Origin: Phycisphaerales bacterium
GTDB lineage: Bacteria; Planctomycetota; Phycisphaerae; Phycisphaerales; UBA1924
Length of the DNA: 64,000 nucleotides
Assembly: GCA_026982335.1 (NCBI GenBank)
Contig: JALSHH010000044.1
Span: forward strand, 85 to 64,084
Direction of reading: 5' to 3'
The position numbers and the translations under genes are program-made. The notes beneath the pieces were generated by a model, which was not told where the DNA came from, did no database searches, and was given only the letters and a program-made list of their open reading frames with translations. Positions 1 through 64,000 of the stretch are shown piece after piece; position 1 is the stretch's first letter, and the number at the start of each line of letters is the position of its first letter.

Positions 1-336
1 TCATAGCAAAACAACCCCTTTCAAGGGAGTGTACCCCCCCCCCTCCTTGTCTTGCAAGAGATAAGTGGCCATTTTTTTAAACTTAACCGAAGTTGCGGAA
101 TTGCTCACGCAGATGATATTTGATGGCTTACTTTGGTAGAGCGCAAGTCGTCACACACGACCTCTAGCCTTATTTACCGGGTGCCCATACTCACCGTCTT
201 CGGCGCAGTGAGGACATCATCCATCTGTATCTATTTCAAGACCCGCGGGGTAGTGGCGAAGGGTTAGGCAAAGAAAAGGGAAGTCCCCGCCCTGCGGACA
301 CCTCCTCTGGAGGCCCGGTGGGAGGCGGAAGAAATC

Positions 337-445
337 TTATTTGTCGCTCAGGACTTTGGATTTTTCTTGCCTGGCATTTCGCCTTCGGAGGGATTTTAAG
401 CTCGACTTTGCGAATGCGGATCGACTTGCGGGGCAACCCTTACGC
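337..445 (-). pseudogene. Decayed 3'-terminal fragment of a typA/bipA-like gene
   Basis: The minus strand reads PRKSIRIRKVELK in one frame and, after a 1-nt gap, SLRRRNARQEKSKVLSDK-stop in the next. Intact TypA (3010..4935) ends TPKSIRIRKVELNESLRRRNARQEKSKTLSGK-stop. DNA 337-445 aligns with about 3010-3118, roughly four fifths identical by eye. There is no clear TypA similarity further upstream. Confidence 0.75.
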
Positions 446-770
446 TCCTCGGGGCTGGCATGTTCAATGGCACGATGCCTCTGCCCTTCGGGATCAGCAG
501 CGTAATCTCGGGTCTCCCAGCAGAAACCTATGAGGTTGGTATGCCCGGTGACGATGACGGGAACGGAAACTGGAACAACGGCGAGCGAGGCTATGTCTCG
601 ACCTTGATGCTCGACTGAACCCACCACCGGCGTCATTCCTTGTGCAAAAAACCACGGCCTCGCCAATTCAGCAGACCGTGGCCTTGTGGAAATAGGGAAC
701 ACATCCCTTAGCTTGAGCAGAGCCCACACCCCTTATGGGCCCTCTTGCTTTGCCCTTGCTTCCCTTTGCC

Positions 771-1526
771 TTACTTTTGTCCATTTCTTTTCGTCTGGGC
801 TCCTGCATGCCCTTTCTCGAAATCCGAAGCGGCGATGGTATCGAACTCTTCCTGAGTCAGAAACTCCGCCGTGTAGGTTCCGCCTTCGCGCTCGATCTGG
901 GCTGCAAAGGCACGGAGGTGATTCCGGGTTGCGCGTGAAAGGTTGCTATAGACCTTTGCAAGGACTGGATCATTCACGCCATCGGCAGCAATTCGGAGAT
1001 CTGAGAGATCAAGTTCTTCGATTTTGGCGCCGACTTGAAGTGCTGCGAGGAGTGATTCTGATCCGGATTCAACCAACTGGTTGTAGAGGTCGGCGACACT
1101 CTGGGATTGGAATACACCCCTTGAATCATCGGTGATGGGGTCTTGCATGCCGAATCGATCGAGCATTTTCTTCATCGCGTGCATGTGTTTCTGTTCTGCC
1201 TTAGCGATGTTGAAAACTTTGGCCCCCCACTTCTCTCCAAGCTCGGCGTAGACATCGCGAGCGAGTTTTTCTTCTTCACGCATCTGGAGTAAGGTGGCTG
1301 CAGATTCGGAAGAGAGTTCGACAACCGGTGCGCCAAGCGAGCTTGAAATCTGACAACCGCTGCCCGCTTTGTTTTGTTCATCTCCACACCCTCCACCACC
1401 CCCTCCGACTCCGACTCCGACTCCGACTCCGCCACAGTTGCCCCCAGGGCCCATAGCGATTGATGCCCCGGCGAAGAGGATAATCGACGATGCAAAAGCT
1501 ACTTTGATCAGTGTGCGATATGTCAT
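771..1526 (-). CDS. Secreted DUF2202-type ferritin-like protein
   Basis: 251-aa ORF with a signal-like N-terminus and a Gly/Val-rich linker. It then reads LLQMREEEKLARDVY...KAEQKHMHAMKKML...IEELDL...TRNHLRAF, the duplicated ferritin-like helices typical of DUF2202. Confidence 0.8.
   Translation of the reverse strand: MTYRTLIKVAFASSIILFAGASIAMGPGGNCGGVGVGVGVGGGGGGCGDEQNKAGSGCQISSSLGAPVVELSSESAATLLQMREEEKLARDVYAELGEKWGAKVFNIAKAEQKHMHAMKKMLDRFGMQDPITDDSRGVFQSQSVADLYNQLVESGSESLLAALQVGAKIEELDLSDLRIAADGVNDPVLAKVYSNLSRATRNHLRAFAAQIEREGGTYTAEFLTQEEFDTIAASDFEKGHAGAQTKRNGQK
1405..1430. repeat. (CCGACT)x4 hexanucleotide repeat inside the DUF2202 gene
   Basis: Read directly from the sequence. It encodes the GVGVGVGV stretch of the linker, and the unit length keeps the reading frame. 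Confidence 0.9.
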
Positions 1527-1614
1527 TCTTTAACTCCTGAAACCTCTGAATAATCGCGCAACCGCCCATCCTTTTTTTCCGTATTGTCTTCTGAGCCAAG
1601 TTCTTTGGCCTTGA

Positions 1615-2801
1615 AACAGGAGATTGACCAATGGCCATCCGAAAAAACGCACCGATGGGATTTGTCGACACCGCACTCGAAGACTTCGGCTCGACACGCA
1701 CATCGGCCTTGCTTTCCAAACTCGACGCCGCCACGCCTTGGGACACACTCGCCCATCCCATCAAGCAGCTCCCTGAATATAAATCGCATGGCGCGGGCGC
1801 CCGCCGTGGGAGCCGGTGATGATGCTCAAGGCCATGATACTTGCCAAGTGGTTTCGTCTCTCCGATCCGGGGCTCGAAGAAGCACTCCTCGATCGCATCA
1901 GCTTCCGCAAGTTCGTCGGCTTGTCGTTCACGGACGCCACACCAGACGAAACCACCTTTGTCAAGTTTCGCAAGCGGCTGCGCGAAGCCCAGCTCGATGA
2001 ATACCTCTTCCAATCCGTCGTCAAACACCTTGATTCACAGGGTTTTCTCGTGCGTGAGGGCACGATGGTTGACGCGACGATCATCGTCGAGCAATCGAAG
2101 GGATCCAAGAATGACAAGGGCGAAAATACACGCGATGAGGACGCGAGTTTCACCAAGAAGCACGGCAAGACTTACCACGGCTACAAGGCGCACATCGCCT
2201 GCGATCTCTCGGGTGTGATCACTGATTACAAAGTGACGACGGCCAAGGTGCATGACTCGAAATGCATTGATGAACTTGTCGAAAATGAAAAGGTCGCGGT
2301 GCTGGCCGATAGCGCGTATTCGTCGAAAGATCGACGCAAGAAACTCCGCAAGCGCCAGGTGATCGACGGGATCGTATACAAGAGAACACGCGGCCAGAAG
2401 GAACTCTACGACTGGCAAGAACGGTGGAATGGGCTTGTTTCCAAGCTTCGATCGAAGGTCGAGCATCCGTTTGCGATGATGAAGCACCAGCTCGGATATC
2501 GCAAAGTGCGCTATCGCGGCTTAGAGAGAAGCGCATTCGATGTGTGCTTGATGCTCATGGCGTGTAATCTCAAACGGAGCGTGTATTTGAATGAGCAGGC
2601 GAAGGCGATCGGCGTGGATCCTGTACCAAAGAAGATGTAATGTGCGCGATGGCTGCGCGCTGATTCAAGTCAGAGGGCTTGAATCATGCGGCTTTGTGGC
2701 TCGAACGAGTGATTGCAGACACTTGAGCGTGAAATCCTTGCAACGACGCTCGATTTTGAGTATAATCTGGCGGGAGTCGCTGATTGGTCAGAGATTCCTC
2801 C
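1615..2801 (+). mobile_element. IS5-family insertion sequence (ends approximate)
   Basis: Contains an InsH/IS5-type DDE transposase. Candidate imperfect terminal inverted repeats are AACAGGAGATTGACCAAT (1615-1632) and ATTGGTCAGAGATTCCTCC (2783-2801). The implied length of about 1.2 kb fits IS5-group elements. A flanking TTGA / TTAA pair is a possible degenerate 4-bp target duplication, but the ends are not proven. Confidence 0.6.
1631..2640 (+). pseudogene. IS5-family (InsH-like) DDE transposase, reading frame split near 1790-1815
   Basis: The N-terminal 62 codons (1631..1819, ...LPEYKSHGAGARRGSR-stop) and the main ORF (1816..2640) are in different frames. The main ORF carries LSDPGLEEALLDRISFRKFVGLS, VDATII, LADSAYSS and VEHPFAMMK. 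Upstream of 1816 the second frame reads GRPPWEPV, so a 1-nt shift in the GC-rich run GGCGCGGGCGCCCGCCG would restore one transposase of about 335 aa. Confidence 0.8.
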
Positions 2802-3009
2802 TTAAATATTGAGCCTGTACCATCCTGCCAAGGCACAGCACTTTCCCCCTGGTACAACGCACCAAAGTGTCTTGTATGACATTATCCGGAAAAAATAAAC
2901 TAAAAACACACCTTGAGCCAGACGACGCGTCTAACTCAAAGCTGCTTGGCTCATAGAGCATAAGCAAATGCAGCCTGCCTGCGACTGTTCATGCAAAACA
3001 ACGGAATTC

Positions 3010-4935
3010 CTACTTGCCGGAAAGGGTCTTGGATTTTTCTTGTCTTGCGTTTCGCCTTCGGAGGGATTCGTTGAGCTCGACCTTGCGGATACGAATCGAC
3101 TTGGGGGTCAACTCCACAAGCTCGTCGTCTTCGATGTATTCCAAGGACTGTTCAAGCGAAAGATCTTTGGGTTGTTTGATCGTGACAGTGGCGTCCTTGT
3201 TGGCGGCTCGCATGTTGTCAAGTTTCTTGACACGCACAGCGTTGACTTCGATGTCATTGCCTCGATTGTGCTCGCCCACCACCTGCCCGACGTACACCTT
3301 CATGCCTGGAGAGACGAGCATGGTTCCGCGTTCGTGGAGGTTGATGACGGCATATTCGGTGATCTGCCCATCGGCGGTGTTGACCATAACACCGGCGTTT
3401 CGTTTTGGGCGCTCGCCGGTAACAGGAACGAACTCCAAGAAGGTATGGTGCATGATCGCTTCGCCGGCAGTAGCGGTCAGGATACGACTACGCATACCAA
3501 TAAGAGCACGGGAAGTAATCTTGAAGATGCAATGGGTAAGGCCGTTGCCTCTTGGATCCATCGAGACAAGTTCGCCTTTGCGTTCCCCGACGATCTGCAT
3601 GACCGAACCAACACAGTCATCCGGGCAGTCGATGACGAGTTCTTCGAGTGGTTCGCATTTGACCCCTTCGATTTCGCGTTCGATGACAATCGGCCGCCCC
3701 ACAGCCAGCTCGAAGCCCTCGCGGCGCATGGTTTCGAGGAGGATGCCCAAGTGCAACAATCCACGCCCTGAGACGATAAACTCGTCCATAGTTCGCCCGG
3801 GCTCGACGCGGAGGGCGACATTGTGTTCAAGCTCGCGTTCGAGCCGATTTTTGAGCTGGCGTGAAGTGACGAACTCACCTTCTTGCCCGGCGAATGGGGA
3901 ATCATTCACACGAAAGGACATGGAGATGGTGGGTTCATCAATGGCGACTTCGTCCATTGCTTGGGGATGATCAGGATCACAGATGGTATCGCCGATGTCG
4001 ATGGTGCCAAGCCCTGAGATCGCGCAGAGATCACCGGCAGAAATCGAATCCCTATCAACCTTGCTCAGCCCTTCAAAACCTTGCAAAGTGACCACCTTGG
4101 CTTTGACTTCCTTCGTTTCACCATTTTCAAGGTGCTTGACGATGACGACGGGCTGGCCGGCTTTGATGGTGCCTTGAAAGATTCGCCCGACACCGATTCG
4201 CCCGACATATTCGGAGAAACCCAAAGTCGTAATCTGCATACGGAGTGGTTTTTCGATGTAGACATCGGGATGCGGGACATGAGCAACAATGGCTTCGAAG
4301 ACGGGCTGGAGGTTGATACCTTTGGTTGTGCCGTCCCACTCGTCAATGGCCCAGCCATCGCGCGCCGAGGCGTAGACGACTGGAAAATCGAGAGAATCGT
4401 CATCAGCACCGAGTGAAACGAGCAGATCAAAAACTTCGCCAATGACGCGGTCGGGGTCGCCATCGAGTCGGTCGCATTTGTTGATGACGATCAGAGGCTT
4501 CAACCCGGCTTCGAGCGCTTTGGACATCACGAACCGCGTCTGAGGCATCGGCCCTTCGTAGGCATCGACGACGAGGATGCAGCCATCGGCCATTTGGAGG
4601 ACGCGTTCGACCTCGCCACCAAAATCGGCGTGACCTGGTGTGTCGATGATGTTGATGCGGTAATCGGTACCATCTTGGGCGTGGTAGTTGACGGCACAGT
4701 TCTTCGAGAGGATGGTGATGCCTCGTTCGCGTTCGAGATCGTTGGAGTCAAGGATCAAGTTATGCTGACCGCCTTCGAGCTTTTCGAGTTCGCCTTGGCG
4801 AAAGTTGCCCGACTGCTTGAGAAGATTATCAACGAGGGTGGTCTTGCCGTGATCAACATGAGCGATGATGGCGACATTGCGAAGCGATGAGACATCGGCG
4901 GCGGCGGATGATGATGATGATGATGAAGGGGACAT
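3010..4935 (-). CDS. typA: Translational GTPase TypA/BipA
   Basis: 641-aa ORF with NVAIIAHVDHGKTTLVD (G1), DTPGHADF, NKCD, and an EF-G-like domain order throughout. It has an N-terminal Ser/Ala run. Confidence 0.97.
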   Translation of the reverse strand: MSPSSSSSSSAAADVSSLRNVAIIAHVDHGKTTLVDNLLKQSGNFRQGELEKLEGGQHNLILDSNDLERERGITILSKNCAVNYHAQDGTDYRINIIDTPGHADFGGEVERVLQMADGCILVVDAYEGPMPQTRFVMSKALEAGLKPLIVINKCDRLDGDPDRVIGEVFDLLVSLGADDDSLDFPVVYASARDGWAIDEWDGTTKGINLQPVFEAIVAHVPHPDVYIEKPLRMQITTLGFSEYVGRIGVGRIFQGTIKAGQPVVIVKHLENGETKEVKAKVVTLQGFEGLSKVDRDSISAGDLCAISGLGTIDIGDTICDPDHPQAMDEVAIDEPTISMSFRVNDSPFAGQEGEFVTSRQLKNRLERELEHNVALRVEPGRTMDEFIVSGRGLLHLGILLETMRREGFELAVGRPIVIEREIEGVKCEPLEELVIDCPDDCVGSVMQIVGERKGELVSMDPRGNGLTHCIFKITSRALIGMRSRILTATAGEAIMHHTFLEFVPVTGERPKRNAGVMVNTADGQITEYAVINLHERGTMLVSPGMKVYVGQVVGEHNRGNDIEVNAVRVKKLDNMRAANKDATVTIKQPKDLSLEQSLEYIEDDELVELTPKSIRIRKVELNESLRRRNARQEKSKTLSGK

Positions 4936-5209
4936 GAGCTCTCCGGGGGTGCAACGACAGCACCGCAGGCTGGGGATTCTGTTTCTTGTTCTCAGGCAAC
5001 TCGCACTGGCGCGGGCATAAGTGTATCCATCTGCTTATCGGAACGGGACATATCGCCAAATCCCTTTCTCTATTTTCACTGATCGCCAAAATCGAATCAC
5101 CCTTTAGGCCCAAAGTCGTGGCGAGATGGTTTTCGGGGCCAAATCGCTCATGCTCTCTTCTAGAGCCAAGGTTGCCCAAGCACCCAATCTCGACAACACA
5201 AGAGGTAGA

Positions 5210-6118
5210 ATGATGCGATCAGCACACAAAAAATCAACTTCAGGACACAACAAGGGACTCGTGCTTCTTATAGGGACCATCTTCACAACTTCGCCCGCAC
5301 TCGGTGATGTGATCTATCAGCAGGACTTCGAAAACTGGAACAACGCCAATGGAATGTGGACGACAAGCACCAAAGACACCCTCGGAGGACCATATACCTC
5401 GATACTCGGACGATTCGGGACATCAACGGCCACGCTCAATATCGTCGCGACCAATGCCAACAATGGCGGATACAACTCGGACGAGTCAGGATCAAATCCA
5501 TTCAATATTACCGTCGATGAGTACGCGAATAATCGAAATCGGGTTCCCTATCTCGACCAAGACGCGGGCGGCGGCCCAGGAGGGAATGTCGATCCCACAT
5601 ACACCGGGGGGCCCAATCTCGATCTCGGGCAAGCGATCAGGGATCAAGGCGGTCCACCAATGTTTGGGCCAGGCACCTACGCAGTACGCTTTGATCTGAT
5701 GCTCTTCGATTCATGGGACGGCAACTACGCACCCTATGGCCCCGACTCATTCATGGTCACAGTCAACGGACAAACACTCTTCAACGAAAAACTCTATTCG
5801 AGCGCCTACGGCACCGGGCTCAACTTCCGAGAACCTGACGAAAAACCAAGCGAAAATGCATATGGGCAGCGATGGGGCGATTCGATTTATCGTGACATTG
5901 AGATCATCGTAGAACTCACCGAAGCAACCGATCTGCTGAGCATTGATTTCATCGGGCAGACCACGCAATCAATCAACGACGAAAGCTGGGGACTCGACAA
6001 TGTACTCATCGAACAACGCTCGACGGTGCACTCGATGATGGCCCCCGAGGTGCCTGCCCCTGGCACACTGGCGATTCTCGGCAGCGGACTTGGACTTCTC
6101 ACACGGCGCAAACGATAG
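5210..6118 (+). CDS. PEP-CTERM-anchored secreted protein
   Basis: C-terminus is VPAPGTLAILGSGLGLLTRRKR (PEP-like motif, TM helix, Arg cluster). A signal peptide follows MMRSAHKK. ATG 5210 is preceded by AAGAGG; the ORF track starts earlier, at 5126. Confidence 0.8.
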   Translation: MMRSAHKKSTSGHNKGLVLLIGTIFTTSPALGDVIYQQDFENWNNANGMWTTSTKDTLGGPYTSILGRFGTSTATLNIVATNANNGGYNSDESGSNPFNITVDEYANNRNRVPYLDQDAGGGPGGNVDPTYTGGPNLDLGQAIRDQGGPPMFGPGTYAVRFDLMLFDSWDGNYAPYGPDSFMVTVNGQTLFNEKLYSSAYGTGLNFREPDEKPSENAYGQRWGDSIYRDIEIIVELTEATDLLSIDFIGQTTQSINDESWGLDNVLIEQRSTVHSMMAPEVPAPGTLAILGSGLGLLTRRKR

Positions 6119-6156
6119 ATGGACCTTTGCTCGGTGCGCTGCCTCGAGCCCCCTGT

Positions 6157-7920
6157 TCAATCCTGCCCGAGCGTGCTCAGGTTGCGGCCTTGAGAGAACT
6201 CGATCGAGATCGTGCCGCCGATACCCAGAGGAATCCGGACGATATTCCACTCGACTGATTCGACGAACTTAGAGATCGCCAGGTCGATTGAAGAAGAGGG
6301 ATTGAGCAGCTCGATCGCCTTTGCGGGTTTGAAGAACCCGGTGGTCATCACGCCGGTGACTCTGGGTTGGCCTGGAATGGATTTGAGACTCTTGGCTGCC
6401 TGGGCGATCCACCGGAGTTCCTTGGTTGCTTCGCAATCTCTAGGCGAGAGCGAAACGATCAGGAAGGGCGTATCGGTCCCCTCCCCTGCGAGCCAAGAAA
6501 ACTTTGCTGAATCACCAAGCCAAGACGCCTGAGATCCAAATGTATCCTCCCTATTTTGCTCACGATATCGTTCAATGATATAGGTCCGAACTGCCCGGGG
6601 AAACTTGCCCTGGTAGTCTGGCACATTGCTCTGCCCGTAAGACATGAACAGATCGTACATCACGGTATCCACATAGACAGAAATAGATTCATCGCCGAGA
6701 TCAGCGCCTTCGAGCTGGGTCAGCATGGTCAATGCGACGGGGGGCACCTTGGTCGAGTGGCTGTTTGTGTACGATTGCGTCCTCGAAGCCTTTGAAAGCA
6801 ACACAAGCCCAGGCCCCATCGGATATCTGATCGAGTTGGGTGGGGTTTGATCCTTGGTTGGCTTGAATGTGGAGATCATGTGGAACAGGTCATTCTTGAC
6901 GAAAACGCTCGGCGTTCGGGACATGGCCACGGCGAAAATTGCATCACGACCCACCGCGCTCAAAAGCCCCGCAGGCGCATTGTCATTGGTCAGGTCCATC
7001 TTCAAGTCGGTCGCAAATCGAAGTGATATTCCCCGCTCGGGCGTTGAAATCACCCCGACAACTGCAGCAGATTCCCCTTGCCTCTGGGCAGGGATGCCCT
7101 GGGATGGAATACCTTGCGAAGGAAGAAACCGGTCGAGCTGGGCAATCCAAGCGACCGACCAATCCACCCCCATCTCGATACTGGCGATGAGCTCTTCGCG
7201 CCCGTGTACGATTGAATGGCCTCCCTTTGCCTTCACCTGATCGAGCAAGGCATCAGAATCGATTGTATACGATGCCAGCACATAATTGAGCAGCGATGAA
7301 CCCTTTCTCGGCGCGAGGATAATCGCTGCACCGTCCCAACCATCCCCTCCCTCATCACCCTGCCCTTGGTATTCCCGATCGTTATCCTGAGGATTGAGCA
7401 GGACGATCTCGTAGCGTCCTTGCTCGATCGCATAGACTGCATGCCCGTGCTCGATGCGCCGACGGACGGGTTTGAGGTGCTCGCGAATTCGTTGGAGATA
7501 TGCGGGTTCAACCTCGCACACCAGTGTCCACTGCGTGTCGATCGCATCAGCGAGCTGAAAAAGAGAGCCCGACGAAGAATCAATTCCATCCCAAACCACC
7601 ACCACCCGCTTCGAGAGCAGCGAGTGGATGGTCTCATCGGTTTGAGCGTCGAATGCTTTGGATAACGCATCCCAGGCGTGCTCAGTGTGAGTGAAGAGCC
7701 CGCCAATGGCCAAGAGCTTGCGGATGAATCGTCCGGAATCGTTGAGCAAAAAGTGTTCGGCGGGGTTGTTCAATACCGCAGCAGCATCCACCGCAGCGGG
7801 AACATCGGTGAGCCAAAGAAAAGGATTCTCTGGGGGCTCAACACGCGGAGGATCGGCACATGGCAGCTCGGATCCCAAAGCCTCAGACGCAGACATCCAC
7901 AGCACAACAAGGATCACCAT
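6157..7920 (-). CDS. Large secreted hypothetical protein downstream of the ECF sigma/anti-sigma pair
   Basis: Long ORF with host-like codon usage. The start is chosen at MVILVVLWMSASEALG (signal-like) to avoid overlap with the anti-sigma ORF. No domain recognised. Confidence 0.6.
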   Translation of the reverse strand: MVILVVLWMSASEALGSELPCADPPRVEPPENPFLWLTDVPAAVDAAAVLNNPAEHFLLNDSGRFIRKLLAIGGLFTHTEHAWDALSKAFDAQTDETIHSLLSKRVVVVWDGIDSSSGSLFQLADAIDTQWTLVCEVEPAYLQRIREHLKPVRRRIEHGHAVYAIEQGRYEIVLLNPQDNDREYQGQGDEGGDGWDGAAIILAPRKGSSLLNYVLASYTIDSDALLDQVKAKGGHSIVHGREELIASIEMGVDWSVAWIAQLDRFLPSQGIPSQGIPAQRQGESAAVVGVISTPERGISLRFATDLKMDLTNDNAPAGLLSAVGRDAIFAVAMSRTPSVFVKNDLFHMISTFKPTKDQTPPNSIRYPMGPGLVLLSKASRTQSYTNSHSTKVPPVALTMLTQLEGADLGDESISVYVDTVMYDLFMSYGQSNVPDYQGKFPRAVRTYIIERYREQNREDTFGSQASWLGDSAKFSWLAGEGTDTPFLIVSLSPRDCEATKELRWIAQAAKSLKSIPGQPRVTGVMTTGFFKPAKAIELLNPSSSIDLAISKFVESVEWNIVRIPLGIGGTISIEFSQGRNLSTLGQD

Positions 7921-7970
7921 CGCACAAAGCGAAACGATCCTCCCCAATCTGCAAAATGGAGCATATACAT

Positions 7971-8858
7971 TCACGGCAAAGATGGGACATCGAACTCGAC
8001 CAACGCACGCTGGGCGCGGGTCGAGCGAAGGGACACGCCACCAACACGCACTGAAGATGACGAATGCGAAGCATGAGCCCAGGTACCCATAGTGCTCGAT
8101 CCGAACACGCACAGCGGGCTTTGTGATGCGGCGAAGGAAGCCTCCTCCTCGTTGCGCACATAGATCGATGCGACCCCGTATCCAACGCCGATAAAGTCAC
8201 CAATCAAGTATCCTCTGCTGAGTGTATCATCACCAGCAAGGGCACTGGATACAGGTGCAGATTGAATCGCAACCTCGAAGCGGTGGTCGTTGCGCCCGGG
8301 CGCTTTGAGGATCCCCGCGATGGGATTGGCAACCGAGCTGTAGATCACGCGGGCCTCGTTGGTCAGGGCCGATGCAAACTCGTCCGTATCTTGCTCGATC
8401 GCTTCTTCAATGTTGAGCACCGGAGTCGGGTGCGAAGCGATCGTGGTCAGGCGAGGATAAAGCCTTTGAAGCCCAGCAACCACCATCAGGGCGAGCAACA
8501 AGACTGCTGCAATCCCCATCCGGCCGGCACGAACATGGCGACGCCAAGTTGCAGGGATAAATCGACGATGCCGATCGGCACGAATAAGGATTGCATCGGT
8601 TAAATCAGGCGCCGTGATGGGCGTCTGAAGCGCATGAATCGCATTGGAGGTATCGAGAAGTTCTTGTTTGCGAACCGGGTCGTACTGGAGGGCCCGGGCA
8701 ATTTCTCGTTGAATATCTTCGTTGAGCTCACCATCGATTGCCGCGTTGATGAGCGATTCGGGAATTCGCCCGGGTGCGTTGCATCGTATGTCAGGATGTG
8801 TGTTTTTCTTTGGATCGCTCGCCGGGTCTGACGGATTCGATGGGCCTGACTGGTTCAT
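7971..8858 (-). CDS. Putative membrane-spanning anti-sigma factor
   Basis: Overlaps the sigma-factor stop by 4 nt. The N-terminal segment reads LINAAIDGELNEDIQREIARAL, followed by one TM helix (MGIAAVLLLALMVVAGL). The call rests on position and architecture only. Confidence 0.6.
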   Translation of the reverse strand: MNQSGPSNPSDPASDPKKNTHPDIRCNAPGRIPESLINAAIDGELNEDIQREIARALQYDPVRKQELLDTSNAIHALQTPITAPDLTDAILIRADRHRRFIPATWRRHVRAGRMGIAAVLLLALMVVAGLQRLYPRLTTIASHPTPVLNIEEAIEQDTDEFASALTNEARVIYSSVANPIAGILKAPGRNDHRFEVAIQSAPVSSALAGDDTLSRGYLIGDFIGVGYGVASIYVRNEEEASFAASQSPLCVFGSSTMGTWAHASHSSSSVRVGGVSLRSTRAQRALVEFDVPSLP

Positions 8859-9487
8859 CTCGCCACCCCCGCGAGTTGCTCGGCGAGGCGCGATTTATCC
8901 TTGAACATCACACGCAGACGCTTGCGCCCTCGGTGAAGATGGCTCTTGATGGTGCCTTCGGGCATCTCAAGGTGCGAAGCGATCAGAGAAATGGGCCAGT
9001 CGAGCTGGTGGAAGAGGATGATGATCTCGCGCTGCTCGTTGGTCAATGCCAAGAGGGCTTGCTGGAGTGCGTCGTGCTGGACGCTCTGGCGTTCGTCGCT
9101 AAAGACAGATGATTCGGTATCGGTATTCGATCGCCCTTGTGATCCACCCATTGAGCCGACGAAATCGGTGTCGTAGACCGGTTTGCTCTTGGCCATCGCA
9201 TTCATATAGAGCCGGCGAGCGATGGTAAAAAGCCAAGTCGAGAACCGGAACCGAAAATCAAAACGATGCAGATTGCCCAGCACACGAACGAAGGCTTCTT
9301 GCACGATATCCTCAGCGACTTCGGGACGACCCGACATACGAAGAATATATCCATAGACCGAGCGTTGGTGCGCGCGGATGAGATCGCCCGCTGCTTGGCG
9401 TTCGCCTGCGATAGCGCGTTCGATCAGGTCTCGTTCCTCGTTGCGATCCATCAGGACTCCCAAAGCCTCTGCGCAGCGCCCCCGCAC
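8855..9487 (-). CDS. ECF-type RNA polymerase sigma-70 family factor
   Basis: Region 2 reads VYGYILRMSGRPEVAEDIVQEAFVRV...FSTWLFTIARR and region 4 reads LTNEQREIIILFHQLDWPISLIASHLEMPEGTIKSHLHRGRKRL. The true start may be the internal Met at 9451. Confidence 0.9.
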   Translation of the reverse strand: MRGRCAEALGVLMDRNEERDLIERAIAGERQAAGDLIRAHQRSVYGYILRMSGRPEVAEDIVQEAFVRVLGNLHRFDFRFRFSTWLFTIARRLYMNAMAKSKPVYDTDFVGSMGGSQGRSNTDTESSVFSDERQSVQHDALQQALLALTNEQREIIILFHQLDWPISLIASHLEMPEGTIKSHLHRGRKRLRVMFKDKSRLAEQLAGVAR

Positions 9488-9570
9488 AGAACACGAACGA
9501 TCATTTGATCGCTCCCATTACTATACCACGCCCAAGGCATATGGTTGCACGAGTACCCAACGGTATTGGA

Positions 9571-9596
9571 GAAGAAACCACCCAATTTTCGGTTCC
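9571..9596 (-). promoter_or_regulatory. Candidate ECF-type promoter (GGAAC-N16-TCTTC) upstream of the sigma gene
   Basis: The minus strand reads GGAACCGAAAATTGGGTGGTTTCTTC about 100 nt upstream of the sigma ORF. This is a pattern match only. Confidence 0.2.
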
Positions 9597-9603
9597 TGTC
9601 CAT

Positions 9604-9637
9604 AAAAATCACCCCGGTGCAATGATGAGCACCGGGG
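9604..9637 (-). terminator. Rho-independent-type terminator after the B12-binding-domain gene
   Basis: Stem CCCCGGTGC / GCACCGGGG with an 8-nt loop, followed on the minus strand by TGATTTTTA. Confidence 0.6.
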
Positions 9638-9702
9638 CGACGGCAGAAGAGCAAAGATGATGAGGCTTGCTCCACGAGGTATTTTTGAGACGAAATCGTC
9701 GA

Positions 9703-10419
9703 TCAGGCTGCCTTGGCAACAGGCTTGCGGGTCCGTCCGACCGTCCGCTGATCTTCGGTGGCGCGGACGGTGGCCTCGTCGATCATGCGATCGACAAGCT
9801 CGAGGGGATGCGAAGCCCAAAGGTCTGCGCCGATTTCTTCCGCAAGTCCTTCAGCCCGGTTGAAGACGCCCCCGCCAACGACAATCTGGGTGTTTGGACA
9901 GGCACCGATCTCATGGAGTGTGTCGATGAGCACACGGATATCGGGCAGGTCTGCCGGCTCTGAGCAGAACATGAGCAACGCATCGGGTTTGGTTCGCTGG
10001 ACGATTTCTTGGATTTCGTCGATGGGTACTGCACCGCCTGCGAATCGAACATCAAACCCGGCCGCCTCGAGCAAATCGACCGCCATTTGTCCGCCCAGTT
10101 CCGAGCCTTCGGATGGACCACAGCAGGCGAAGACGGTGCGATTGACAGACTCAGCATCGGACGAAGCGAGGAGCTCGCTCGAACACTGGTCGACAAGCAC
10201 ACGCAAGAGCCGAGTCGAGAGGTTGTGGGCGAGTGTCGAGATGCTGTCTTCACGATGGAGTTTCTCGATCATCTCGTATGTTGGCCAGAAAAGATCCGTC
10301 AACATAATCTCTTGCGAGACGCCTGCGATGACCTGCTCTTCAACGATCAAACGGGCGTCGGCTCGATTCCCTGCGATGAGGGCTTCGAATAATCGTTCTG
10401 TCAGGATCTCTGTGCTCAT
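9703..10419 (-). CDS. Cobalamin (B12)-binding-domain protein (cap helices plus Rossmann-like domain)
   Basis: VFACCGPSEGSELGGQMAVDLLEAAGFDVRFAGGAVPIDEIQEIVQRTKPDALLMFCS...QIVVGGGVF matches the B12-binding domain layout. The start is taken at MSTEILTERLF (ATG 10419). Confidence 0.75.
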   Translation of the reverse strand: MSTEILTERLFEALIAGNRADARLIVEEQVIAGVSQEIMLTDLFWPTYEMIEKLHREDSISTLAHNLSTRLLRVLVDQCSSELLASSDAESVNRTVFACCGPSEGSELGGQMAVDLLEAAGFDVRFAGGAVPIDEIQEIVQRTKPDALLMFCSEPADLPDIRVLIDTLHEIGACPNTQIVVGGGVFNRAEGLAEEIGADLWASHPLELVDRMIDEATVRATEDQRTVGRTRKPVAKAA

Positions 10420-10695
10420 GATATGGACTCCGTGTTTTTCTCTACCCCGCACGAGAAGCGGGTCTTGCTGACTGGTGAACACACACGACGCGTGCTGGAG
10501 TATGAAGTATCGAATAGATGACAGAGACGACAAAAGGGCAGGGTGATGGAGAGCGCATGAGTTGCCGAACCCCAGGCCATGACGCTCAAAACACGGTTAT
10601 TCTCGGACATACTTGGTCTTACGCTCCAATAGAGTCCGAGAAGTGAGTCAATACTCACTTGAAGTTCATATGCTGTTTGTGGGGCATTCCACCCT

Positions 10696-11502
10696 TTACC
10701 CTTCGAGACCACCCCCTGATACCACGCCTCGGTAGAGGGTGCAAATGCCAAAGGTCATGGGTTTGGACCAAACATCATCAAACCCAGCATTGCCCATCAT
10801 CGCTTCCATCTCACTTTGAGACTTGAAGGAAGTGACGGATCGGGGAAGGTATTTGTAGGCTCCAGAGGTATCGCGTGCGATCCAAGTCGCAGTGCGAGGC
10901 ATGATCGAACCACAGTAAAAAGTATTGAACCACCGCATCAGTCCAAAAGATGGTTGGCCGAACTCCAAAATCATCAATCGGCCATCCGGACGCAACACAC
11001 GATGGAACTCGGCGATCGCTTTTTCAGGAACTTGCACATTACGGATCCCAAAGGCGATCGAGACGACATCAAACGAAGCATCCTCAAAGGGGAGTCCCTG
11101 AGCATCGGCTTGCTGATATTGGATGCGATCGGCAAGGTTGGGGTGGAGTTTGGCTCGCTTGTGCTCAGCGATTTCGAGCATCCCAGCAGTAAAATCAGAC
11201 CCGACAATCTGAGAAGCCTGCGTGTATTTGGCAAAGGCTTGGGTGAGATCGCCCGTGCCACAGGCGACATCGAGGACCCGTTCGCCGGGTTGGACCTTGG
11301 CTTCGATCACTGCTCGTTTTCGCCAAGCCTCATCGCGCCAGAGGGAGTGGATCCGGTTATTAAGATCATACGACCGGGCAATGGCGTTGAACATCGCCTG
11401 CACCTTGTCGTGCTTGTCCGCGTTGGTATGCAGGGAATCAAGCTCGGATTCGTCCCAGGCGGGAGATTGTGCCGATTCGGGTTGTTCTGTGATCTCAGGC
11501 AT
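10696..11502 (-). CDS. ubiE: Demethylmenaquinone/ubiquinone C-methyltransferase UbiE/MenG
   Basis: VQAMFNAIARSYDLNNRIHSLWRDEAWRKRA...VLDVACGTGDLT...FGIRNV are hallmark UbiE family motifs. Confidence 0.93.
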   Translation of the reverse strand: MPEITEQPESAQSPAWDESELDSLHTNADKHDKVQAMFNAIARSYDLNNRIHSLWRDEAWRKRAVIEAKVQPGERVLDVACGTGDLTQAFAKYTQASQIVGSDFTAGMLEIAEHKRAKLHPNLADRIQYQQADAQGLPFEDASFDVVSIAFGIRNVQVPEKAIAEFHRVLRPDGRLMILEFGQPSFGLMRWFNTFYCGSIMPRTATWIARDTSGAYKYLPRSVTSFKSQSEMEAMMGNAGFDDVWSKPMTFGICTLYRGVVSGGGLEG

Positions 11503-11545
11503 GGAACAATGATGGTAGACTCAGATTCATCGAAAGGGATTGGAA

Positions 11546-12505
11546 ATGCGGCTACAAGTACTGCTCAAAGTTGGTGTTCTTGCTCTGCTCGGATTGATGG
11601 TGCTCGGTGGAGTTGGATGCACAACCAACCCGGCAACGGGGAAAAAGTCGTTTACGCTCTATTCGTGGGAACAAGAAAAGAAGATGGGCGCATCGGCAGC
11701 TGCCGGTTTGGCCCAGCAATTTGGAGGCGAAGTCGATGCCGCCATCCCCTCGCAGTATGTCCGCGAAGTGGGCATGAAACTCGTCGCCGGGATCGAATCG
11801 GGTGTGCCCGATCTGGATTGGGAGTTCACGCTGCTCAATACCGAGGTCATCAACGCCTTTGCACTCCCTGGAGGCAAGGTATTCTTCACACGCGGATTGG
11901 CGGAGAAACTCGATTCAGAAGCTGAGATGGCTGGGGTGCTTGGACACGAGATCGGACATGTGACCGCTCGGCATGGAAACCAACGGATCAGTAAGCAAAT
12001 TGGATTCACCGCCATTATGACCGGCGTGGCGGTGGCCGTCGGGGCTTCGGATTCGGACTCAAACACACGCAAATATGGACAAGTCGCGGTGCCCGCCTTG
12101 GCCATTGGAGGCAATGTCGTCTTGCTCAAATATGGACGCAACGATGAATCCCAAGCCGACATGCTCGGAATGCGCTATATGGAACGGGCCGGGTACAACC
12201 CCGCCGGACAACTTCGCGTGATGGAAGTACTCGAAGCCGAATCCAAAGGGCCACGCCAACCCGAATGGCTTTCGACGCATCCGTATCCTGAATCACGGAT
12301 CAAAGCGATCCGTGGGTATCTCGATGAGCAATACGCCTACACCCAGAACAACCCGGCCTATGTCATGAATAAAGCGGCCTATGAACAGCGGATGTTGTTA
12401 CCCTTGCGAAATCTGCCCAAGCCTGTGAAAGATAAAGAGCCCGTTGCGTGGTTGGATGTGCCGATGCTTTGGTGTGGAGAATGTCGCGCATTGGCAATTC
12501 GGTAG
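11546..12505 (+). CDS. M48-family zinc metalloprotease lipoprotein
   Basis: Lipobox-like LGGVGC and an HEXXH motif in VLGHEIGHVTARH, with downstream ESQADMLG and the typical M48 arrangement. The ORF track starts at TTG 11540. Confidence 0.88.
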   Translation: MRLQVLLKVGVLALLGLMVLGGVGCTTNPATGKKSFTLYSWEQEKKMGASAAAGLAQQFGGEVDAAIPSQYVREVGMKLVAGIESGVPDLDWEFTLLNTEVINAFALPGGKVFFTRGLAEKLDSEAEMAGVLGHEIGHVTARHGNQRISKQIGFTAIMTGVAVAVGASDSDSNTRKYGQVAVPALAIGGNVVLLKYGRNDESQADMLGMRYMERAGYNPAGQLRVMEVLEAESKGPRQPEWLSTHPYPESRIKAIRGYLDEQYAYTQNNPAYVMNKAAYEQRMLLPLRNLPKPVKDKEPVAWLDVPMLWCGECRALAIR

Positions 12506-12560
12506 GCCATCAAGAAGAGCAACAAGACCACAGGCAAAACACCTATACCACCAAGAAAAC

Positions 12561-13652
12561 TCAGCCTGCCCAAAATCGGTTCCAGTTGGCGTGGGCAAAC
12601 CCGGCGATATCCGGATCACTCCACCCTTGCCCGGACAAGGCATTGGTAAGGATGGTGAGATCGGCTGGGGTATTAATCCCTTCAGGAAGCCCATCGGCTC
12701 CGAACCCGCCGTCCATATCCGAGCCGAGCCCAATATGGGATCGGGAGTTGGTCAACTCGCAGACATGCTCGATGTGGCGCATGCAATCCGTGATCTTGGC
12801 ACGTTCACCCTTCTTCATGCCCGGCGTGATGAAGTCGCCCAGCAAATTCAACCCGATCACCCCCCCACGACGCGCTATCTCGATGATGGTCTCATCGGCA
12901 AGGTGACGCTGATTTTCTTTGGAACCTGGATCACCCATCAACGCTCGGCTGTTCGAGTGCGAAGCGATGACGGGACGATCAGTCAGGGCGAGGAGTTCAT
13001 CGGTGGCTCGCTGGGAGAGATGAGAGAGATCGTGGACGATGTTGAGTTCGTCCATTCGTTTGGCCAGTTCAATGCCCAGATCAGTGAGCCCATTGCCCGA
13101 CTTCTTTGATGGTTGGGTATGATCCGTTCCATTTCCCCCCGCATACCGGGACTGGTGCCACCAGGCCATGCCGATGGCGACGACGCCGAGGTTGGCCCAC
13201 TGCTCGAGTTCGTCGGGGCTGGTGATGGGATCGGCGCATTCGACAAGGACACCAAGTTGTAAAGGGGCATCTGATTCAGTTCCTTTTTCGCCTCGTTTGG
13301 GCATCCTGGAGATCAAGCCTGCATCGAACCATGTGCGGTAGAGCAGGAGTTGGCGCATCCCCGCGCGATAGGCGGCGTCTGTGTCGCCAAAGGGATAGGT
13401 GAACGCGCCCGATTCAGCATCGGGTGAAGCAGGATCAATCGCTTCGGTGAAAATGGTGGCAAGGCATTGGGTGACTCGGCCTTCGATCAGCGAGGGCAAG
13501 GTGACCGCTGGGGGTTGGTAGCGCCCTCGACAATCGGTGAGGGGGGCGTGCATATCTCTGCCGTTTTCAGCGAGGTACGCGAGATCAAGATGGGCATCAA
13601 AAAAGTGCATTGGCAGGCTCATTTCATGGGTATGCAGATCGATCAGATGCAA
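12561..13652 (-). CDS. Membrane dipeptidase (peptidase family M19)
   Basis: FFDAHLDLAY near the N-terminus, VHDLSHLSQRATDELLALTDRPVIASHSNSRAL, and GLGSDMDG near the C-terminus. Confidence 0.85.
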   Translation of the reverse strand: MHLIDLHTHEMSLPMHFFDAHLDLAYLAENGRDMHAPLTDCRGRYQPPAVTLPSLIEGRVTQCLATIFTEAIDPASPDAESGAFTYPFGDTDAAYRAGMRQLLLYRTWFDAGLISRMPKRGEKGTESDAPLQLGVLVECADPITSPDELEQWANLGVVAIGMAWWHQSRYAGGNGTDHTQPSKKSGNGLTDLGIELAKRMDELNIVHDLSHLSQRATDELLALTDRPVIASHSNSRALMGDPGSKENQRHLADETIIEIARRGGVIGLNLLGDFITPGMKKGERAKITDCMRHIEHVCELTNSRSHIGLGSDMDGGFGADGLPEGINTPADLTILTNALSGQGWSDPDIAGFAHANWNRFWAG

Positions 13653-13778
13653 GATTGTATTCTTGAGCGCGAATAGATTGGGGATTGACTACGATCTTGT
13701 GTGAAACTTGACGAAGCGTTTTGCCAAATAAAAACGAATAACCAAGCAAACCCGCCACCCAACCCAGAGGGATAGACG

Positions 13779-14549
13779 ATGAGCACAATGAACACACTCC
13801 AACCCAAATCGAGCCGCGATGGTAATATTCTTGTCGGATGCCTGATCGCCTTGGGAGTCGCCATCATCCTCATCATTGTTTCAGTGATCTTCGTCATGAA
13901 CTCCTGGCGTGGGTGGGTCTCGGGAGGAATCAAGCAGGGACTCATCGCGGTGCTCGATGAAACGCCGGTCGAACAAGTCGAAAAGGATGAGATCAATGCC
14001 CATATCGAGATGCTGATGACGCGATTTGTCGAGAAGGATATATCAACTGAAGACCTCTTTCTGATTACCGCGGAGATCTTTGAGGGGTCTTTGCTTCCGA
14101 TGGGGATTGTGGAGGCTTCGTATGAAGGTTACTTCGCCCACTCCCAACTCGACGACGAAACCAAAGCCGATGCAAAAGTACAACTCGGGCGATTGGCACA
14201 CGGAATCTACACTGAGGATATCTCGATGGATGAGCTTCAGATCATCCTCGAACCGATCTCCATGCCCGCAGATGAAAACAATGGAGCGGTGCAAATCCAG
14301 GTCGGCTCCCAAAGTCTTGAACTCAAAGCCCCGGAAGATGTGACAAGCGAAGAGCTCATTGAAGTCATCGCCAATGTACGGGCTGCTGCCGATGAGGCTG
14401 AGGTGGGCGAGATCCCTCCAACGATTGATCTCTCGGATGAAGTGGGCAAGGCGATCGCCAAAGCACTCGGCGAAGACCCATCGCTATGGATCTCAAACGA
14501 TGACACAACGCATCCCAATCCAGATACCGACCCAGACGACGGCCCTTGA
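13779..14549 (+). CDS. Hypothetical membrane-anchored acidic protein
   Basis: 256-aa ORF with an N-terminal TM helix (ILVGCLIALGVAIILIIVSVIFV), an acidic remainder and host-like codon usage. No domain recognised. Confidence 0.6.
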   Translation: MSTMNTLQPKSSRDGNILVGCLIALGVAIILIIVSVIFVMNSWRGWVSGGIKQGLIAVLDETPVEQVEKDEINAHIEMLMTRFVEKDISTEDLFLITAEIFEGSLLPMGIVEASYEGYFAHSQLDDETKADAKVQLGRLAHGIYTEDISMDELQIILEPISMPADENNGAVQIQVGSQSLELKAPEDVTSEELIEVIANVRAAADEAEVGEIPPTIDLSDEVGKAIAKALGEDPSLWISNDDTTHPNPDTDPDDGP

Positions 14550-14602
14550 GTTTGCTCTGCCTATGGGTCGTGCCTGACGGTTCCGCTTCCCATCAGCCTT
14601 GG

Positions 14603-14944
14603 CTAGATCAGCGCGAGCAAGAAATCGGCTCCCCGCGCGAGCATGAGTGCGGCGAAAACTGAACCGGTGATGGTCAAAATCGGATGATCGAAGAGCATTG
14701 ATCTTGGATACTGCCGCTCGATGCGTTGCTTCTTGGCTTTGGCTGGTGCCAGTGGATCGGCATAGAGAAAGCACTTCATATCCATCATGAGCATTTCACG
14801 ATCGGTATATGGGCGCAGTTTCACTTCGGTGATGCCATGCTCGGTAGCCGTGTATTTGGCATCGTGATCGTTGCGGGCGCTAATACGGAGCGTGCGTGGC
14901 TTATGAGTTCGAATATCGTGTCCAGCAACTTCGTAAAATGGCAT
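14603..14944 (-). CDS. Hypothetical protein
   Basis: 113-aa ORF filling the gap between neighbouring genes, with a C-terminal hydrophobic helix. No domain recognised. Confidence 0.45.
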   Translation of the reverse strand: MPFYEVAGHDIRTHKPRTLRISARNDHDAKYTATEHGITEVKLRPYTDREMLMMDMKCFLYADPLAPAKAKKQRIERQYPRSMLFDHPILTITGSVFAALMLARGADFLLALI

Positions 14945-15054
14945 ACATGACCTCCGTATCGGTACAGAGAATGTAGCATATTTTTATCGGGCGTGCAGAA
15001 TCTCCACAACTCCCCAATTGCAGACAAATCAGTCTGATTCGCAATCCCTGCAGA

Positions 15055-15717
15055 TTAGGCGGAAACCACACCAACTGGCCCGCTTGTCATCAACTCCGCT
15101 TCGGTCTTCTCAATCACTTCTTCGACACTCACATCCGGGGCAAGTTCGGTAAGTCTGAACCGATTCTGAGCCGGATCCATCTCAAGAACACACAAATCCG
15201 TGATAATCATGTCGATGCACTGCTTGCCCGTTAAAGGCAGCGTGCACTCCTTGAGAATCTTCGGCTCGCCTTTGCGGTTGCAATGCTCCATCGTGACGAC
15301 GACCTTTTTCACGCCAGCGACGAGGTCCATCGCACCGCCCATGCCTTTGATCATCTTGCCGGGGATCATCCAGTTGGCGATGTCGCCTTCTTGGGAGACT
15401 TGCATCGCCCCGAGGATGCACATATCGATGTGCCCGCCTCGGATCATGGCGAAGGATTGTGAGGATGCAAACGAGGCCGCCCCTGTGCGTGCGGTGATGG
15501 TCTGTTTGCCCGCATTGATCAGATCAGGATCAATCGTATCTTCGGTCGGGAATGGGCCGATGCCGAGGAGTCCGTTCTCAGATTGAAGCCAGACATCCAT
15601 CCCATCGGGGATGTAGTTGGCGACAAGTGTCGGCATTCCGATCCCGAGATTGACGATGTAGCCGTCCTGCAGTTCTTGGGCTGCCCGTTTGGTGATTTCT
15701 TCGCGTGTCAGTGGCAT
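15055..15717 (-). CDS. scoB: 3-oxoacid CoA-transferase subunit B
   Basis: IVNLGIGMPT...SENG...SFAMIRGGHIDMCILGAMQV...GMGGAMDLV, including the catalytic-Glu region typical of family I CoA-transferase beta subunits. Confidence 0.93.
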   Translation of the reverse strand: MPLTREEITKRAAQELQDGYIVNLGIGMPTLVANYIPDGMDVWLQSENGLLGIGPFPTEDTIDPDLINAGKQTITARTGAASFASSQSFAMIRGGHIDMCILGAMQVSQEGDIANWMIPGKMIKGMGGAMDLVAGVKKVVVTMEHCNRKGEPKILKECTLPLTGKQCIDMIITDLCVLEMDPAQNRFRLTELAPDVSVEEVIEKTEAELMTSGPVGVVSA

Positions 15718-15762
15718 GGGGGATGATAGGAGTCCTAACGAGCCGTGACCGTGAGGAAGGGC

Positions 15763-15939
15763 TCAGCCGCAGCCACAATCCTTTGATTTGGATTTGATCT
15801 TTTTGTCCACCGGCTTCCCCCCCACCGTCAAGGTGGTCTTGGTGCCCTTTTTCTTGGGCATCAGTACCATTTTGAGCAACCAGATCGACGCGATCATCAC
15901 GATCGTCACCACCCAAAACTGCCAGTCGCAGGTCGGCAT
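15763..15939 (-). CDS. FeoB-associated Cys-rich small membrane protein
   Basis: 58 codons starting 2 nt after the feoB stop. One TM helix (FWVVTIVMIASIWLL), a Lys-rich tail and the C-terminal KDCGCG typical of this family. Confidence 0.7.
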   Translation of the reverse strand: MPTCDWQFWVVTIVMIASIWLLKMVLMPKKKGTKTTLTVGGKPVDKKIKSKSKDCGCG

Positions 15940-15941
15940 GA

Positions 15942-17933
15942 TTACGACCCTCCCGCTGCGATAATGAACTGATAGGCAGCCAACGCGCTGGTGTAGGCGA
16001 GCAAGGACATCCAACCGAGTTGGAGCGTCGCCCATTTCCACCCGCCTGCTTCCTTGGCCGTCACGACCAAGGTCGGCAAGCACAGCGACGCGAGGACATA
16101 GAAGAACAAGAGCGACCAACTCGTGGCATAGGTGAAGATGCGTGAGCCGTCGTCGTTGGTCGCATTGGCGATGGATTCGAGCACAGTGTCGTCCTCGACA
16201 TCATCCGATCCTGCAACTTGAACCGCCATCGTCGAGACGAACACTTCTCGTGCTGCGAACGAGGCGAGCACGCCGACGGTAAGTTGGCGGTCATAGCCCA
16301 AAGGCGCAAACATGGGCTGGAAAGTTCCTCCGATGCGTCCGAGGAACGAATTGGCTGCCGCATTTCGGGTATCGAGCGAATCCGCCTGAGCGAGCAATGT
16401 TTCAGCTTGTTCTGGATCAACCAGCGCCTCGGCCTGAGCGCGAAGTTCAATCGCCGCATCGGTCGGCCCACTATGTGGATACGCGCCGAGCCACCACAGA
16501 ACAATCGAAATTGCCAAAATCAGTGTGCCGGCCTTCTTGAGAAACACCATGCCACGATCGAAAGTCAGCAGCAATGCCGATTTGAGATCAGGAAGCCTAT
16601 AGCTCGGCAGTTCAAGGGCCATCGGACGAGACTTGCCACGCAAAATCGTTCGTCGAAACAAGAGCGAAGTGAACAACCCCGCAAAGATACCCAACGCATA
16701 GCACATCGTAAAAGCCAACGCCTGATACAGCGGACGATACGGAAACAGGATCGTTGTGAGCAAGACATAGACCGGAATCCGCGCAGTGCAACTCATAAAC
16801 GGTGCGACCAAGATCGTCGCAAGCCGATCGCGTTTGTCGGGAATCGCCCGGGCAGCCATAATCCCTGGAATAGCACAAGCATGACTTGAAAGCAAAGGCA
16901 CAAAGGCGTGCCCGGACAAACCAAATGGTCGCAGTGCACGGTCAATCACAAAAGCAGCCCGCGCGAGATAACCCGAACCTTCGAGCAAAGCCAGTAAGAA
17001 AAACAGTAAGCAAATCTGAGGCAGGAAAATCACCGTCCCCCCCACACCCGCGATTACGCCATCAACCATCAGGTCATGAATCGCCCCCGGAGGAATCAAT
17101 GACCCAGCCCAACTCCCCACTGCTCCGAACCAGAGATCAATCCAATCCATTGGATACGACGCGAGCTTGAAGATCATCCAGAACAATCCGGTCATAATCG
17201 CTACGAAGGACAACATGCCCAGAACCGGATGGGTGAAAGCGCGATCAAGCCGATCGGTAAGCGTATCGTCGGCGAGATGCTCAGTGGGCATCGAGACGAG
17301 TGCGTAGACATCTTCTGACCACCGCTCGATGCCGGATTGATCGGTAGGCGCAGAGCGATCAGGGATTTTGGCATGAGAGAGTGCCGCGGTGAGTTCATCG
17401 ACCCCCTCGCCGGTGCGGGCGCTGCAGAGGACGACAGAGCACCCTAGGCACTCAGCAAATTTGGCCGCGTCGATGTAAATGCCTCGGCGTCGGGCTGCGT
17501 CGATCATATTAACAGCAACAACGGTGGGCAGGCGTTTGGCGATGGATTCGCCGACGATCGTGAGGTTGCGCATCAAATTGGTCGCGTCGATCACGACCAA
17601 CAACGCATCAGGCGTGTGCGCCTCTTCACCAACGGGCGCAGCGGTGCCTGCAAGGACATCGGCGCAGATTTTGGATTCGGAGAGATCAAGATCAAGCGAA
17701 TAGATGCCCGGGAGGTCGATCAGGATGGACTCGATGGGATCGTCAGGCGAGGCGTTGAGTTCGACATGAGCGACGCGAGCTTCTTGGGTCGTACCTGGAA
17801 AGTTCGAGGTCTTGGCACGAATGCCTGCGATGCGGTTGAAGAGGGTGGTCTTACCGACATTGGGATTGCCCAAGACCGCAATGGTGCGCCGGGTAGAAGC
17901 CGTCTGTGAATCAGAAGAGGTGGTGGGCATCAA
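15942..17933 (-). CDS. feoB: Ferrous iron transporter FeoB
   Basis: An N-terminal G-domain (LGNPNVGKTTLFN, DLPG) is followed by a polytopic membrane domain of the expected length (663 aa). Confidence 0.96.
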   Translation of the reverse strand: MMPTTSSDSQTASTRRTIAVLGNPNVGKTTLFNRIAGIRAKTSNFPGTTQEARVAHVELNASPDDPIESILIDLPGIYSLDLDLSESKICADVLAGTAAPVGEEAHTPDALLVVIDATNLMRNLTIVGESIAKRLPTVVAVNMIDAARRRGIYIDAAKFAECLGCSVVLCSARTGEGVDELTAALSHAKIPDRSAPTDQSGIERWSEDVYALVSMPTEHLADDTLTDRLDRAFTHPVLGMLSFVAIMTGLFWMIFKLASYPMDWIDLWFGAVGSWAGSLIPPGAIHDLMVDGVIAGVGGTVIFLPQICLLFFLLALLEGSGYLARAAFVIDRALRPFGLSGHAFVPLLSSHACAIPGIMAARAIPDKRDRLATILVAPFMSCTARIPVYVLLTTILFPYRPLYQALAFTMCYALGIFAGLFTSLLFRRTILRGKSRPMALELPSYRLPDLKSALLLTFDRGMVFLKKAGTLILAISIVLWWLGAYPHSGPTDAAIELRAQAEALVDPEQAETLLAQADSLDTRNAAANSFLGRIGGTFQPMFAPLGYDRQLTVGVLASFAAREVFVSTMAVQVAGSDDVEDDTVLESIANATNDDGSRIFTYATSWSLLFFYVLASLCLPTLVVTAKEAGGWKWATLQLGWMSLLAYTSALAAYQFIIAAGGS

Positions 17934-17970
17934 GACGATCTATCTCTTACAGTCTACATCTTACAAATTG

Positions 17971-18270
17971 TTACTCATCGATGTGGATCATCACGCGAGA
18001 GGCGATGTCTTTGGCCAATCCGATTCGGCACCCGCCGCCACAGCCACCTGTGAGCGAAATGATGCAGGGTTCACCAAGCCGACACATCTGAATCGAAGCG
18101 TCCGGGCGAAGCCCCATCGCCCGAAGCATCGAGCAATCTTCCGAAGCAGCATCAGTGCAGTCAATCCGTCCACGCTGACCACGCGAAAGCTGCGTCAAAG
18201 GCACCGCCTTGCGGCTGGCTTTGGGCATTGATGCGTTATGGATTGGCATGGTGGTCACGATGAGCTCCAA
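17971..18270 (-). CDS. feoA: FeoA-domain protein
   Basis: VPLTQLSRGQRGRI...LRAMGLRPDASIQM...IGLAKDIASRVMI is a FeoA SH3-like domain, located immediately upstream of feoB. The start codon is uncertain, with Met at 18270, 18249 or 18228. Confidence 0.85.
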   Translation of the reverse strand: MELIVTTMPIHNASMPKASRKAVPLTQLSRGQRGRIDCTDAASEDCSMLRAMGLRPDASIQMCRLGEPCIISLTGGCGGGCRIGLAKDIASRVMIHIDE

Positions 18271-18351
18271 ATAGCGGACATCAGGGTACGAAGATCATAC
18301 TTCCATTGAGACCGATTCGCAACACCGATGCCTAAGAATCTTCCATTCGGG

Positions 18352-18603
18352 CTATTTCGCCCGTTTCTCCGCTGTTTTCGGACGCTTGAGCAACCAACCC
18401 ACGGTGAAACCAATGAGTGAGAAGATCAAAAAGAGGATTGCTGCGGGAAGCTCAGCCTTCCAGAAGAAAATATCAATCGGCATCGAATCCCAGTTCTGGA
18501 AGATCAGGATCAAGAAAATCACCCCGGCGATCATTGAAACGATGAACTTGGGACGAGTATACATCGGCTTCTTGTTCTTGATTGGCTCTGGTATGTCGGT
18601 CAT
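18352..18603 (-). CDS. LapA-domain (DUF1049) small inner-membrane protein
   Basis: 83 aa with two TM helices, reading ...[42 protein letters not shown]. It overlaps the scoA stop by 4 nt. Confidence 0.7.
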
Positions 18604-19331
18604 GATGCGCTCACTGTTCGTTGCTCGATCCGCTTCTCGCTCACCGTCTGCACCACCCGATCCACATAGTTGCCCGGCGTATGCACATCATCAGGGTCAA
18701 TCGAACCCGCAGGCACGATCTCATCAACCTCGGCGATGACAAACTTGGCTGCCGTCGCCATGTCGGGGTTGAAGTTGCGGGCGGTGCGGTGGTAGACCAG
18801 ATTTCCAAACTCGTCCGCCTTGGCCGCCTTGACCAATGCGAGATCGCCGAAGAGCCCGGATTCCATAACGAACTCTTTTTCGTAGCCACCATTGGGCACA
18901 GCGAAAGTACGGGTCTCTTTACCATCGGCAACGATCGTGCCCACACCCGTCGCGGTATAAAACGCCGGAATGCCCGCGCCCCCCGCGCGGACGCGCTCGG
19001 CCAGTGTACCCTGAGGATTGAACTCGACTTCGAGCTCATCATTGAGGTACTGGCGGGCGAACTCGTCGTTCTCGCCGACATAGCTCGAAATCATTTTCTT
19101 GATCTGCTTGGTCGCCAGCAAAAGCCCGAGTCCCCAGTCATCAACACCGGCATTGTTCGAGACGCAGGTGATGTCCTTCACGCCGGTATCGCGCAAAGCG
19201 ATGATAAGGTGTTCGGGGATGCCACAGAGTCCAAATCCGCCGACCATGCACATCATGTTGTCTTTGAGGATGCCCATCCCGGCGAGGCCTTTGAAGCAGT
19301 CGGCGGGGGTTGGACAGACTTTGGATGCCAT
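18600..19331 (-). CDS. scoA: 3-oxoacid CoA-transferase subunit A
   Basis: [14 protein letters not shown]...VSNNAG...SYVGEN...[24 protein letters not shown]. The start is taken at MASKV (ATG 19331). Confidence 0.93.
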
Positions 19332-19417
19332 GGGTGTGCCTTTCGGAAGGGGATGCGATATACGGGAATGATATGCAATGGTGTTGCGGAAGACCAAATC
19401 CACAGAACAGGGCATTC

Positions 19418-19497
19418 AACGAGCCGCGACCGTAAGGGAGCGGTCTTTTCTGTCGCTCAAGAAAAGCAAGACCGCTCCCATACGGTCGCGGCTCGTT
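19418..19497. repeat. 80-bp palindromic REP/MITE-like element (intact copy)
   Basis: Left arm is AACGAGCCGCGACCGTAAGGGAGCGGTCTT (19418-19447) and right arm is AAGACCGCTCCCATACGGTCGCGGCTCGTT (19468-19497). The arms are 29 of 30 complementary, and the inner CTTTTC/GAAAAG extends the stem. The left arm recurs 29/30 inside valS at 42509-42538. Confidence 0.9.
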
Positions 19498-19510
19498 CAG
19501 AACAACTTCT

Positions 19511-20017
19511 CTATTTCCCCGCCGGTTTGGCGAAAAGCCCTTGCTGGTCGGCGCTGGTCGTTGGGCGGGCGGAGAGATCATCGAGTTCGCGTTGGATGTC
19601 TTCGAGGGTCGAGAGTTGGAGGTGCTCGGTCGCGAACCGAATATAGGCAATCTTGTCCACATCGCGGAGCTTGGTCATCACGCGTTCGCCGACGAGTTGA
19701 GAGGGGACTTCGCGTTCGAACTCACTGTGAAGTTCTTCCTCGACCGTCTCGGCAAGTTTGAGTTTGATATCTTCGGAAATCGGGCGCTTGCCGCAAGCGT
19801 TGGAAACACCCTTCATGATGTTCTCGACCGAGAACGGCACCCGCGAACCATCGCGTTTGACAACCATCAGCCGACCGGCGGGCTCGACGCGTTCGTAGGT
19901 CGTGAATCTGCGTTCGCACTTGAGGCAATGCCGACGACGACGAATGACCGCCCCCCCTTCGGTCGAGCGGGAGTCGATGACTTTGTCCTGGTTGTAACTA
20001 CAGAATGGGCAGATCAT
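19511..20017 (-). CDS. nrdR: Transcriptional repressor NrdR
   Basis: MICPFCSYNQDKVIDSRSTEGGAVIRRRRHCLKCERRFTTYE is the zinc ribbon, followed by an ATP-cone. Confidence 0.96.
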   Translation of the reverse strand: MICPFCSYNQDKVIDSRSTEGGAVIRRRRHCLKCERRFTTYERVEPAGRLMVVKRDGSRVPFSVENIMKGVSNACGKRPISEDIKLKLAETVEEELHSEFEREVPSQLVGERVMTKLRDVDKIAYIRFATEHLQLSTLEDIQRELDDLSARPTTSADQQGLFAKPAGK

Positions 20018-20068
20018 GTGGTGGCTCCATGATGATTATATCAGGGAACCCGGTGGTCTGCCCGAAGA

Positions 20069-21781
20069 TCAATGATCTGAATCCGCAATCACAAGCGTAT
20101 CACCGACCATCAGTGAGCCAACATCAACATGCCCGCCCACGATATCCCTGATCGACCCAAGCCGCATGACCGCACCATCGCGTTGAATCGTAACGAATCG
20201 ATCAGGATCAATATCTCGCCCAGTAGTTGCGATCGTGAGCAAGCGACTAATTTTCATCCTCGGCACATACTCATACAAACCCGCTTTAACGCCAAAACCA
20301 CGCACAGCGACGGTGGGAACTTCAGTCGATGATTCTTGTGAATGGACATCAGGAAGAGTGAACACCTCGAAAAGCTCCGCATATTGGGATTCAATGAGCA
20401 ATTGACGGAGGTAATCATATCGCTGTTGATACTCATCGCGGCGCAACTCAAGCTCAAATCGTTTCGTAGAAAGAGCTTGAATCTGATCTTCAATTTTTTC
20501 TGCTTCATCCGAGTTCATATCTTGAGATTGCAACTCCACTTCCAACCGATATCGTTTGGCAGATGCGGCACCAACTTGATTCCCCAACGCAATATACTCA
20601 TCACGAACACGAATATACTCAGCACGAATCCGCTCGATGGCCTGCTTTCGCTGAACTTGTTGCATCCGTTGCTCTTCAACCAAAGCACGCTTTTGCTCTT
20701 GAACAATCTCTGTCTGTTTGGCAACACGCTCACGAATATCCGCAAGAAGTATCTCGATCTCTGCGTGCATCGAATCGGGAGCAGTAATCACCAGATTCGT
20801 TCCAAGCTCATTCATCGCAGCGAGATTCCCCCCCAAATCCGACCATGCACTCGGACGAATCTGCTCGATGATTGCGCTTCCGATATTCCGCACAATCAGA
20901 ACGCTTGAACTGGAGTTGGCAAGAACCGGAAGATCAGGATCAGGATTGGCCAAATCACCAAGACCATACACAACCCGGTGGGTGGTTCGCCGATCAAGCC
21001 CACGCCTGGTCGATACGAACAGAGCATCATCAATCTGTTGAGCAACGATCTCGTCATCCTCTCCATACTTACGCCATAGACTGGTATCTATCGCATTTGG
21101 AATCGAATCCAATACCTGTCCAAGCGTCCGCTCAGGATTGTTGACCAATCGAATGGTCATCGTTGGCGTCAGCCCACGCTGGTGGAATGCAACCCGATCA
21201 ATCTCAAGGGTCAAACCAAGCTTCTCGGCAAAAGGTTTGAGCAACTCAAAGTACGAAACATCTTGATTGACAGGCACTGTAGCGACTGTGGCGAGCAAAT
21301 CGTTGGACGCTCGACCCGTTTCAGACTCATGCGCAACCTCCCGATCACGATCACCCGGCACCACCACTGGCACCGCCCCACCACCACCCGGTGGTGCACT
21401 GGGCGCACCCGTACCAGTGATAAGCGTGAAACCTCCAAAGGACATGCCTCCTAAGGCGACGGCGATCAGGGCAGCGTTCATGATTTTTCTCCTTGGATTG
21501 ATTCGTGTGTGTGCATGGGTAATCAGTTTGGCAAGCTCGGCCGTCTCGCCAAGCTCTGCGACTGCGATCTGGATTGCTCTGGGTTCGGACTTGCCGACAA
21601 TCAACAAATCATCAACGCGGCTGCGCAGGTGATCCTCGAGTTCGTCGCGGATCTGGAGGCGTTGAGATTCGGACACCACCAGCATCGAGGTCAGGACATC
21701 GAGCCAAGACGAAATCGCGTCGCGGGTCGAAGGCACCACCGGCGGGTGCTTGGTTCGAGATTTGGGGGTGAGTTTGGTCAT
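20069..21781 (-). CDS. PadR-coupled membrane-anchored protein with coiled coil and SLBB-like C-terminus
   Basis: Overlaps the padR stop by 4 nt. An N-terminal helical module (RLQIRDELEDHLRSRVDDL...AVAELGETAELAKLI) is followed by one TM helix, a long heptad-like Glu/Arg/Gln-rich region, and a C-terminal beta-grasp-like segment (VAVRGFGVKAGLYEY...ISRLL). Domain names are tentative. Confidence 0.55.
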   Translation of the reverse strand: MTKLTPKSRTKHPPVVPSTRDAISSWLDVLTSMLVVSESQRLQIRDELEDHLRSRVDDLLIVGKSEPRAIQIAVAELGETAELAKLITHAHTRINPRRKIMNAALIAVALGGMSFGGFTLITGTGAPSAPPGGGGAVPVVVPGDRDREVAHESETGRASNDLLATVATVPVNQDVSYFELLKPFAEKLGLTLEIDRVAFHQRGLTPTMTIRLVNNPERTLGQVLDSIPNAIDTSLWRKYGEDDEIVAQQIDDALFVSTRRGLDRRTTHRVVYGLGDLANPDPDLPVLANSSSSVLIVRNIGSAIIEQIRPSAWSDLGGNLAAMNELGTNLVITAPDSMHAEIEILLADIRERVAKQTEIVQEQKRALVEEQRMQQVQRKQAIERIRAEYIRVRDEYIALGNQVGAASAKRYRLEVELQSQDMNSDEAEKIEDQIQALSTKRFELELRRDEYQQRYDYLRQLLIESQYAELFEVFTLPDVHSQESSTEVPTVAVRGFGVKAGLYEYVPRMKISRLLTIATTGRDIDPDRFVTIQRDGAVMRLGSIRDIVGGHVDVGSLMVGDTLVIADSDH

Positions 21782-22146
21782 CCGCTGGCCAGTTGGTTCT
21801 CGGGTGCTTGGGCAACAAACCCGTCGATGATGGATTGCGTTTGGCGATGGAGTTCGATGCGCCGCGCGAGTTGCTTATGACCCTTGGGGCTCAGCGTGTA
21901 CCACTTGCGTCGGCGCCCGGTCGAGTCTGGATCTGCACCAGCCGCTTTGACCTCTTCCCAACTGGTCGTGACCAGCCCGTTCTTTTCGAGTTTGGTGAGT
22001 AATGGGTACATTGCTGAGGGTAAGAGTTTGAAGTACCCGTCGGATTGAGTTGCGATGGCTTTGCTTATCGCGTAGCCATACGACGGGCCAATGGCAAGCA
22101 CAGAGAGGACGACGAGTTCTGAATGATCCTGTTTAAGGGTGAGCAT
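21778..22146 (-). CDS. PadR-family transcriptional regulator
   Basis: LVVLSVLAIGPSYGYAISKAI...MYPLLTKLEKNGLVTTSWEE...RRKWYTLSPKG is the winged-helix PadR signature. The start is taken at MLTLKQ (ATG 22146). Confidence 0.88.
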   Translation of the reverse strand: MLTLKQDHSELVVLSVLAIGPSYGYAISKAIATQSDGYFKLLPSAMYPLLTKLEKNGLVTTSWEEVKAAGADPDSTGRRRKWYTLSPKGHKQLARRIELHRQTQSIIDGFVAQAPENQLASG

Positions 22147-22285
22147 GGTCTGGTTCCTTTGAGAGACGGACTTGCCCAATAATACGGCAAAGAATATATC
22201 GAGGTTCGATATATCCAAATAAATACCGCAATTTCCATTTTTGCATGGAAGAAAATGGGGTTGCGATATATTCTTATTTCACGAA

Positions 22286-22759
22286 ATGAGAAGCCATATG
22301 CGCCAACTAACTGATCTCGCCAACGCCCTTTCTGATCCCAATCGCATCCGATTGCTCGCAGCCTGCCTTGATGGTGAGCGCTGTGTATGCCAATTGGTCG
22401 AATTGATTGAGCTCTCAAACGCCTCGATCTCGAAGCATCTGGCGGTGCTCAAACGCGCCGGGCTGCTCGAATCACGCAAGGACGGGCGATGGGTGCATTA
22501 CCGCATCCCCGACGCCCCCGCTCCATTGGTCGCCAACGCGATCGAAGTGATCCAAACCCATATACGCGAAGATGCGATCATCTTGGCAGATCAGGAGAAA
22601 CTCAAAGCCATCGACTCGATTGATCCGAGCGATCTTGCCCGGATGCAACGCGAAGGATGTTGTCTCCCAACGAAGAAGGAATCCTGCCATGAAAACCAAC
22701 GATCAAATCCGCGAACAAATCCGCGCAGACTACGCCAGTATCGCCACGACCAACAATGA
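22286..22759 (+). CDS. arsR: ArsR/SmtB-family metalloregulator
   Basis: LANALSDPNRIRLLAACLDGERCVCQLVELIELSNASISKHLAVLKRAGLLESRKDGRWVHY. It also has a C-terminal Cys cluster CCLPTKKESC and sits directly upstream of arsM. Confidence 0.88.
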   Translation: MRSHMRQLTDLANALSDPNRIRLLAACLDGERCVCQLVELIELSNASISKHLAVLKRAGLLESRKDGRWVHYRIPDAPAPLVANAIEVIQTHIREDAIILADQEKLKAIDSIDPSDLARMQREGCCLPTKKESCHENQRSNPRTNPRRLRQYRHDQQ

Positions 22760-23540
22760 TTCATGCTGTTGCGCAGGTGCCTGTGGCGTCACCGAATCCA
22801 TCGACGCAACCGACCTTGCCGAGCAGATCGGCTACACCAGAGAAGAACTCGAAGCGCTCCCTGGCGATGCCAACATGGGGCTCTCCTGCGGCAACCCAAC
22901 GGTAATCGCGGCTCTGAAAGAGGGCGAAACCATCCTCGATCTCGGTTCAGGTGGCGGGTTTGATGTGTTTCTCGCCGGGCCTAAAGTCGGCCAATCCGGA
23001 CAGGCGATCGGTGTCGATATGACCCACGAGATGATCGCCAAAGCCCGCAAAAATATTCTCCATTACCAGAGAGCAACAGGGCTCGATAATGTTGAGTTTC
23101 GGCTCGGAGAGATCGAACACCTCCCCGTCGCGGATCATTCGGTCGATGTCATCATCTCGAACTGTGTGCTCAACCTCTCGATGGACAAGCAGCAGGTCTG
23201 GAACGAAATCAGCCGCGTCCTCAAGCCCGGCGGACGGGTCGCGGTATCGGATATCGCCCTGCTCAAACCCTTGCCCGAAGCGGTCAAAGAACTTGTTGAA
23301 TCCTGGGCAGGGTGTGTCGCCGGAGCGATCTTGGTCGAGGAGATGCGCGAGCAAATGAACAAAGCAGGGTTGACGGAAATCAAACTCACGCCCAAGGCAA
23401 ACTATGTACACACGCTGGTATCGGCGAATGATCCGCTGTACCAAAAAATCGAGGAACTGTTCCCAACGGGGGAATCGGTCGCCGATGTGATCACGAGTGT
23501 GGATATCGTGGCCAACAAACCCAGCGGGTGTTGCCAATAA
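22689..23540 (+). CDS. arsM: Arsenite S-adenosylmethionine methyltransferase
   Basis: An N-terminal Cys cluster (DSCCCAGACG), the SAM motif ILDLGSGGGFDVF, and the later conserved Cys (WAGCVAGA). ATG 22689 overlaps the arsR 3' end. Confidence 0.9.
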   Translation: MKTNDQIREQIRADYASIATTNNDSCCCAGACGVTESIDATDLAEQIGYTREELEALPGDANMGLSCGNPTVIAALKEGETILDLGSGGGFDVFLAGPKVGQSGQAIGVDMTHEMIAKARKNILHYQRATGLDNVEFRLGEIEHLPVADHSVDVIISNCVLNLSMDKQQVWNEISRVLKPGGRVAVSDIALLKPLPEAVKELVESWAGCVAGAILVEEMREQMNKAGLTEIKLTPKANYVHTLVSANDPLYQKIEELFPTGESVADVITSVDIVANKPSGCCQ

Positions 23541-23542
23541 CC

Positions 23543-23587
23543 CCAACCCGATGGAAAGGCATCCCGCCGCCAGTGCCATCGGGTTGG
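23543..23587 (+). terminator. Hairpin downstream of arsM (possible terminator)
   Basis: CCAACCCGATGG ... CCATCGGGTTGG forms a 12-bp stem with a 21-nt loop. There is no clear T-tract. Confidence 0.35.
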
Positions 23588-23721
23588 TTCCCCACCACGC
23601 AAGAAATCATTGGAAAATCGCCCCCATCCTCAGCCAACGCGGGGCATTTTTCATAGGATTGGGCAATTCGTACACCACTGCCCGGGCATGACGCCTGGCT
23701 ACAGATACAGCGAGCAGGAAT

Positions 23722-25800
23722 ATGCCTCAGATTACACTCCCAGATGGTTCCGTCAAATCCTTCGACCACTCGGTCTCTGCATTCGATGTCGCCATGACCA
23801 TTGGCGAACGATTGGCCAAAGCCTGCGTCGGGTGCTTGATCGACGAGGAACTCTGTGATCTCAACACCGTCATTGAAAGCGACTGCACACTCTCACTTGT
23901 CACCGAAAAGACCCGCGACAAACAAGATGACCCCAACGCATTATTCTTGCTCCGCCATTCGACCGCCCATGTGATGGCCGAGGCGATCCAAAGGCTGATC
24001 CCCGGCGCCATGCTGGTGTATGGTCCGCCTTTGGAGAACAGCTTTTACTACGACATCAAGTTCCCCGATGACCGTCCACTCAAGGACGGTGATTTTGAAG
24101 CCATTGAAAAAGAAATGACGGCAATCATCAAGGAGAACCGCCCGTTTACACGCTATGAACTCGAATACTCTGAGGGAATCAGAAAAATTGAAGCAGAAGG
24201 ATCCAAATACAAACTCGATAACGCCCATCGTGCGCACGAAGCGGGTTCTTTGTCGTTGACCTTCTACGCCACTGGTGAACCGGGGAAAGACTGGGAAGAC
24301 CTGTGCCGAGGACCACACCTCCCATCCACCGGGCGTATCGGTGCTTTCAAAATTATGTCACTGGCCTCCTCGTACTGGCACGGCGACGAAAACTCCGATC
24401 GGTTGACCCGTGTCTATGGCACTTCGTTCTTCAACAAAAAAGACCTCAAGGCCCACCTCGAACGATTAGAAGAAGCCAAAAAACGCGATCATCGTGTGCT
24501 GGGCAAAAAACTTCGGCTCTTCGCCATCGACGATGCCGTCGGACAAGGGCTGATCCTCTGGACACCCAACGGGTCGATCGTCCGCAAAGAACTCCAGAAC
24601 TTCATCAGCGCCGAACTTACCAAACAAGGGTACTCTGAAGTCTTCACGCCTCACATCGGCAAGCTGGATCTGTATCGCACCTCAGGGCACTTCCCCTACT
24701 ACGCCGACTCGCAGTTTCCCCCACTGATCGAGCGCGATCACCTCGTCGAGCTTTCTGAAGAAGGGTGCAGCTGCGCCCAACTCTCCAACAACATGAGCAC
24801 AGGTCAAATCGAAGGTTTTATGCTCAAACCCATGAACTGCCCGCACCATATCAAGGTGTTCGACTCGCAGCCCCACTCATACAAAGACCTCCCCGTCCGA
24901 CTCGCCGAGTTTGGCACAGTGTATCGGTGGGAGCAATCCGGCGAACTCAACGGCATGACCCGCGTCCGTGGATTTACCCAAGACGACGCCCACCTCTTCT
25001 GCACACCCGATCAGATCGGCGCAGAACTCCAAGGATGCTTGTCACTCGTCAAAATCATCTTCGATGTGCTGGGCATGATTGATTATCGTGTGCGGGTCGG
25101 GTTGCGTGATCCTGATTCCGGCAAATACACCGGCGATCCGGCCAACTGGGACAAGGCCGAGCAGGCGTGTCGCGAGGCCGCCCAAACGCTCGGCGTACCG
25201 TTCACCGAAGAGCCCGGAGAAGCTGCATTCTATGGGCCGAAGATTGACTTCATCGTCAAAGATGTCATCGGCCGAGAATGGCAACTCGGCACCGTCCAAG
25301 TCGACTACAACCTCCCCGAACGCTTCAACCTCAGCTACATCGGCGCCGACAACGAAAAACACCGCCCCGTGATGATCCACCGCGCCCCCTTCGGCTCAAT
25401 GGAAAGATTCATAGGCGTCCTCATCGAACACTTCGCCGGCGCCTTCCCCGTCTGGCTCGCCCCCGAACAAGTCCGCGTCCTCCCCATCTCCGAAAAGAGC
25501 AACGACTACGCCGCCGAGGTCCTCGCCCAACTCAAAGCCGTCGGCATCCGCGCGACCAGCGACACCCACGACCAACGCATCCAAGCCAAAATCAAAAACG
25601 GTTCCGAAATGAAGATCCCCTACCTCCTCATCGTCGGCCCCCGCGACGCCGAGGCGAAGGCCGTCTCCGTCCGAGCGTTTGGCACAGAGAAAGACCTGGG
25701 CTCCATGCCGCTCGATGAGTTCATCGCCGCCATCGCCAACGAATACGAATCCAAAGGCACAACGACCGTCAAAGAACGCTTCGCAACCGCAACGGTCTAG
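23722..25800 (+). CDS. thrS: Threonyl-tRNA synthetase
   Basis: 692 aa with TGS, editing (HSTAHVMA) and class II core motifs (FRWEQSGELNGMTRVRGFTQDDAH, HRAPFGSMERF) plus an anticodon-binding domain. Confidence 0.97.
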   Translation: MPQITLPDGSVKSFDHSVSAFDVAMTIGERLAKACVGCLIDEELCDLNTVIESDCTLSLVTEKTRDKQDDPNALFLLRHSTAHVMAEAIQRLIPGAMLVYGPPLENSFYYDIKFPDDRPLKDGDFEAIEKEMTAIIKENRPFTRYELEYSEGIRKIEAEGSKYKLDNAHRAHEAGSLSLTFYATGEPGKDWEDLCRGPHLPSTGRIGAFKIMSLASSYWHGDENSDRLTRVYGTSFFNKKDLKAHLERLEEAKKRDHRVLGKKLRLFAIDDAVGQGLILWTPNGSIVRKELQNFISAELTKQGYSEVFTPHIGKLDLYRTSGHFPYYADSQFPPLIERDHLVELSEEGCSCAQLSNNMSTGQIEGFMLKPMNCPHHIKVFDSQPHSYKDLPVRLAEFGTVYRWEQSGELNGMTRVRGFTQDDAHLFCTPDQIGAELQGCLSLVKIIFDVLGMIDYRVRVGLRDPDSGKYTGDPANWDKAEQACREAAQTLGVPFTEEPGEAAFYGPKIDFIVKDVIGREWQLGTVQVDYNLPERFNLSYIGADNEKHRPVMIHRAPFGSMERFIGVLIEHFAGAFPVWLAPEQVRVLPISEKSNDYAAEVLAQLKAVGIRATSDTHDQRIQAKIKNGSEMKIPYLLIVGPRDAEAKAVSVRAFGTEKDLGSMPLDEFIAAIANEYESKGTTTVKERFATATV

Positions 25801-25917
25801 GTCGTGCCTGATGGCTCGGAGTTTTCTTTTCTGGGTGCCCCGTCGGAGCCATCTTCGGTTCCTTCGGGTCAAACACCGACTGCTTTCGACCCCAAAATCC
25901 GATCCCGACGGGCAGTC

Positions 25918-25948
25918 AAAAAAACAGGGCTGGGAATTTCCAGCCCTG
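25918..25948 (-). terminator. Rho-independent terminator of the AT-rich two-gene operon (also closes thrS)
   Basis: Stem CAGGGCTGG / CCAGCCCTG (25925-25948) is followed on the minus strand by T7 (25918-25924). Confidence 0.75.
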
Positions 25949-25971
25949 TAAGTAAGAGATAGTGATTACTA

Positions 25972-26576
25972 CTACGGAGAAAACACCCTTTGAATTCGAG
26001 CATAAAGTTGCTCACTGACATCTTCACCCCATTTCAGAGCCTGCAACACACTCTCCTCTTTAGATCCGGAAAGTGTTCTTGCACGAATTATATACTGACC
26101 TCTGACTTCACGCAAACTTGACAGTTGATTTGATATCTTTTCGAGATGTTGATCCGCTATCTTGATCATTTCATTTGCACTTTCACCCTCCAATTCTCCA
26201 CTTTCTATGCGATCAAGCACAAAATCGACTGCCAGTGCAATATCAGATGACAGATCTACAATGGGCTGAAAAAAATCAATGCTCATGTCAAACTGAAAAT
26301 CAGTCCATTCCTTTGATTCTCGCTGATTACCAGCAGCAACCAACGCTTCATAGCACTTTCCAAGTTCAAGTGTTTGACTGTACATTTCCATTGCCAAGGC
26401 AAGCCGCAGCTCAGCCCCATTTTCCCAAACCAAGGCAACTTCTGTCTGACATGTTTTTTTCCATCACCCTCCGTCTGACTTCCTGATATCCCGAGAACAC
26501 CCGCTCCGAGCATTGATCCGAAAGTAAAAACGAGTAAGGGCGCACGCCAACTATTCAAACCTGTATGTTTATTCAT
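25972..26576 (-). CDS. Small secreted protein, reading frame split at an A7 tract
   Basis: A signal peptide ORF (26576..about 26455, MNKHTGLNSWRAPLLVFTFGSMLGAGVLG...) is in one frame and the 153-aa body (26433..25972) is in the -1 frame. The frames meet at GGA AAA AAA C. The gene overlaps the upstream gene stop by ATGA. Confidence 0.55.
26454..26460 (-). repeat. A7 homopolymer (T7 on the plus strand) at the frame junction
   Basis: Read directly. In the upstream frame it is phased as A AAA AAA, and the downstream frame has a TGA immediately 5' of the tract. Confidence 0.9.
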
Positions 26577-27694
26577 TCTACCACTCCTTGACTTCGAGCA
26601 AAGAAATCTTCAAAACTAGAAATATCCGCTGGTGTCAACACACCATCTCCGTCCACATCTGTATACGGATCACCATTGTTGTAATCCATCAAAAAATCTG
26701 CAACATCACTGCTTGACAACACGCCATCCCTATTCCAATCAGAAATCGGGAAAGGCATTAATGGGAAAACGGTATCGCCTGCAACCAACCCATTTGTAGA
26801 GATACGATAACTATCACCGACCTGTTCTAAAGGAACCTCAAGAGTATAGAAAATCACGAAGCCAAATCTCAATTCTCCGAGGCTGTCCAAGTATCCATGC
26901 TCAATGCGAAATGTAGACACAAGCTCAATTGTTCCGTCCAGATTATAATCTACATACCTATCTGAACTCGTATCGAGAGCTGCTCGAAGTTCAGGTATTT
27001 GATCATCGTTGACAGTTGGTACCCCAGCGAATGAGCCACCCAGTACAGGATAGCGATTCACACCGTTAGGAAGTACTTCAACACCCCCGAGACGCATCTG
27101 GCCAGAAATCATCCAAGTTGCATCTATATCAACGCTGTCAATCCCCTCGTAGACTCTCGTAAAAAATCCGTTGAGCATAAATCTGCCCTCAGCAAGCAAT
27201 TTGGGACGCGCATCTCCTACTAAATTTTGTTGTAGAAACGCCCCGACTTGTCCAAAACTTGGAGCAAAAACTGCCAATGACGATTCTGAGATCAAATCCA
27301 GTTCGATCGCGACATCATCGTCTCCGATTTCCTCGGAATTCCCTAGTTTTATCTCGATTGCCGGCACAACATCAAGAAGTGATTTAATTAAATCGCGAGC
27401 GGCTTTTCTGTCTTCGCTAGATTCAGACATTTCATAGTTAACAATCGCCGCTTTTACTGTCCGGTACCAAAGACCAATAGCAGCCCTCTCTTCATCTGAA
27501 CATCCAAACTCACGGCATCTCTGCAGCTCATTTTGATATGTCCGATCAGCATCTTTACGCCATTCCTTGGCACAACCAGGAGCCATAAGAAGAAGAAAAA
27601 TCAAAACGAGGAACGAGGAACGAGGAACGAGGAACGAGGAACGAGTCGAAACATTATATTCTCCAATACGGAACCAATCGATGCCGTGGTGCAT
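26573..27694 (-). CDS. Lipoprotein-like secreted protein with C-terminal dockerin/EF-hand-like Ca-binding repeat pair
   Basis: 373 aa. The signal region ends LLLMAPGC. The C-terminus has DWNRDGVLSSSD and DVDGDGVLTPAD (DxNxDGxxxxxD twice). The region is visibly AT-richer than its flanks. Confidence 0.7.
   Translation of the reverse strand: MHHGIDWFRIGEYNVSTRSSFLVPRSSFLVLIFLLLMAPGCAKEWRKDADRTYQNELQRCREFGCSDEERAAIGLWYRTVKAAIVNYEMSESSEDRKAARDLIKSLLDVVPAIEIKLGNSEEIGDDDVAIELDLISESSLAVFAPSFGQVGAFLQQNLVGDARPKLLAEGRFMLNGFFTRVYEGIDSVDIDATWMISGQMRLGGVEVLPNGVNRYPVLGGSFAGVPTVNDDQIPELRAALDTSSDRYVDYNLDGTIELVSTFRIEHGYLDSLGELRFGFVIFYTLEVPLEQVGDSYRISTNGLVAGDTVFPLMPFPISDWNRDGVLSSSDVADFLMDYNNGDPYTDVDGDGVLTPADISSFEDFFARSQGVVE
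27606..27645. repeat. Heptanucleotide tandem repeat (ACGAGGA)x5 plus a 5-nt partial copy
   Basis: Read directly. On the coding (minus) strand it is TCCTCGT repeated, translating as SSFLVPRSSFLV within the predicted signal peptide of the 26573..27694 gene. Confidence 0.95.
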
Positions 27695-27782
27695 CCACGA
27701 CTACCACCCATCATAACGGCTTCTTGACTGCACCGCAACCCCTAAACAGGGGTTTGCAGGCAAGATGGAATTGACCTGCATT

Positions 27783-28523
27783 CTACCCACCATTGGCTGA
27801 AAATCGAGCAATCATCTCCACCGCCTCTTCGGGATCATCCGTCCACTGCACAAGATCCAAATCCACGGGGCTGATCGTCTCGTTGGCGATCAGCGCGTTC
27901 TCAATAAACACACGCATGTGCTCCCAAAAATCCTTCCCCATCACAATGATCGGAAACTTCTCAATCTTCTTGGTCTGGATCAGCACCAGCGTCTCGAATA
28001 CCTCGTCCATCGTCCCGAACCCGCCGGGCATCACGATGAATGCCTTGGAGTATTTGACGAGCATCACTTTGCGAACGAAAAAGTATTTGAAATCAACGAA
28101 GAGATCAAGGTAGGGATTGGGATATTGCTCGTGGGGGAGTTCAATGTTGCATCCAATCGAAAGCCCGTTGCCTTCGCGTGCCCCGCGGTTGGCAGCTTCC
28201 ATGATGCCTGGCCCTCCCCCGGTCATCGTGGCATAGCCTGAGTCGGCGAGCTTCTTGCCGACCGCTTGGGCGAGTTGGTAATATTCGTTGTCTTCCTCGA
28301 ACCGAGCCGATCCAAAGACAGTGACGCATGGGCCGATGAAATGAAGCCGCCGAAACCCTCGGATAAACTCGATGAAAATGTTGATCGCAGTAAAGAGCTC
28401 TTGGCGGCGCAGACGCGGGCCTTTGAGCAGGTGATGCTCCGAGCCCTCCGGCGGCCTCTTGCCCCAATCGCAACATTCCTCTGGATGAGGACGAGCAGGT
28501 TGGATTGGTTCGTTGCTGGCCAT
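27783..28523 (-). CDS. LOG-family (TIGR00730) nucleotide 5'-monophosphate nucleosidase-like protein
   Basis: VTVFGSAR...MTGGGPGIMEAANRGA...PGGFGTMDEVFE are classical LOG motifs. The start is taken at MASNEP (ATG 28523). Confidence 0.88.
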   Translation of the reverse strand: MASNEPIQPARPHPEECCDWGKRPPEGSEHHLLKGPRLRRQELFTAINIFIEFIRGFRRLHFIGPCVTVFGSARFEEDNEYYQLAQAVGKKLADSGYATMTGGGPGIMEAANRGAREGNGLSIGCNIELPHEQYPNPYLDLFVDFKYFFVRKVMLVKYSKAFIVMPGGFGTMDEVFETLVLIQTKKIEKFPIIVMGKDFWEHMRVFIENALIANETISPVDLDLVQWTDDPEEAVEMIARFSANGG

Positions 28524-28545
28524 TGACCGATATTCTAGGCTTGAG

Positions 28546-29430
28546 ATGGCACACAAGATCGTCCACACTCATCGCATATACTCCCCCATGCCTCACTGCA
28601 CCGTCCAAAGCTGGACCATCACCAATGAACGCGGGCTCGATTTGCTCGGCAATACCCATACCCCTGCCACCCCCCCAGCTGCATGCGTGATCCTCATGCA
28701 CGGATTCAAAGGGTACAAAGACTACGGGTTCATCCCGGTGCTTGCGCACGACCTGTGCGATGCGCAGATGGTGGTGCATCGATTCAATTTTTCAACCTCA
28801 GGGATGACCAACGCAATCGAAACCTTCGCTCGTCCGGATTTGTTCGCCCTCGATACTTGGAATCGCCAGGTCGAAGATGCAATGCGGGTGGTTCAAGCGG
28901 TGCACTCGGGCGAGATCGCAGGCAAAGGGTTGCCGATCTATCTTGTCGGCCACTCGCGAGGCGGCGCCACCGCCCTGCTCACTGCGGGCCGTTGTGGTGA
29001 TTCGTTGCATCTTGCCGGAATCGTCACGATCAATGCCGTCGATGATTGTTGTCGAATGTCACAAGATGAACAAGACGCGATGCTCGCGAGGGGGTATGCG
29101 ATGACACAGAGCGCGCGGACACACCAGAACCTGCGCATCGAGCGCAACTGGCTTCGAGAGCAACTCGATGCACCCGAGCGACATGATGTGCTTTTGCAAG
29201 CTTCAAAAATCACTTGCCCAGTGTGTGTGGTCCACAGCAGCAACGATCAAGCAGTCCATTCCAGCGCTGGACAGGCAATCGCCAAAGCGTGCAAGACGGA
29301 GCTGATTTGCCTCGCAGAAGGGAATCATGTGCTTAATATGCCCAACCCAAGCAGGGTGGATACTGACCGATCGGAGCAACTTCTCAAGGTAACAAGCACA
29401 ATTACCCGATTTATAGACGAACAGAGTTAG
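28546..29430 (+). CDS. Alpha/beta-fold hydrolase
   Basis: Nucleophile elbow GHSRGG, an earlier HGFKGYKDYG, and a C-terminal GNH consistent with a Ser-Asp-His fold. Confidence 0.75.
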   Translation: MAHKIVHTHRIYSPMPHCTVQSWTITNERGLDLLGNTHTPATPPAACVILMHGFKGYKDYGFIPVLAHDLCDAQMVVHRFNFSTSGMTNAIETFARPDLFALDTWNRQVEDAMRVVQAVHSGEIAGKGLPIYLVGHSRGGATALLTAGRCGDSLHLAGIVTINAVDDCCRMSQDEQDAMLARGYAMTQSARTHQNLRIERNWLREQLDAPERHDVLLQASKITCPVCVVHSSNDQAVHSSAGQAIAKACKTELICLAEGNHVLNMPNPSRVDTDRSEQLLKVTSTITRFIDEQS

Positions 29431-29488
29431 TTGTTACCCAACCTGCTCCGAGTTGACATCACACACTTTGGGAGACACAATTCGACAT

Positions 29489-30379
29489 ATGCACCCGATG
29501 CTGAATATCTCACTTGCCGGCTCGTTGATGATCTTGTGTTCATCTGCACATGCCCAGCAGATGAATATGGATCTTGATGACGATTTCGTACTCCCCTCGC
29601 CTGCACTCAACCATCCAATCTCTATTCTTGAAAAGGCACGCCCGCTGCTCGATCATTTCTCACTGAGCGAACTCAACGAGTTTCGCGTCGCGGGATTTGA
29701 TCCGTCTTGGATCAGGGATCGGTTTGTGCCCCCGAGCATTGACCCTCAGTTTTATCGCCGAACGGCCCAGAACATTTCGCCGCTCATGGTCGAATCATGG
29801 GCAGCGCACTACACCGATACGCAGGGGATGCAGATCAATGACTCAGTGCGTTTCTCTGTGGGACGAACAACCGAGCTGCGCGATGGAAATATCTCGGGCA
29901 ATGCGGGCATGATCAACACCGCCCCCGACAATGAGCACATCTCAAGCCTGACTCAATCCGAAGGCGAGTACGACATCTATGACTTGGCCCTCGAGTGGGA
30001 AGCGATCAATGCCGGGCCTGTCACCCTCTCGGTGCTCTCGGGGCTCAAAGCGATCGAAGCCAACATCGGTAAACGCGTCACCAAAGGCAACGATACCACC
30101 ATCGAACGCGTCAACCGCGTAGCAGCAGTTCCGATGATCGGTTCGGGGCTTCGCTGGAAGATCAGCGAATCATTCTCCTTTTCGGGCGCCGCCCTGACCC
30201 ATCCGACCCAGGCTGGCAATGCACTGATTGATTTCAACGCCTCGACCGACCTGAGGCTCTCGACCAATGTGATGTTCAGCGCGGGTTATCGCATGCTCCG
30301 ATCATCATTTGAAATCGGCGCAGTGGAGACCGATATCGACCAAAAAGGGCTCTTCGCCCGTATCGAAATCAGCTTCTAA
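29489..30379 (+). CDS. Putative outer-membrane beta-barrel protein
   Basis: Signal peptide ending SSAHAQQ, an alternating hydrophobic pattern toward the C-terminus, and a terminal aromatic residue (IEISF). Confidence 0.5.
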   Translation: MHPMLNISLAGSLMILCSSAHAQQMNMDLDDDFVLPSPALNHPISILEKARPLLDHFSLSELNEFRVAGFDPSWIRDRFVPPSIDPQFYRRTAQNISPLMVESWAAHYTDTQGMQINDSVRFSVGRTTELRDGNISGNAGMINTAPDNEHISSLTQSEGEYDIYDLALEWEAINAGPVTLSVLSGLKAIEANIGKRVTKGNDTTIERVNRVAAVPMIGSGLRWKISESFSFSGAALTHPTQAGNALIDFNASTDLRLSTNVMFSAGYRMLRSSFEIGAVETDIDQKGLFARIEISF

Positions 30380-30419
30380 CCCCAGCTTCTCACCCATCGC
30401 AAATGCCCCCCCGCCACAT

Positions 30420-31646
30420 TCACCCCATCATCTCGGCGAGGATATCGAGCCCTTGGGTCAGTTTGCCAAGCTCGGTGGCGAAGCTGATTCGAAAGTGGGT
30501 GTCGCGCCCCGAAAAGGCCCCCCCGGGAATCGTCAATAAGTTGCGCTCAATCGCCCGTTCAGCGAATGCCGTTCCGGTGATCCCCAAATGCTCGGGGACT
30601 TTGATAAAGGCATAGAACGCGCCACCGGGCGAAGCGATCTCAGTAAGCAAACCGAGCTTCTCAAGCACTAGGTCTCGTCGAGCTTGATATTCATCAACAA
30701 ACGACGACATATCCGTCTCGAAACAGGCCTCGACCCCGGCTTGTAAAGGCGCAGGTGCACACACAAAGGTATATTGCTGAAGCTTGGCCATCTGTTCGAC
30801 AACAGCCCGTGGGCCCGCAGCGTATCCCAATCGCCATCCCGTACACCCATAAGTTTTACCAAACCCGCGGATAAGCAGTACATCATCGTGGGCGCCTTCG
30901 ATGCGCGCAGGGCTTGGGCATCGCGCTTGGGACGCATCGCCAGCGCACGCATCGGTGGTGGCATCGGCGAAGGCAAACTCGTCGTAAATTTCATCGGCGA
31001 TCAACAACACGCCTTTGGATCGGCACAAATCGCGAAGCTTGATGCACTCGTCCTTGTTCATCACCACCCCGGCAGGATTCGAAGGCGTATTGAGAAGCAC
31101 GAACTTGGTTTTCCCATTGATCAAAGGCTCGATTCGCTCCGCGGTAAGCTTGAAATCGGGATAAGTATCAACCGTGACCGCTTTGGCTCCAACCAAGGTC
31201 GTCCAGTGCGGATACGCAACAAAGTAAGGATCAGGGATAATGCACTCGTCGCCAGGATTGAGCAAAGCCATGAAGGCCAAGACCAGCGCCCCCGAGGTGC
31301 CTGAGGTAATCATCGAAACTGGCCCCATGTGCCCCGGAGTATTGACGGTTCGGACATCCCATCCCAGATCATGCCCAAGCCAATCATTGACCTTGGCAAG
31401 GAGTGTCGGGAGCCCTTGGGTGAGGGTGTACCCGTTGAGGTGGTGGTCGATGGCGTTGATGGCTGCCCGGCGGATAGGCTCGGGGACGACAAAGTCAGGT
31501 TGACCAATCGAAAGATTGATCGGATCATCAAGAGTCGATGCCAAGGCAAAGATTCTGCGGATGCCCGATGCGTCGATGGCATGAGCGCGATCAGAGATCA
31601 TCGAATCGAGGTCAAACCCGTCGATCGGTGCTGGCGAAGTGGTCAT
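30420..31646 (-). CDS. Class I/II PLP-dependent aminotransferase
   Basis: 408 aa with INLSIGQPDF, NPSNPAG, LLIADEIYDEF and GFGKTYGCTGWRLGY (PLP-Lys region). Confidence 0.9.
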   Translation of the reverse strand: MTTSPAPIDGFDLDSMISDRAHAIDASGIRRIFALASTLDDPINLSIGQPDFVVPEPIRRAAINAIDHHLNGYTLTQGLPTLLAKVNDWLGHDLGWDVRTVNTPGHMGPVSMITSGTSGALVLAFMALLNPGDECIIPDPYFVAYPHWTTLVGAKAVTVDTYPDFKLTAERIEPLINGKTKFVLLNTPSNPAGVVMNKDECIKLRDLCRSKGVLLIADEIYDEFAFADATTDACAGDASQARCPSPARIEGAHDDVLLIRGFGKTYGCTGWRLGYAAGPRAVVEQMAKLQQYTFVCAPAPLQAGVEACFETDMSSFVDEYQARRDLVLEKLGLLTEIASPGGAFYAFIKVPEHLGITGTAFAERAIERNLLTIPGGAFSGRDTHFRISFATELGKLTQGLDILAEMMG

Positions 31647-31781
31647 GGGTCAAGCTCCAGTGCAATCAATGCAAAAACAGGCCCCGATGGAACACCGAGA
31701 CCTGTGATCTGTTCTCATGATCGTTCTCATGGGGCACAAGCTGCCGTCAGCCCTGCGATGGCAGAAGCTGTCGGGCAACGG

Positions 31782-31940
31782 CTACTCTTTGACCTTGGTT
31801 TTGGGCAAGCCGTGAACCGTGTCTTTGCCCTCGACGAACTTGCCTTCTTCCTTGAGCGCTGCAATGCGCTCGGTACGAGTCATCACATTACGAACGGTGG
31901 TCAGATTACCTTCAGTTTTGAGTGAAGCGTCAATGCTCAT
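31782..31940 (-). CDS. 52-aa 'small basic protein' family member (below the ORF-track cutoff)
   Basis: Hand translation gives MSIDASLKTEGNLTTVRNVMTRTERIAALKEEGKFVEGKDTVHGLPKTKVKE-stop. The pattern recalls the small basic protein family (TIGR04137, named from memory) of Planctomycetes/Verrucomicrobia. Confidence 0.65.
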   Translation of the reverse strand: MSIDASLKTEGNLTTVRNVMTRTERIAALKEEGKFVEGKDTVHGLPKTKVKE

Positions 31941-32039
31941 GGTGTACTCCAATTGGTCGCGTATCTTGCCTCAGGCTTTGCCTGTTGTTGCTTATCGCCG
32001 AAGGGGGCGTGTCTAGTTGATGGCCGAGTTTGGCCCGAT

Positions 32040-32939
32040 CTATGGGTTGTATTTTTCCCAGTTCGTCTGAGAAAAATCCGATCCCCCGCGTCGTTCACGC
32101 TGCCAGCGGGCACCGAGATTGGCGATCAGCCTTTGGTGCTCAGATCGTTCAACACTCATGGCACTCCACTGATTCCCCGGAATCGCAACTCCAAGTGAAT
32201 ACAGCCTATAGCGGGATGGATTGTTGGCGCTCGATGCGCGATTATCCACCACCGGCACCCCAATGACAGGGACAGAATGCAAATATAGAAACGAAATTGC
32301 GTCCGCAGCCTGCTCGGTATCGAGCGTCGCCAAGACGAGGTAGTTGAGCCCAGGCTCACGGGGATCAGTGTCGAGGAATCCCGATGGGCTCATCACCGCT
32401 GGTCCCGAAGAGGTCGATGCTTTCGGGGTGGTCGCCGGGGGGATTATTGTGGTCGCATTGGGTTGATCGGTGTCAACCTGAGGCTGATTCACTGCTGGGG
32501 TCGGTACCGTCGTTTCAACGGGTCGAACCACGGGTTGATCGCGGACATAAGGCTCGATCGCTTTCTTCCCCGCTGCATTGCCCCGCTGATATCCGATCGT
32601 CCACGCTGCAAGAATCAAAGCAAATCCAACCGCGATCAGTGTATAAAACATCGGCGAAGAAAGCCGAATCCCCGAATCATCAACCACCTCGTCATCGAGC
32701 ATCGCGGCTGCCGATCGCTCGGCCCGTGAGACACCACCCGAACTGTCCCACGCTGTCTGCTTGGTCGGCACATCAGGACCACCTTGGTCACCCGTTGCCG
32801 AGGAGGTTGCAGGGCGGGGCTGCGAGGGTGCAGGCGTCGGTTTGGGGGTGAGTTTGGGTGAAGACTGGGGGGCACTGGGATCTTCCCCACGCTCACGCAT
32901 AAGATCAAACAAAGGTGGCCCTGAACGACGATCGGTCAT
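32040..32939 (-). CDS. Hypothetical membrane-anchored protein with Pro/Thr/Ser-rich linkers
   Basis: The start is chosen at MTDRRSG (ATG 32939) to avoid overlap with the divergent ferredoxin gene. It has one TM helix (FYTLIAVGFALILAAW). The globular C-terminal domain is possibly SPOR-like, which is a weak call. Confidence 0.55.
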   Translation of the reverse strand: MTDRRSGPPLFDLMRERGEDPSAPQSSPKLTPKPTPAPSQPRPATSSATGDQGGPDVPTKQTAWDSSGGVSRAERSAAAMLDDEVVDDSGIRLSSPMFYTLIAVGFALILAAWTIGYQRGNAAGKKAIEPYVRDQPVVRPVETTVPTPAVNQPQVDTDQPNATTIIPPATTPKASTSSGPAVMSPSGFLDTDPREPGLNYLVLATLDTEQAADAISFLYLHSVPVIGVPVVDNRASSANNPSRYRLYSLGVAIPGNQWSAMSVERSEHQRLIANLGARWQRERRGGSDFSQTNWEKYNP

Positions 32940-33003
32940 ACACATATAGTATGCACGAAATCCTACGGCAATGTAGACCCCGCACACATACTTCATCCAC
33001 ACA

Positions 33004-33570
33004 ATGACGCTATACTCGGTTGATATGGCCATCAAAGAAGAAGACATCATCACGATCACCCCTCCCCCAATGACCGCCGCCGAGGCCATGTATATCCCGA
33101 GTATCGTCAAGGGATTTGGCACAACGATGCGGCATTTCTTCACCTCCTTCGGACAAGGACGCACCAGCCGAACCCTTCAATACCCCGAACAACGCCGAGA
33201 GGACTATTCCCCCGAACAAGGCGGAATAGAGTCCTCCAACTTCCGAGGTGTGCATCGACTCAACCGCGACAGCGCCGGACGCGTCAAATGCGTCGCCTGC
33301 ATGATGTGCCCCACCATCTGCCCCGCCAACTGCATTCATATCGAAGCGGCTCAGTCACCTTGGGATGATCGTGAGAAATATCCTGCCAAGTTTGAAATCG
33401 ACGAGCTCCGATGCATCTTCTGTGGCATGTGCGAAGAGGCATGTCCCGTCGATGCCATCGAGCTCACCCCGATGTACGACATTGTGGGCAAATCACGCCA
33501 AGAAATGGTCTTTGACAAGAACAAACTACTACATGTTTATGACATGACGATCGATCAGAAACCCATGTGA
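33004..33570 (+). CDS. NuoI-like 2x[4Fe-4S] ferredoxin subunit
   Basis: CVACMMCPTICP and CIFCGMCEEACP motifs with NuoI-like spacing and flanks (YPEQRR..., FEIDELRCIFCG). No other nuo genes are in the window. Confidence 0.75.
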   Translation: MTLYSVDMAIKEEDIITITPPPMTAAEAMYIPSIVKGFGTTMRHFFTSFGQGRTSRTLQYPEQRREDYSPEQGGIESSNFRGVHRLNRDSAGRVKCVACMMCPTICPANCIHIEAAQSPWDDREKYPAKFEIDELRCIFCGMCEEACPVDAIELTPMYDIVGKSRQEMVFDKNKLLHVYDMTIDQKPM

Positions 33571-33757
33571 GTACACTGGCCCGTACACTGGGGCACCAAA
33601 CTCCCCAAACCCAAAGAGCAAACAGACCAACGAACAGACCCAGTCCAATTGCTTCTTGGACTGGGCCTTGATTCGTATTCGGGATTCGTATTCGGAAATA
33701 CGGGTACACAAACACGGGTTCAGAGATGTATCTCCCGAAATTGATTGACGCATCATC

Positions 33758-33802
33758 GGTTGGTTTATCGACGGTTGGTTTATCGACGGTTGGTTTATCG
33801 AC
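33758..33802. repeat. 15-bp tandem repeat (GGTTGGTTTATCGAC)x3
   Basis: Read directly. The last copy overlaps the stop codon and final codons of the PEP-CTERM gene 33795..34343. Confidence 0.95.
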
Positions 33803-34343
33803 GCCGACGCGAAGCAACCAAACCACCCATCCCTAAGAGTGTCATCGCACCGGGAGCGGGAATAATCGTGAATCCGACACTGATCTTGTACGCGAAATTC
33901 TGCGAATGCCCCACGCCATCGGCCAGTTCATCAGTCCCCACAGAACCGGCACCTACGTCACCGAACCCTGAGAGTCCCATGTAGTAGGTTCCTGCTGTAA
34001 GGTTTGCAATCTGAATCGCAGGCATCAGGCCGATACCACTATCGTCATCAAACGCGATCACATCGCCACCGGCGGTAACAATCTGCATGATTCCATCAGC
34101 ACCAGAGGTCGCTGAGAAACCGGCAAAGAATGACAGCGAAGCCGAGTCATTGATTGTAAAACTGAACCAATCAACATCGTTGGTACCAATCACGCCATCA
34201 ATCGCAACCGTCCCGCCCGGAGCATTAAAAATACCAAGGTCATTGGCAGTGGCGAGCGTATTGTTGGATTCGCTCTCACTGATATACCCGGCATGACTCG
34301 AACTCACGAGCGCCAACGACACAATCAAAAAAGAACCTCTCAT
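33795..34343 (-). CDS. PEP-CTERM-anchored protein with PPC (pre-peptidase C-terminal)-like domain
   Basis: Signal peptide, then ESESNNTLATANDLG...NDVDWFSF...AGTYYMGLSGFGD, and the C-terminus IPAPGAMTLLGMGGLVASRRRR. Confidence 0.85.
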   Translation of the reverse strand: MRGSFLIVSLALVSSSHAGYISESESNNTLATANDLGIFNAPGGTVAIDGVIGTNDVDWFSFTINDSASLSFFAGFSATSGADGIMQIVTAGGDVIAFDDDSGIGLMPAIQIANLTAGTYYMGLSGFGDVGAGSVGTDELADGVGHSQNFAYKISVGFTIIPAPGAMTLLGMGGLVASRRRR

Positions 34344-34387
34344 TTTTCTTTTCTCCCTCCTGAAAAACAGTATTCGCCCCGTGGAAG

Positions 34388-34455
34388 TCCAATCCCACAG
34401 GCCGCCCTCTTCGGTACCTACTCCAATCCCACAGGCCGCCCTCTTCGGTACCTAC
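34388..34455. repeat. Perfect 34-bp tandem duplication in the leader/promoter region
   Basis: TCCAATCCCACAGGCCGCCCTCTTCGGTACCTAC occurs twice head to tail, 45-112 nt upstream of the ATG at 34343. Confidence 0.95.
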
Positions 34456-34518
34456 TCTACAGATTTTCAGCCTTTTTGGAAGAGAGAAAATAAAATGGCA
34501 CCAAAATTTACACCAAAA

Positions 34519-34555
34519 CCAACAAAAACACCCTGAACAAGGGTGTTTTTGTTGG
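34519..34555. terminator. Strong hairpin between the two PPC/PEP-CTERM paralogs
   Basis: CCAACAAAAACACCCT / AGGGTGTTTTTGTTGG forms a 16-bp perfect stem with a 5-nt loop, downstream of the stop at 34620. Confidence 0.65.
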
Positions 34556-34619
34556 TAATTTCATCGAAAAACTCGTCCCTTGGCCAGTCGAGGGGTTCAA
34601 AAACCTAGGGAATTGAAGG

Positions 34620-35168
34620 TCATTTTCGACGCCGACGGATCAACACGACCCCACCGAGCCCCAAAAGGGCCATGGAACCCGGAGCTGGAACCACCGAGAA
34701 TCCAAAGGTCAGCTTGTACCCGAAGTTCTCTTGGTGTCCGAGTCCGTCGGCAAGTTCATCTGACCCCACCGAGCTCGCATCGACATCGCCAAACCCGGAA
34801 AAGCCCATGTAGTAAGTTCCCGCAGCGAGGTTCTCGATCTGGATCGCAGGCATCAGCCCAACACCCGAATCGTCGTCGAAGGCAATCACATCGCCACCAG
34901 CGGTCACGATCTGCATCAGCCCGTTCCCATTGGCACCAAATGCACTAAACACGGAAAGTGAAGCAGTATCGGTGAGTGTAAACATAAACCAATCGACATC
35001 GTTGATGTCGAGCACGCCGTCAATCACTGCCGACCCGCCTGGGGCATCAAAGGAACCAATGTCATTGGCAAGCGCAAGGGTGTTGTTGTTTTCAGACTCG
35101 CTAAAGAACCCGGCCTGAGTCGAACCCGCCAAGGTCGCAATGACTGCGCAAAGGATTGTGTATTTCAT
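34620..35168 (-). CDS. PEP-CTERM-anchored PPC-like protein (tandem paralog)
   Basis: Collinear with the 33795..34343 product (ESENNNTLALANDIG...NDVDWFMF...AGTYYMGFSGFGD...VPAPGSMALLGLGGVVLIRRRRK). ATG 35168 is preceded by AGGAGGAG. Confidence 0.85.
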   Translation of the reverse strand: MKYTILCAVIATLAGSTQAGFFSESENNNTLALANDIGSFDAPGGSAVIDGVLDINDVDWFMFTLTDTASLSVFSAFGANGNGLMQIVTAGGDVIAFDDDSGVGLMPAIQIENLAAGTYYMGFSGFGDVDASSVGSDELADGLGHQENFGYKLTFGFSVVPAPGSMALLGLGGVVLIRRRRK

Positions 35169-35462
35169 ATCTTCTCCTCCTGAAGAATGGAGCAACGGTG
35201 AGGGGACACACCAAGTGCGTACACCCACATACACCATGCACCCAATTCCCCATTGCACCACCCAATTTGAGTTTTCTTTTGTAGAAAAGTTCTAACTCTT
35301 CGATGCCCTCGCGTGGTTGACAGGGTCGCTGCGAATATCGCCCAAATTCACATCAAAATTTCAACTGAGCTGGCATCTTGCCACAAATGGTGTATTTCTT
35401 CTATCGGACGCAGATTCTCTGCATTTCAACAGCATTTGGCGAGCAATCAGGAGGGTTTGATC

Positions 35463-36140
35463 ATGCTCATTCACAAAACCAAGACGAGTTGTCTAACACT
35501 TATCGGAACAATCGCAGTTGCATCCACCTGTGCGAGCGCTGGAATACTAACCCTAAATACCACTTTCGGTTTCACTGACCTCAATACGAGCTATGACGAT
35601 GCAACCGGACTCTACCTTGCCCAGTCGTCACTCAACACTTCCGGTGATGTCACCAACTGGGAAACGGCTCTTCCACTCAGTGCCGACTTCCTCGCCGGGC
35701 AGATCGGTGTGGGCAACGACGCCTTTGTCGAGTTTCGCATGAATCTTAACAACATCACCGGCACCTCCGCAGATGGAATCAACGGACGCCTCCTGATCCG
35801 TGATATCGACGGCGACAATTTCTCAGGAAGCTTCACCGGCACATGGAACTTCGTCGGTGGGTTCGGATTCTTTGATGGAATCATCAGTTCTGCCCTCTTC
35901 AATAACAATAACGGTGATGGCATCTTTGAGAGTACCAGTGCTGGCGATCAATTCGTAACTCCAAACCAAGGTCTCTCAGGTGCGATCAGTTTCCTGATTC
36001 AGATGCCTGATTGGTTCGATGCCGGCAGCTTTGAAGAACGCTCGTCGCAAGGCGATGGAATGCTATTTGTACCAACACCAGGGAGCTTCTCGTTGCTGGC
36101 CATTGGTGGGGTGTTCGCGTCGCGTCGGCGTCGTCGATGA
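35463..36140 (+). CDS. PEP-CTERM-anchored secreted protein
   Basis: Signal peptide MLIHKTKTSCLTLIGTIAVASTCASA and C-terminus VPTPGSFSLLAIGGVFASRRRRR. Confidence 0.8.
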   Translation: MLIHKTKTSCLTLIGTIAVASTCASAGILTLNTTFGFTDLNTSYDDATGLYLAQSSLNTSGDVTNWETALPLSADFLAGQIGVGNDAFVEFRMNLNNITGTSADGINGRLLIRDIDGDNFSGSFTGTWNFVGGFGFFDGIISSALFNNNNGDGIFESTSAGDQFVTPNQGLSGAISFLIQMPDWFDAGSFEERSSQGDGMLFVPTPGSFSLLAIGGVFASRRRRR

Positions 36141-36252
36141 TCCCTGATTCCTTTACTCTCCAGGGAACAACTCAGCCGTCCAAAGCACCCGTTGGACCTG
36201 TAAGACCCACAACTTGAACGCTCACACGAGTCGTGTGTGTGACGAATCAGAG

Positions 36253-36300
36253 AGAGGCCGCTCGGTGGGTGCAGAACCCGGCGGCCTCTTTCCTTATTTT
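36253..36300 (+). terminator. Rho-independent terminator
   Basis: AGAGGCCGC ... GCGGCCTCT followed by TTCCTTATTTT. Confidence 0.7.
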
Positions 36301-36367
36301 GTAGAAAACAAAGACACCGAAGCAATGGGCGATGGGCCTCACCAGAATCTTATTGGTATCATCTCAT

Positions 36368-36835
36368 ATGTCGAACCACGAATCCGACAACCCGCCTCAG
36401 TTTTTGATTGGCCCTGATATGCCAGCAGGCAGTACACCATCCGACCCGACATCATTGCTCAATCAGGCCCGTGATCGGATCCACGACGAGGACGCCAAGA
36501 ACAAAGAATCCGTCAAACTCGCCCGTCGATTGTTCATCGCGATGATCCTTATCGCGATCCTCGGCGTCGTCTTCTACATCATCCTCCCCTACTACGGCAT
36601 CCGACTCTCTCCCACCGTCCCCATCCTGAGTTTCCTCGCCATCTTCACCGGCGCGATTCTGACAGCGATCGAAGAAATGCGCGACAACAACACCCACGAT
36701 GGCGATGATGCATCAAGTTCGCGAGATTCGGAATATTACAATACCAGTTGCACCAACGATGGGTGCGCCACGGGCATGTGCCCCGGCCCGCGCCCGTTGC
36801 AGATGTTCAGAGAGAAGAAGCCTCCAAGAAATTGA
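36368..36835 (+). CDS. Hypothetical membrane protein
   Basis: ORF with two TM helices (LFIAMILIAILGVVFYIIL, ILSFLAIFTGAILTAI). No domain recognised. Confidence 0.5.
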   Translation: MSNHESDNPPQFLIGPDMPAGSTPSDPTSLLNQARDRIHDEDAKNKESVKLARRLFIAMILIAILGVVFYIILPYYGIRLSPTVPILSFLAIFTGAILTAIEEMRDNNTHDGDDASSSRDSEYYNTSCTNDGCATGMCPGPRPLQMFREKKPPRN

Positions 36836-36842
36836 TGAGGAT

Positions 36843-37196
36843 TCACCAAGTATCGGGGTTTTTGAGTCCGGTGTTGGTCAGTAGCCTCACCAGATTCACA
36901 GCTCCGACAGTTGCAAACACAGGCAAGATTGTCGCGACAACCCCGACCAAAGCATACCACATCATCATCGTATGGTACAAATCGTTCCGCTGTCGCCAAT
37001 TCTGGTACTCACCATATGCGTTGCGCTGGTCAAACTCAGGAAGTGTGTGGCGGGCCGCCTCGGCGATTCCGAACATCCAATATGCCATTCCGAGCGTCGC
37101 TGTAAAAAAGTTCGCCATCCCGATCACCAGCCCGAGCTGTTGCCCGCGTGTCTCACATTTCATCAAGATTGCATCTTTAAATACTCCAAGCCCCAT
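36843..37196 (-). CDS. Hypothetical small membrane protein
   Basis: 117-aa ORF with about three hydrophobic helices. No domain recognised. Confidence 0.45.
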   Translation of the reverse strand: MGLGVFKDAILMKCETRGQQLGLVIGMANFFTATLGMAYWMFGIAEAARHTLPEFDQRNAYGEYQNWRQRNDLYHTMMMWYALVGVVATILPVFATVGAVNLVRLLTNTGLKNPDTW

Positions 37197-37208
37197 CGCT
37201 TGCCCACC

Positions 37209-38319
37209 TTACCCTCTTTCTGCCCGCTTGCGTTTGAGTTCAGCATCAATAAACTGATCGAGCTCCCCACGATCAAGCACATTGGTCGGGTTGGCTTCGA
37301 CATTGGTGCGGTGATCCTTCACGCGGTTGTCGTAGAGCACATAGCTGCGAATTTGTGCACCCCATCCACGATGTTCGAGCTTGCCGCCCGCAGCCTCGGC
37401 GATGTCGGCAGCCCGTTTTTCTTCTGCCATCTGCTCGAGCTTGGCGGTCAGGATCGCCATCGCCTGCCTACGGTTCTGCTGCTGCTCGCGATGGGTCGAT
37501 GCCAGAATCATGATCCCCGTGGGCTTATGCACCAAGCGCACCGCCGAGGCGACCTTGTTCACATTCTGACCGCCGGGCCCAGATGATCGCGCAAAACAAC
37601 TGATCTCCAAATCCGAATCAGGAATATCAACCTCCGCCTCTTCAAACTCGGGTGTCACATCAACAGTCGCAAAGCTCGTTTGGCGCTTGCCCTGTGCATT
37701 GAAAGGCGACACCCGCGCCAGCCGATGTGTCCCGCGTTCGCAACATAAATACCCAAAGGCGTAAGGACCTTGCACATGCAGCGTGACGGAATCGAGCCCG
37801 ACTTCTGAGCCGTATGATTTCTCGACTTCTTCAACCTTCCACCCTTGGTTCTCGAAGAAGTAGAGATACATCCGAAAGAGCATCTCGCACCAATCGTTGG
37901 CTTCAGTCCCACCATCGCCAGCCGAGATGGTGAAGAAGCAATCCTTAGTATCGTGTTTACCCGAGAGCAATGATTGCGTTTCGATCTTGTCCATCCGCTT
38001 CATGAGTTGAAAAAGTTGTTCGTCGGCTTCTTCGAGCAACTCGGCGTCGTTCTCCTCCCGACTCATTTCGTAGGCGACCTGGGCATCTTCAAATTCTTCA
38101 TAGACCGCTTTGATTGGGTCAGTCTGGGCTTTGATGAGTTTTAACTCGGCGATGGTCTTTTTGGCTTCTTCCTGGCTGTTCCAGAAATCCGCTCCGCCCA
38201 TCATTGCTTCGAGTTCTTGAAGTCGCGTTCGTTTGTTTTCATAGTCAAAGAGACTCACGGATCGTTAAAATCCGCGCCTCAAGCTCGCTGATCACATTGT
38301 GATGTGCTTCAAAATGCAT
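37209..38319 (-). CDS. prfB: Peptide chain release factor 2, expressed via programmed +1 frameshift
   Basis: Frame 0 reads ATG 38319 ... MHFEAHHNVISELEARILTIRESL then TGA. The +1 frame continues DYENKRTRLQELE... through the SPF-region and GGQ motif (SSGPGGQNVNK) to 37209. Confidence 0.95.
38244..38250 (-). promoter_or_regulatory. prfB: prfB +1 frameshift site CTT TGA C
   Basis: Plus-strand GTCAAAG is CTTTGAC on the coding strand, identical to the canonical RF2 autoregulatory recoding site. Confidence 0.9.
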
Positions 38320-38404
38320 GACTGCTCCTCTGCCCGCTCATCGGGCGAAATCTTGGGTATCACTTTAGCATCCACAAGCCAACTTTGCCCGTACAATACT
38401 CGAA

Positions 38405-38686
38405 ATGATCCATCCACTCTCCATCATCGGGCTCACCATCGCGCAGGCCGCTTCTGATCCAATCCCCCAAGAAGCCTACCGCCGAGCGTCTTCGCTGACC
38501 TTGATGCTCGCGATCTTAGGTGTGGTGATGATAACCACACTTTTGATGATCGTGACCCTCCGTCGATCCCGCCGCCGAAAGGACACCCTACCCAAGCCCA
38601 AGCCCACCGAGCATGTCGATGTCTGGGCCGAATCGGGCCGACGCTTTGACTCCTCGATCACAGAGATTGATCCCAACGACGAATAA
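38405..38686 (+). CDS. Hypothetical small membrane protein
   Basis: 93-aa ORF with a signal-like start, one TM helix and an Arg-rich stop-transfer segment. Confidence 0.4.
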   Translation: MIHPLSIIGLTIAQAASDPIPQEAYRRASSLTLMLAILGVVMITTLLMIVTLRRSRRRKDTLPKPKPTEHVDVWAESGRRFDSSITEIDPNDE

Positions 38687-38739
38687 CTGCACAAATAAAA
38701 CGGGCTGAAAAACCTGTTCTACTACCTGCGAGAAGATCA

Positions 38740-39825
38740 TCAAGGCAGCGATTCCACCCACGACTGTGCCTGGACATACCCGAGTCTCTGTGCCTTCTTC
38801 GCCCACTCGATTGCCTCTGCCCGCTCGTCTGCTCGCTCGAGCCACAACGCCACCTCGAAAGCCAGTTTTGCATCCTTTGGATGCTTGATCGCCACATCCA
38901 TCAGTCGGCTCGCCGCATCACCCGGGCGACCGAGCATCCCGGAACACTCGGCCATGATGTATGCGGTTTCGGGTATGTCGAGTTCATCTTGATTCAATGA
39001 TGCGAGCAGATTGATGGCTTCCTCGGGCTCGCCGAGCCGTTTGAGCACTCGGGCTTCTTGAAGCACCCATGCCAAAGCCTGAGGCTCGATCTGCCGGGCC
39101 TTGCGGATCTGCTCGAGTGCGATCCTCGATTTATTCTCCCGCATCGCCACATCCGATCGCATCACATAAATCTGCGCCCGATCCGGTGCCAATCGCTCCG
39201 CCAAAGCCAAATTCACCTTTGCCTCATCGAACCGATTGAGTTTCATCTGAATCGCTGCGAGGTAGATCGGTGTATCGGGATTCGATGGATCCATCCGCAT
39301 CGCTGCGCTGTAGTGTGCCTCGGCGAGCTCGACCTGATCGAGCATATTGGCCAAGGTCCCAGCAGTAAACTCTATCGCCGCTGTACTTGGACCGATCTCG
39401 ATGGCAGCAATGTATTGGTTGTACGCATCACGATGCCGATTTTGAAGCATATAGAGATCACCAAGCGCCAAACGAAGCTCTTGGTCGCTCGGATACTGGG
39501 CAGCTGCATGTTCGAGCACGGTCGTCGCCTGTGGATATTGCTCATTGCGCACATACACCTGCACCGCACCAAGAATCTCCTCGATCGACTCGGTCTGCGC
39601 GATCTCCCCATTTTGGGCTCCTTCCCCCGCACCAAGGACTCCCGAGCGTGCCCCATCTAATGATTGGATAGGCGATTGAGTCAGTGTCCAAAGCGCATAC
39701 CCGGCCACACACAGAGCCACCAACGCCCCAATCCCCAAGAGCACCCCCGAAAGCTTCGCATTGCCCGCCCGCAAGGCATACAAACGGGCCGGATTCTTTG
39801 TGTTTGATCGTTCTTCCATACACAC
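38740..39825 (-). CDS. TPR-repeat protein with N-terminal membrane anchor
   Basis: One TM helix (VLLGIGALVALCVAGYALW) followed by repeated 34-residue A/Y/L-pattern TPR units. Confidence 0.75.
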   Translation of the reverse strand: MCMEERSNTKNPARLYALRAGNAKLSGVLLGIGALVALCVAGYALWTLTQSPIQSLDGARSGVLGAGEGAQNGEIAQTESIEEILGAVQVYVRNEQYPQATTVLEHAAAQYPSDQELRLALGDLYMLQNRHRDAYNQYIAAIEIGPSTAAIEFTAGTLANMLDQVELAEAHYSAAMRMDPSNPDTPIYLAAIQMKLNRFDEAKVNLALAERLAPDRAQIYVMRSDVAMRENKSRIALEQIRKARQIEPQALAWVLQEARVLKRLGEPEEAINLLASLNQDELDIPETAYIMAECSGMLGRPGDAASRLMDVAIKHPKDAKLAFEVALWLERADERAEAIEWAKKAQRLGYVQAQSWVESLP

Positions 39826-39888
39826 ACGATATCGGCTACGCGTACACTTAGGAACAACGAATCGACCGATTTATGCAAGGATGATGCG

Positions 39889-42800
39889 ATGACCACGGAC
39901 GCCCCCCAACCCGCTGCCAAATCACCTGCCAAAGACCCCATGAGCAAGTCCTACGCCCCGGCAGACCACGAAGCCCGGATCTGGGATACATGGATCGCAG
40001 CCAACGCCTTCCACGCTGATCCAAACCGCGTTCTCTCAGGCGAAGCCTTACCTTACTGCATCCTCATCCCTCCACCCAATGTAACCGCTGCCCTGCATTT
40101 GGGGCACGCCTTGAACAACTCGATTCAGGACATCCTCATCCGCGCCCATCGCATGAAAGGCTACGAAACCCTCTGGATGCCTGGCACCGACCACGCCGGC
40201 ATCGCCACCCAGACCATGGTGGATAAAAAACTCAAAGAAGAAGGCAAACCCGGTATCGCCGACTACAAAAAAATGGAGCTCGAAGGCAAAACTGATTCGG
40301 ACGGAAAGTCTGGGCGAGAGCAGTTCCTCAAACTCGTCGACAACTTCAGGGATGAATACGAAGCCCGCATCACCCATCAACTCCAAAAAATGGGATGCTC
40401 GTGCGACTGGAAACGCCAACGCTTCACCATGGACGACATCTGCGCCCGCGCCGTCCGCGAGGCCTTCTTTCAACTCTTCAAAGACGGGCTCATCTACCGC
40501 GGCAAGCGCCTCGTCAACTGGGACCCCGTGACCCAAACCGCACTGGCGGACGACGAAGTCGAGATGGAAGAAATCGAAGGATATTTCTATTACCTCCGCT
40601 ACCCACTCGTCCAAGACAATCCAGAAGACCCCACGATCCCCGTCACTTGGGAGCAGCTTGTCACACGCGGCTACCCCGATGCTGAAAACCACCCCGAGGA
40701 CGAACAAGCCTGGATCACCGTCGCCACCACCCGCCCTGAAACCTACATGGGTGACACCGCCGTGGCCATCAATCCCAAAGACCCTCGCGCCCCAGCGGTG
40801 CGAGGCTTCAAAATCATGCTCCCACTGGTCGGACGCATCATCCCAATCATTGAAGACGACTATGTCGTCCTCCCCGTCAAATACGGCGGCCAGCCTGGCG
40901 ATACCAAGGCAGAAATGTCCACCGGATTCCTCAAAGTCACTCCGGCCCACGACCAGAACGACTGGATGATCGGACAACGCCACAACCTCGACCCCATCAA
41001 CATCATGGCTCCCGACGCGTCCATCTCCGATCAGCACGGGTGGGAAGACATCGGTGACGCCCACATCTTCGTTGGCAAATCCCGCGAGGAGGCTCGCGAG
41101 TTGGTCATCAAAGAGTTCAAATCTCGAAGTGTCGCCGAAGGTTCCGAAGGCTCACTGCTCGAGAAAATAGTCCCCTACACCCACAGTGTCGGTCATTCGT
41201 ATCGCAGCCACGCCGCCGTCGAGCCGTACTTGAGTGACCAGTGGTACTGCAAAGTGAGCGACGACAAACTCCGAGGCAACGCCCAACGCGCATTGGTTCC
41301 CGAGCAACGGACGAACGCTTCGATAGAAGCGTGGCGCGAATCCGCTCCCTCTTCTCCCGGTAGAACGGGCTTCCAGCCCGTTTCTTCAGTTTCCTCTCCA
41401 TCAACCCCCATCCCCAACAAACTCTCCATCCACAGCCGAAACCTCCCCCACTGGCAACTCGGAAGCAGCACCTACTTCGTCACCTTCCGCGCCAAAGAAG
41501 GAACCATAAGCGAGCACGAACGATCACTCGTCCTCGATGCTTGTTTCCATTTTGACAACGACCGAGCCATCGTCCGCCTCGTCACCGTCATGCCCGATCA
41601 TGTCCACATGCTCATTACTCCAAGAAAACTCGGCGAAAATGAGTGGTATCCACTCCAAGACATCATCCACAGCATCAAGAGCTTCACCGCGAATGAAATC
41701 AATCGGAGCAGGAAAGATTCTGGAGCCTTCTGGCAAGCGGAATACTTCGATCGCATTGTGCGTGATGAAGATGAGTTTGAAGAGAAATGGAACTACATGC
41801 TCAACAACCCGGTGAAGGCAGGACTCTGCAAACAACCCGGTGAGTATGTGTGGACACGAAAAGGAGAAAATCAAATAAGAAACGGGCTGGAAGCCTGTTC
41901 TACCGGGGAATCGACCGATGGCACCATGTCCTTCTTCCCCGCCCGCTACGCCAAAACCTACGAAACCTGGCACGACAACCTCCGAGACTGGTGCATCAGC
42001 CGACAACTCTGGTGGGGACATCGGATTCCGGTTTGGAATGGTTCCGTTGGTGGATCTGTCGAAAAACTTGATCGATTTGAATCCACCATGGTTAAGTGGT
42101 GGCGAGAAGGCAAACTAACTTCCCAACTTACGATTGACCCAACCGATCCAAATCCACCACTGAGCAACGATGGAAAACCATTAATTGGGCAAGAGATCGC
42201 TGTTTGCGTTAGGAATCAGAACGACAGTGAAATCATTGAGTTCTTAGAGGAGTACGGCTTTACTCAAGACCCCGATGTCCTCGACACCTGGTTCTCCTCC
42301 GCGCTCTGGCCGCTCTCGACCATGGGCTGGCCAGACGCAACCGCAGCCAAAGCCTCCACCGGCATCGAAGATTTCGAGTCCATGCTCGAAGCCTTCAACC
42401 CGAGTTCCGTGTTGACCACGGCGCGTGAGATCATCACGCTATGGGTGTCGCGGATGACGATGTTCAATCGGTACTTTCTCAGTGAAGATTCCCAACAAAC
42501 CGACTCCCAACGAGCCGCGACCGTAAGGGAGCGATCTTCGAGTTCTCTCGCATCTCAGGAAGAAAAGACCACTTGCTCACACGCGAAGCTCATTGGCCCT
42601 GCCCCCTTCAAAGATGTCTTCATCCACGCCATGATCCAAGACGGCGAAGGACGCAAGATGTCCAAGTCGCTGGGCAACGGTGTCGACCCCCTCGACATCA
42701 TCCACTCCCACGGCGCCGACGCCATGCGATTCACGCTCTGCCAAATGACCACGCAGACCCAAGATGTCCGCATGCCTGTCGTCTGCGATGAGGAAACAGG

Positions 42801-43776
42801 AAAAAATACCTCACCTAAGTTTGATCTGGGACGCAACCTGTGCAACAAACTCTGGAACGCTGCCAAGTTCTCGATGATGATGCTCGAAAAGAACCCGATC
42901 GAGCAAGGGCCACCAATTGATCCACAAGAGTTGACCTTGATTGACCGGTGGATGCTCTCGCGTGTGGTCGATGCGACCAACAAAATCAACACCGCCCAAT
43001 GCAACTACATGTTCAAGGATTACGCCGACACTTTGTACGATTTGTTCTGGCGAGATTTCTGTGATTGGTACCTCGAGTCGATCAAGCCAACCATCGCCGA
43101 CGATCCAAACCAGCGGGCAGTGTTGAGGATCGTTTTCGAATCCATCCTCCGCCTCATGCACCCGGTCATGCCCTTCATCACCGAGACCCTGAGCGAACGC
43201 TTCGCAGATATTCCGATGAACGAGATCATGGGGTTTGGCTTTGCACCGACCAAATCAAACCAGACCCTTTGTCAGTCCGGTTGGCCTGAGCCTGATGATG
43301 AGTTGCGCGATGAGGTCGCTGAAGAGGCCTACGAGCGGATTCGTTCGTTGGTCTCGACCATCCGCGAGGTTCGTGCTCAATCACAGGTCGCGCCCAAGCG
43401 TCGGATTGTTCTGCACGCATCGGGACCACTCGCTGAGGATATCGCTCGGTGGTCGCCTTTGATCGAAACCCTCGCCGGCGTCGAATCGGTCACCGGCGAT
43501 GAACCCGCAAGCCCATCGGCAAGCTTCACCTTTGAAGGCTGCGAATACCAGCTCTCGAATCTCGCCGACGCACTCGATGCCCGAGCCGAAAAAGATCGGC
43601 TCGAAAAAGAACTCGCTTCGATCGAAAAATCAATCAAAGGCATCCAAGGGCGACTCGCCAACCCAGGCTACACCGAAAAAGCCCCCGCCCACCTCGTCCA
43701 ACAGACCCGCGATCAGCTCGCACAACTCGAGAAAGACCGCAACGCGACCCAATCTGCATTGGATAAACTCCGATGA
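39889..43776 (+). CDS. valS: Valyl-tRNA synthetase carrying two in-frame mobile-DNA insertions
   Basis: [14 protein letters not shown] (HIGH), CP1 editing domain, [32 protein letters not shown] and a C-terminal coiled coil. It is 1295 aa versus 951 aa for E. coli ValRS. Confidence 0.95.
   Translation: [1295 protein letters not shown]
41357..41906 (+). mobile_element. IS200/RAYT-type Y1 (HUH) transposase module flanked by hairpin inverted repeats, in frame within valS
   Basis: Left repeat is CCGGTAGAACGGGCTTCCAGCCCGTTTCT (41357-41385) and right repeat is AGAAACGGGCTGGAAGCCTGTTCTACCGG (41878-41906), 28 of 29 complementary. Between them lie [41 protein letters not shown] and [13 protein letters not shown]. 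Confidence 0.85.
42509..42592 (+). repeat. Decayed copy of the 19418..19497 palindromic element, in frame within valS
   Basis: AACGAGCCGCGACCGTAAGGGAGCGATCTT (42509-42538) matches the intergenic left arm 29/30. The following AGAAAAG..AGACC... is a degenerate right arm. It encodes ...[25 protein letters not shown]... between the MTMFNRYF and [11 protein letters not shown] segments. Confidence 0.8.
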
Positions 43777-44825
43777 TTCCTCGGGCACTCGCTCTCGGGT
43801 TTGCAATCGCCTCGCTCACGGGGTGTTCGTCTGTGCCCACGCGCCACGCCGAGCCGGGCTTCAATCCTATCGCCAATCCCAGCACCGATGTTCGCCGATT
43901 CGTCGCCGACCGTCAGCTTTGGACATTCAAAGGCGACAAGGGCTGGGCGTACTACACACCCAACTCGATCATCCGCACCACCTCGACCGATCGCAAAATT
44001 CTCGAACGATTGCCCTCGTTCGTCGAACTCTCGATCCTGCACTACCAATCCGATCTCACCCGCCTGCCTCGCCCGAGTCAGCCCATCGAAACCTACTTCT
44101 TTGACACCCGCAACCAATGGGAAACCCTCACCCGCTCGCTGATGGGCGATCGCGCGAGTGTCTACCTCTCGATCGAGCGAGGTGGTTACTCGGCCAAGCA
44201 GATCGGCGTCTTCTACGACATCGGCCCGAAAGATTCATTCGTCATCTGCGCCCACGAAGGCTGGCACCAATACAGCCACTCGACCTTCAAAGATCCCATG
44301 CCCGTCTGGCTCGACGAGGGCGTCGCGTGCATGATGGAAGGATTCAAATGGGACGAGCAGTTCCCCGACCATCCACGGTTCCTCCCCTGGGCCAACATCG
44401 AACGCTTCGATCAGCTCCGCAGCGCATACAAAGCCGACACCCTGATGCCGGTCCATTCACTGCTGACGCTGCGTCCCCAAGACCTGATGATCGCCTCAAC
44501 GGATAAACCTGCCGCGCTGACCTACTACGCGCAGGTCTGGGCCTTGATCCATTTCCTCAACGAAGGACAAGACGGGCGCTATCAATCAGCACTTCATCAA
44601 CTCCTCAGAGATACTGCTTCGGGTGCGTTTCGATCCAAACTCGGCAAGCATGATCTCCGCCAGTTCAATACCCGACGCACGGGCCCGGCAACGCTCTTGA
44701 ACTATCTCCCACCGGGCACCACCCTTGGCCAACTTGATCGCCAATACCAGCAGTTCATCGCCCAGATCGTTCGCGTGGGCTCACGCAACCGGATCGTCAT
44801 GGGGCAATCGCCGATCACACGATAA
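43773..44825 (+). CDS. DUF1570-like lipoprotein with HExxH motif
   Basis: Lipobox SLTGC, CAHEGWHQY (HExxH) and overall likeness to planctomycetal DUF1570 proteins. The start overlaps the valS stop (ATGA). Confidence 0.7.
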   Translation: MIPRALALGFAIASLTGCSSVPTRHAEPGFNPIANPSTDVRRFVADRQLWTFKGDKGWAYYTPNSIIRTTSTDRKILERLPSFVELSILHYQSDLTRLPRPSQPIETYFFDTRNQWETLTRSLMGDRASVYLSIERGGYSAKQIGVFYDIGPKDSFVICAHEGWHQYSHSTFKDPMPVWLDEGVACMMEGFKWDEQFPDHPRFLPWANIERFDQLRSAYKADTLMPVHSLLTLRPQDLMIASTDKPAALTYYAQVWALIHFLNEGQDGRYQSALHQLLRDTASGAFRSKLGKHDLRQFNTRRTGPATLLNYLPPGTTLGQLDRQYQQFIAQIVRVGSRNRIVMGQSPITR

Positions 44826-44926
44826 TCATCAAATTCAAAAAGAACACACCCGAACCTCTGCCCGGGTGTGATTCGTCGTTTTGTTTTTCAGCCGTTGGTC
44901 TTTCAACCGTTTGGCTTACGATTCAC

Positions 44927-45643
44927 TCAGCGGCGACGACGCAACGCGACCAATCCGCCAAGCCCGAGCAATGCTGCTGAGCCTGGTGCGGGGATAATCG
45001 TGTATGAAAGGTACTGACCTGACATGGACTGGTTAGGCCAATCGTCGGTCGAGGCATCTTGTCGACTCAAGTGATCGACCCCCGGGTCGAATCCGCCGCC
45101 GGTGGAAACAACATCAAAGAGGATAACATCGCCGACCCCGACACCCAATGCCGAAAGTGAAACCGCGATGCGTTGTACACCTGCTGCGTGATTCGCATCA
45201 TCACCCATGATTTCAGTTCCGGCAAGGTAAGTTGCATCGGTCAAATTCCATGCAGCCCCGTCCCATGCGTGAAGCTCGGCCCCCACACCGGTCCCACCAT
45301 CGTCAGCCCATGAGCCAACAAAATCGGTCATGCCTGACCCCCAATCAATGTTGCGTCCCCAAGCATCCGTATTGGTGCCTGCAACACGACCAGTATCCAT
45401 CCCGATAAGGTACTTACCCCAAGTTGTTGCATCAAGATCCCCAACCATCGTGATATCGAAGTAGATGAAGTTGGCGTCATTGGTGACCTCAACTTGAGCA
45501 ATGTCAAGATGCTCAAAACCAGCAAAGGCAGATGCAATATCGCCCCCATCATTGACCATCCCGGTGCTATCCGTGTAGATGTCCGCTTGGGCAACACCCG
45601 TGATCATTCCAAGAGCAGCAACCGTCATCAGTGTCTTTCTCAT
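44927..45643 (-). CDS. PEP-CTERM-anchored secreted protein
   Basis: Signal peptide ending GVAQA and C-terminus IPAPGSAALLGLGGLVALRRRR. Confidence 0.85.
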   Translation of the reverse strand: MRKTLMTVAALGMITGVAQADIYTDSTGMVNDGGDIASAFAGFEHLDIAQVEVTNDANFIYFDITMVGDLDATTWGKYLIGMDTGRVAGTNTDAWGRNIDWGSGMTDFVGSWADDGGTGVGAELHAWDGAAWNLTDATYLAGTEIMGDDANHAAGVQRIAVSLSALGVGVGDVILFDVVSTGGGFDPGVDHLSRQDASTDDWPNQSMSGQYLSYTIIPAPGSAALLGLGGLVALRRRR

Positions 45644-45970
45644 CTCTCATTCTCCGTGTAAAGCTTCGCATTGTGTGCGATTTGCAAAGGCGCTTTCTTC
45701 ACAGATTCACCCAAATGAATCTGCTCTCCAACGAAAAGGATACACGAAACTTGTTTCCCAAACAATGCGGAAGTGGATCAGATTTGCCAAATTCCACCCA
45801 TTCATTCAAGCTTTCTTCCACAAAACCTTTCCTGATAAGGTTTTGTTTGCGTCGTTGTCTGTGTGTCCTCTCAGAACCTTACTCCCATGCCCCATAAATC
45901 GAGCAGGGTATGCAAAACACCCGGTTTCCCGGGTGTGAAACACGATCTAAAAGATTTCGCTCAAAGCCTC

Positions 45971-46699
45971 TCAGCGGTGGCGCAGGCGTTTGAAGGCTGC
46001 CAATCCACCGAGCCCCAAAATCCCCGCCAATGCCGAGCTCGGCAAAGGCACAACTTGGATGGTGTACGACAAGAATTGCCCCGACAACGATTGATTGGTC
46101 CACCAATCGGTCGACGAGCTCAATCTGCTCAGGTGATCGATCCCCGCATCCCCAGTATTGCCTCCGGTTGAAACGATATCAAACTCAATCACATCACCAT
46201 CACCGAGTCCAAGGGCTGCAAGTGAAACCGCAATGCGCTGAATACCCGCTGCGTGATCAACATCATCCCCAAATACCTCTGTTCCACTCGCCCATGTTGC
46301 ATCGGTCATGCCCCATGAAGACCCATTCCATGCATGCACGCCAGCACCAACACCGGACCCCGCATCATCAGCCCATGAACCTACGAAATCAGTGATACCT
46401 CGTCCCCAATTGATGTTTCGCCCCCAAGGGTTCGAGTTATCACCCGCATTGCGTCCGGTATCCATCCCGATGAGGTACTTGCCCCAGTTGGCCGCATCAA
46501 GATCACCCGCCACACTAATGGCAAAGTAGATGAAGTGAGCATCATTGGTGACTTCAACCGAGGTAATATCGAGTATGTCGGCGCCAGTGATGTTGCCGTG
46601 GACATCACCGACCTGATCAGCGTATACATCGGCCTGAGCGTTCCCGGCAATCAGCGCGAGCATCCCTGCCATGACCAATCCTTTTTGCACAATTTGCAT
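45971..46699 (-). CDS. PEP-CTERM-anchored secreted protein (paralog of 44927..45643)
   Basis: Collinear motifs (VEVTNDAHFIYFAISVAGDLDAANWGKYLIGMDTGR...DFVGSWADD...IQRIAVSL) and C-terminus VPLPSSALAGILGLGGLAAFKRLRHR. The start is taken at MQIVQKG (ATG 46699). Confidence 0.8.
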   Translation of the reverse strand: MQIVQKGLVMAGMLALIAGNAQADVYADQVGDVHGNITGADILDITSVEVTNDAHFIYFAISVAGDLDAANWGKYLIGMDTGRNAGDNSNPWGRNINWGRGITDFVGSWADDAGSGVGAGVHAWNGSSWGMTDATWASGTEVFGDDVDHAAGIQRIAVSLAALGLGDGDVIEFDIVSTGGNTGDAGIDHLSRLSSSTDWWTNQSLSGQFLSYTIQVVPLPSSALAGILGLGGLAAFKRLRHR

Positions 46700-46924
46700 C
46701 GTTCTCTCCCTTGAAATCGGTTTCCAATCTACGCGCATCACATCGGATGTGCAATGCGCAAACGGTATCGAGTCCCCCACACCCACAACTCGGTGTGCAT
46801 ACGAAAATGAGACATAAGGGTACGCGAAACATCTTTCCCACACAATACCTTAATTGGAAGTTTACACCATTTTTTTTCGCCCTTTTTGGGTCAAAAGAGC
46901 GTATGAAAGCCCCCTTCCCTCCCC

Positions 46925-49030
46925 TTACAGTCCCGAAGTGATCTTGCCAGGTTCCATATCTGGCTGCACACCAAGATAAGGGAGGGTGTGTTCAACAATT
47001 CGGCGTACCACCGGACCTGCCACCCATGAACCGAAATGCTGATTTTTCCTAACCCGTTCTGGGCCGATGTCATCAATCACCACGAGCACCACGATCTGTG
47101 GCTCATCGGCCGGGGCAGCAACAATAAAACTTGAATAGTGCTGTTTCTCGTAGTACCCCTTGGTTCCATTGGGACGAACCATCCCCGGTGGAGGCACCAT
47201 CGCAATTTGCGAGGTTCCAGACTTGCCAAACATCGAATACCTCGGCGCAGGATCATCGGGATACTGGCGAGCGGCATTTTTATCCATCCGCTCAGCAACC
47301 TCACGCATCGGCCCGATCGTCCGATGCGCCGACTCGGCAGAGAACACCCGCTCGACGACAATCTCATCGCCGACCATGCCGGGTTTGTTCCGATCGCCCG
47401 CTGCGGTCAATCGAATCTCGGGCAATGTTCCTGCCATGTCGCCTGTGCGTGCAAAGACCGAGAATGCCCGAACCATCTGGATTGGGGTGACGGCCACCGC
47501 ATAGCCCATCCCCACCGAAGTCTGCGTGTAATCCGTCCAATCCTTCTTCGATCGAACAATCCCACTGGCCTCACCGGGCAACCCGATCCCGGTTCGATTG
47601 CCAAATCCGAGTGATTTCACCATCAGGCGGAGTTCGTCATGGCTCAGCCGAGCGGTTGCTTTCCACATCCCGATATTCGATGAATACCGGAGTACCGCGT
47701 CCCAGTTGTCGAGATCGGGATACGAATACACATCGGTGATAACCCGTCCATATTCAGTTCGGGCCGACTTCTGCTTGATGTCGAGCACCTCGTCATCGGG
47801 CAAAAGCCCCTCCGACTTGGCGAGTGTCCAGGCGAAGGGTTTAAAGGTTGATCCGGGTTCGTAGACATCCTGCAAGCATCGGTTGTAGGCCAGCGCGGGC
47901 TCGGTTTCCCGATTGGGATCATCGCGGAGCACCTTGTATCTGGGCTGATCCTTCACATCAGGCATCATCGGGCGAGGTATGTCCGATTTGGGATCCCACC
48001 ACTGCACCGTTTGCAGATTCGGAATTTCGCGAAGCACATCGGTCATAGCGAGCACCTCGCCGGTGTGTGGATTGAGCACAATCGCCCGTCCGCCCGCCGC
48101 ATCGGCATCCGCAACCCCGCGCACAAGCTGTTCGTGCACCATGCGCTGGAGTTCGAGGTCGATACTCAATCGGACATCTTGCCCTTTGCTGCTCTCAACC
48201 CAAGCCCCGCGCTGGACCCAAAGCGGACGGCCCTTGGCATCGCGGACATAGGTCTTTGATCCGTCCTCGCCGATGAGTCGATCGTTAAAAAGTTTCTCCG
48301 CACCGAGTACTCCGGTGCGCGCGGTGCCTTCGGATGTGAATCCGAACTTGCCCACGATCGAGCCGACCAAATCTTCGCTGGTCTGCACACGCACAGAAGT
48401 ATGCTCAAGTGTCACCCCCGGCAAATTCTCCTCCTCGATAAACTCGCGCAAACGCCGGGTGTTGGCCTGATCCATCGGCGATCCCATCGGAAGATAGCGA
48501 GAAAGCTTGGCTGTCTTGGCTGTTGATTCTTCGCGGGTACCAAGTGCTGCCATCATGGGCGACCCCGAACCTGATCGAATCGCTTTGGACTTGATCGTTG
48601 CTCGAATCTGCTCGTTGCGCACCATCCTTGAAATCAATCGATCCGCAATCTGATCAATCGGCAGGTCAATGACCTGCCCGAGACTCACAATCACCCGATC
48701 AATCGCTGCCGGGTCTTTTTCCATCGCCTGATGCAACCTCACCGGATCGACAATCACGCGATACCCAATGCGTGTTGTTGCCAAGACTCGTCCTCGCCGA
48801 TCAAGTAGATCACCCCGTATAGATTTGAGTGTCTCTGTAGTCTGGCGTGCTGCAACAAACCCTTTGAGCTGTTCGCCGGGCGCAACTTGAAGCTGCACCA
48901 CGCGCCCGACCACAATGGCCAATCCCAAAAGTGTTCCCACACGAAGCATCCATGCGATCTGAATGCTTCGCACATCTTGACGAGTATTCATCGTTGCTGC
49001 ATCCAGCAAAGCATCGCGTTCATTGTGCAT
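46925..49030 (-). CDS. ftsI: Class B penicillin-binding protein (FtsI-type transpeptidase)
   Basis: STFK (SxxK), SSN and KSGTS motifs in order, an N-terminal TM anchor, and a position after an ftsL-like gene in a dcw-like cluster. Confidence 0.88.
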   Translation of the reverse strand: MHNERDALLDAATMNTRQDVRSIQIAWMLRVGTLLGLAIVVGRVVQLQVAPGEQLKGFVAARQTTETLKSIRGDLLDRRGRVLATTRIGYRVIVDPVRLHQAMEKDPAAIDRVIVSLGQVIDLPIDQIADRLISRMVRNEQIRATIKSKAIRSGSGSPMMAALGTREESTAKTAKLSRYLPMGSPMDQANTRRLREFIEEENLPGVTLEHTSVRVQTSEDLVGSIVGKFGFTSEGTARTGVLGAEKLFNDRLIGEDGSKTYVRDAKGRPLWVQRGAWVESSKGQDVRLSIDLELQRMVHEQLVRGVADADAAGGRAIVLNPHTGEVLAMTDVLREIPNLQTVQWWDPKSDIPRPMMPDVKDQPRYKVLRDDPNRETEPALAYNRCLQDVYEPGSTFKPFAWTLAKSEGLLPDDEVLDIKQKSARTEYGRVITDVYSYPDLDNWDAVLRYSSNIGMWKATARLSHDELRLMVKSLGFGNRTGIGLPGEASGIVRSKKDWTDYTQTSVGMGYAVAVTPIQMVRAFSVFARTGDMAGTLPEIRLTAAGDRNKPGMVGDEIVVERVFSAESAHRTIGPMREVAERMDKNAARQYPDDPAPRYSMFGKSGTSQIAMVPPPGMVRPNGTKGYYEKQHYSSFIVAAPADEPQIVVLVVIDDIGPERVRKNQHFGSWVAGPVVRRIVEHTLPYLGVQPDMEPGKITSGL

Positions 49031-49044
49031 GGGTAACCTTCATC

Positions 49045-49443
49045 TCACTCATTGAGCAGGATCACAGCGGATCCATCTTCGAGAATCCATGAATGCTGGA
49101 TTTTGAAATCATCATCCCCCCCTCCTTGGATATCGAGAGATTCGGCTCCAGATACAAACTCTGGATCAATCCTCACCATCCACTTGGCAGGATGATGCAC
49201 CGCCGGGCTATATTGCCCTTGCGCTTCGAGCAATGCAACCACTCGGTCGGGTGTGCATGCCTGGGCAATTCGCGTACGAATTTCACGGGCCTGCTCATTG
49301 AGTCTTTGTGTCCGGTGCCTTGCCTCGGCCATCTCATGAGCTGCCTGCAAACGGGACTGGCGTACCGATAGCAATCCTACGCCGCTACTCCCACACACCA
49401 AAATCAAAACCACCAACTTCATGAACACATCGAACTCCAACAC
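49045..49443 (-). CDS. FtsL-like small bitopic cell-division protein
   Basis: 132 aa with a TM helix followed by a coiled-coil-like segment (RQSRLQAAHEMAEARHRTQRLNEQAREIR), located directly upstream of ftsI. The call is by position and architecture. Confidence 0.55.
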   Translation of the reverse strand: MLEFDVFMKLVVLILVCGSSGVGLLSVRQSRLQAAHEMAEARHRTQRLNEQAREIRTRIAQACTPDRVVALLEAQGQYSPAVHHPAKWMVRIDPEFVSGAESLDIQGGGDDDFKIQHSWILEDGSAVILLNE

Positions 49444-49460
49444 TCGATCAGGTTGTACGC

Positions 49461-50318
49461 TTATTTCGCCGGAATCTTGAGTGACATCCCAATGCGGATA
49501 TTGTTGGCACTTTCCAACCCGTTGAGCTTGGCAATCTCGGCGGCTCGTTTAGAAGTACCCAGCAGTTTCATTGAAATCTCGCCGAGGGTGTCACCTGAGA
49601 CGACGGTGTAGGTCCTCTTTGATGGCAACGATCGTCGTGTAGTGTTGGACTGGGCATCGCCCGCTTTGGCATCGTATGGAAGTTTAATATCCATTCCGAT
49701 CTTGAGGATTGCATCGGGCCCGAGCACATCGGCATTGAGTCGATGGATTTCCGCCCACCGCTTTTCATCGCCAAGTATCTGCCGAGCAATGGCAATGAGG
49801 GTGTCACCTTTGACGACTTTGTATTTGCGAAACCGCCCCTCAGGCAGCGGACGAGGATTCGTAAGCATCGGCCTTGAAGCGATCTGGGCAGCTCTGGGAA
49901 GCTCGAGGTCTTGGACATGCTCCATCGCACGATCCAGAATCGAATTTGCAGAATTGTTTTTGGCATTGGTTACCTGAGCCTTGGTCGTGGCATCTCGACT
50001 GCTGTTCGAGATTATCACAGGACTGGTCGATTGGCCCAGCCGAACCAAGGTATGCTGACGATCATCCATCGCTTGATCGAACGCAGAGTCAAGCCTGCGC
50101 TCTTCGTGCTGACCCAAATCGGTAAGGGGGACAATCACCCGCGCAACTTCCGGATCTTGAGAATCGAGCGACATGGAATTGGCCTGCGAGAAGTGATCGG
50201 AAACGAGCACACCCACGACAAGCACAAGTACGAATCCGATGATGAGGGCGAGTTTGCTTTCTCTGGTCACGGTCGCTTCCTTGCGGGTGAGGGAATATGT
50301 CAGGTACGCGCAGGCCAT
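49461..50318 (-). CDS. Membrane-anchored protein with two LysM domains
   Basis: YKVVKGDTLIAIARQILGDEKRWAEIHRLNADVL...IKLP and YTVVSGDTLGEISMKLLGTSKRAAEIAKLNGL...LKIP. The start is uncertain, with ORF-track Met at 50360 and an internal Met at 50318. Confidence 0.8.
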   Translation of the reverse strand: MACAYLTYSLTRKEATVTRESKLALIIGFVLVLVVGVLVSDHFSQANSMSLDSQDPEVARVIVPLTDLGQHEERRLDSAFDQAMDDRQHTLVRLGQSTSPVIISNSSRDATTKAQVTNAKNNSANSILDRAMEHVQDLELPRAAQIASRPMLTNPRPLPEGRFRKYKVVKGDTLIAIARQILGDEKRWAEIHRLNADVLGPDAILKIGMDIKLPYDAKAGDAQSNTTRRSLPSKRTYTVVSGDTLGEISMKLLGTSKRAAEIAKLNGLESANNIRIGMSLKIPAK

Positions 50319-50340
50319 CCTTGACCCGCTCAAACAAAAT

Positions 50341-51324
50341 CTATCCGCTCGCGTCTCCACGAACCGACCGACATACCCGTAGCTTGGCCGACCTGGCCCG
50401 TGGGTTCAACGCGATCTGGGCATCAGTGCCGACAACCACGCCTTTGGTGATCGGCTTGGCCCATCCCGATTTGACCCACTCCCCAAACGCCCGTTTCACC
50501 GGGCGGTCTTCGAGCGAATGAAACGCGATGACCGCGACCCGTGCACCTTGACCGATCCAACTCGATTCCTCACCTGTCCCAGTTTGGGACTGTTTGCGAA
50601 GCGCGATGCCCATGACTCGAAGCAGCGCTTCGAGGCTGCCAATTTCATCATTGACCGCGATCCGCAACGCCTGAAAGGTCTTCGTTGCCGGATTGATCGA
50701 ACCGCGAGGTCCGCGGCTGACCGAACGAACAAGTTCGGCAAGCCGATCAGTGGTTGTAATCGGCTCAACCTCCCGCGCAGCAACAAGTTTTGATGCGATA
50801 CGACGGGCCGATTTTTCTTCGCCATAGCGCCAAATGATCTCTGCCAAATCTCGTTCGGGGAGAGTGTTTACTAACTCCGCTGCGGTCATCGGCATCAACT
50901 GATCCAGCCGCATATCCAAAGGCCCAGAAAACCGGAAACTCAACCCACGCCCAGGATCATCTATCTGTGTGCTGGCAAACCCTAAATCGGCCAGAATCAT
51001 GTCCGCTGACAACCCCAGTTCCCGCACCCTGATCGGCAACTCGGCAAAATTCCCTCGAATCGCATGGACCTTGGCCGCCTCAGGATCATCAGGACAGAGC
51101 GCCTTGGCCACATTGACTTTGGCACGATCCAGATTCCTTTGATCCAGGTCATTGAGCACGACAGTACCCGTCGGACCAAGCTTCTGGGCAATCAGTGCAG
51201 CGTGCCCTCCGAGACCGGCGGTGCAATCGACGAAGACTTCGCCGAGCTGAGGATCGAGCAACTCGACCACCTCGTCGGGCAGCACCGGGATATGGCCGAG
51301 CTCGTCTGGTTTTCCATCAGGCAT
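50341..51324 (-). CDS. rsmH: 16S rRNA (cytosine1402-N4)-methyltransferase RsmH/MraW
   Basis: HIPVLPDEVVELL...FVDCTAGLGGHA...DLGFASTQID...RGLSFR...FHSLEDRPVK. Confidence 0.94.
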   Translation of the reverse strand: MPDGKPDELGHIPVLPDEVVELLDPQLGEVFVDCTAGLGGHAALIAQKLGPTGTVVLNDLDQRNLDRAKVNVAKALCPDDPEAAKVHAIRGNFAELPIRVRELGLSADMILADLGFASTQIDDPGRGLSFRFSGPLDMRLDQLMPMTAAELVNTLPERDLAEIIWRYGEEKSARRIASKLVAAREVEPITTTDRLAELVRSVSRGPRGSINPATKTFQALRIAVNDEIGSLEALLRVMGIALRKQSQTGTGEESSWIGQGARVAVIAFHSLEDRPVKRAFGEWVKSGWAKPITKGVVVGTDAQIALNPRARSAKLRVCRSVRGDASG

Positions 51325-51364
51325 CGAGAAAGGATAGACCACTCTGATCTCCCTATCCTCATCC

Positions 51365-51730
51365 GTGCCCGATCCAGATTTCATCCTTACCACCGCCAAC
51401 GACCAGGCCGATGTCGCCCAGATCATCTATGGGCTCTCCATCCGAGGCATCCGCGCCAAAGTGCTCGAAACACACAAAAAAAGGGGAGACCGATTTCAGG
51501 TCGTGCTCGAATCCCCCACCCCGATCCAGCTTCGGATCGCCGAAGAATCCATCGCGAGCATCTGGGATGCGATTCTCGATGAATACGAACGGGCAGTCAC
51601 GCTCAGCGGGCATTGCTCCTTCTGTCAGTACGATGTCGCCGGACTCCCCCGCCCGACCACCTGCCCAGAATGCGGCGTCAACCTCGACTCCATCGCGGCC
51701 CGCCGGGCGATGCGCGATGGAAAAAGATGA
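51365..51730 (+). CDS. Hypothetical DUF2007-like protein with C-terminal zinc ribbon
   Basis: 121 codons with strongly host-like third-position bias, unlike the overlapping antisense ORF. Contains CSFCQYD...CPECG. It has a GTG start and is divergent from rsmH. Confidence 0.55.
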   Translation: MPDPDFILTTANDQADVAQIIYGLSIRGIRAKVLETHKKRGDRFQVVLESPTPIQLRIAEESIASIWDAILDEYERAVTLSGHCSFCQYDVAGLPRPTTCPECGVNLDSIAARRAMRDGKR

Positions 51731-52328
51731 ACATTGGACAGCAGACCATGTGCCCGGCAGCATGCTGCCGGACGATTCGCCTGGCTGATCAATCGAAACT
51801 ATGGAAGTCGACTCATTCGTCCGCATGGCCTGAATCAGTCGCTGGGCAAACTCCCGACGACCCGGCGCCGACAAGGCTGAAAAGCAGGTTGGCTCGTGCC
51901 CCTCGGGAAATACTTTGTGGTTCGGCCACCGGACTCCATCACAATCGCCATCCACACATGCGCCCGATCGCTTTTGATCCCAAACCACGAGCGGATCACC
52001 ATCGGTTCAAACCTGCCATCCCAGCAGCACCCATTGATGCGAACTCAATCCCCCGCTGCTCACACACAAACAACCCTCGCCCAAAATCTGCGATTTTGTC
52101 TGTTTTTTCTGTATTTTCGGTCATACAGCCCTTCCGGTTTCTTACACGAGTTTGCAGTCTCGAAGCAGCAAAACAACAGCAGATGCGCTATAATCAACCG
52201 TACGAAAAGCGGCCAAACCGCTCTGTATACACACGATACCATACATCATCAATTCACCGTTCGGCTTTCATCATTTCACCCACCACTTTCCCCGAACAGG
52301 CGATGCTTCAGACAGACCCAAATACACC

Positions 52329-54986
52329 ATGACCGACCAACCAAACACCCCCCCGGCTTCAGCATCAATACCCAATGCTGAGTACTCCTCCGACCAGATC
52401 AAGGTCCTCGAAGGGCTCGAAGCTGTCCGCAAACGCCCCGGCATGTATATCGGAGGCACAGGGCTCGGCGCACTCCATCATCTCGTCTACGAAGTCGTCG
52501 ATAACTCGATCGACGAAGCAATGGCGGATTTCGCGACCTTTGTTTCGGTGACGATTCAGGCCGACGGCTCGATCAAGGTAACGGACGACGGGCGTGGCAT
52601 CCCCACCGATCCCGTTACCAATGACGACCCCACAATTCATGGCAAGCCTGCCATTGAGGTTGTCCTGACCAAACTTCACGCCGGTGGTAAATTTCAGCAG
52701 GAAGGTTCCGCCTACAAAGTCTCAGGCGGTCTTCACGGCGTGGGTGTCTCGTGTGTCAACGCCCTCTCGTCAATGCTCGAAGCAGAGGTCTGGCGTGATG
52801 GAGAAATCAAGGCCATCGTCTTCGAGCGAGGTGTCGTCACCAAACCGCTCTATCGTGTAGGTCAAATCCCCGAAAACGCCACACGCAAAACCGGCACCAC
52901 CATCGTTTTCAAACCTGACACCGAAATCTTTGAAGATGTCACTTTCGATTATGCAACCCTTGCTCATCGCTTGCGTGAACTGGCCTACCTCAACCCCGGA
53001 GTTACCATTCGTCTCACCGACGAGCGTGTAGGTGCCGATGGCAAGATCAAGCATGATACTTTCAAGGCTGATAATGGATTGCTCGAGTATGTCATCCACC
53101 TCATGAAGGGCAAGACCGCTCTTTCTTCGCCGATCTTTCTACGAAATGAAATTCCAGAAGAGAACATGCTCTGCGAGATCGCGCTTCAATACCACGACGG
53201 CTACTCCGAAAACCTCCTCACCTTCGCCAATAACATCAACAATGCTGACGGAGGAACACACGGGCAAGGATTCAAAACTGCCCTCACCCGCACACTCAAT
53301 GGCTATGCCCGCCGACTTGGTTTCCTCAAAGACAAAGACCCCAACCCATCGGGTGATGACCTGCGTGAAGGCTTGATCGCCATCATCTCCGTCAAACTCC
53401 CCGACCCGCAGTTCAACAATCAGCCCAAGGAAAAACTCCTCAACCCTGAAATTGAATCCTTTGTCTCAGGCACCGTCCAAGAAGCCCTCAACAACTGGCT
53501 CGAAGAGCACCCGGCCGAAGCCAAAAAACTTTGTTTGAAAGGGATCGTCGCGGCCCAAGCGCGTGAAGCCGCCCGCAAAGCTCGGGAATTGACTCGACGC
53601 AAGACTGCCCTTGATTCAGGCTCGATGCCCCACAAACTCCGCGATTGTAAAACCAAGGACCTTGATCGGGCCGAGCTCTTCATCGTCGAAGGCGATTCGG
53701 CGGGTGGATCCGCCACCCAAGGGCGTGATGTCGAAACACAGGCAATCTTGCCTCTCAAAGGGAAAATTCTCAATGTCGAACGCGCACGCATCGACAAGGT
53801 GCTCGGCTTTGAAGAAATTCGCACGCTCATCGGCGCCCTTCGCTGTGGCATCGGAGGCGATTTCGACATCAGTAAACTCCGCTACGGCAAGATCATCATC
53901 ATGACCGATGCGGATGTCGATGGCTCGCACATCCGCACGCTCTTGTTGACCTTCTTCTTCCGCCACATGAACGAACTGCTCCGGCGCGGACATATCTACA
54001 TCGCCCAACCGCCGTTGTATCAGATTATCAAGGGCAAGAAGTCACAGTATGTGCTCAATGAAAGCAAACTCGATGCGGTGCTCACCGAACTCGGGCTCGA
54101 GGGGTCATCGCTCTTGGTCCGTGATGTCACCAACACTCGCATCGGCGATGAACCCCAAACCCTCACCGAAATCTCAGGCAACGATGCCAAACGACTCGTC
54201 CGCGCCATCGCCCGTTTGGGCGAGCTGGTCGAAGTTGCCGAGCGACGGGGCATCAAGTTTGTTGACCTGCTCGAAGCACGACGCCAAGGCGCGCTCCCAA
54301 CCCACATCGTTGCAACACTAGCCACAAGCGAATATGCTTGGTCAGAATCCGAAGCTTTGCAAATTATTGCCAAAAACAATTGGCGTCATTCGGATGACAT
54401 TGAAGAGGACGCGCCTGAAGGCCTCGAACACCCTCGTACACCATCCGGATTGGGCGCGGTTGCCGAAATCAACTCCCCAATCGCCACCGTTCGTGAACTT
54501 CACGAAAATCGAGAATTGGCCGTCATCTTCACCGAACTTGCCGAACTGGGTATCGACATCAACGACTATGCCTTAATCCAAGAAGAATCGGTTACAGGCG
54601 ACAAAATGCCCGCCCGATTCGCGTGGAGCACAACAAAAACCGGCAAAACCACCAAGCTCGATATCCCCAACGACGAGAATGAAACCGTCTCAGCCGCGAG
54701 CTCAAAGATCGTCGAAGCCGAAAACATCCCCGCCATTCTCACTGCCCTCCACGAAATCGGGCGGCGAGGCATGGAAATCAAGCGATTCAAAGGACTGGGC
54801 GAAATGGATGCCCTCCAACTCTGGGAAACAACAATGGACCATGAAGTCCGCTCAATGTTTCGTGTCCAATGGGATCAAGCGGGTGAAGCCGACAACCTGT
54901 TCTCACTTTTGATGGGTGAGCAGGTTGAGCCTCGCAGAAAATACATCGAAGATCATGCGCTTGAAGTCAAAAACCTCGATATCTGA
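52329..54986 (+). CDS. gyrB: DNA gyrase subunit B
   Basis: YSSDQIKVLEGLEAVRKRPGMYIG, HHLVYEVVDNSIDEA, GGLHGVG, the Toprim EGDSAGG and PLKGKILNVE, plus a long C-terminal-domain insertion as in many Gram-negative GyrB proteins. Confidence 0.97.
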   Translation: MTDQPNTPPASASIPNAEYSSDQIKVLEGLEAVRKRPGMYIGGTGLGALHHLVYEVVDNSIDEAMADFATFVSVTIQADGSIKVTDDGRGIPTDPVTNDDPTIHGKPAIEVVLTKLHAGGKFQQEGSAYKVSGGLHGVGVSCVNALSSMLEAEVWRDGEIKAIVFERGVVTKPLYRVGQIPENATRKTGTTIVFKPDTEIFEDVTFDYATLAHRLRELAYLNPGVTIRLTDERVGADGKIKHDTFKADNGLLEYVIHLMKGKTALSSPIFLRNEIPEENMLCEIALQYHDGYSENLLTFANNINNADGGTHGQGFKTALTRTLNGYARRLGFLKDKDPNPSGDDLREGLIAIISVKLPDPQFNNQPKEKLLNPEIESFVSGTVQEALNNWLEEHPAEAKKLCLKGIVAAQAREAARKARELTRRKTALDSGSMPHKLRDCKTKDLDRAELFIVEGDSAGGSATQGRDVETQAILPLKGKILNVERARIDKVLGFEEIRTLIGALRCGIGGDFDISKLRYGKIIIMTDADVDGSHIRTLLLTFFFRHMNELLRRGHIYIAQPPLYQIIKGKKSQYVLNESKLDAVLTELGLEGSSLLVRDVTNTRIGDEPQTLTEISGNDAKRLVRAIARLGELVEVAERRGIKFVDLLEARRQGALPTHIVATLATSEYAWSESEALQIIAKNNWRHSDDIEEDAPEGLEHPRTPSGLGAVAEINSPIATVRELHENRELAVIFTELAELGIDINDYALIQEESVTGDKMPARFAWSTTKTGKTTKLDIPNDENETVSAASSKIVEAENIPAILTALHEIGRRGMEIKRFKGLGEMDALQLWETTMDHEVRSMFRVQWDQAGEADNLFSLLMGEQVEPRRKYIEDHALEVKNLDI

Positions 54987-55016
54987 TCGCCTCCGATCTG
55001 ATAACTTGCTTCAACC

Positions 55017-55060
55017 CCACACCAAAGAACGCCCCAAAGATGGGGCGTTCTTTGGTGTGG
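55017..55060 (+). terminator. 20-bp perfect hairpin after gyrB
   Basis: CCACACCAAAGAACGCCCCA AAGA TGGGGCGTTCTTTGGTGTGG, with no T-tract following. Confidence 0.6.
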
Positions 55061-55164
55061 CAACACATTCCTGTCGCATGTTTTGGCTCCTGCCTAAGCT
55101 CGTCCTGATTAGAAACGATACTTCCCTCAGCTTTCCCACCCACATCTGCTGCGCATTATCTTCG

Positions 55165-56310
55165 ATGGAATTTGTTATGGACACGGACTCAAGCACCAAG
55201 CTCAACACCCTACGCCTTGCCCAACACGATCTCCAAAAGCTCCTCGAACAGTTTGATCATTCGCAAACCAAATCAAGTCACCCTGACCGTGAATTCGTTC
55301 GATGGACTTATCGTGTCAGCGCCGTAGATCTGATCCTTGAACACTCCACGGGATCGAAAATATCTTTGCCTGTTGCCACCCGTAATATATCCCGCGGAGG
55401 CATTTCCGTTCTTCATTCTGCCTACATCCACACTGGAAATCGTTGTGAGATTGTGCTCCAGATTCCTGGAGGAAAATCACAAGCTATTCCTGCCAAAATC
55501 ATCCGATGCGCTCATATCACCGGGCGTGTGCATGAAGTCGGCATCGCATTTGACGAACAAATCTCCACAAAAGATCTCCTCGGACTCGATCCGCTCAACG
55601 AAGCCTACTCACTCGAGCGGATTCAACCCGACCATCTCCATGGGTCAATCCTCATCGTCACCCAAACAGAACTTGACCGGGACATTATCTTCGTCTTTCT
55701 TGAAGAGACCGGATTGATACTTTCGAGTGCCGATACCATCGAATCTGCTGTGGCCAAGGCATCCAAAGGATGTGACTTGGTCATTGCTGACTTTCACCTC
55801 GGGGATGAATCTGGTGCTGATCTCGTCCGTGCACTTCGATCACAAGGCTCGGACATGCCTGTGATTATTATGACCTCGGACAAGTCTGAATCAGTTCTTG
55901 ACACCATCCGAGACGCCGACGCATCGGGTATCCTTTCTAAACCAATTTCGAACGAGCGTCTTCTCCAAGCATTGGCCGAGTTTCTTCATGCCGATGGCGA
56001 CGGTGGACCACTCTATTCCACACTCACCAACGATGACCCCACTTACCCGCTGCTCAACAAATTTCTTACCGGCATTCCCAAGATGGCACTTGGATTGGAG
56101 AAGGCCATGCAGAATGATGATCTTCAGAGTAGCCTCACAACCTGTCGAGCCCTTTCGGGTGCTGCTTCTCCCTTGGGATTTGAAACTCTTTCTGACCTTG
56201 CTATCGAAGCCGAGAAGCATCTTGATGCCGGTGATCTCAAAGGTGCTTCACCCCATATTCGTGCCCTGATTGTCGCCTGCCGAAGAATCAAGGCAAAACC
56301 TGCTGCATAA
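55165..56310 (+). CDS. PilZ + receiver-like + Hpt-like (His-less) three-domain protein
   Basis: PilZ motifs REFVR (RxxxR) and NISRGG (NxSxxG). The REC-like domain is ILIVTQTELD...DLVIADFHLGDESG...PVIIMTSD...LSKPI. The C-terminal four-helix Hpt-like region reads CRALSGAASPLGF, where HxLKGxAxxxG is expected. Confidence 0.75.
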   Translation: MEFVMDTDSSTKLNTLRLAQHDLQKLLEQFDHSQTKSSHPDREFVRWTYRVSAVDLILEHSTGSKISLPVATRNISRGGISVLHSAYIHTGNRCEIVLQIPGGKSQAIPAKIIRCAHITGRVHEVGIAFDEQISTKDLLGLDPLNEAYSLERIQPDHLHGSILIVTQTELDRDIIFVFLEETGLILSSADTIESAVAKASKGCDLVIADFHLGDESGADLVRALRSQGSDMPVIIMTSDKSESVLDTIRDADASGILSKPISNERLLQALAEFLHADGDGGPLYSTLTNDDPTYPLLNKFLTGIPKMALGLEKAMQNDDLQSSLTTCRALSGAASPLGFETLSDLAIEAEKHLDAGDLKGASPHIRALIVACRRIKAKPAA

Positions 56311-56477
56311 CCCTCCGATAACCTTCTCAGCCCGAACCATCCACACCACCGGACATTCCATGATTCAACACATCTGCCAATCCTCAACTCGCGGTCGAAA
56401 TCACCCGATCCACCGTCTGTCTCATGCGAAATCGATCTTCAAACCTGTGCATGCCGAACCGCCGGAACACACTTGGG

Positions 56478-57569
56478 ATGAGTGAGCCTGTTTATAGGCA
56501 GCTGCTTTCAAAGCTCGACGAGCTTGCTTTGAAAGCAACGGATACCCCCGCCGATCGCATATACACTCGTCTTGAATACCTCGATCCATATCTCGAACTC
56601 ACACTCGAAACCGCAGACCGATCACGCAGAGAAATCACCGTTGCAACACGCAACATATCCCGAGGCGGGATGTCTGTGCTTCATGCAAGCTTTGTTTATA
56701 CCAATACCCGAATCACTGCCCAGCTCCGAAAGGTTGATGGGAAAACCTCAAGGGTTTCAGGCAAAGTTTGTCGATGCACTCACCGAGGTGGCGTCGTTCA
56801 TGAAATCGGGATTGAGTTTGACCAAGAGATCCTTGTTCAAGAATTCGTCCACCCCGATATCAACAACTCCATCGCCTCACTTGAGGTTGTCGACCCTAAG
56901 AAACTCACTGGAAAAGTGATCTTTGTTGGCACTGATGAAGCGGTCATTCCATTTCTCCGTGAATACCTCATCAATACAAACATGAATTTTGGGTTTGTTA
57001 AGACTGCCAAAGAAGCATTTGAGAAGGGTATCGACCAGTATGCTCTTGTCTTTTCTTGCCTTGATGCTGGTGATATGTCAGGTCCCGAGTTCACCAAGTG
57101 CCTTCGCGAGCAAGGATATCACAATCCCGTCATTCTCTCTGGACAGGTCGAAAATGAGCTTACCAAACAACAGCTCCGGCTTTCAAATGCTGATATGTTC
57201 TTGCCTACACCGATCACTGAGAAGGCGGTCATGTGCGCTCTAGGGGAGTTTCTCCTCACCGAGTGGTCTCACGATGCACTCAAAGCCCTTCGCGCAGAGA
57301 TTGACACGAACACTATTGAATCCATTCGCACAGAGTTGACAAAGCTTGGCATTCTCCTCGAGCAGCAGATTCATGCCGATGACCCGATCAAAATCTATGG
57401 TACCTGCACCAAAATCCGTTCGCTTGCGCCGCTCTTGGGCATGAAAAATCTCCATGGTCTGACCTTGCAAGTTGGAGAGCAAATCGCGGCTTCAGGCGAT
57501 TTGCATCGATTCAGCAAAGAACTCAAATCAATCATGGCGCTCTGCAAATGCGCGCATCAGGCCGCCTAA
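56478..57569 (+). CDS. PilZ + degenerate receiver-like + Hpt-like paralog
   Basis: RIYTR and NISRGG PilZ motifs. The REC-like segment is VIFVGTDEAV...ALVFSCLDAGDMSG...PVILSGQ...FLPTPI. The C-terminal region TKIRSLAPLLGM aligns with the Hpt phospho-His helix but lacks His. Confidence 0.7.
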   Translation: MSEPVYRQLLSKLDELALKATDTPADRIYTRLEYLDPYLELTLETADRSRREITVATRNISRGGMSVLHASFVYTNTRITAQLRKVDGKTSRVSGKVCRCTHRGGVVHEIGIEFDQEILVQEFVHPDINNSIASLEVVDPKKLTGKVIFVGTDEAVIPFLREYLINTNMNFGFVKTAKEAFEKGIDQYALVFSCLDAGDMSGPEFTKCLREQGYHNPVILSGQVENELTKQQLRLSNADMFLPTPITEKAVMCALGEFLLTEWSHDALKALRAEIDTNTIESIRTELTKLGILLEQQIHADDPIKIYGTCTKIRSLAPLLGMKNLHGLTLQVGEQIAASGDLHRFSKELKSIMALCKCAHQAA

Positions 57570-57638
57570 ATCTTTGCTTTCACCCAAGTTCATATACACA
57601 CTCAGGCTTCAGACCGCCCTTGATCTGGTCGATGCTTA

Positions 57639-59600
57639 GTGATGCCGATCCCGTCGGCCTGGTCTTTTATGGTCTTAGGCAGGAACTCCCCGGTGAATGA
57701 ACCTAACAGCAACCATATCCTCAAAAGTATCACCCGTTTTCGTAAACTGGCTATCGGATCCGCTGCTTTTGTCGCAATGCTGGCAGCCATGATGGTGATT
57801 AGTGTCGTCTCGGTTCTCGATGCCACCACCGCAACCAAGATCAGCATCACCGGCCAAAAGCGCTTGCTCGCCCAAAAAATTCTCACCGACGCCATCACCA
57901 TTGACCATGCGATCCAGACTCAACGCTGGAATGATCTTGGACCTGCTTTGAAGGATCTTCAACAATCCATACAAGGTATTCAAGAAGCCCACATTGTTCT
58001 CACCGAGTTTATCCACTGGTCCGGTGCCACCCAAGAACATACCAAAGCAGAGCAAGAGCTGCTTGCCAACATCGCCTTGCCATATCAGGCCATGGTCAAA
58101 TCGGCCGTGGAACTCAACAAGCTGACCATCAGTATTATTCGCAGATCGCCTTACATTGATCAGCTCACACTCGATCGTGTCACCGCTGCCAAAAACGAGA
58201 TCGTCGAATCACACACCAATCTTCTTCCTGGAATCGAAAAAATTGTTTTGCTTGAGGAGCAAAAATATGAATCTGAAATTGAGCAAAGCATTGCCTACGC
58301 CAAGATCGGCATGATTATTCTTCTTGCCATCCTTGCAGCAAATATTCTTTTTATCATTGAACCAACCTTTCTTATCATCCGCCGTCAGCTTCACGAACTC
58401 GACAAAGCAACCAAGCAAGCGGCCCGATCTGATGCTGTTCGGTGGCGTCTGCTTTCGAACATGGGGCACGAGTTCCGCACGCCGATGAATGCCATTGTCG
58501 GATTCACCGATCTGCTCGCAGAAGAAACACTCTCGGAATCCGAGCGTACAAGGCTCATCGAATCAATTTGTGATTCGAGCACCCAACTCACCCATCTCAT
58601 CGAGACCATGCTCGATATGTCTGCCATTGAATCGGGGCAACTTCGCATCACCAATGAGCCATGCAACCTGCACCAAACACTCGAGAAACTCTATAAGAAC
58701 GCCGTTCCACAGGCCAAAGCGAAACAACTCGACCTCACTCTGCACATCGACGAATCTTGCCCGGTTCAGATCGAGACCGACACAAAACGACTTGAACAAA
58801 TCATCTACAACCTCATCAACAATGCCATCAAGTTCACAATCATCGGCCAAATCAACATTTCCGCCAACCGCATCGACACGCCGAATCTCCAAACACTTGA
58901 AATCAAAGTGACCGATACCGGTATTGGAATCAAACCAGAAGATCAACAATCCATATTCGAGCTCTTCACCCAATCCGATGATAACCTCACCCGATCCTTT
59001 GGCGGCGCAGGACTCGGACTCACCGTTTCACGAGAACTCGCACGCGCACTCAACGGCGATATCGCTGTCGAATCCACCCCAGGCGAAGGCGCCACATTCA
59101 CATTGACCATTGGACTCAAAGAAACACCACACCAAAGCACACCACTCAACATCACTGCCAATACCCAACCGGACCAAGCATCGCTTGAATCCATCAAACT
59201 CCTCATCGTCGATGATGCCAAAGACAACCGGGTCCTCCTCAAGCATATCCTCAAAAAAACTGGTGCCATGATTGAACAAGCACATGACGGACAGCAAGCA
59301 ATCGACGCAATCAAGGCGGCCATTAAAAATCAAGCGCCCTTCGATCTCATTCTCATGGATATGCAGATGCCTGTGCTCGATGGGTACCACGCCACTGTTG
59401 AACTCCGAGAACAAGGCATCACTACCCCCATCATTGCCCTGACTGCCCACGCCCTTGATGGCGATCGCGAACACTGCCTTGCTGCTGGATGCGATGAATA
59501 CATGGCCAAGCCAATCAATAAAGACGCCCTCATCGAAACCTGCACACAACTCGTCGCAAAGACAAGTGCATCAAACACACACTTCAAACATGCAGCCTAA
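57639..59600 (+). CDS. Hybrid sensor histidine kinase/response regulator with PilJ/NarX-like periplasmic sensor
   Basis: ITGQKRLLAQKI sensor motif, two TM helices, H-box SNMGHEFRTPMNAI, N/G boxes (NLINNAIKF, DTGIGI, GGAGLGLTVS), then REC (LLIVDDAKDN...LILMDMQMPVLDG...ALTAH...YMAKPI). Confidence 0.92.
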   Translation: MMPIPSAWSFMVLGRNSPVNEPNSNHILKSITRFRKLAIGSAAFVAMLAAMMVISVVSVLDATTATKISITGQKRLLAQKILTDAITIDHAIQTQRWNDLGPALKDLQQSIQGIQEAHIVLTEFIHWSGATQEHTKAEQELLANIALPYQAMVKSAVELNKLTISIIRRSPYIDQLTLDRVTAAKNEIVESHTNLLPGIEKIVLLEEQKYESEIEQSIAYAKIGMIILLAILAANILFIIEPTFLIIRRQLHELDKATKQAARSDAVRWRLLSNMGHEFRTPMNAIVGFTDLLAEETLSESERTRLIESICDSSTQLTHLIETMLDMSAIESGQLRITNEPCNLHQTLEKLYKNAVPQAKAKQLDLTLHIDESCPVQIETDTKRLEQIIYNLINNAIKFTIIGQINISANRIDTPNLQTLEIKVTDTGIGIKPEDQQSIFELFTQSDDNLTRSFGGAGLGLTVSRELARALNGDIAVESTPGEGATFTLTIGLKETPHQSTPLNITANTQPDQASLESIKLLIVDDAKDNRVLLKHILKKTGAMIEQAHDGQQAIDAIKAAIKNQAPFDLILMDMQMPVLDGYHATVELREQGITTPIIALTAHALDGDREHCLAAGCDEYMAKPINKDALIETCTQLVAKTSASNTHFKHAA

Positions 59601-59679
59601 ATCAAGCGACAGTGGATCCTGATGTCTGACACATTGTCCCATCGGTTTTGCTTTCTTGGCCTATTGAGCAAATAACTAC

Positions 59680-60819
59680 TTACTCATTTGGCCAACCATC
59701 TTTGAGGAATCGGCCATCTTTGTGAAAAACCTTACCATCGGCTTCGATCGTGCCCCCGGTCCGCAGATCACAGACCATATCCCAATGCAGCGCCGATTCA
59801 TTATCTGAACCAGACTCTGGATACCCAGCCCCGCATGCAGCATGAAAGGTGCCGCCGATCTTTTCGTCAAAAAGGGTGTTCTTGGAGAACTCTTTGATCG
59901 AGTAGTTGGTCCCGATGGCAATCTCGCCCATGGTGCGTGCGCCTGCATCCTGATCGAGCATGGCTATCAAAAATTCCTCGTTTTTCGTGGCACTGGCGTC
60001 GACGACCTTGTTATCTTTGAAGACCAATCGCACCCCTTCGACCTCTCGACCGTTGTATACGGCTGGGAAGGTGTAGTTGACATGTCCGTCAGCGCCTTGT
60101 GGACCACAGAAGACTTCGCCGTCGGGAAAGTTCTCACTGCCCGAGCAGTTGATCCAAATGGATTTGCTGTGATCAACATTGACACGCAGATCGGTGCCGT
60201 CGTGCCCGTCACGGGCGGGTGCCTTGAAATGAATTTCGTTCTTGGTTTGCAGATAATCACACACGAGCTGTTGTCGTTGGTGGATTTGCTCCCATGCCGC
60301 GACGGAATCGGGTAGATACAAGAGCCCGGCTTCGAAAACAAACTTTTCGTACTGCGTCAGGCTCATCTCAGCATCTTGGGCCGAAGCAAGTGTCGGATAA
60401 AGCGTACCGCACCATCGGAGCTCGCCGTCGGCTGCGCGTTTCATGAACCGGGTCATCTTGGGCGCATTGGCAACACGCTGGCGCGAGACACGCTTGGGAT
60501 CGACCCGCGAGAGGGACTTTGTATTCGTTTCCGCCCAGAATCCGATCTGGACATCAATCGTCTCAACCGTATTCATCACGATCGGATTGAGGAAATCGAG
60601 TTGCTCGTCGCTCGCGTGCTCCATGAAGATATCGGCGAGCGAATCGCCGCGAACTTGCCAAAATGGATGCCCACCCGCTTTGAGAACGGCTTCGAAGGTT
60701 GCCTCAACCATCGGCATGGCGATGGGGTCGGCATTGATCGCGACAAGATCGCCTTTTTTGATCTTGGTTGAGTATTTGACAATTACATCGGCAAGTTTAT
60801 CAAGGCGTTGATCACGCAT
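59680..60819 (-). CDS. M29-family aminopeptidase (AmpS/PepS-like)
   Basis: RLDKLADVIVKYSTKIKKGDLVAI..., NFPDGEVF, and GTFHAACGAGYPESG...HWDMV near the C-terminus. Confidence 0.85.
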   Translation of the reverse strand: MRDQRLDKLADVIVKYSTKIKKGDLVAINADPIAMPMVEATFEAVLKAGGHPFWQVRGDSLADIFMEHASDEQLDFLNPIVMNTVETIDVQIGFWAETNTKSLSRVDPKRVSRQRVANAPKMTRFMKRAADGELRWCGTLYPTLASAQDAEMSLTQYEKFVFEAGLLYLPDSVAAWEQIHQRQQLVCDYLQTKNEIHFKAPARDGHDGTDLRVNVDHSKSIWINCSGSENFPDGEVFCGPQGADGHVNYTFPAVYNGREVEGVRLVFKDNKVVDASATKNEEFLIAMLDQDAGARTMGEIAIGTNYSIKEFSKNTLFDEKIGGTFHAACGAGYPESGSDNESALHWDMVCDLRTGGTIEADGKVFHKDGRFLKDGWPNE

Positions 60820-60959
60820 CACAGACTCCAATCGAACATCTTTTGACTACCGGACCGATTTTTCATGTCCACAGCGAACACGGAGAGGAATCTGGGCCGT
60901 ACAGTTGGGACCGAACTATACCCCCCCATAACTTTCCATCCAATATGGAGTACCGAGAT

Positions 60960-61685
60960 ATGAAATCTGCAACCCACATCCTCACCCTAAGCACCTTGGT
61001 GCTCGGCACCATCCTTGTCACAATGCTGGTTTCACCCGCCGATGCGAACAGACGCCCGGCGATCGAATCCGGTGATATCGCTTTTGTGGATGTTTTTAAA
61101 CTCATCGATCATGCCTTGGTTTCCGAAGAGTCAACCAATGCACGAACCGAGTTCACCGTGGAGTCGAACAAAGTGCTCGATGAACTCCAAAGCCAGCTTG
61201 CCGAGCTCGAATCCCAGCTCTCAACCATGCAACAGGGTGATTCCCAAGCGGCGACAATCTATCAGCAATACCAGTTGATCTCTACCCAGCACGACAATGC
61301 TGCCCAGCAAATCAGTGCTGCCTACCAGATGCTCGTCGCTCAACAACTTGCTTCGGCCTATACCGATATCTACGCAGCTGCCAATGCAATTGGATCGCAG
61401 GAAGGATTTATCTTTGTCTTTGCAACCCGCTCGAATGGCGAGCTCGTCCAGACCAACACCATCGCAGGCGTCACCCAAGAAATCCTCGCACGCCCGTTGA
61501 TGACTCCGCCAGCGGGCGTTGACATCACCGAGCTCGTGCGCATCAAACTTGGATACCCAGAAGAGCTACCAGTCCCTGCCCTCGAACCCCAGACACAAGA
61601 ACCTCAGACACAAGAACCCATCATCGAGCCAGAGGTTGAACCCGTTGAGGAATCCACCGAACCCCCTGCAAGCGAAGATGAGTAA
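60960..61685 (+). CDS. OmpH/Skp-like periplasmic protein with PQTQE-repeat tail
   Basis: Signal/anchor, IAFVDVFKLID, then long Gln-rich coiled helices (ELQSQLAELESQLSTMQQ...) and C-terminal EPQTQEPQTQEP repeats. The family call is tentative. Confidence 0.55.
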   Translation: MKSATHILTLSTLVLGTILVTMLVSPADANRRPAIESGDIAFVDVFKLIDHALVSEESTNARTEFTVESNKVLDELQSQLAELESQLSTMQQGDSQAATIYQQYQLISTQHDNAAQQISAAYQMLVAQQLASAYTDIYAAANAIGSQEGFIFVFATRSNGELVQTNTIAGVTQEILARPLMTPPAGVDITELVRIKLGYPEELPVPALEPQTQEPQTQEPIIEPEVEPVEESTEPPASEDE

Positions 61686-61762
61686 TCAAACTCAAATCAT
61701 TTGGCACAGATCATCCCTGCATATGCTGGGGTGATTTTTGTGGCGTCTGACAACTTCCAGAC

Positions 61763-63220
61763 TCACCCTTCAAGCACGGGCGCAAGAATCTCGATCATCG
61801 GACCGATGTGCTTCTCGTAGTTCTTCCATCGCTGCGTTGAGCTGGTATACATTGGCTGGCGAATCTGGGCTGCACTGGCGGTGTGTACTGCCTTTTTGCT
61901 CTTGTGGAAATCCATACATGCCTGATCGAACGGCAGGTTGATGTGATCGAGCAACGCTCGAATTGACTCTTCCGGGTGCGCTGTTGTTTGCTCATAAACC
62001 GCATCATAAATCGTCAAATCAAAGTGCTCGGTCAAATGCTCCATGACTTTGGTGTACACGAGGTATTGCTTCGCACAAAACTCGATATCCGTTGCATAGG
62101 TCAGGCGCGGCCCAAAGCGTTGAAAGTAAATCGACAAACAAGTATCGATCGGATTGCGCTTACAGTGGATGATATGAGCACCAGGAAGCATCCTCGAAAT
62201 GAACCCGAGATAATAATAATTTTCAGGCATCTTATCACAGACGCGCTTGATTGATTTATCCGGAAAGTGTTCGTTGAGCATCTTAAGATAGGCCTTGCCT
62301 GACTGGTCGACATGGCCCTGATCAAAATCCGTGAGTTCTTTGTCACGCGTAAAGGTTCCGACCAACAAACTTTCTCCAATCCCACCAGCCCAGGGATGTG
62401 ACGCAATGATCTGCTCGGTAAGTGTGGTACCCGACCGGGGCATACCCACAATGAATACTGCCCGTGATCCATCGAGCTCTGAGGAAGGAACCTTTGCAAA
62501 CTGTTCTGGATCCCATCGCTTAATGTATTTTTCAACATCAACATGCGATGGTTCACCACTCATGGTGTTTCCCTTCCGGAAGCATTCGAATGCTTCGTCG
62601 TATTCGCCTGCAGAATCGAGCAGATGCCCGAGCACCATCAGGATGTCCGTTCGGGCAGCCCGTGTTAGTGTTGGGATACCAAGGGCTTTGCGCATCGTAT
62701 CGATCCCTTTTTCGATATATTTGAGTTCTCTGCAAAGTTGACCATAGGTGGCAACGAGCATCGGGTTGAAGTCCTTCTCGAGTGCCTGATCAACCAGTTC
62801 ATAGGCCCGTTGTGATTGCCCGTGTGACTGAAGCAGGCGAGCTTTGGTCATGATCGCACGAGGATAACTCGGTGCAAACTTGAGGGCCTGATCTGCTGCC
62901 TGATGGGCTTTGCGCATTTCATCCATTCTGCGAAGCGCCGATGCCAGATCACAAAGTAAGTCTGGATTTCTAGGATCGAGCTTGCTGGCAAAAGTCAAAT
63001 GCCGAATCGCTTCAACCGGCGAATCGATCATCATCAGCGAATGCCCGAGCATTCGAAGCACCTGCACATCTCGAGGCGACTGTTTGAGCACCTCGCGCAA
63101 CATTCGGATCGCAGCATCATACTGTGACGCCTCAACTAGGCCTCGACAGTTATTGACGGCTTTGTCATATGCGGTCAATACAGGTGTGCCAGATCCAAAT
63201 CCAGAAAACTGAGACATCAT
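61763..63220 (-). CDS. TPR-repeat plus sulfotransferase-domain protein
   Basis: N-terminal TPR units followed by FIVGMPRSGTTLTEQIIASHP (PAPS-binding loop) and a RxxxS-type region. The start is chosen at the MM pair (63220) to avoid overlap with the upstream gene. Confidence 0.8.
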   Translation of the reverse strand: MMSQFSGFGSGTPVLTAYDKAVNNCRGLVEASQYDAAIRMLREVLKQSPRDVQVLRMLGHSLMMIDSPVEAIRHLTFASKLDPRNPDLLCDLASALRRMDEMRKAHQAADQALKFAPSYPRAIMTKARLLQSHGQSQRAYELVDQALEKDFNPMLVATYGQLCRELKYIEKGIDTMRKALGIPTLTRAARTDILMVLGHLLDSAGEYDEAFECFRKGNTMSGEPSHVDVEKYIKRWDPEQFAKVPSSELDGSRAVFIVGMPRSGTTLTEQIIASHPWAGGIGESLLVGTFTRDKELTDFDQGHVDQSGKAYLKMLNEHFPDKSIKRVCDKMPENYYYLGFISRMLPGAHIIHCKRNPIDTCLSIYFQRFGPRLTYATDIEFCAKQYLVYTKVMEHLTEHFDLTIYDAVYEQTTAHPEESIRALLDHINLPFDQACMDFHKSKKAVHTASAAQIRQPMYTSSTQRWKNYEKHIGPMIEILAPVLEG

Positions 63221-63224
63221 CAAA

Positions 63225-64000
63225 TTACGCTCCGTGCTTGGAAAGAAAAGGTGTTGCCCCTTGGGCAAACTCGCCGAGTTGGTCAATCAATGGGCCAAGA
63301 TGCTGCTCATAGTTGCGCCAGCGTTGCTTGCTCGATTGGTAAATTGGGCTGCGCACCTGCACGCTGCTGGCGGTGCTGACATGTGCCCGTGATTCATGAA
63401 AACGCAAGCACTGCTGATCAAACGCGAGTCCAATATGCTCAACCAACGCCCGAGATCTTGGCTCAGGGTCAGCGACGAGCTCCTCGTATAGATTGGGCAA
63501 GATCTCAAGATCGAGCACTTCGTACCAGTGCGCCATCACCCGTTGATAGGCAACAAAGTGCTTGCCAAGCTGGGCAAGGTCACGGGAATAAGGAACATTG
63601 GTACCAAAGTTCTGAAAATAGGAGCTCAAGCAAGTATCAACAGGATCACGCTGACAATGGATCACCTTGGCGTTGGGAAACACTCGGCTGATGAGCCCGA
63701 GTGTCCGCTCGGCACCGATGTGCTTGTCGATCACCCGCGTGATCGATGCATCGACATGCCCATCGCAAAGCTCAATATACTCGCGTGCATACGCATCGAC
63801 CTCTGCGATACCCAGCGAAGTCGGCGAGCGACGGCGAAGCATCTGTATCATCAACGGACACTCGCCTACACCCGCCACCAATGGGTGCGCGATCAAAATT
63901 TGCTCCGTCAGGGTCGTCCCGGTTCTGGGCATTCCGACAATAAATACCGGACGATCAGTTTTGACCGTTGATTGAGGAATCGATTTGAGCATCTCGGGCG
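63225..64000 (-). CDS. Sulfotransferase-domain protein (paralog), probably 5'-truncated by the window edge
   Basis: PVFIVGMPRTGTTLTEQILIAHP and collinearity with the C-terminal half of the 61763..63220 product. The frame stays open to the end of the window. Confidence 0.75.
   Translation of the reverse strand, partial: PEMLKSIPQSTVKTDRPVFIVGMPRTGTTLTEQILIAHPLVAGVGECPLMIQMLRRRSPTSLGIAEVDAYAREYIELCDGHVDASITRVIDKHIGAERTLGLISRVFPNAKVIHCQRDPVDTCLSSYFQNFGTNVPYSRDLAQLGKHFVAYQRVMAHWYEVLDLEILPNLYEELVADPEPRSRALVEHIGLAFDQQCLRFHESRAHVSTASSVQVRSPIYQSSKQRWRNYEQHLGPLIDQLGEFAQGATPFLSKHGA

Follow-up and report, generated by a model that had tools for sequence, protein, structure and literature searches.

The window analyzed here, a stretch of 64,000 nucleotides, is part of one contig of a Phycisphaerales metagenome assembly. 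It carries valS in the gene order prfB, small ORF, TPR gene, valS, DUF1570 gene, a neighborhood that is common to orthologs with an empty site. The valS gene is one uninterrupted ORF of 1295 codons with no hidden stop, as a sequence-only reading of this DNA had stated. Its product is a valine–tRNA ligase: it scores 900 bits against the NCBIfam equivalog NF004349 (cutoff 704), retains intact HIGH (HLGH, 40096-40107) and KMSKS (42655-42669) motifs, and contains anticodon-binding and C-terminal arm domains (PF08264 and PF10458). Outside the insert described below, the best structural match of the ValRS model is Thermus thermophilus ValRS (1GAX).

Within this ORF lies a unit with the composition REP-RAYT-REP, in sense orientation and in frame (Table 1). 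The sequence-only reading had estimated about 200 extra codons and proposed an alignment with orthologs as a way to find an empty site. The closest empty-site ortholog, at a locus referred to as L007 (~93% identical in valS), fixes both boundaries and gives a net gain of 187 codons. The filled allele of the window reads ...GAATCCGCTCCC/TCTTCT..GAATCG/ACCGATGGC, with slashes at the boundaries, whereas the empty L007 allele reads ...GAATCTGCACCA AGA ACCGATGGC. The flank downstream of the insert is identical to that of L007 at 60 of 60 positions.

There is no in-frame ATG, GTG, or TTG from the left boundary of the unit to the Met that immediately precedes the HUH motif, and stop codons are absent throughout the insert. 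None of the six filled valS loci examined has a start codon in frame ahead of the first RAYT strand. Hence, the unit, having neither a start nor a stop codon of its own, can be translated only as an internal part of ValRS, and the earlier claim that the transposase can be made only as an internal domain of ValRS is borne out. A further hairpin, pointed out earlier just upstream of the element, is also seen in the folding calculation, with −8.7 kcal/mol as single-stranded DNA (z −2.7).

Table 1. Features of the valS locus, with positions in the 64-kb window
Feature	Position	Strand	Basis or remarks
valS (host gene)	39889..43776	+	1295-aa ORF, read through the insert
Window-specific hairpin upstream of the element	41315..41332	+	Part of a segment of about 40 nt with unusual divergence from L007
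Whole inserted unit	41350..41913	+	DNA comparison with the empty L007 allele; 564 nt replacing one AGA codon
Left REP	41356..41386	+	GTAG foot 41360-41363, hairpin 41364-41382; translated PGRTGFQPVS
Ser/Pro-rich linker, left REP to RAYT core	41387..41436	+	Residues 487-503 pLDDT <50; differs in length and sequence from relative to relative
RAYT (HUH/Y1) catalytic core, aa 517-656 (140 aa)	41437..41856	+	Profiles, fold, motifs
Right REP, inverted copy	41877..41907	-	One stem mismatch; + strand translation RNGLEACST; residues 661-673 pLDDT <50
Second in-frame valS insertion site, between YFL and GPAPFKD, near KMSKS	42481..42594	+	Decayed class-3-type REP relic

The RAYT domain and its REP hairpins

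Profile searches, which had been suggested for both the Y1_Tnp and the RAYT families, passed both cutoffs. The core matches NCBIfam REP_Tyr_transpos (NF047646) with 91 bits (cutoff 80) over model positions 5-145 of 146, and the insert matches Pfam Y1_Tnp (PF01797) with 30 bits (cutoff 23). All of the transposase motifs listed in the sequence-only reading were found, namely NLPHWQ, DHVH (41596-41607, aa 570-573, with H-V-H at 41599-41607), and YMLNNP (41794-41811, aa 636-641), the catalytic Tyr motif in a Y-x3-NP helix. Searched directly with its sequence, the insert matched no PDB chain. A profile built from free-standing relatives matches 4ER8, the Escherichia coli TnpA_REP, with an E value of 6.5e-9; the HUH and Tyr motifs are aligned, DHVH and YMLNNP corresponding to PEHMH and YIYINP of 4ER8. 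In Foldseek, the best match of the insert model is 4ER8_A (E 2.8e-8, TM 0.69, rmsd 2.7 Å), followed by IS200/IS605 transposases.

Whether the insert folds separately had been raised as a question. In the AlphaFold model, residues 513-660 have pLDDT values above 90, and the RAYT portion is modeled with confidence as a HUH domain in its own right, joined to ValRS by two low-confidence linkers that are the REP-encoded peptides (GRTGFQPVSS..., ...NGLEACST). A tblastn search that used types A to D as queries detected no further RAYT copy in the 64-kb window.

Other identities were tried for the insert and rejected. The IS200/IS605 TnpA profile proper (NF033573) gives 22 bits against a cutoff of 55, and the ends of the unit are symmetric inverted copies of one REP, not distinct left and right ends. 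An intein was rejected because Hint/intein families (Pfam, NCBIfam) are absent and the junctions read ...ESAP/SSPG... and ...TGES/TDGT.... As for a self-splicing intron or IStron, no Rfam family reaches the gathering threshold in the window, and the region 41100-42100 gives just two chance-level matches (E up to 1).

Folded as a single strand of DNA, the left REP has a stem of 8 bp and a loop of 3 nt (−8.9 kcal/mol, z −4.6), and GGTAGAAC stands before the 8-bp stem on each outer side as a GTAG-type foot. Inverted flanking REP hairpins with a GTAG foot, by which RAYTs are recognized, are thus present. The flanks had been described as 29-nt inverted repeats complementary at 28 of 29 positions; the inverted pair stands, but its arms reach 31 nt and are 97% complementary. 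For the genome-wide hairpin search that had been proposed, the window itself yields the two flanking copies alone, with 0.00–0.01 matches to the hairpin core expected by chance. The exact 24-nt REP core was also recovered from more than 119 metagenome stretches; most copies form inverted doublets spaced 42–69 nt apart, and many share the same large contigs of related metagenomes. Of 120 copies of this REP in metagenomes, 20 fall within long ORFs. Taken together, sequence, profile, fold, and repeats support what the sequence-only reading had reported, a complete RAYT module with REP hairpins in frame in valS.

The second insertion site in valS contains a relic core (42512-42536) that is translated as QRAATVRER. 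This site is 14–19 aa long in empty orthologs and holds REP doublets of 40–65 aa in filled ones; in the AlphaFold model of the window protein, its residues 870-898 have pLDDT values below 50. The doublets at site 2 of ValRS relatives are mostly of the same type as the RAYT at the first site (site 1), and a doublet of the type that flanks the RAYT in the window sits in site 2 of L002 and P0123. Both the flanking REPs and site 2 are in-frame intragenic repeats of the REP/RPE kind, for which orthologs with empty sites exist.

Recurrence, selection, and mobility

Among the 120 ValRS proteins closest to that of the window, 51 have an insert at the valS codon that is interrupted in the window, a count that is inflated because the query included the RAYT and so favored distant filled ValRS proteins in the ranking. 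Site 1 is occupied by RAYTs of two families, by a class-3 Y1 transposase, or by an unknown, non-HUH domain, and the reading frame is open through all 51. Both the HUH and the Tyr motif are kept in 44 of 45 RAYT inserts, and the left and right REPs agree in type in 36 of the 39 type-A inserts. The filled architecture occurs in dozens of related marine Phycisphaerales, with assemblies from NCBI, JGI, ENA, Tara, and Logan.

Nested RAYTs were also found in RdgB/Ham1, PurH, PriA, AlaRS, DnaK, methyltransferases, and restriction-modification enzymes. In these hosts the HUH motif is intact, a Tyr motif was detected with a single exception, and recognizable REP-derived peptides mostly stand on one or both sides. 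These cases came to light by an exhaustive protein search; a word-indexed protein search with the insert only returned free-standing RAYTs alone and missed the nested ones, the query's own protein included. The valS insert is one case of a clade-wide, recurrent phenomenon that involves several transposase families and several host genes. We found no report in the literature of a RAYT nested in a host gene.

As judged from codon substitutions, the RAYT core is under purifying selection, with dN/dS values of 0.08 against L002, 0.13 against L008, and 0.07 against L009. Together, the retained motifs and dN/dS values of 0.07–0.13 suggest that the domain is capable of REP-specific cleavage and joining of single-stranded DNA. 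Compared with L002, the insert has a dS of 0.87, whereas the flanking valS is at or near synonymous saturation (pS 0.67–0.82; dS about 1.7 or not computable). The dS values against L008 and L009 are compatible with plain vertical inheritance, and horizontal movement is therefore backed mainly by the L002 comparison and the patchy distribution. Alleles with and without an insert are interspersed among close relatives, the type of insert changes as well, and RAYT identity correlates only weakly with host identity (Spearman 0.21).

With regard to gain or loss relative to L007, the dS against L008 is compatible with old residence of the insert in the window, and the AGAAC string at the empty L007 site may be a deletion footprint. 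A target-site duplication was considered: GAATCC and GAATCG flank the unit, and the pair is perfect in L002, but empty alleles hold similar strings, which makes the duplication unconvincing.

Interpretation and comparison with known systems

The locus is probably best understood as a selfish or commensal REP-RAYT-REP unit that is sheltered in a surface loop of valS and translated as an extra domain with putative RAYT activity. Of the three explanations offered in the sequence-only reading, a tolerated selfish insertion fits best. ValRS would tolerate the extra domain and remain active, and the fusion protein, given the conservation of its motifs, would retain RAYT activity, that is, cleavage and joining of single strands at REP hairpins. 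Acting in trans, it could serve the dispersed REP/REPIN population. Nesting in an essential gene would give the element constitutive expression and would shield it from decay by frameshift, nonsense, or imprecise deletion because any such mutation would kill the host. Gain, loss, and replacement may proceed through exchange of valS alleles by homologous recombination, through RAYT-mediated excision and integration, or through both.

An exaptation, in which ValRS recruited the HUH domain for a host function such as nucleic-acid hairpin binding or regulation and the transposase role is gone, appears unlikely. Strong purifying selection on the core and its confident independent fold would fit such a role, as would the long persistence of the insert in some deep Phycisphaerales lineages, seen in neighbor-joining trees without support values. 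However, the distribution is patchy among near-identical valS alleles, unrelated insert types, one of them non-HUH, occupy the same codon, and the same kind of insert is found in unrelated host proteins. Moreover, both REP hairpins have been kept and vary together as DNA, something that ValRS itself does not require, and the nuclease residues are kept in all but one of the 45 RAYT inserts. It is very unlikely that the mature enzyme lacks the insert as a result of protein splicing, RNA processing, ribosomal bypass, or, in most cells, excision of the DNA. Pfam and NCBIfam gave no Hint/intein family, the junctions have no His-Asn plus Cys/Ser/Thr, and the insert region holds no intron or other RNA family. 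The 31-nt inverted repeats could pair in RNA or in single-stranded DNA and thereby join the flanks, and precise excision is known for IS200/IS605-type transposases; yet assemblies consistently give the filled allele, and the open frame in all 51 inserts would be superfluous if removal took place at the level of RNA or DNA.

The sequence-only reading had also considered a dead valS. As judged from part of one contig, it is highly improbable that this copy is decaying or redundant and that a second, intact valS does the work. The gene has the same neighborhood as the sole valS found in relatives, filled and empty, its non-insert parts have a dN/dS of about 0.10 against L007, both catalytic motifs are intact, and no stop interrupts the 1295 codons; in several assemblies, filled alleles lie on contigs of 3.0–3.1 Mb. 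The source is a metagenome contig, which could raise the suspicion of a chimeric assembly or a gene-calling artifact. The same junctions and frame recur in independent assemblies from five data sources, and the DNA loci L002, L003, L006, L008, and L009 were fetched independently of gene calls. Misassembly is excluded in practice because dozens of independent assemblies have the same architecture.

Beyond the preferred reading of the valS unit as a sheltered selfish element, a broader interpretation may be put forward tentatively. A Y1/HUH guild, comprising two RAYT families and the class-3 TnpA_Y1 of Planctomycetes, might use in-frame nesting in essential housekeeping genes (those for ValRS, AlaRS, DnaK, PurH, PriA, and RdgB) as a heritable refuge. 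The features of such a refuge would be REP hairpins that also code for flexible linkers, expression only as a host fusion, re-invasion of the same codon, resembling intein homing without splicing, and lethality of decay by nonsense or frameshift mutation.

RAYTs are single-copy transposases that persist for a very long time, and the manner of their maintenance is debated. With the REPIN-RAYT systems (E. coli TnpA_REP/YafM, 4ER8; Pseudomonas RAYTs) the valS unit shares the HUH/Y1 fold and motifs, the inverted flanking REP hairpins with a GTAG foot, and the dispersal of the same REP as inverted doublets (REPINs), here in related genomes. Classical RAYTs are free-standing, intergenic, usually single-copy, and vertically inherited, whereas the valS RAYT, without a start codon and in frame in an essential gene, is made as a fusion only and is gained, lost, and replaced among close relatives.

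Inteins with homing endonucleases are likewise selfish, nuclease-bearing elements in frame in essential housekeeping genes, with repeated use of one site, a patchy distribution, and element lineages that tend to be specific for a host gene. In contrast to inteins, the valS insert has neither a Hint domain nor splicing junction residues and therefore presumably stays in the mature protein, and its enzyme belongs to the single-strand HUH transposases rather than to the LAGLIDADG or HNH endonucleases. The IS200/IS605 TnpA proteins (IS608, ISDra2) and IStrons share fold and chemistry with the insert, and empty sites could have arisen by precise excision of this kind; the low TnpA profile score and the symmetric REP ends set the valS unit apart. 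IStrons neutralize their insertion into genes, but the valS insert contains no intron RNA.

In-frame palindromes within functional genes, tRNA synthetases included, are known as Rickettsia RPEs and as GTAG/CGTC REPs inside genes (Di Nocera et al. 2013, PMC3733652). Those repeats encode short, tolerated peptides, and site 2 of valS is exactly of that kind; they amount to 20–80 aa without an enzyme, whereas the valS insert at site 1 contains the transposase gene itself. In-frame coexistence of REPs and Y1 coding sequence has been described for tnpA_REP genes of subclass 2.4, which contain REP insertions, alongside the class-3 TnpA_Y1 of Planctomycetes (Quentin et al. 2018, PMC6006769). The class-3 signature NHVH ... 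YV..EQ from that work matches type-C inserts at the same valS codon in relatives. There, repeats are nested in a transposase; in valS, a transposase is nested in a host gene.

If the reading of the valS unit as a sheltered element is true, production of a RAYT solely within an essential enzyme would represent a novel way for mobile DNA to persist, immune to loss by ordinary inactivating mutations and parallel to that of inteins, with splicing being unnecessary. A class I tRNA synthetase and several core enzymes would then tolerate a foreign domain of 190 residues at defined loops, and REP hairpins would double as DNA recognition sites and as linker-coding sequence. The proteins would be natural HUH–enzyme fusions, comparable to the covalent DNA tags of biotechnology. 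Filled proteins are now misnamed or discarded from surveys; over-long Y1 proteins, for example, were dropped as fusions or annotation errors in the survey by Quentin et al. 2018 (PMC6006769). In database annotation, one filled ValRS bears the name "REP-associated tyrosine transposase," and others are listed under "class I tRNA ligase family protein."

The RAYT nested in valS and its boundaries

The product of the single valS ORF is a valine–tRNA ligase (NF004349, 900 bits versus a cut-off of 704), in which a profile search found the class I catalytic domain in two pieces, the anticodon-binding domain, and the C-terminal arm; the HIGH (HLGH) and KMSKS motifs are both intact. The sequence-only reading had described an in-frame REP-associated tyrosine transposase (RAYT) within this ORF, and residues 517–656 indeed match NF047646 (REP-associated tyrosine transposases; 91 bits versus a cut-off of 80, model positions 5–145 of 146) and exceed the Pfam Y1_Tnp cut-off. 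IS200/IS605 proper was rejected (22 bits versus a model cut-off of 55). The flanking inverted repeats that had been claimed are present, each arm being a hairpin with a GTAG foot (GGTAGAAC-GGGC-TTC-GCCC...). Folded as single-stranded DNA, the left REP reaches −8.9 kcal/mol (z −4.6), and the right REP hairpin has one mismatch in its stem. The hairpin core is absent from the rest of the 64-kb window, where 0.00–0.01 matches are expected by chance. As for the claim that the transposase can only be translated as part of ValRS, there is no in-frame ATG, GTG, or TTG from the left boundary to the Met ahead of the HUH motif, and no stop codon in the reading frame of the insert. Since the ORF, profile, repeat, and start/stop checks agree, all factual statements of that reading are confirmed; the finding is real and its interpretation correct. 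The insert is a RAYT by every testable criterion, a demonstrated REPIN population in this genome excepted.

The closest relative with an empty site, locus L007 (GCA_054018715.1), has a valS gene of ∼93% nucleotide identity that lacks the insert and lies in the same neighborhood as in the window (prfB, a small ORF, a TPR gene, valS, and a DUF1570 gene). The empty site reads ...GAATCTGCACCA AGA ACCGATGGC..., and the filled site reads ...GAATCCGCTCCC [TCTTCT CCCGGTAGAACGGGCTTCCAGCCCGTTTCTT ... AAGAAACGGGCTGGAAGCCTGTTCTACCGGG GAATCG] ACCGATGGC..., which therefore defines an inserted unit of 564 nt (net +187 codons). The 3' flank is identical to that of L007 at 60/60 positions, and the ∼40 nt directly 5' of the insert differ from L007 far more than valS does elsewhere. 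This stretch contains a window-specific hairpin, ACGCTTC GATA GAAGCGT, translated as NASIEAW. The AGAAC at the L007 empty site equals the REP foot and, judging from the sequence, may be a deletion scar.

Features of the window discussed in the text
Feature	Position	Strand	Basis
CoA-transferase-like gene	18600-19415	-	
Class-3-type REP doublet	19421-19494		
nrdR-like gene	19511-20017	-	
prfB	37209-38318	-	
prfB segment with frameshift site	38240-38318	-	
valS ORF, 1295 aa, no interruption	39889..43776	+	ORF call and curated models
Window-specific hairpin	41315-41332		
Inserted unit	41350-41913		comparison with L007
Inverted repeats of the unit, 31 nt, 97% complementary	41356-41386 and 41877-41907		repeat search
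Third hypervariable cassette, aa ∼718-789	42040-42255		
Site 2	42481-42594		
Decayed class-3-type REP (core), within site 2	42512-42536		

Variable sites of valS in relatives

Five related valS loci were recovered when species-representative genomes were scanned. L002 has the same RAYT as the window at this valS codon (site 1), L003 a different RAYT with different REPs (REP peptides GGPARRAGS and EPGSASRAT), and L006 a class-3 Y1 transposase (NHVH ... YVLDEQ; REP peptides EPRPSGSG and LPHGRGS); the valS site is empty in 2/5. In the 120 closest ValRS proteins, two conserved anchors around site 1 are either 50–64 aa or 173–289 aa apart, a bimodal spacing. The site is empty in 68 of these proteins and holds a solo REP in one, the type A RAYT family in 39 (one, P0238, with a degraded HUH motif, DHVL), the type B family in six, the class-3 transposase (type C) in four, and an unrelated domain of ∼125 aa in two; the 51/120 filled sites are an upper estimate because the ranking used to collect ValRS favors filled alleles among distant relatives. 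Inserts at site 1 are in frame without exception, and the HUH and Tyr motifs are retained together in 44 of 45 RAYT inserts. No HUH motif, recognizable REP peptide, or Pfam/NCBIfam family was found in the ∼125-aa inserts (P0136 and P0174). On the two sides of an insert, the REP peptides are each other's reverse complements, and the pairs covary in 36/39 type A inserts (GTGFQPV with GLEARPT, GTGVPPV with RRDACAT); this shows that the DNA itself is constrained or renewed, which is of no use to ValRS.

That valS might be a dead gene, as the sequence-only reading had considered, is argued against by a dN/dS of 0.10 outside the insert (window versus L007). For the RAYT core, dN/dS is 0.08 versus L002, and 0.13 and 0.07 versus two further related loci, L008 and L009. 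Between the window and L002, the dS of the insert (0.87) is far below that of the flanking valS (pS 0.67–0.82, at or near saturation), whereas synonymous divergence is similar for insert and flanks in the comparisons with L008 and L009. In a neighbor-joining ValRS tree with variable sites masked, filled, empty, and different-family alleles are interleaved among very close relatives, an example being the very short branches that carry P0122 (type A), P0129 (type B), and P0136 (∼125-aa domain). Host and RAYT identity correlate weakly (Spearman 0.21), with RAYTs as low as 53% identical in hosts that are at least 90% identical. Together, the divergence comparisons and the tree distribution indicate that, at one valS codon, inserts have persisted vertically but have also been lost, gained, and replaced repeatedly.

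Site 2, near KMSKS between YFL and GPAPFKD, comprises 14–19 aa or an in-frame REP doublet of 40–65 aa, mostly of the same type as the RAYT at site 1; in P0182, a RAYT occupies site 2 and site 1 is empty. Comparison of L002, L003, L006, and L007 shows a second in-frame hot spot, a single codon that holds REP doublets of three families depending on the relative. The REP at site 2 of the window is class-3-type although the site-1 transposase is of another type, which suggests a mosaic history. A third hypervariable cassette lies between WWGHRIPVW and GFTQDPDVL, where the DNA of the window and L007 is nonhomologous, with sharp boundaries and flanks that are 93–100% identical. Each relative examined has its own 60–90-aa sequence here, with only (F/Y)(V/I)C, a short motif close to the end, in common; REP-like peptides were not seen in the cassette.

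The REP family and other host genes

JGI metagenome contigs carry the 24-nt core GGTAGAACGGGCTTCCAGCCCGTT without mismatch in more than 119 stretches; many of these share a large contig, with at least 11 on a single 1.5-Mb contig. Among the JGI matches listed, the copies are mostly inverted doublets 42–69 nt apart, which is the REPIN signature; about 100 of 120 have no spanning long ORF, and 20 lie within long ORFs, 13 of these in the valS reading frame. Direct reading shows that the REP is stop-free in five of six frames, the closed frame reading the TAG of the GTAG foot. Free-standing RAYT relatives (∼50% identical, 150–210 aa) have an annotated N-terminal coding region that includes the left REP in the same frame (GGTGFQPV), and some also read through the right REP. 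The whole unit thus appears to have an open frame throughout in its free-standing form as well, and would for that reason be preadapted to in-frame nesting. The identical 24-nt REP also flanks free-standing RAYTs ∼48% identical to that of the window (JGI loci L020, L041, L056, and L113), so the REP is far more conserved than the transposase across distant lineages. The window itself contains an intergenic inverted doublet of a class-3-type REP (GAGCCGCGACCGTAAGGGAGCGGTC plus an inverted copy), between the CoA-transferase-like and nrdR-like genes; no transposase matching it is present in the 64-kb window.

When 1.84 billion representative proteins were searched exhaustively with the insert, 70 matches fell below 1e-30; of the best of these, more than half are domains within longer proteins. 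In Pfam, RAYT hosts comprise ValRS, RdgB/Ham1 (many, split at one common profile position), PurH, PriA, AlaRS, DnaK, SAM-dependent methyltransferases, a 4Fe–4S protein, restriction-modification enzymes, and a LOG-family protein. The HUH motif is kept in all 28 nested RAYTs examined in detail, a pattern search found the Tyr motif in 27, and REP-derived peptides are recognizable on one or both sides in most. In a rough tree, RAYT cores tend to cluster by host gene (ValRS, Ham1, and PurH clades), with a few jumps. One nested RAYT protein is annotated automatically as [quoted passage not shown] and one ValRS as "REP-associated tyrosine transposase."

Predicted fold and relation to known systems

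Alignment with the E. coli and T. thermophilus enzymes places the insertion, by homology, in a putative loop flanked by the editing domain and the Rossmann fold's second half. In an AlphaFold model of ValRS residues 1–1190 (81 aligned ValRS sequences, mean pLDDT 83.9), the RAYT part (residues 513–660) has pLDDT above 90, and values fall below 50 in residues 487–503 (left REP and linker), 661–673 (right REP), and the site-2 segment (870–898). The rest of the model best matches T. thermophilus ValRS 1GAX. Modeled alone, the insert has 4ER8_A as top match (E 2.8e-8, TM 0.69, rmsd 2.7 Å), followed by the ISDra2, IS608, and IS200 transposases; a profile of the free-standing relatives also identifies 4ER8 (E. 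coli TnpA_REP; E 6.5e-9), and the HUH and Tyr motifs line up. From the pLDDT pattern and these matches, the insert is predicted to be an independent HUH domain on two flexible tethers, which are the translated hairpins.

Like an intein with a homing endonuclease, nested RAYTs occupy essential host genes at a fixed site, with patchy distribution and host-specific lineages, but the insert lacks a Hint domain and splicing residues and is therefore no intein. An intron was likewise rejected for the insert region. In-frame intragenic REPs and Rickettsia RPEs are known, tRNA synthetase genes included (PMC3733652), as are REPs in frame within tnpA_REP genes and a class-3 Y1 family of Planctomycetes (PMC6006769); in the latter survey, "unexpectedly long proteins" were taken for fusions or errors and dropped. 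In open-access papers and bioRxiv, no account was found of a RAYT itself lying in frame inside a host gene, and the insert of the window is one instance of a wider phenomenon for which these sources gave no description. The ValRS–RAYT fusion protein is presumably made, both of its halves are probably active, and nesting may be adaptive for the element and not an accident tolerated many times over.

Elsewhere, the whole 64-kb window (1–64000) contains no tRNA genes and no Rfam families at gathering threshold. Upstream of valS, the release factor 2 gene prfB has, 24 codons past its ATG, the canonical CTT TGA C site for programmed +1 frameshifting, a known and ordinary feature.

Follow-up and report, generated by a model that had tools for sequence, protein, structure and literature searches.

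How did 29 codons that have no counterpart in the nearest orthologs come to lie, in frame, within the catalytic domain of an essential gene, the ValRS gene of a Phycisphaerales bacterium? The question arose from a stretch of 64,000 nucleotides of that genome (the window), for which a preliminary description had reported a palindromic REP/MITE-like element in the ValRS coding sequence. The reading favoured here, to which a probability of roughly 0.85 is assigned, is that a REPIN-like doublet of a class 3 TnpA-Y1-associated repeat family inserted in frame at a ValRS turn, was tolerated there and has since decayed. The features on which this reading draws are collected in Table 1.

Table 1. Positions in the window of the ValRS insert, its parts, its relatives and its host gene.
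Feature	Position	Strand	Description
Solo degenerate unit taacGAGCCGTGACCGTGAGGAAGGGC, intergenic	15737..15762	+	4 mismatches to canonical unit; AACGA foot as in ValRS copy
Intact intergenic doublet, same family as ValRS insert	19417..19498		30-nt arms 97% complementary, 20-nt spacer; -62.2 kcal/mol
Context of intergenic doublet			Between minus-strand nrdR-like ORF ending 19511 and CoA-transferase-like ORF starting 19415
ValRS ORF	39889..43776	+	1295 aa; hosts REP doublet and in-frame RAYT module
Class 2 RAYT module	41425-41865, within 41360..41903	+	In frame in ValRS; context, outside the element
GTAG-tagged inverted hairpins GTAGAACGGGCTTCCAGCCCGTT bracketing RAYT	41360-41382, 41881-41903	+, -	Sole two copies in window
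In-frame REP doublet in ValRS	42508..42594	+	87 nt, 29 codons, reads QRAATVRERSSSSLASQEEKTTCSHAKLI; without counterpart in nearest orthologs
Left arm	42509..42538	+	Foot AACGA and canonical unit GAGCCGCGACCGTAAGGGAGCGA (42512-42534)
Spacer	42539..42564	+	26 nt; homologous, with indels, to 20-nt spacer of 19417..19498 copy
Right arm	42565..42594	-	Inverted unit 42569-42591 (-) GAGCTTCGCGTGTGAGCAAGTGG; decayed variant-type (A') unit

The window was searched with the 30-mer CAACGAGCCGCGACCGTAAGGGAGCGGTCT at up to three mismatches. Matches were found only at 19417-19446 (+, no mismatch), 19469-19498 (-, two mismatches) and 42508-42537 (+, one mismatch), with 0 expected by chance in 100 dinucleotide-preserving shuffles. 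The search reproduced exactly the reported 29/30 match between 42509-42538 and 19418-19447. The remainder of the ValRS segment, described earlier as aligning with gaps and as much more degraded, gave a gapped alignment score of 28 against the intergenic spacer and right arm, compared with -11 ± 7 for shuffled controls, none of 1,000 of which reached 28; its right arm is 19/30 identical to the intergenic arm. The degradation is less random than that description implied, however, since in a direct comparison the right arm showed 4 mismatches to the variant consensus GAGCCGCGCGCGTNAGCAAGCGG and 9 (14/23 matching) to the canonical unit, and it was absent among matches to the canonical unit at up to six mismatches. 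Decay of the ValRS copy is asymmetric (1/30 in the left arm versus 11/30 in the right), which the variant type of the right arm explains only partly. The predicted RNA hairpin energy is -21.9 kcal/mol for this copy and -62.2 kcal/mol for the intergenic copy.

Of the location first given for the element, 42509-42592, the end was 2 nt short, the best placement being 42508-42594. The flanks of this placement read gactcc/CAACGAG...CTCATT/ggccct, and no direct repeat that might represent a target-site duplication was present there or at the flanks of a related insert in the ValRS gene of contig L121 (ggcggt/.../ggcccc). The initial label was retained as far as a palindromic REP-type repeat is concerned; MITE identity was rejected, as the element has neither the terminal inverted repeats of an IS nor a target-site duplication. 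Three loci of the family lie in the window. The ValRS copy and the intergenic doublet have homologous spacers, as would be expected if the doublet is the copied unit, and both consist of two inverted units with a short spacer, in the manner of a REPIN. An Rfam scan of the intergenic copy returned no family at the gathering score, only sub-threshold miRNA hairpin models, matches that reflect generic hairpin shape.

The left arm of the ValRS copy is 22/23 identical to a 23-nt unit, GAGCCGCGACCGTAAGGGAGCGG, that is present in Planctomycetota, Acidobacteriota, Gammaproteobacteria, Anaerolineae and Verrucomicrobiia. The family is present beyond ValRS, the 20-mer core of this unit having been found at at least 120 loci in other genomes of many phyla. 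Among the matches listed, the loci belonged mostly to Planctomycetota and Acidobacteriota, with several from Gammaproteobacteria MAGs, at least four from Anaerolineae/Anaerolineales and at least one from Verrucomicrobiia. Copies were also found in Legionella adelaidensis replicons in a plasmid collection; a 154-aa ORF adjoining one of them was not a transposase. An inverted partner lay within 110 nt of 64 of the 144 copies (44%) among the matches listed, with spacers that varied between genomes. ORFs between paired units at three loci (L046, L019 and L035) proved to be ordinary genes. The variant unit is recurrent and partners the canonical unit at three further loci (L049, L050 and L078), much as Y and Z units are paired in E. 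coli BIMEs. Across 42 unit variants the hairpin structure paired in 90.5% of cells, versus 32-55% when the partners were slid, and one hairpin pair covaried from CG to GC in 5 of the 42. The ends of the unit read (A/C)NGA-GCC... and ...GGC-TCNT; the foot was CCGA, CAGA or CGGA in most cross-phylum copies among the matches listed, and a common subfamily with an ACGA foot includes all three window copies and the L121 copy.

Full-text literature searches for the repeat sequence or its peptides found no paper, and the link to a published system came from Table S1 of PMC6006769, which lists CCGAGCCGCGACCGTAAGGGAGCGGA, with the structure .....((((..((....))..))))., for the flanks of class 3 tnpA-Y1 genes in Legionella pneumophila and Solibacter usitatus. 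In their account of class 3, Quentin et al. (2018, BMC Genomics 19:475, PMC6006769) describe the REP-like units of class 3 TnpA-Y1 (HuH) as gene flanks and as high-copy repeats, with approximately 600 in S. usitatus. The window family has the same unit, GAGCCGCGACCGTAAGGGAGCGG, with the hairpin CCGC-GA-CC-GNNA-GG-GA-GCGG, and a spread that matches the one given there (Planctomycetes, Acidobacteria, Proteobacteria). In each case the copies are numerous, scattered and mostly outside genes. The foot is CnGA in the class 3 units of that account and ACGA in the window genome. The setting differs, since the units are described there as flanks and repeats, whereas the window doublet is in frame in an essential gene. 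Judged by its sequence, the window insert is a doublet of this published REP-like unit associated with class 3 TnpA-Y1.

Within ValRS, the insert is situated in the catalytic domain, approximately 21 residues ahead of KMSKS, at the turn joining the WVSRMTMFNRYF helix to the PFKDVFIHA strand, which runs on to the KMSKS loop. When the loop was counted from MFNRYF to PFKDV in 119 Phycisphaerales orthologs, it comprised 5-14 residues in 86 and at least 15 in 33, compared with 42 in the window ValRS. Approximately 3 residues connect the flanking helix with the strand in T. thermophilus ValRS (1GAX), and residues 38-72 of a 131-aa window query had no counterpart. The nearest orthologs have the short loop of an empty site; their identity to the window ValRS is 83-88% across 390 aligned C-terminal columns. 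L130 and L122, at 85-88% in these columns, read FLGENEQPGKAPF and FLGENDHPGPAPF at the position of the 29 additional codons. Two parts of the preliminary description, an in-frame insertion in the catalytic domain and about 30 added residues (29 codons), were borne out by these comparisons, and the ortholog alignment that it had suggested showed an empty site. An AlphaFold2 prediction for the C-terminal 624 residues, a query without the N-terminal half of the Rossmann fold, had a mean pLDDT of 76 and fell below 50 over most of residues 161-258, insert included, and was uninformative for the loop. When a 96-aa stretch across the insert was used as a protein query, the matches were all short ValRS fragments, none with the element.

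That a mis-assembled or chimeric contig joined a repeat into valS has a negligible probability. Metagenome assemblies do often break or mis-join at repeats, and one contig (L124) ends within its loop element, but the identical 1295-aa ValRS protein is encoded on at least two contigs of 50-200 kb, one of them ENA ERZ27262642 contig k141_145231 (109,308 nt). In addition, the insert is exactly in frame, its divergence from the intergenic copy indicates that it is not a collapsed repeat, and comparable inserts are present in independent assemblies from other samples.

In P0050 (the JGI contig L121), the ValRS loop holds a well-preserved 72-nt doublet of the same family with the same 3' junction and a hairpin energy of -51.8 kcal/mol. 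The P0050 ValRS is 97.9% identical to that of P0001, which has an empty site, and just 78.5% identical to that of the window; the P0050 lineage gained the family independently of the window. In L121 the DEDHA of the closest empty allele is gone, and P stands in place of K behind the insert, so the two alleles do not represent a clean insert-only difference, and local remodelling or recombination was involved too. Two other hairpin families occupy the same ValRS loop in P0059, P0063, P0021, P0062 and P0066. Set beside their close empty-site relatives, these alleles show at least five independent fillings of a single ValRS surface turn, in which three families of repeats took part. Two metagenome scans for the ValRS loop together with this unit found none, a weak negative given that the collection also misses L121.

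Recurrence of this kind would also arise if the insert-bearing loop had passed from one ValRS allele to another, through homologous recombination or the lateral transfer of a short stretch of the gene, with no de novo transposition in this lineage, a history that is considered improbable for the window copy. For P0063 and P0059 it has some force, as their loop and element are clearly homologous (S.PSGTGFQPV...ARPT.EKIPGPAPF) on backbones that are 67% identical, and the closest relatives of P0063 are empty; the insert-bearing alleles of the P0001 clade, moreover, all read GPAPF, compared with G[KR]APF in empty relatives. The window and L121 inserts, however, have dissimilar 5' flanks, spacers of unequal length and right arms of different types, and the synonymous sites immediately downstream in L121 match its own clade rather than the window. 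The spacer that the ValRS copy has in common with the intergenic copy of its own genome points to a source within that genome.

The RAYT module encoded by the same gene is indeed co-located with the element, as had been noted, but a shared gene does not link the two. The motifs of the window RAYT (HVH...YMLNNP) are those of class 2, and the possibility that it is flanked by the ValRS-insert family proved incorrect, as it is bracketed instead by GTAG-tagged hairpins of another family. A REPtron consists of a class 2 RAYT flanked by the same REP; the sole RAYT in the window has GTAGAACGGGCTTCCAGCCCGTT hairpins. Since it is a class 2 enzyme with a different, GTAG-tagged REP at its flanks, the ValRS RAYT is probably not the mobiliser of the doublet. 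A tblastn search with this RAYT against 120 repeat-bearing loci gave one distant match (L001), which was away from any unit. A crude motif scan for a class 3 tnpA-Y1 gene (NHVH ... YV[VI].EQ) found none in the window, nor at any of the 120 loci retrieved. On the basis of the published association, and not of this genome, class 3 TnpA-Y1 would mobilise the unit via single-stranded DNA hairpins. Separately, an in-frame RAYT module was observed at another ValRS linker, in two lineages.

IS200/IS605-type Y1 transposases insert beside a specific tetra- or pentanucleotide, general background that is also touched on in PMC6006769. The recurrent filling of one turn could accordingly reflect insertion sites and not tolerance alone, with the loop DNA being a preferred target of hairpins mobilised by Y1-HuH enzymes. 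This explanation is possible, if doubtful. It would account for two independent inserts of the same family with one 3' junction (...GCTCGTT/GGCCC and ...GCTCATT/GGCCC) and one reading frame. The other two hairpin families, however, are located elsewhere in the loop, the L125 allele has caa gag aag atc ccc between its element and GGC, and no GGCCC follows the intergenic copies. Two events are also a very small number, and in an essential gene selection for positions that tolerate an insert is strong. A stronger version, in which Y1-HuH hairpins land sequence-specifically at the pre-KMSKS turn of ValRS in Phycisphaerales and valS, given also its in-frame RAYT modules, is a preferred REP refuge in the order, is unlikely. 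If it were true, the empty P0001 and the filled P0050, 98% identical, would join the older window copy at the same junction as natural before-and-after examples, from which one could derive the target rule of class 3 TnpA-Y1, a system as yet uncharacterised.

Under the preferred reading, in which a mobile doublet was inserted and tolerated, two inverted REP-like units with their spacer, in a REPIN-like arrangement, would have entered the ValRS coding sequence at the turn before the KMSKS strand. The 87 nt, having no stop codon in the frame used, would have supplied 29 extra hydrophilic residues, which the open frame suggests are translated. The allele would have survived because the turn tolerates added length, and later decay, chiefly of the right arm, would have removed most of the potential for an mRNA hairpin. 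The insert is presumably functionally neutral. Several observations weigh against this reading: the motif scan without a class 3 tnpA-Y1 gene, the presence of only three family loci in 64 kb, the ACGA foot in place of the published CnGA, the further loop changes in L121 and the strongly asymmetric decay. The opposite proposal, that the extension was kept as useful, either because a longer loop by KMSKS alters ValRS or because the RNA hairpin regulates valS mRNA, is very improbable. The loop has been lengthened repeatedly (the 33 orthologs with at least 15 residues), and the age of the window copy sufficed for decay, yet its frame is still open. The inserted peptides, however, have no common sequence across families, and a loop of 5-14 residues is enough for most orthologs; L121 has a strong hairpin that is largely lost in the window, which indicates that RNA structure is not conserved. 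Di Nocera et al. (2013; PMC3733652) took the same view of intragenic REPs generally.

A published catalogue of in-frame REPs covers numerous species, O. terrae of the PVC superphylum among them, and has examples in tRNA synthetase genes of X. oryzae, E. litoralis and S. alaskensis (Di Nocera, De Gregorio and Rocco 2013, BMC Genomics 14:522, PMC3733652). As in the window, those REPs are in-frame monomers or dimers in genes of known function, the dimers encoding 20-30 residues. The superfamilies described in that study carry a GTAG or CGTC tag, whereas the window family carries neither; the present host also differs, being a member of the Phycisphaerales, and one loop of one gene has been met independently by three families. 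In-frame REPs, some of them in tRNA synthetases, have therefore been known since 2013 (PMC3733652); what is new is that a single loop has been used repeatedly. The catalogue is extended to a class 3 (CnGA/ACGA-foot) family, to an essential aminoacyl-tRNA synthetase and to the Phycisphaerales.

The parallel drawn initially with Rickettsia palindromic elements, as the same phenomenon in a different phylum, was upheld as an analogy, but the phenomenon is not new, given the many species with in-frame REPs (PMC3733652). Like the window insert, those elements (Ogata et al. 2000, via PMC3733652) are in frame in ORFs whose orthologs are without the insert, and two of them, RPE-4 and RPE-6, are of the CGTC class (per PMC3733652). 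The likeness is one of phenomenon only, and membership by sequence is unlikely, judging from base composition and hosts. RPE-1, at about 100-150 bp, exceeds the window insert in length; it is AT-rich and is not known to have a transposase. REPINs and BIMEs (Bertels and Rainey 2011; Gilson et al.) consist, as the window doublets do, of two inverted units and a short spacer; the definition of a REPIN includes a class 2 RAYT and GT[AG]G feet, whereas the window family has another foot and, per the literature, another enzyme class. In the subclass 2.4 tnpA-REP genes of Quentin et al. (2018), as that paper presents them (PMC6006769), REPs are inserted without a frame break and are interpreted as being situated in flexible loops; the host gene there is the transposase itself, whereas in the window it is a housekeeping aminoacyl-tRNA synthetase.

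Pairs of filled and empty alleles are rare; they are useful for determining how these hairpin repeats, which are poorly understood, choose and enter targets, and they help to map the insertion tolerance of a class I synthetase. Units of the same family also lie inside long ORFs with Pfam matches at three other loci (L053, L033 and L091). The CitMHS match of L053 extends to either side of its unit; those of L033 (DUF6798) and L091 (Sortilin/BNR) are confined to one side. For annotation, the peptides AATVRER, SRDRKGA, RSLTVAA and PLPYGRGS in proteins of Planctomycetota and Acidobacteriota are signatures of the repeat and not of a protein domain.

A window search with the 30-mer at 19417-19446, the left arm of an intergenic doublet, returned only two further matches: 19469-19498 (inverted, two mismatches) and 42508-37 (one mismatch), the latter starting at codon position 1 of the ValRS frame. 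The chance expectation in shuffled sequence was none. The intergenic copy is an inverted repeat with 30-nt arms and a 20-nt spacer. When the spacer and right arm of the ValRS copy were aligned with this copy, the score was 28, compared to -11 ± 7 for 1000 shuffles, none of which scored as high (0/1000), so homology covers the whole doublet and not one arm. The palindromic element that the preliminary description had placed in frame in ValRS, as a homologue of the intergenic palindrome, was thereby confirmed. A one-off assembly error was ruled out as the source of the insert, since the identical 1295-aa protein was recorded on at least two long contigs, including ENA ERZ27262642 k141_145231. 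The foot AACGA was common to all three window copies (15737, 19417 and 42508).

Features of the window and further filled ValRS loops in orthologous alleles (P-numbers; L-numbers are loci of other genomes)
Feature	Window position	Description
ValRS ORF	39889-43776	1295 aa
In-frame REP doublet in ValRS	42508-42594	87 nt = 29 codons, reads QRAATVRERSSSSLASQEEKTTCSHAKLI
Hairpins around RAYT module	41360-41382 and 41881-41903	GTAG-tagged, GTAGAACGGGCTTCCAGCCCGTT, inverted pair
Solo degenerate unit	15737-15762	between two minus-strand genes
Intact doublet	19417-19498	13 nt downstream of nrdR-like ORF
P0059, P0063		loop GTGFQPV...ARPT (GTGG foot in L125); P0063 95% identical to P0050 and P0001
P0021, P0062 (L124)		loop GTGV[SP]PV...RRDACAT; P0021 97.7% identical to empty P0019, P0062 86.7% to window
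P0066		loop GTGVPPV...PDARAT
P0068 (partial, N-terminally cut)		C-terminal end of loop P0021-like
P0065		loop DGRDARPT

A repeat scan of one genome per species, with GCCGCGACCGTANGGGAGCG as the query, yielded at least 120 loci. Those listed came from the Planctomycetota (Phycisphaerae, Planctomycetia, Gemmataceae, Isosphaeraceae, Pirellulaceae, Thermoguttaceae), the Acidobacteriota (Bryobacterales, Solibacteraceae, Terriglobia), several Gammaproteobacteria MAGs, Anaerolineae and Verrucomicrobiia; one listed locus, in a Streptomyces coding region, was a probable chance match. The conserved unit was 23 nt long, GAGCCGCGACCGTAAGGGAGCGG, preceded by (C/A)N, and among the matches listed 64 of 144 copies had an inverted partner at most 110 nt away, with spacers that varied by genome. 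Variant units (ACC..GG, CGC..CA, CCC..GA) maintained an inner CC/GG or GC/GC pair around a GNNA loop. Canonical and variant units paired with one another in L049, L050 and L078, which resembles the Y and Z units of E. coli BIMEs.

According to Quentin et al. (2018, PMC6006769), the class 3 Y1 HuH group occurs in Planctomycetes, Acidobacteria and Proteobacteria, its genes lie between atypical hairpins that bear a CnGA foot, and Solibacter usitatus carries about 600 copies of such hairpins. Their Table S1 gives CCGAGCCGCGACCGTAAGGGAGCGGA, with the fold .....((((..((....))..))))., for Legionella pneumophila; S. usitatus and Planctomyces limnophilus have close variants in the same table. The 23-nt unit of the ValRS and intergenic repeats is this hairpin unit; the element, previously called MITE-like, is instead a doublet of the published class 3 REP-like unit. 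Imposed on 42 unit variants, the published fold had 90.5% of cells paired, compared to 32-55% with partners slid, and one pair changed from CG to GC in five of the 42. Covariation support was modest, since these five may share descent.

Next to full units, the part nearest the foot (..GTCGCGGCTC plus 2-8 nt) was often tandemly repeated (L023, L027, L046, L087, L049, L077), and L049 had BIME-like arrays of alternating canonical and variant units. Degenerate doublets of the 23-nt unit were also carried by Legionella adelaidensis replicons, with copies in five records. The doublet at L128 4001-4070 (NZ_LR134420.1) lay downstream of the ORF for a hypothetical protein (154 aa, secreted-looking), and about 230 nt upstream of that ORF stood a probable tRNA gene.

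The right arm of the ValRS copy matched the intergenic arm at 19/30 positions. RNA hairpins were predicted at -62.2 kcal/mol (intergenic copy), -51.8 (L121 copy) and -21.9 (ValRS copy). The right-arm unit (42569-42591, minus strand, GAGCTTCGCGTGTGAGCAAGTGG) had four mismatches to the variant consensus GAGCCGCGCGCGTNAGCAAGCGG and nine to the canonical unit on direct comparison (14/23 matching), and was not among the matches to the canonical unit at six or fewer mismatches. Comparison by hand with the variant arm over 26 positions gave five differences, four of which are G-to-A changes in coding-strand terms. The ValRS copy probably entered as a canonical-spacer-variant doublet. Its decay was still asymmetric between the arms, which a variant right arm explains only in part.

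Orthologs (120 Phycisphaerales and related proteins) were collected using the C-terminal 624 residues as the query. The MFNRYF-to-PFKDV loop had 5-14 residues in 86 of 119 aligned orthologs and 42 in the window. The 87 nt, which adjoin the 5' side of ggc cct gcc ccc ttc, were absent from L130 (ctt ggt gaa aac gaa caa ccc ggc aaa gca ccg ttc) and L122 (ctt ggc gaa aac gat cat ccc ggc ccg gcc cca ttc), whose orthologs shared 85-88% identity with the window across the C-terminal 390 columns; the empty site anticipated in the preliminary description was therefore found. Residues 476-509 and 507-565 of Thermus thermophilus ValRS (1GAX) aligned to either side of the insert, and window residues 38-72 of the 131-aa query had no counterpart, which places the insert at a turn of roughly three residues, about 21 residues before KMSKS.

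The loop of P0050 (L121) read caacgagccgcgaccgtgagggagcgg-acctctgcggaagaagaaacc-tctccctcacggtcggggctcgtt, followed directly by ggcccc; this insert and that of the window belonged to one repeat family and shared an identical 3' junction and reading frame. P0050 was 97.9% identical to P0001, whose loop is empty (GDEDHAGKAPF), but only 78.5% identical to the window, so the two gains were independent, and that in P0050 is recent. The alleles listed in the table have this loop filled by other repeat families. This amounts to at least five independent insertion events, from three repeat families, among close relatives. Because the families take different positions within the loop, tolerance of the turn is favoured as the principal filter; since the two class 3 insertions share one junction, there is also room for target preference.

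In one clade, GPAPF followed every insert (P0050, P0063, P0021, P0068) and G[KR]APF was present in every empty allele (P0001, P0014, P0019, P0020); the DEDHA of the 98%-identical empty relative was missing in L121. This pattern suggests that either insertion comes with local remodelling or loop cassettes recombine. Other low-complexity, repeat-like inserts were observed at the loop (P0115, P0092, P0098, P0134, P0073) and at the RAYT-site linker (P0084, P0098, P0119); examples from these two places, such as SGEVAKWQSGKV, NAQCLVPNA, SPPRGEGGSRSESGEG and AKARRHEGTKG, probably come from further families of short repeats.

The RAYT module in the same ORF gave a Pfam Y1_Tnp match (residues 562-627) and contained HVH...YMLNNP, the class 2 signature. 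The REP of the flanking hairpins had no further copy in the window, and module and hairpins together constitute a classical REPtron of a family other than that of the 42508-42594 element. The tie previously drawn between element and module was thus not upheld: given the class 2 signature and the GTAG-tagged hairpins of another family, the module is not likely to be the mobiliser. A crude motif scan found no class 3 gene in the window or in the 120 repeat loci listed; assignment of the element to class 3 TnpA-Y1 is suggested by the association published in PMC6006769.

A second ValRS RAYT core was present in P0066 (ENA ERZ1757541; ValRS about 69% identical; L131 1340-1918), in the same linker, WPES.P...STDG.M.F. 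An ungapped alignment of 144 residues with the window core gave 54% identity, and the P0066 core was flanked by another hairpin family, GTGGCACAGGCGTCCCGCCTGTG. The module was absent from the remaining 118 orthologs. The P0066 gene (L131 213-3690) was split by gene calling into three successive ORFs (251, 834 and 82 aa), which reflects either assembly frameshift errors or a decaying gene.

The earlier interpretation of the element was largely right apart from its MITE-like nature, the RAYT tie and novelty. Rickettsia was the first host from which in-frame palindromic repeats were described (as cited in PMC3733652). A catalogue of GTAG and CGTC REPs lying within genes, drawn from many species, followed from Di Nocera et al. 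(2013, PMC3733652); dimers there encode 20-30 residues, and the PVC bacterium O. terrae and genes for tRNA synthetases are among the examples. In-frame REPs within tnpA-REP genes are described by Quentin et al. (2018, PMC6006769). Both the phenomenon, which had been likened to the Rickettsia elements but in a different phylum, and the 23-nt family are already published. What is new is the occurrence of a class 3 unit doublet in an essential synthetase, the order to which the host belongs (Phycisphaerales), and multi-family recurrence at one turn, documented with close empty-site relatives.

In-frame units were also found within long ORFs that have Pfam matches, in genomes of other phyla: a CitMHS transporter (L053, about 5257; SRDRKGAEALSNGRGS), a DUF6798 membrane protein with a Pfam match downstream of the unit (L033, about 4141), a Sortilin/BNR protein with a match upstream (L091, about 4162) and a DUF7948 protein (L064, about 1027). 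Among these four, only L053 had a Pfam match on both sides of the unit.
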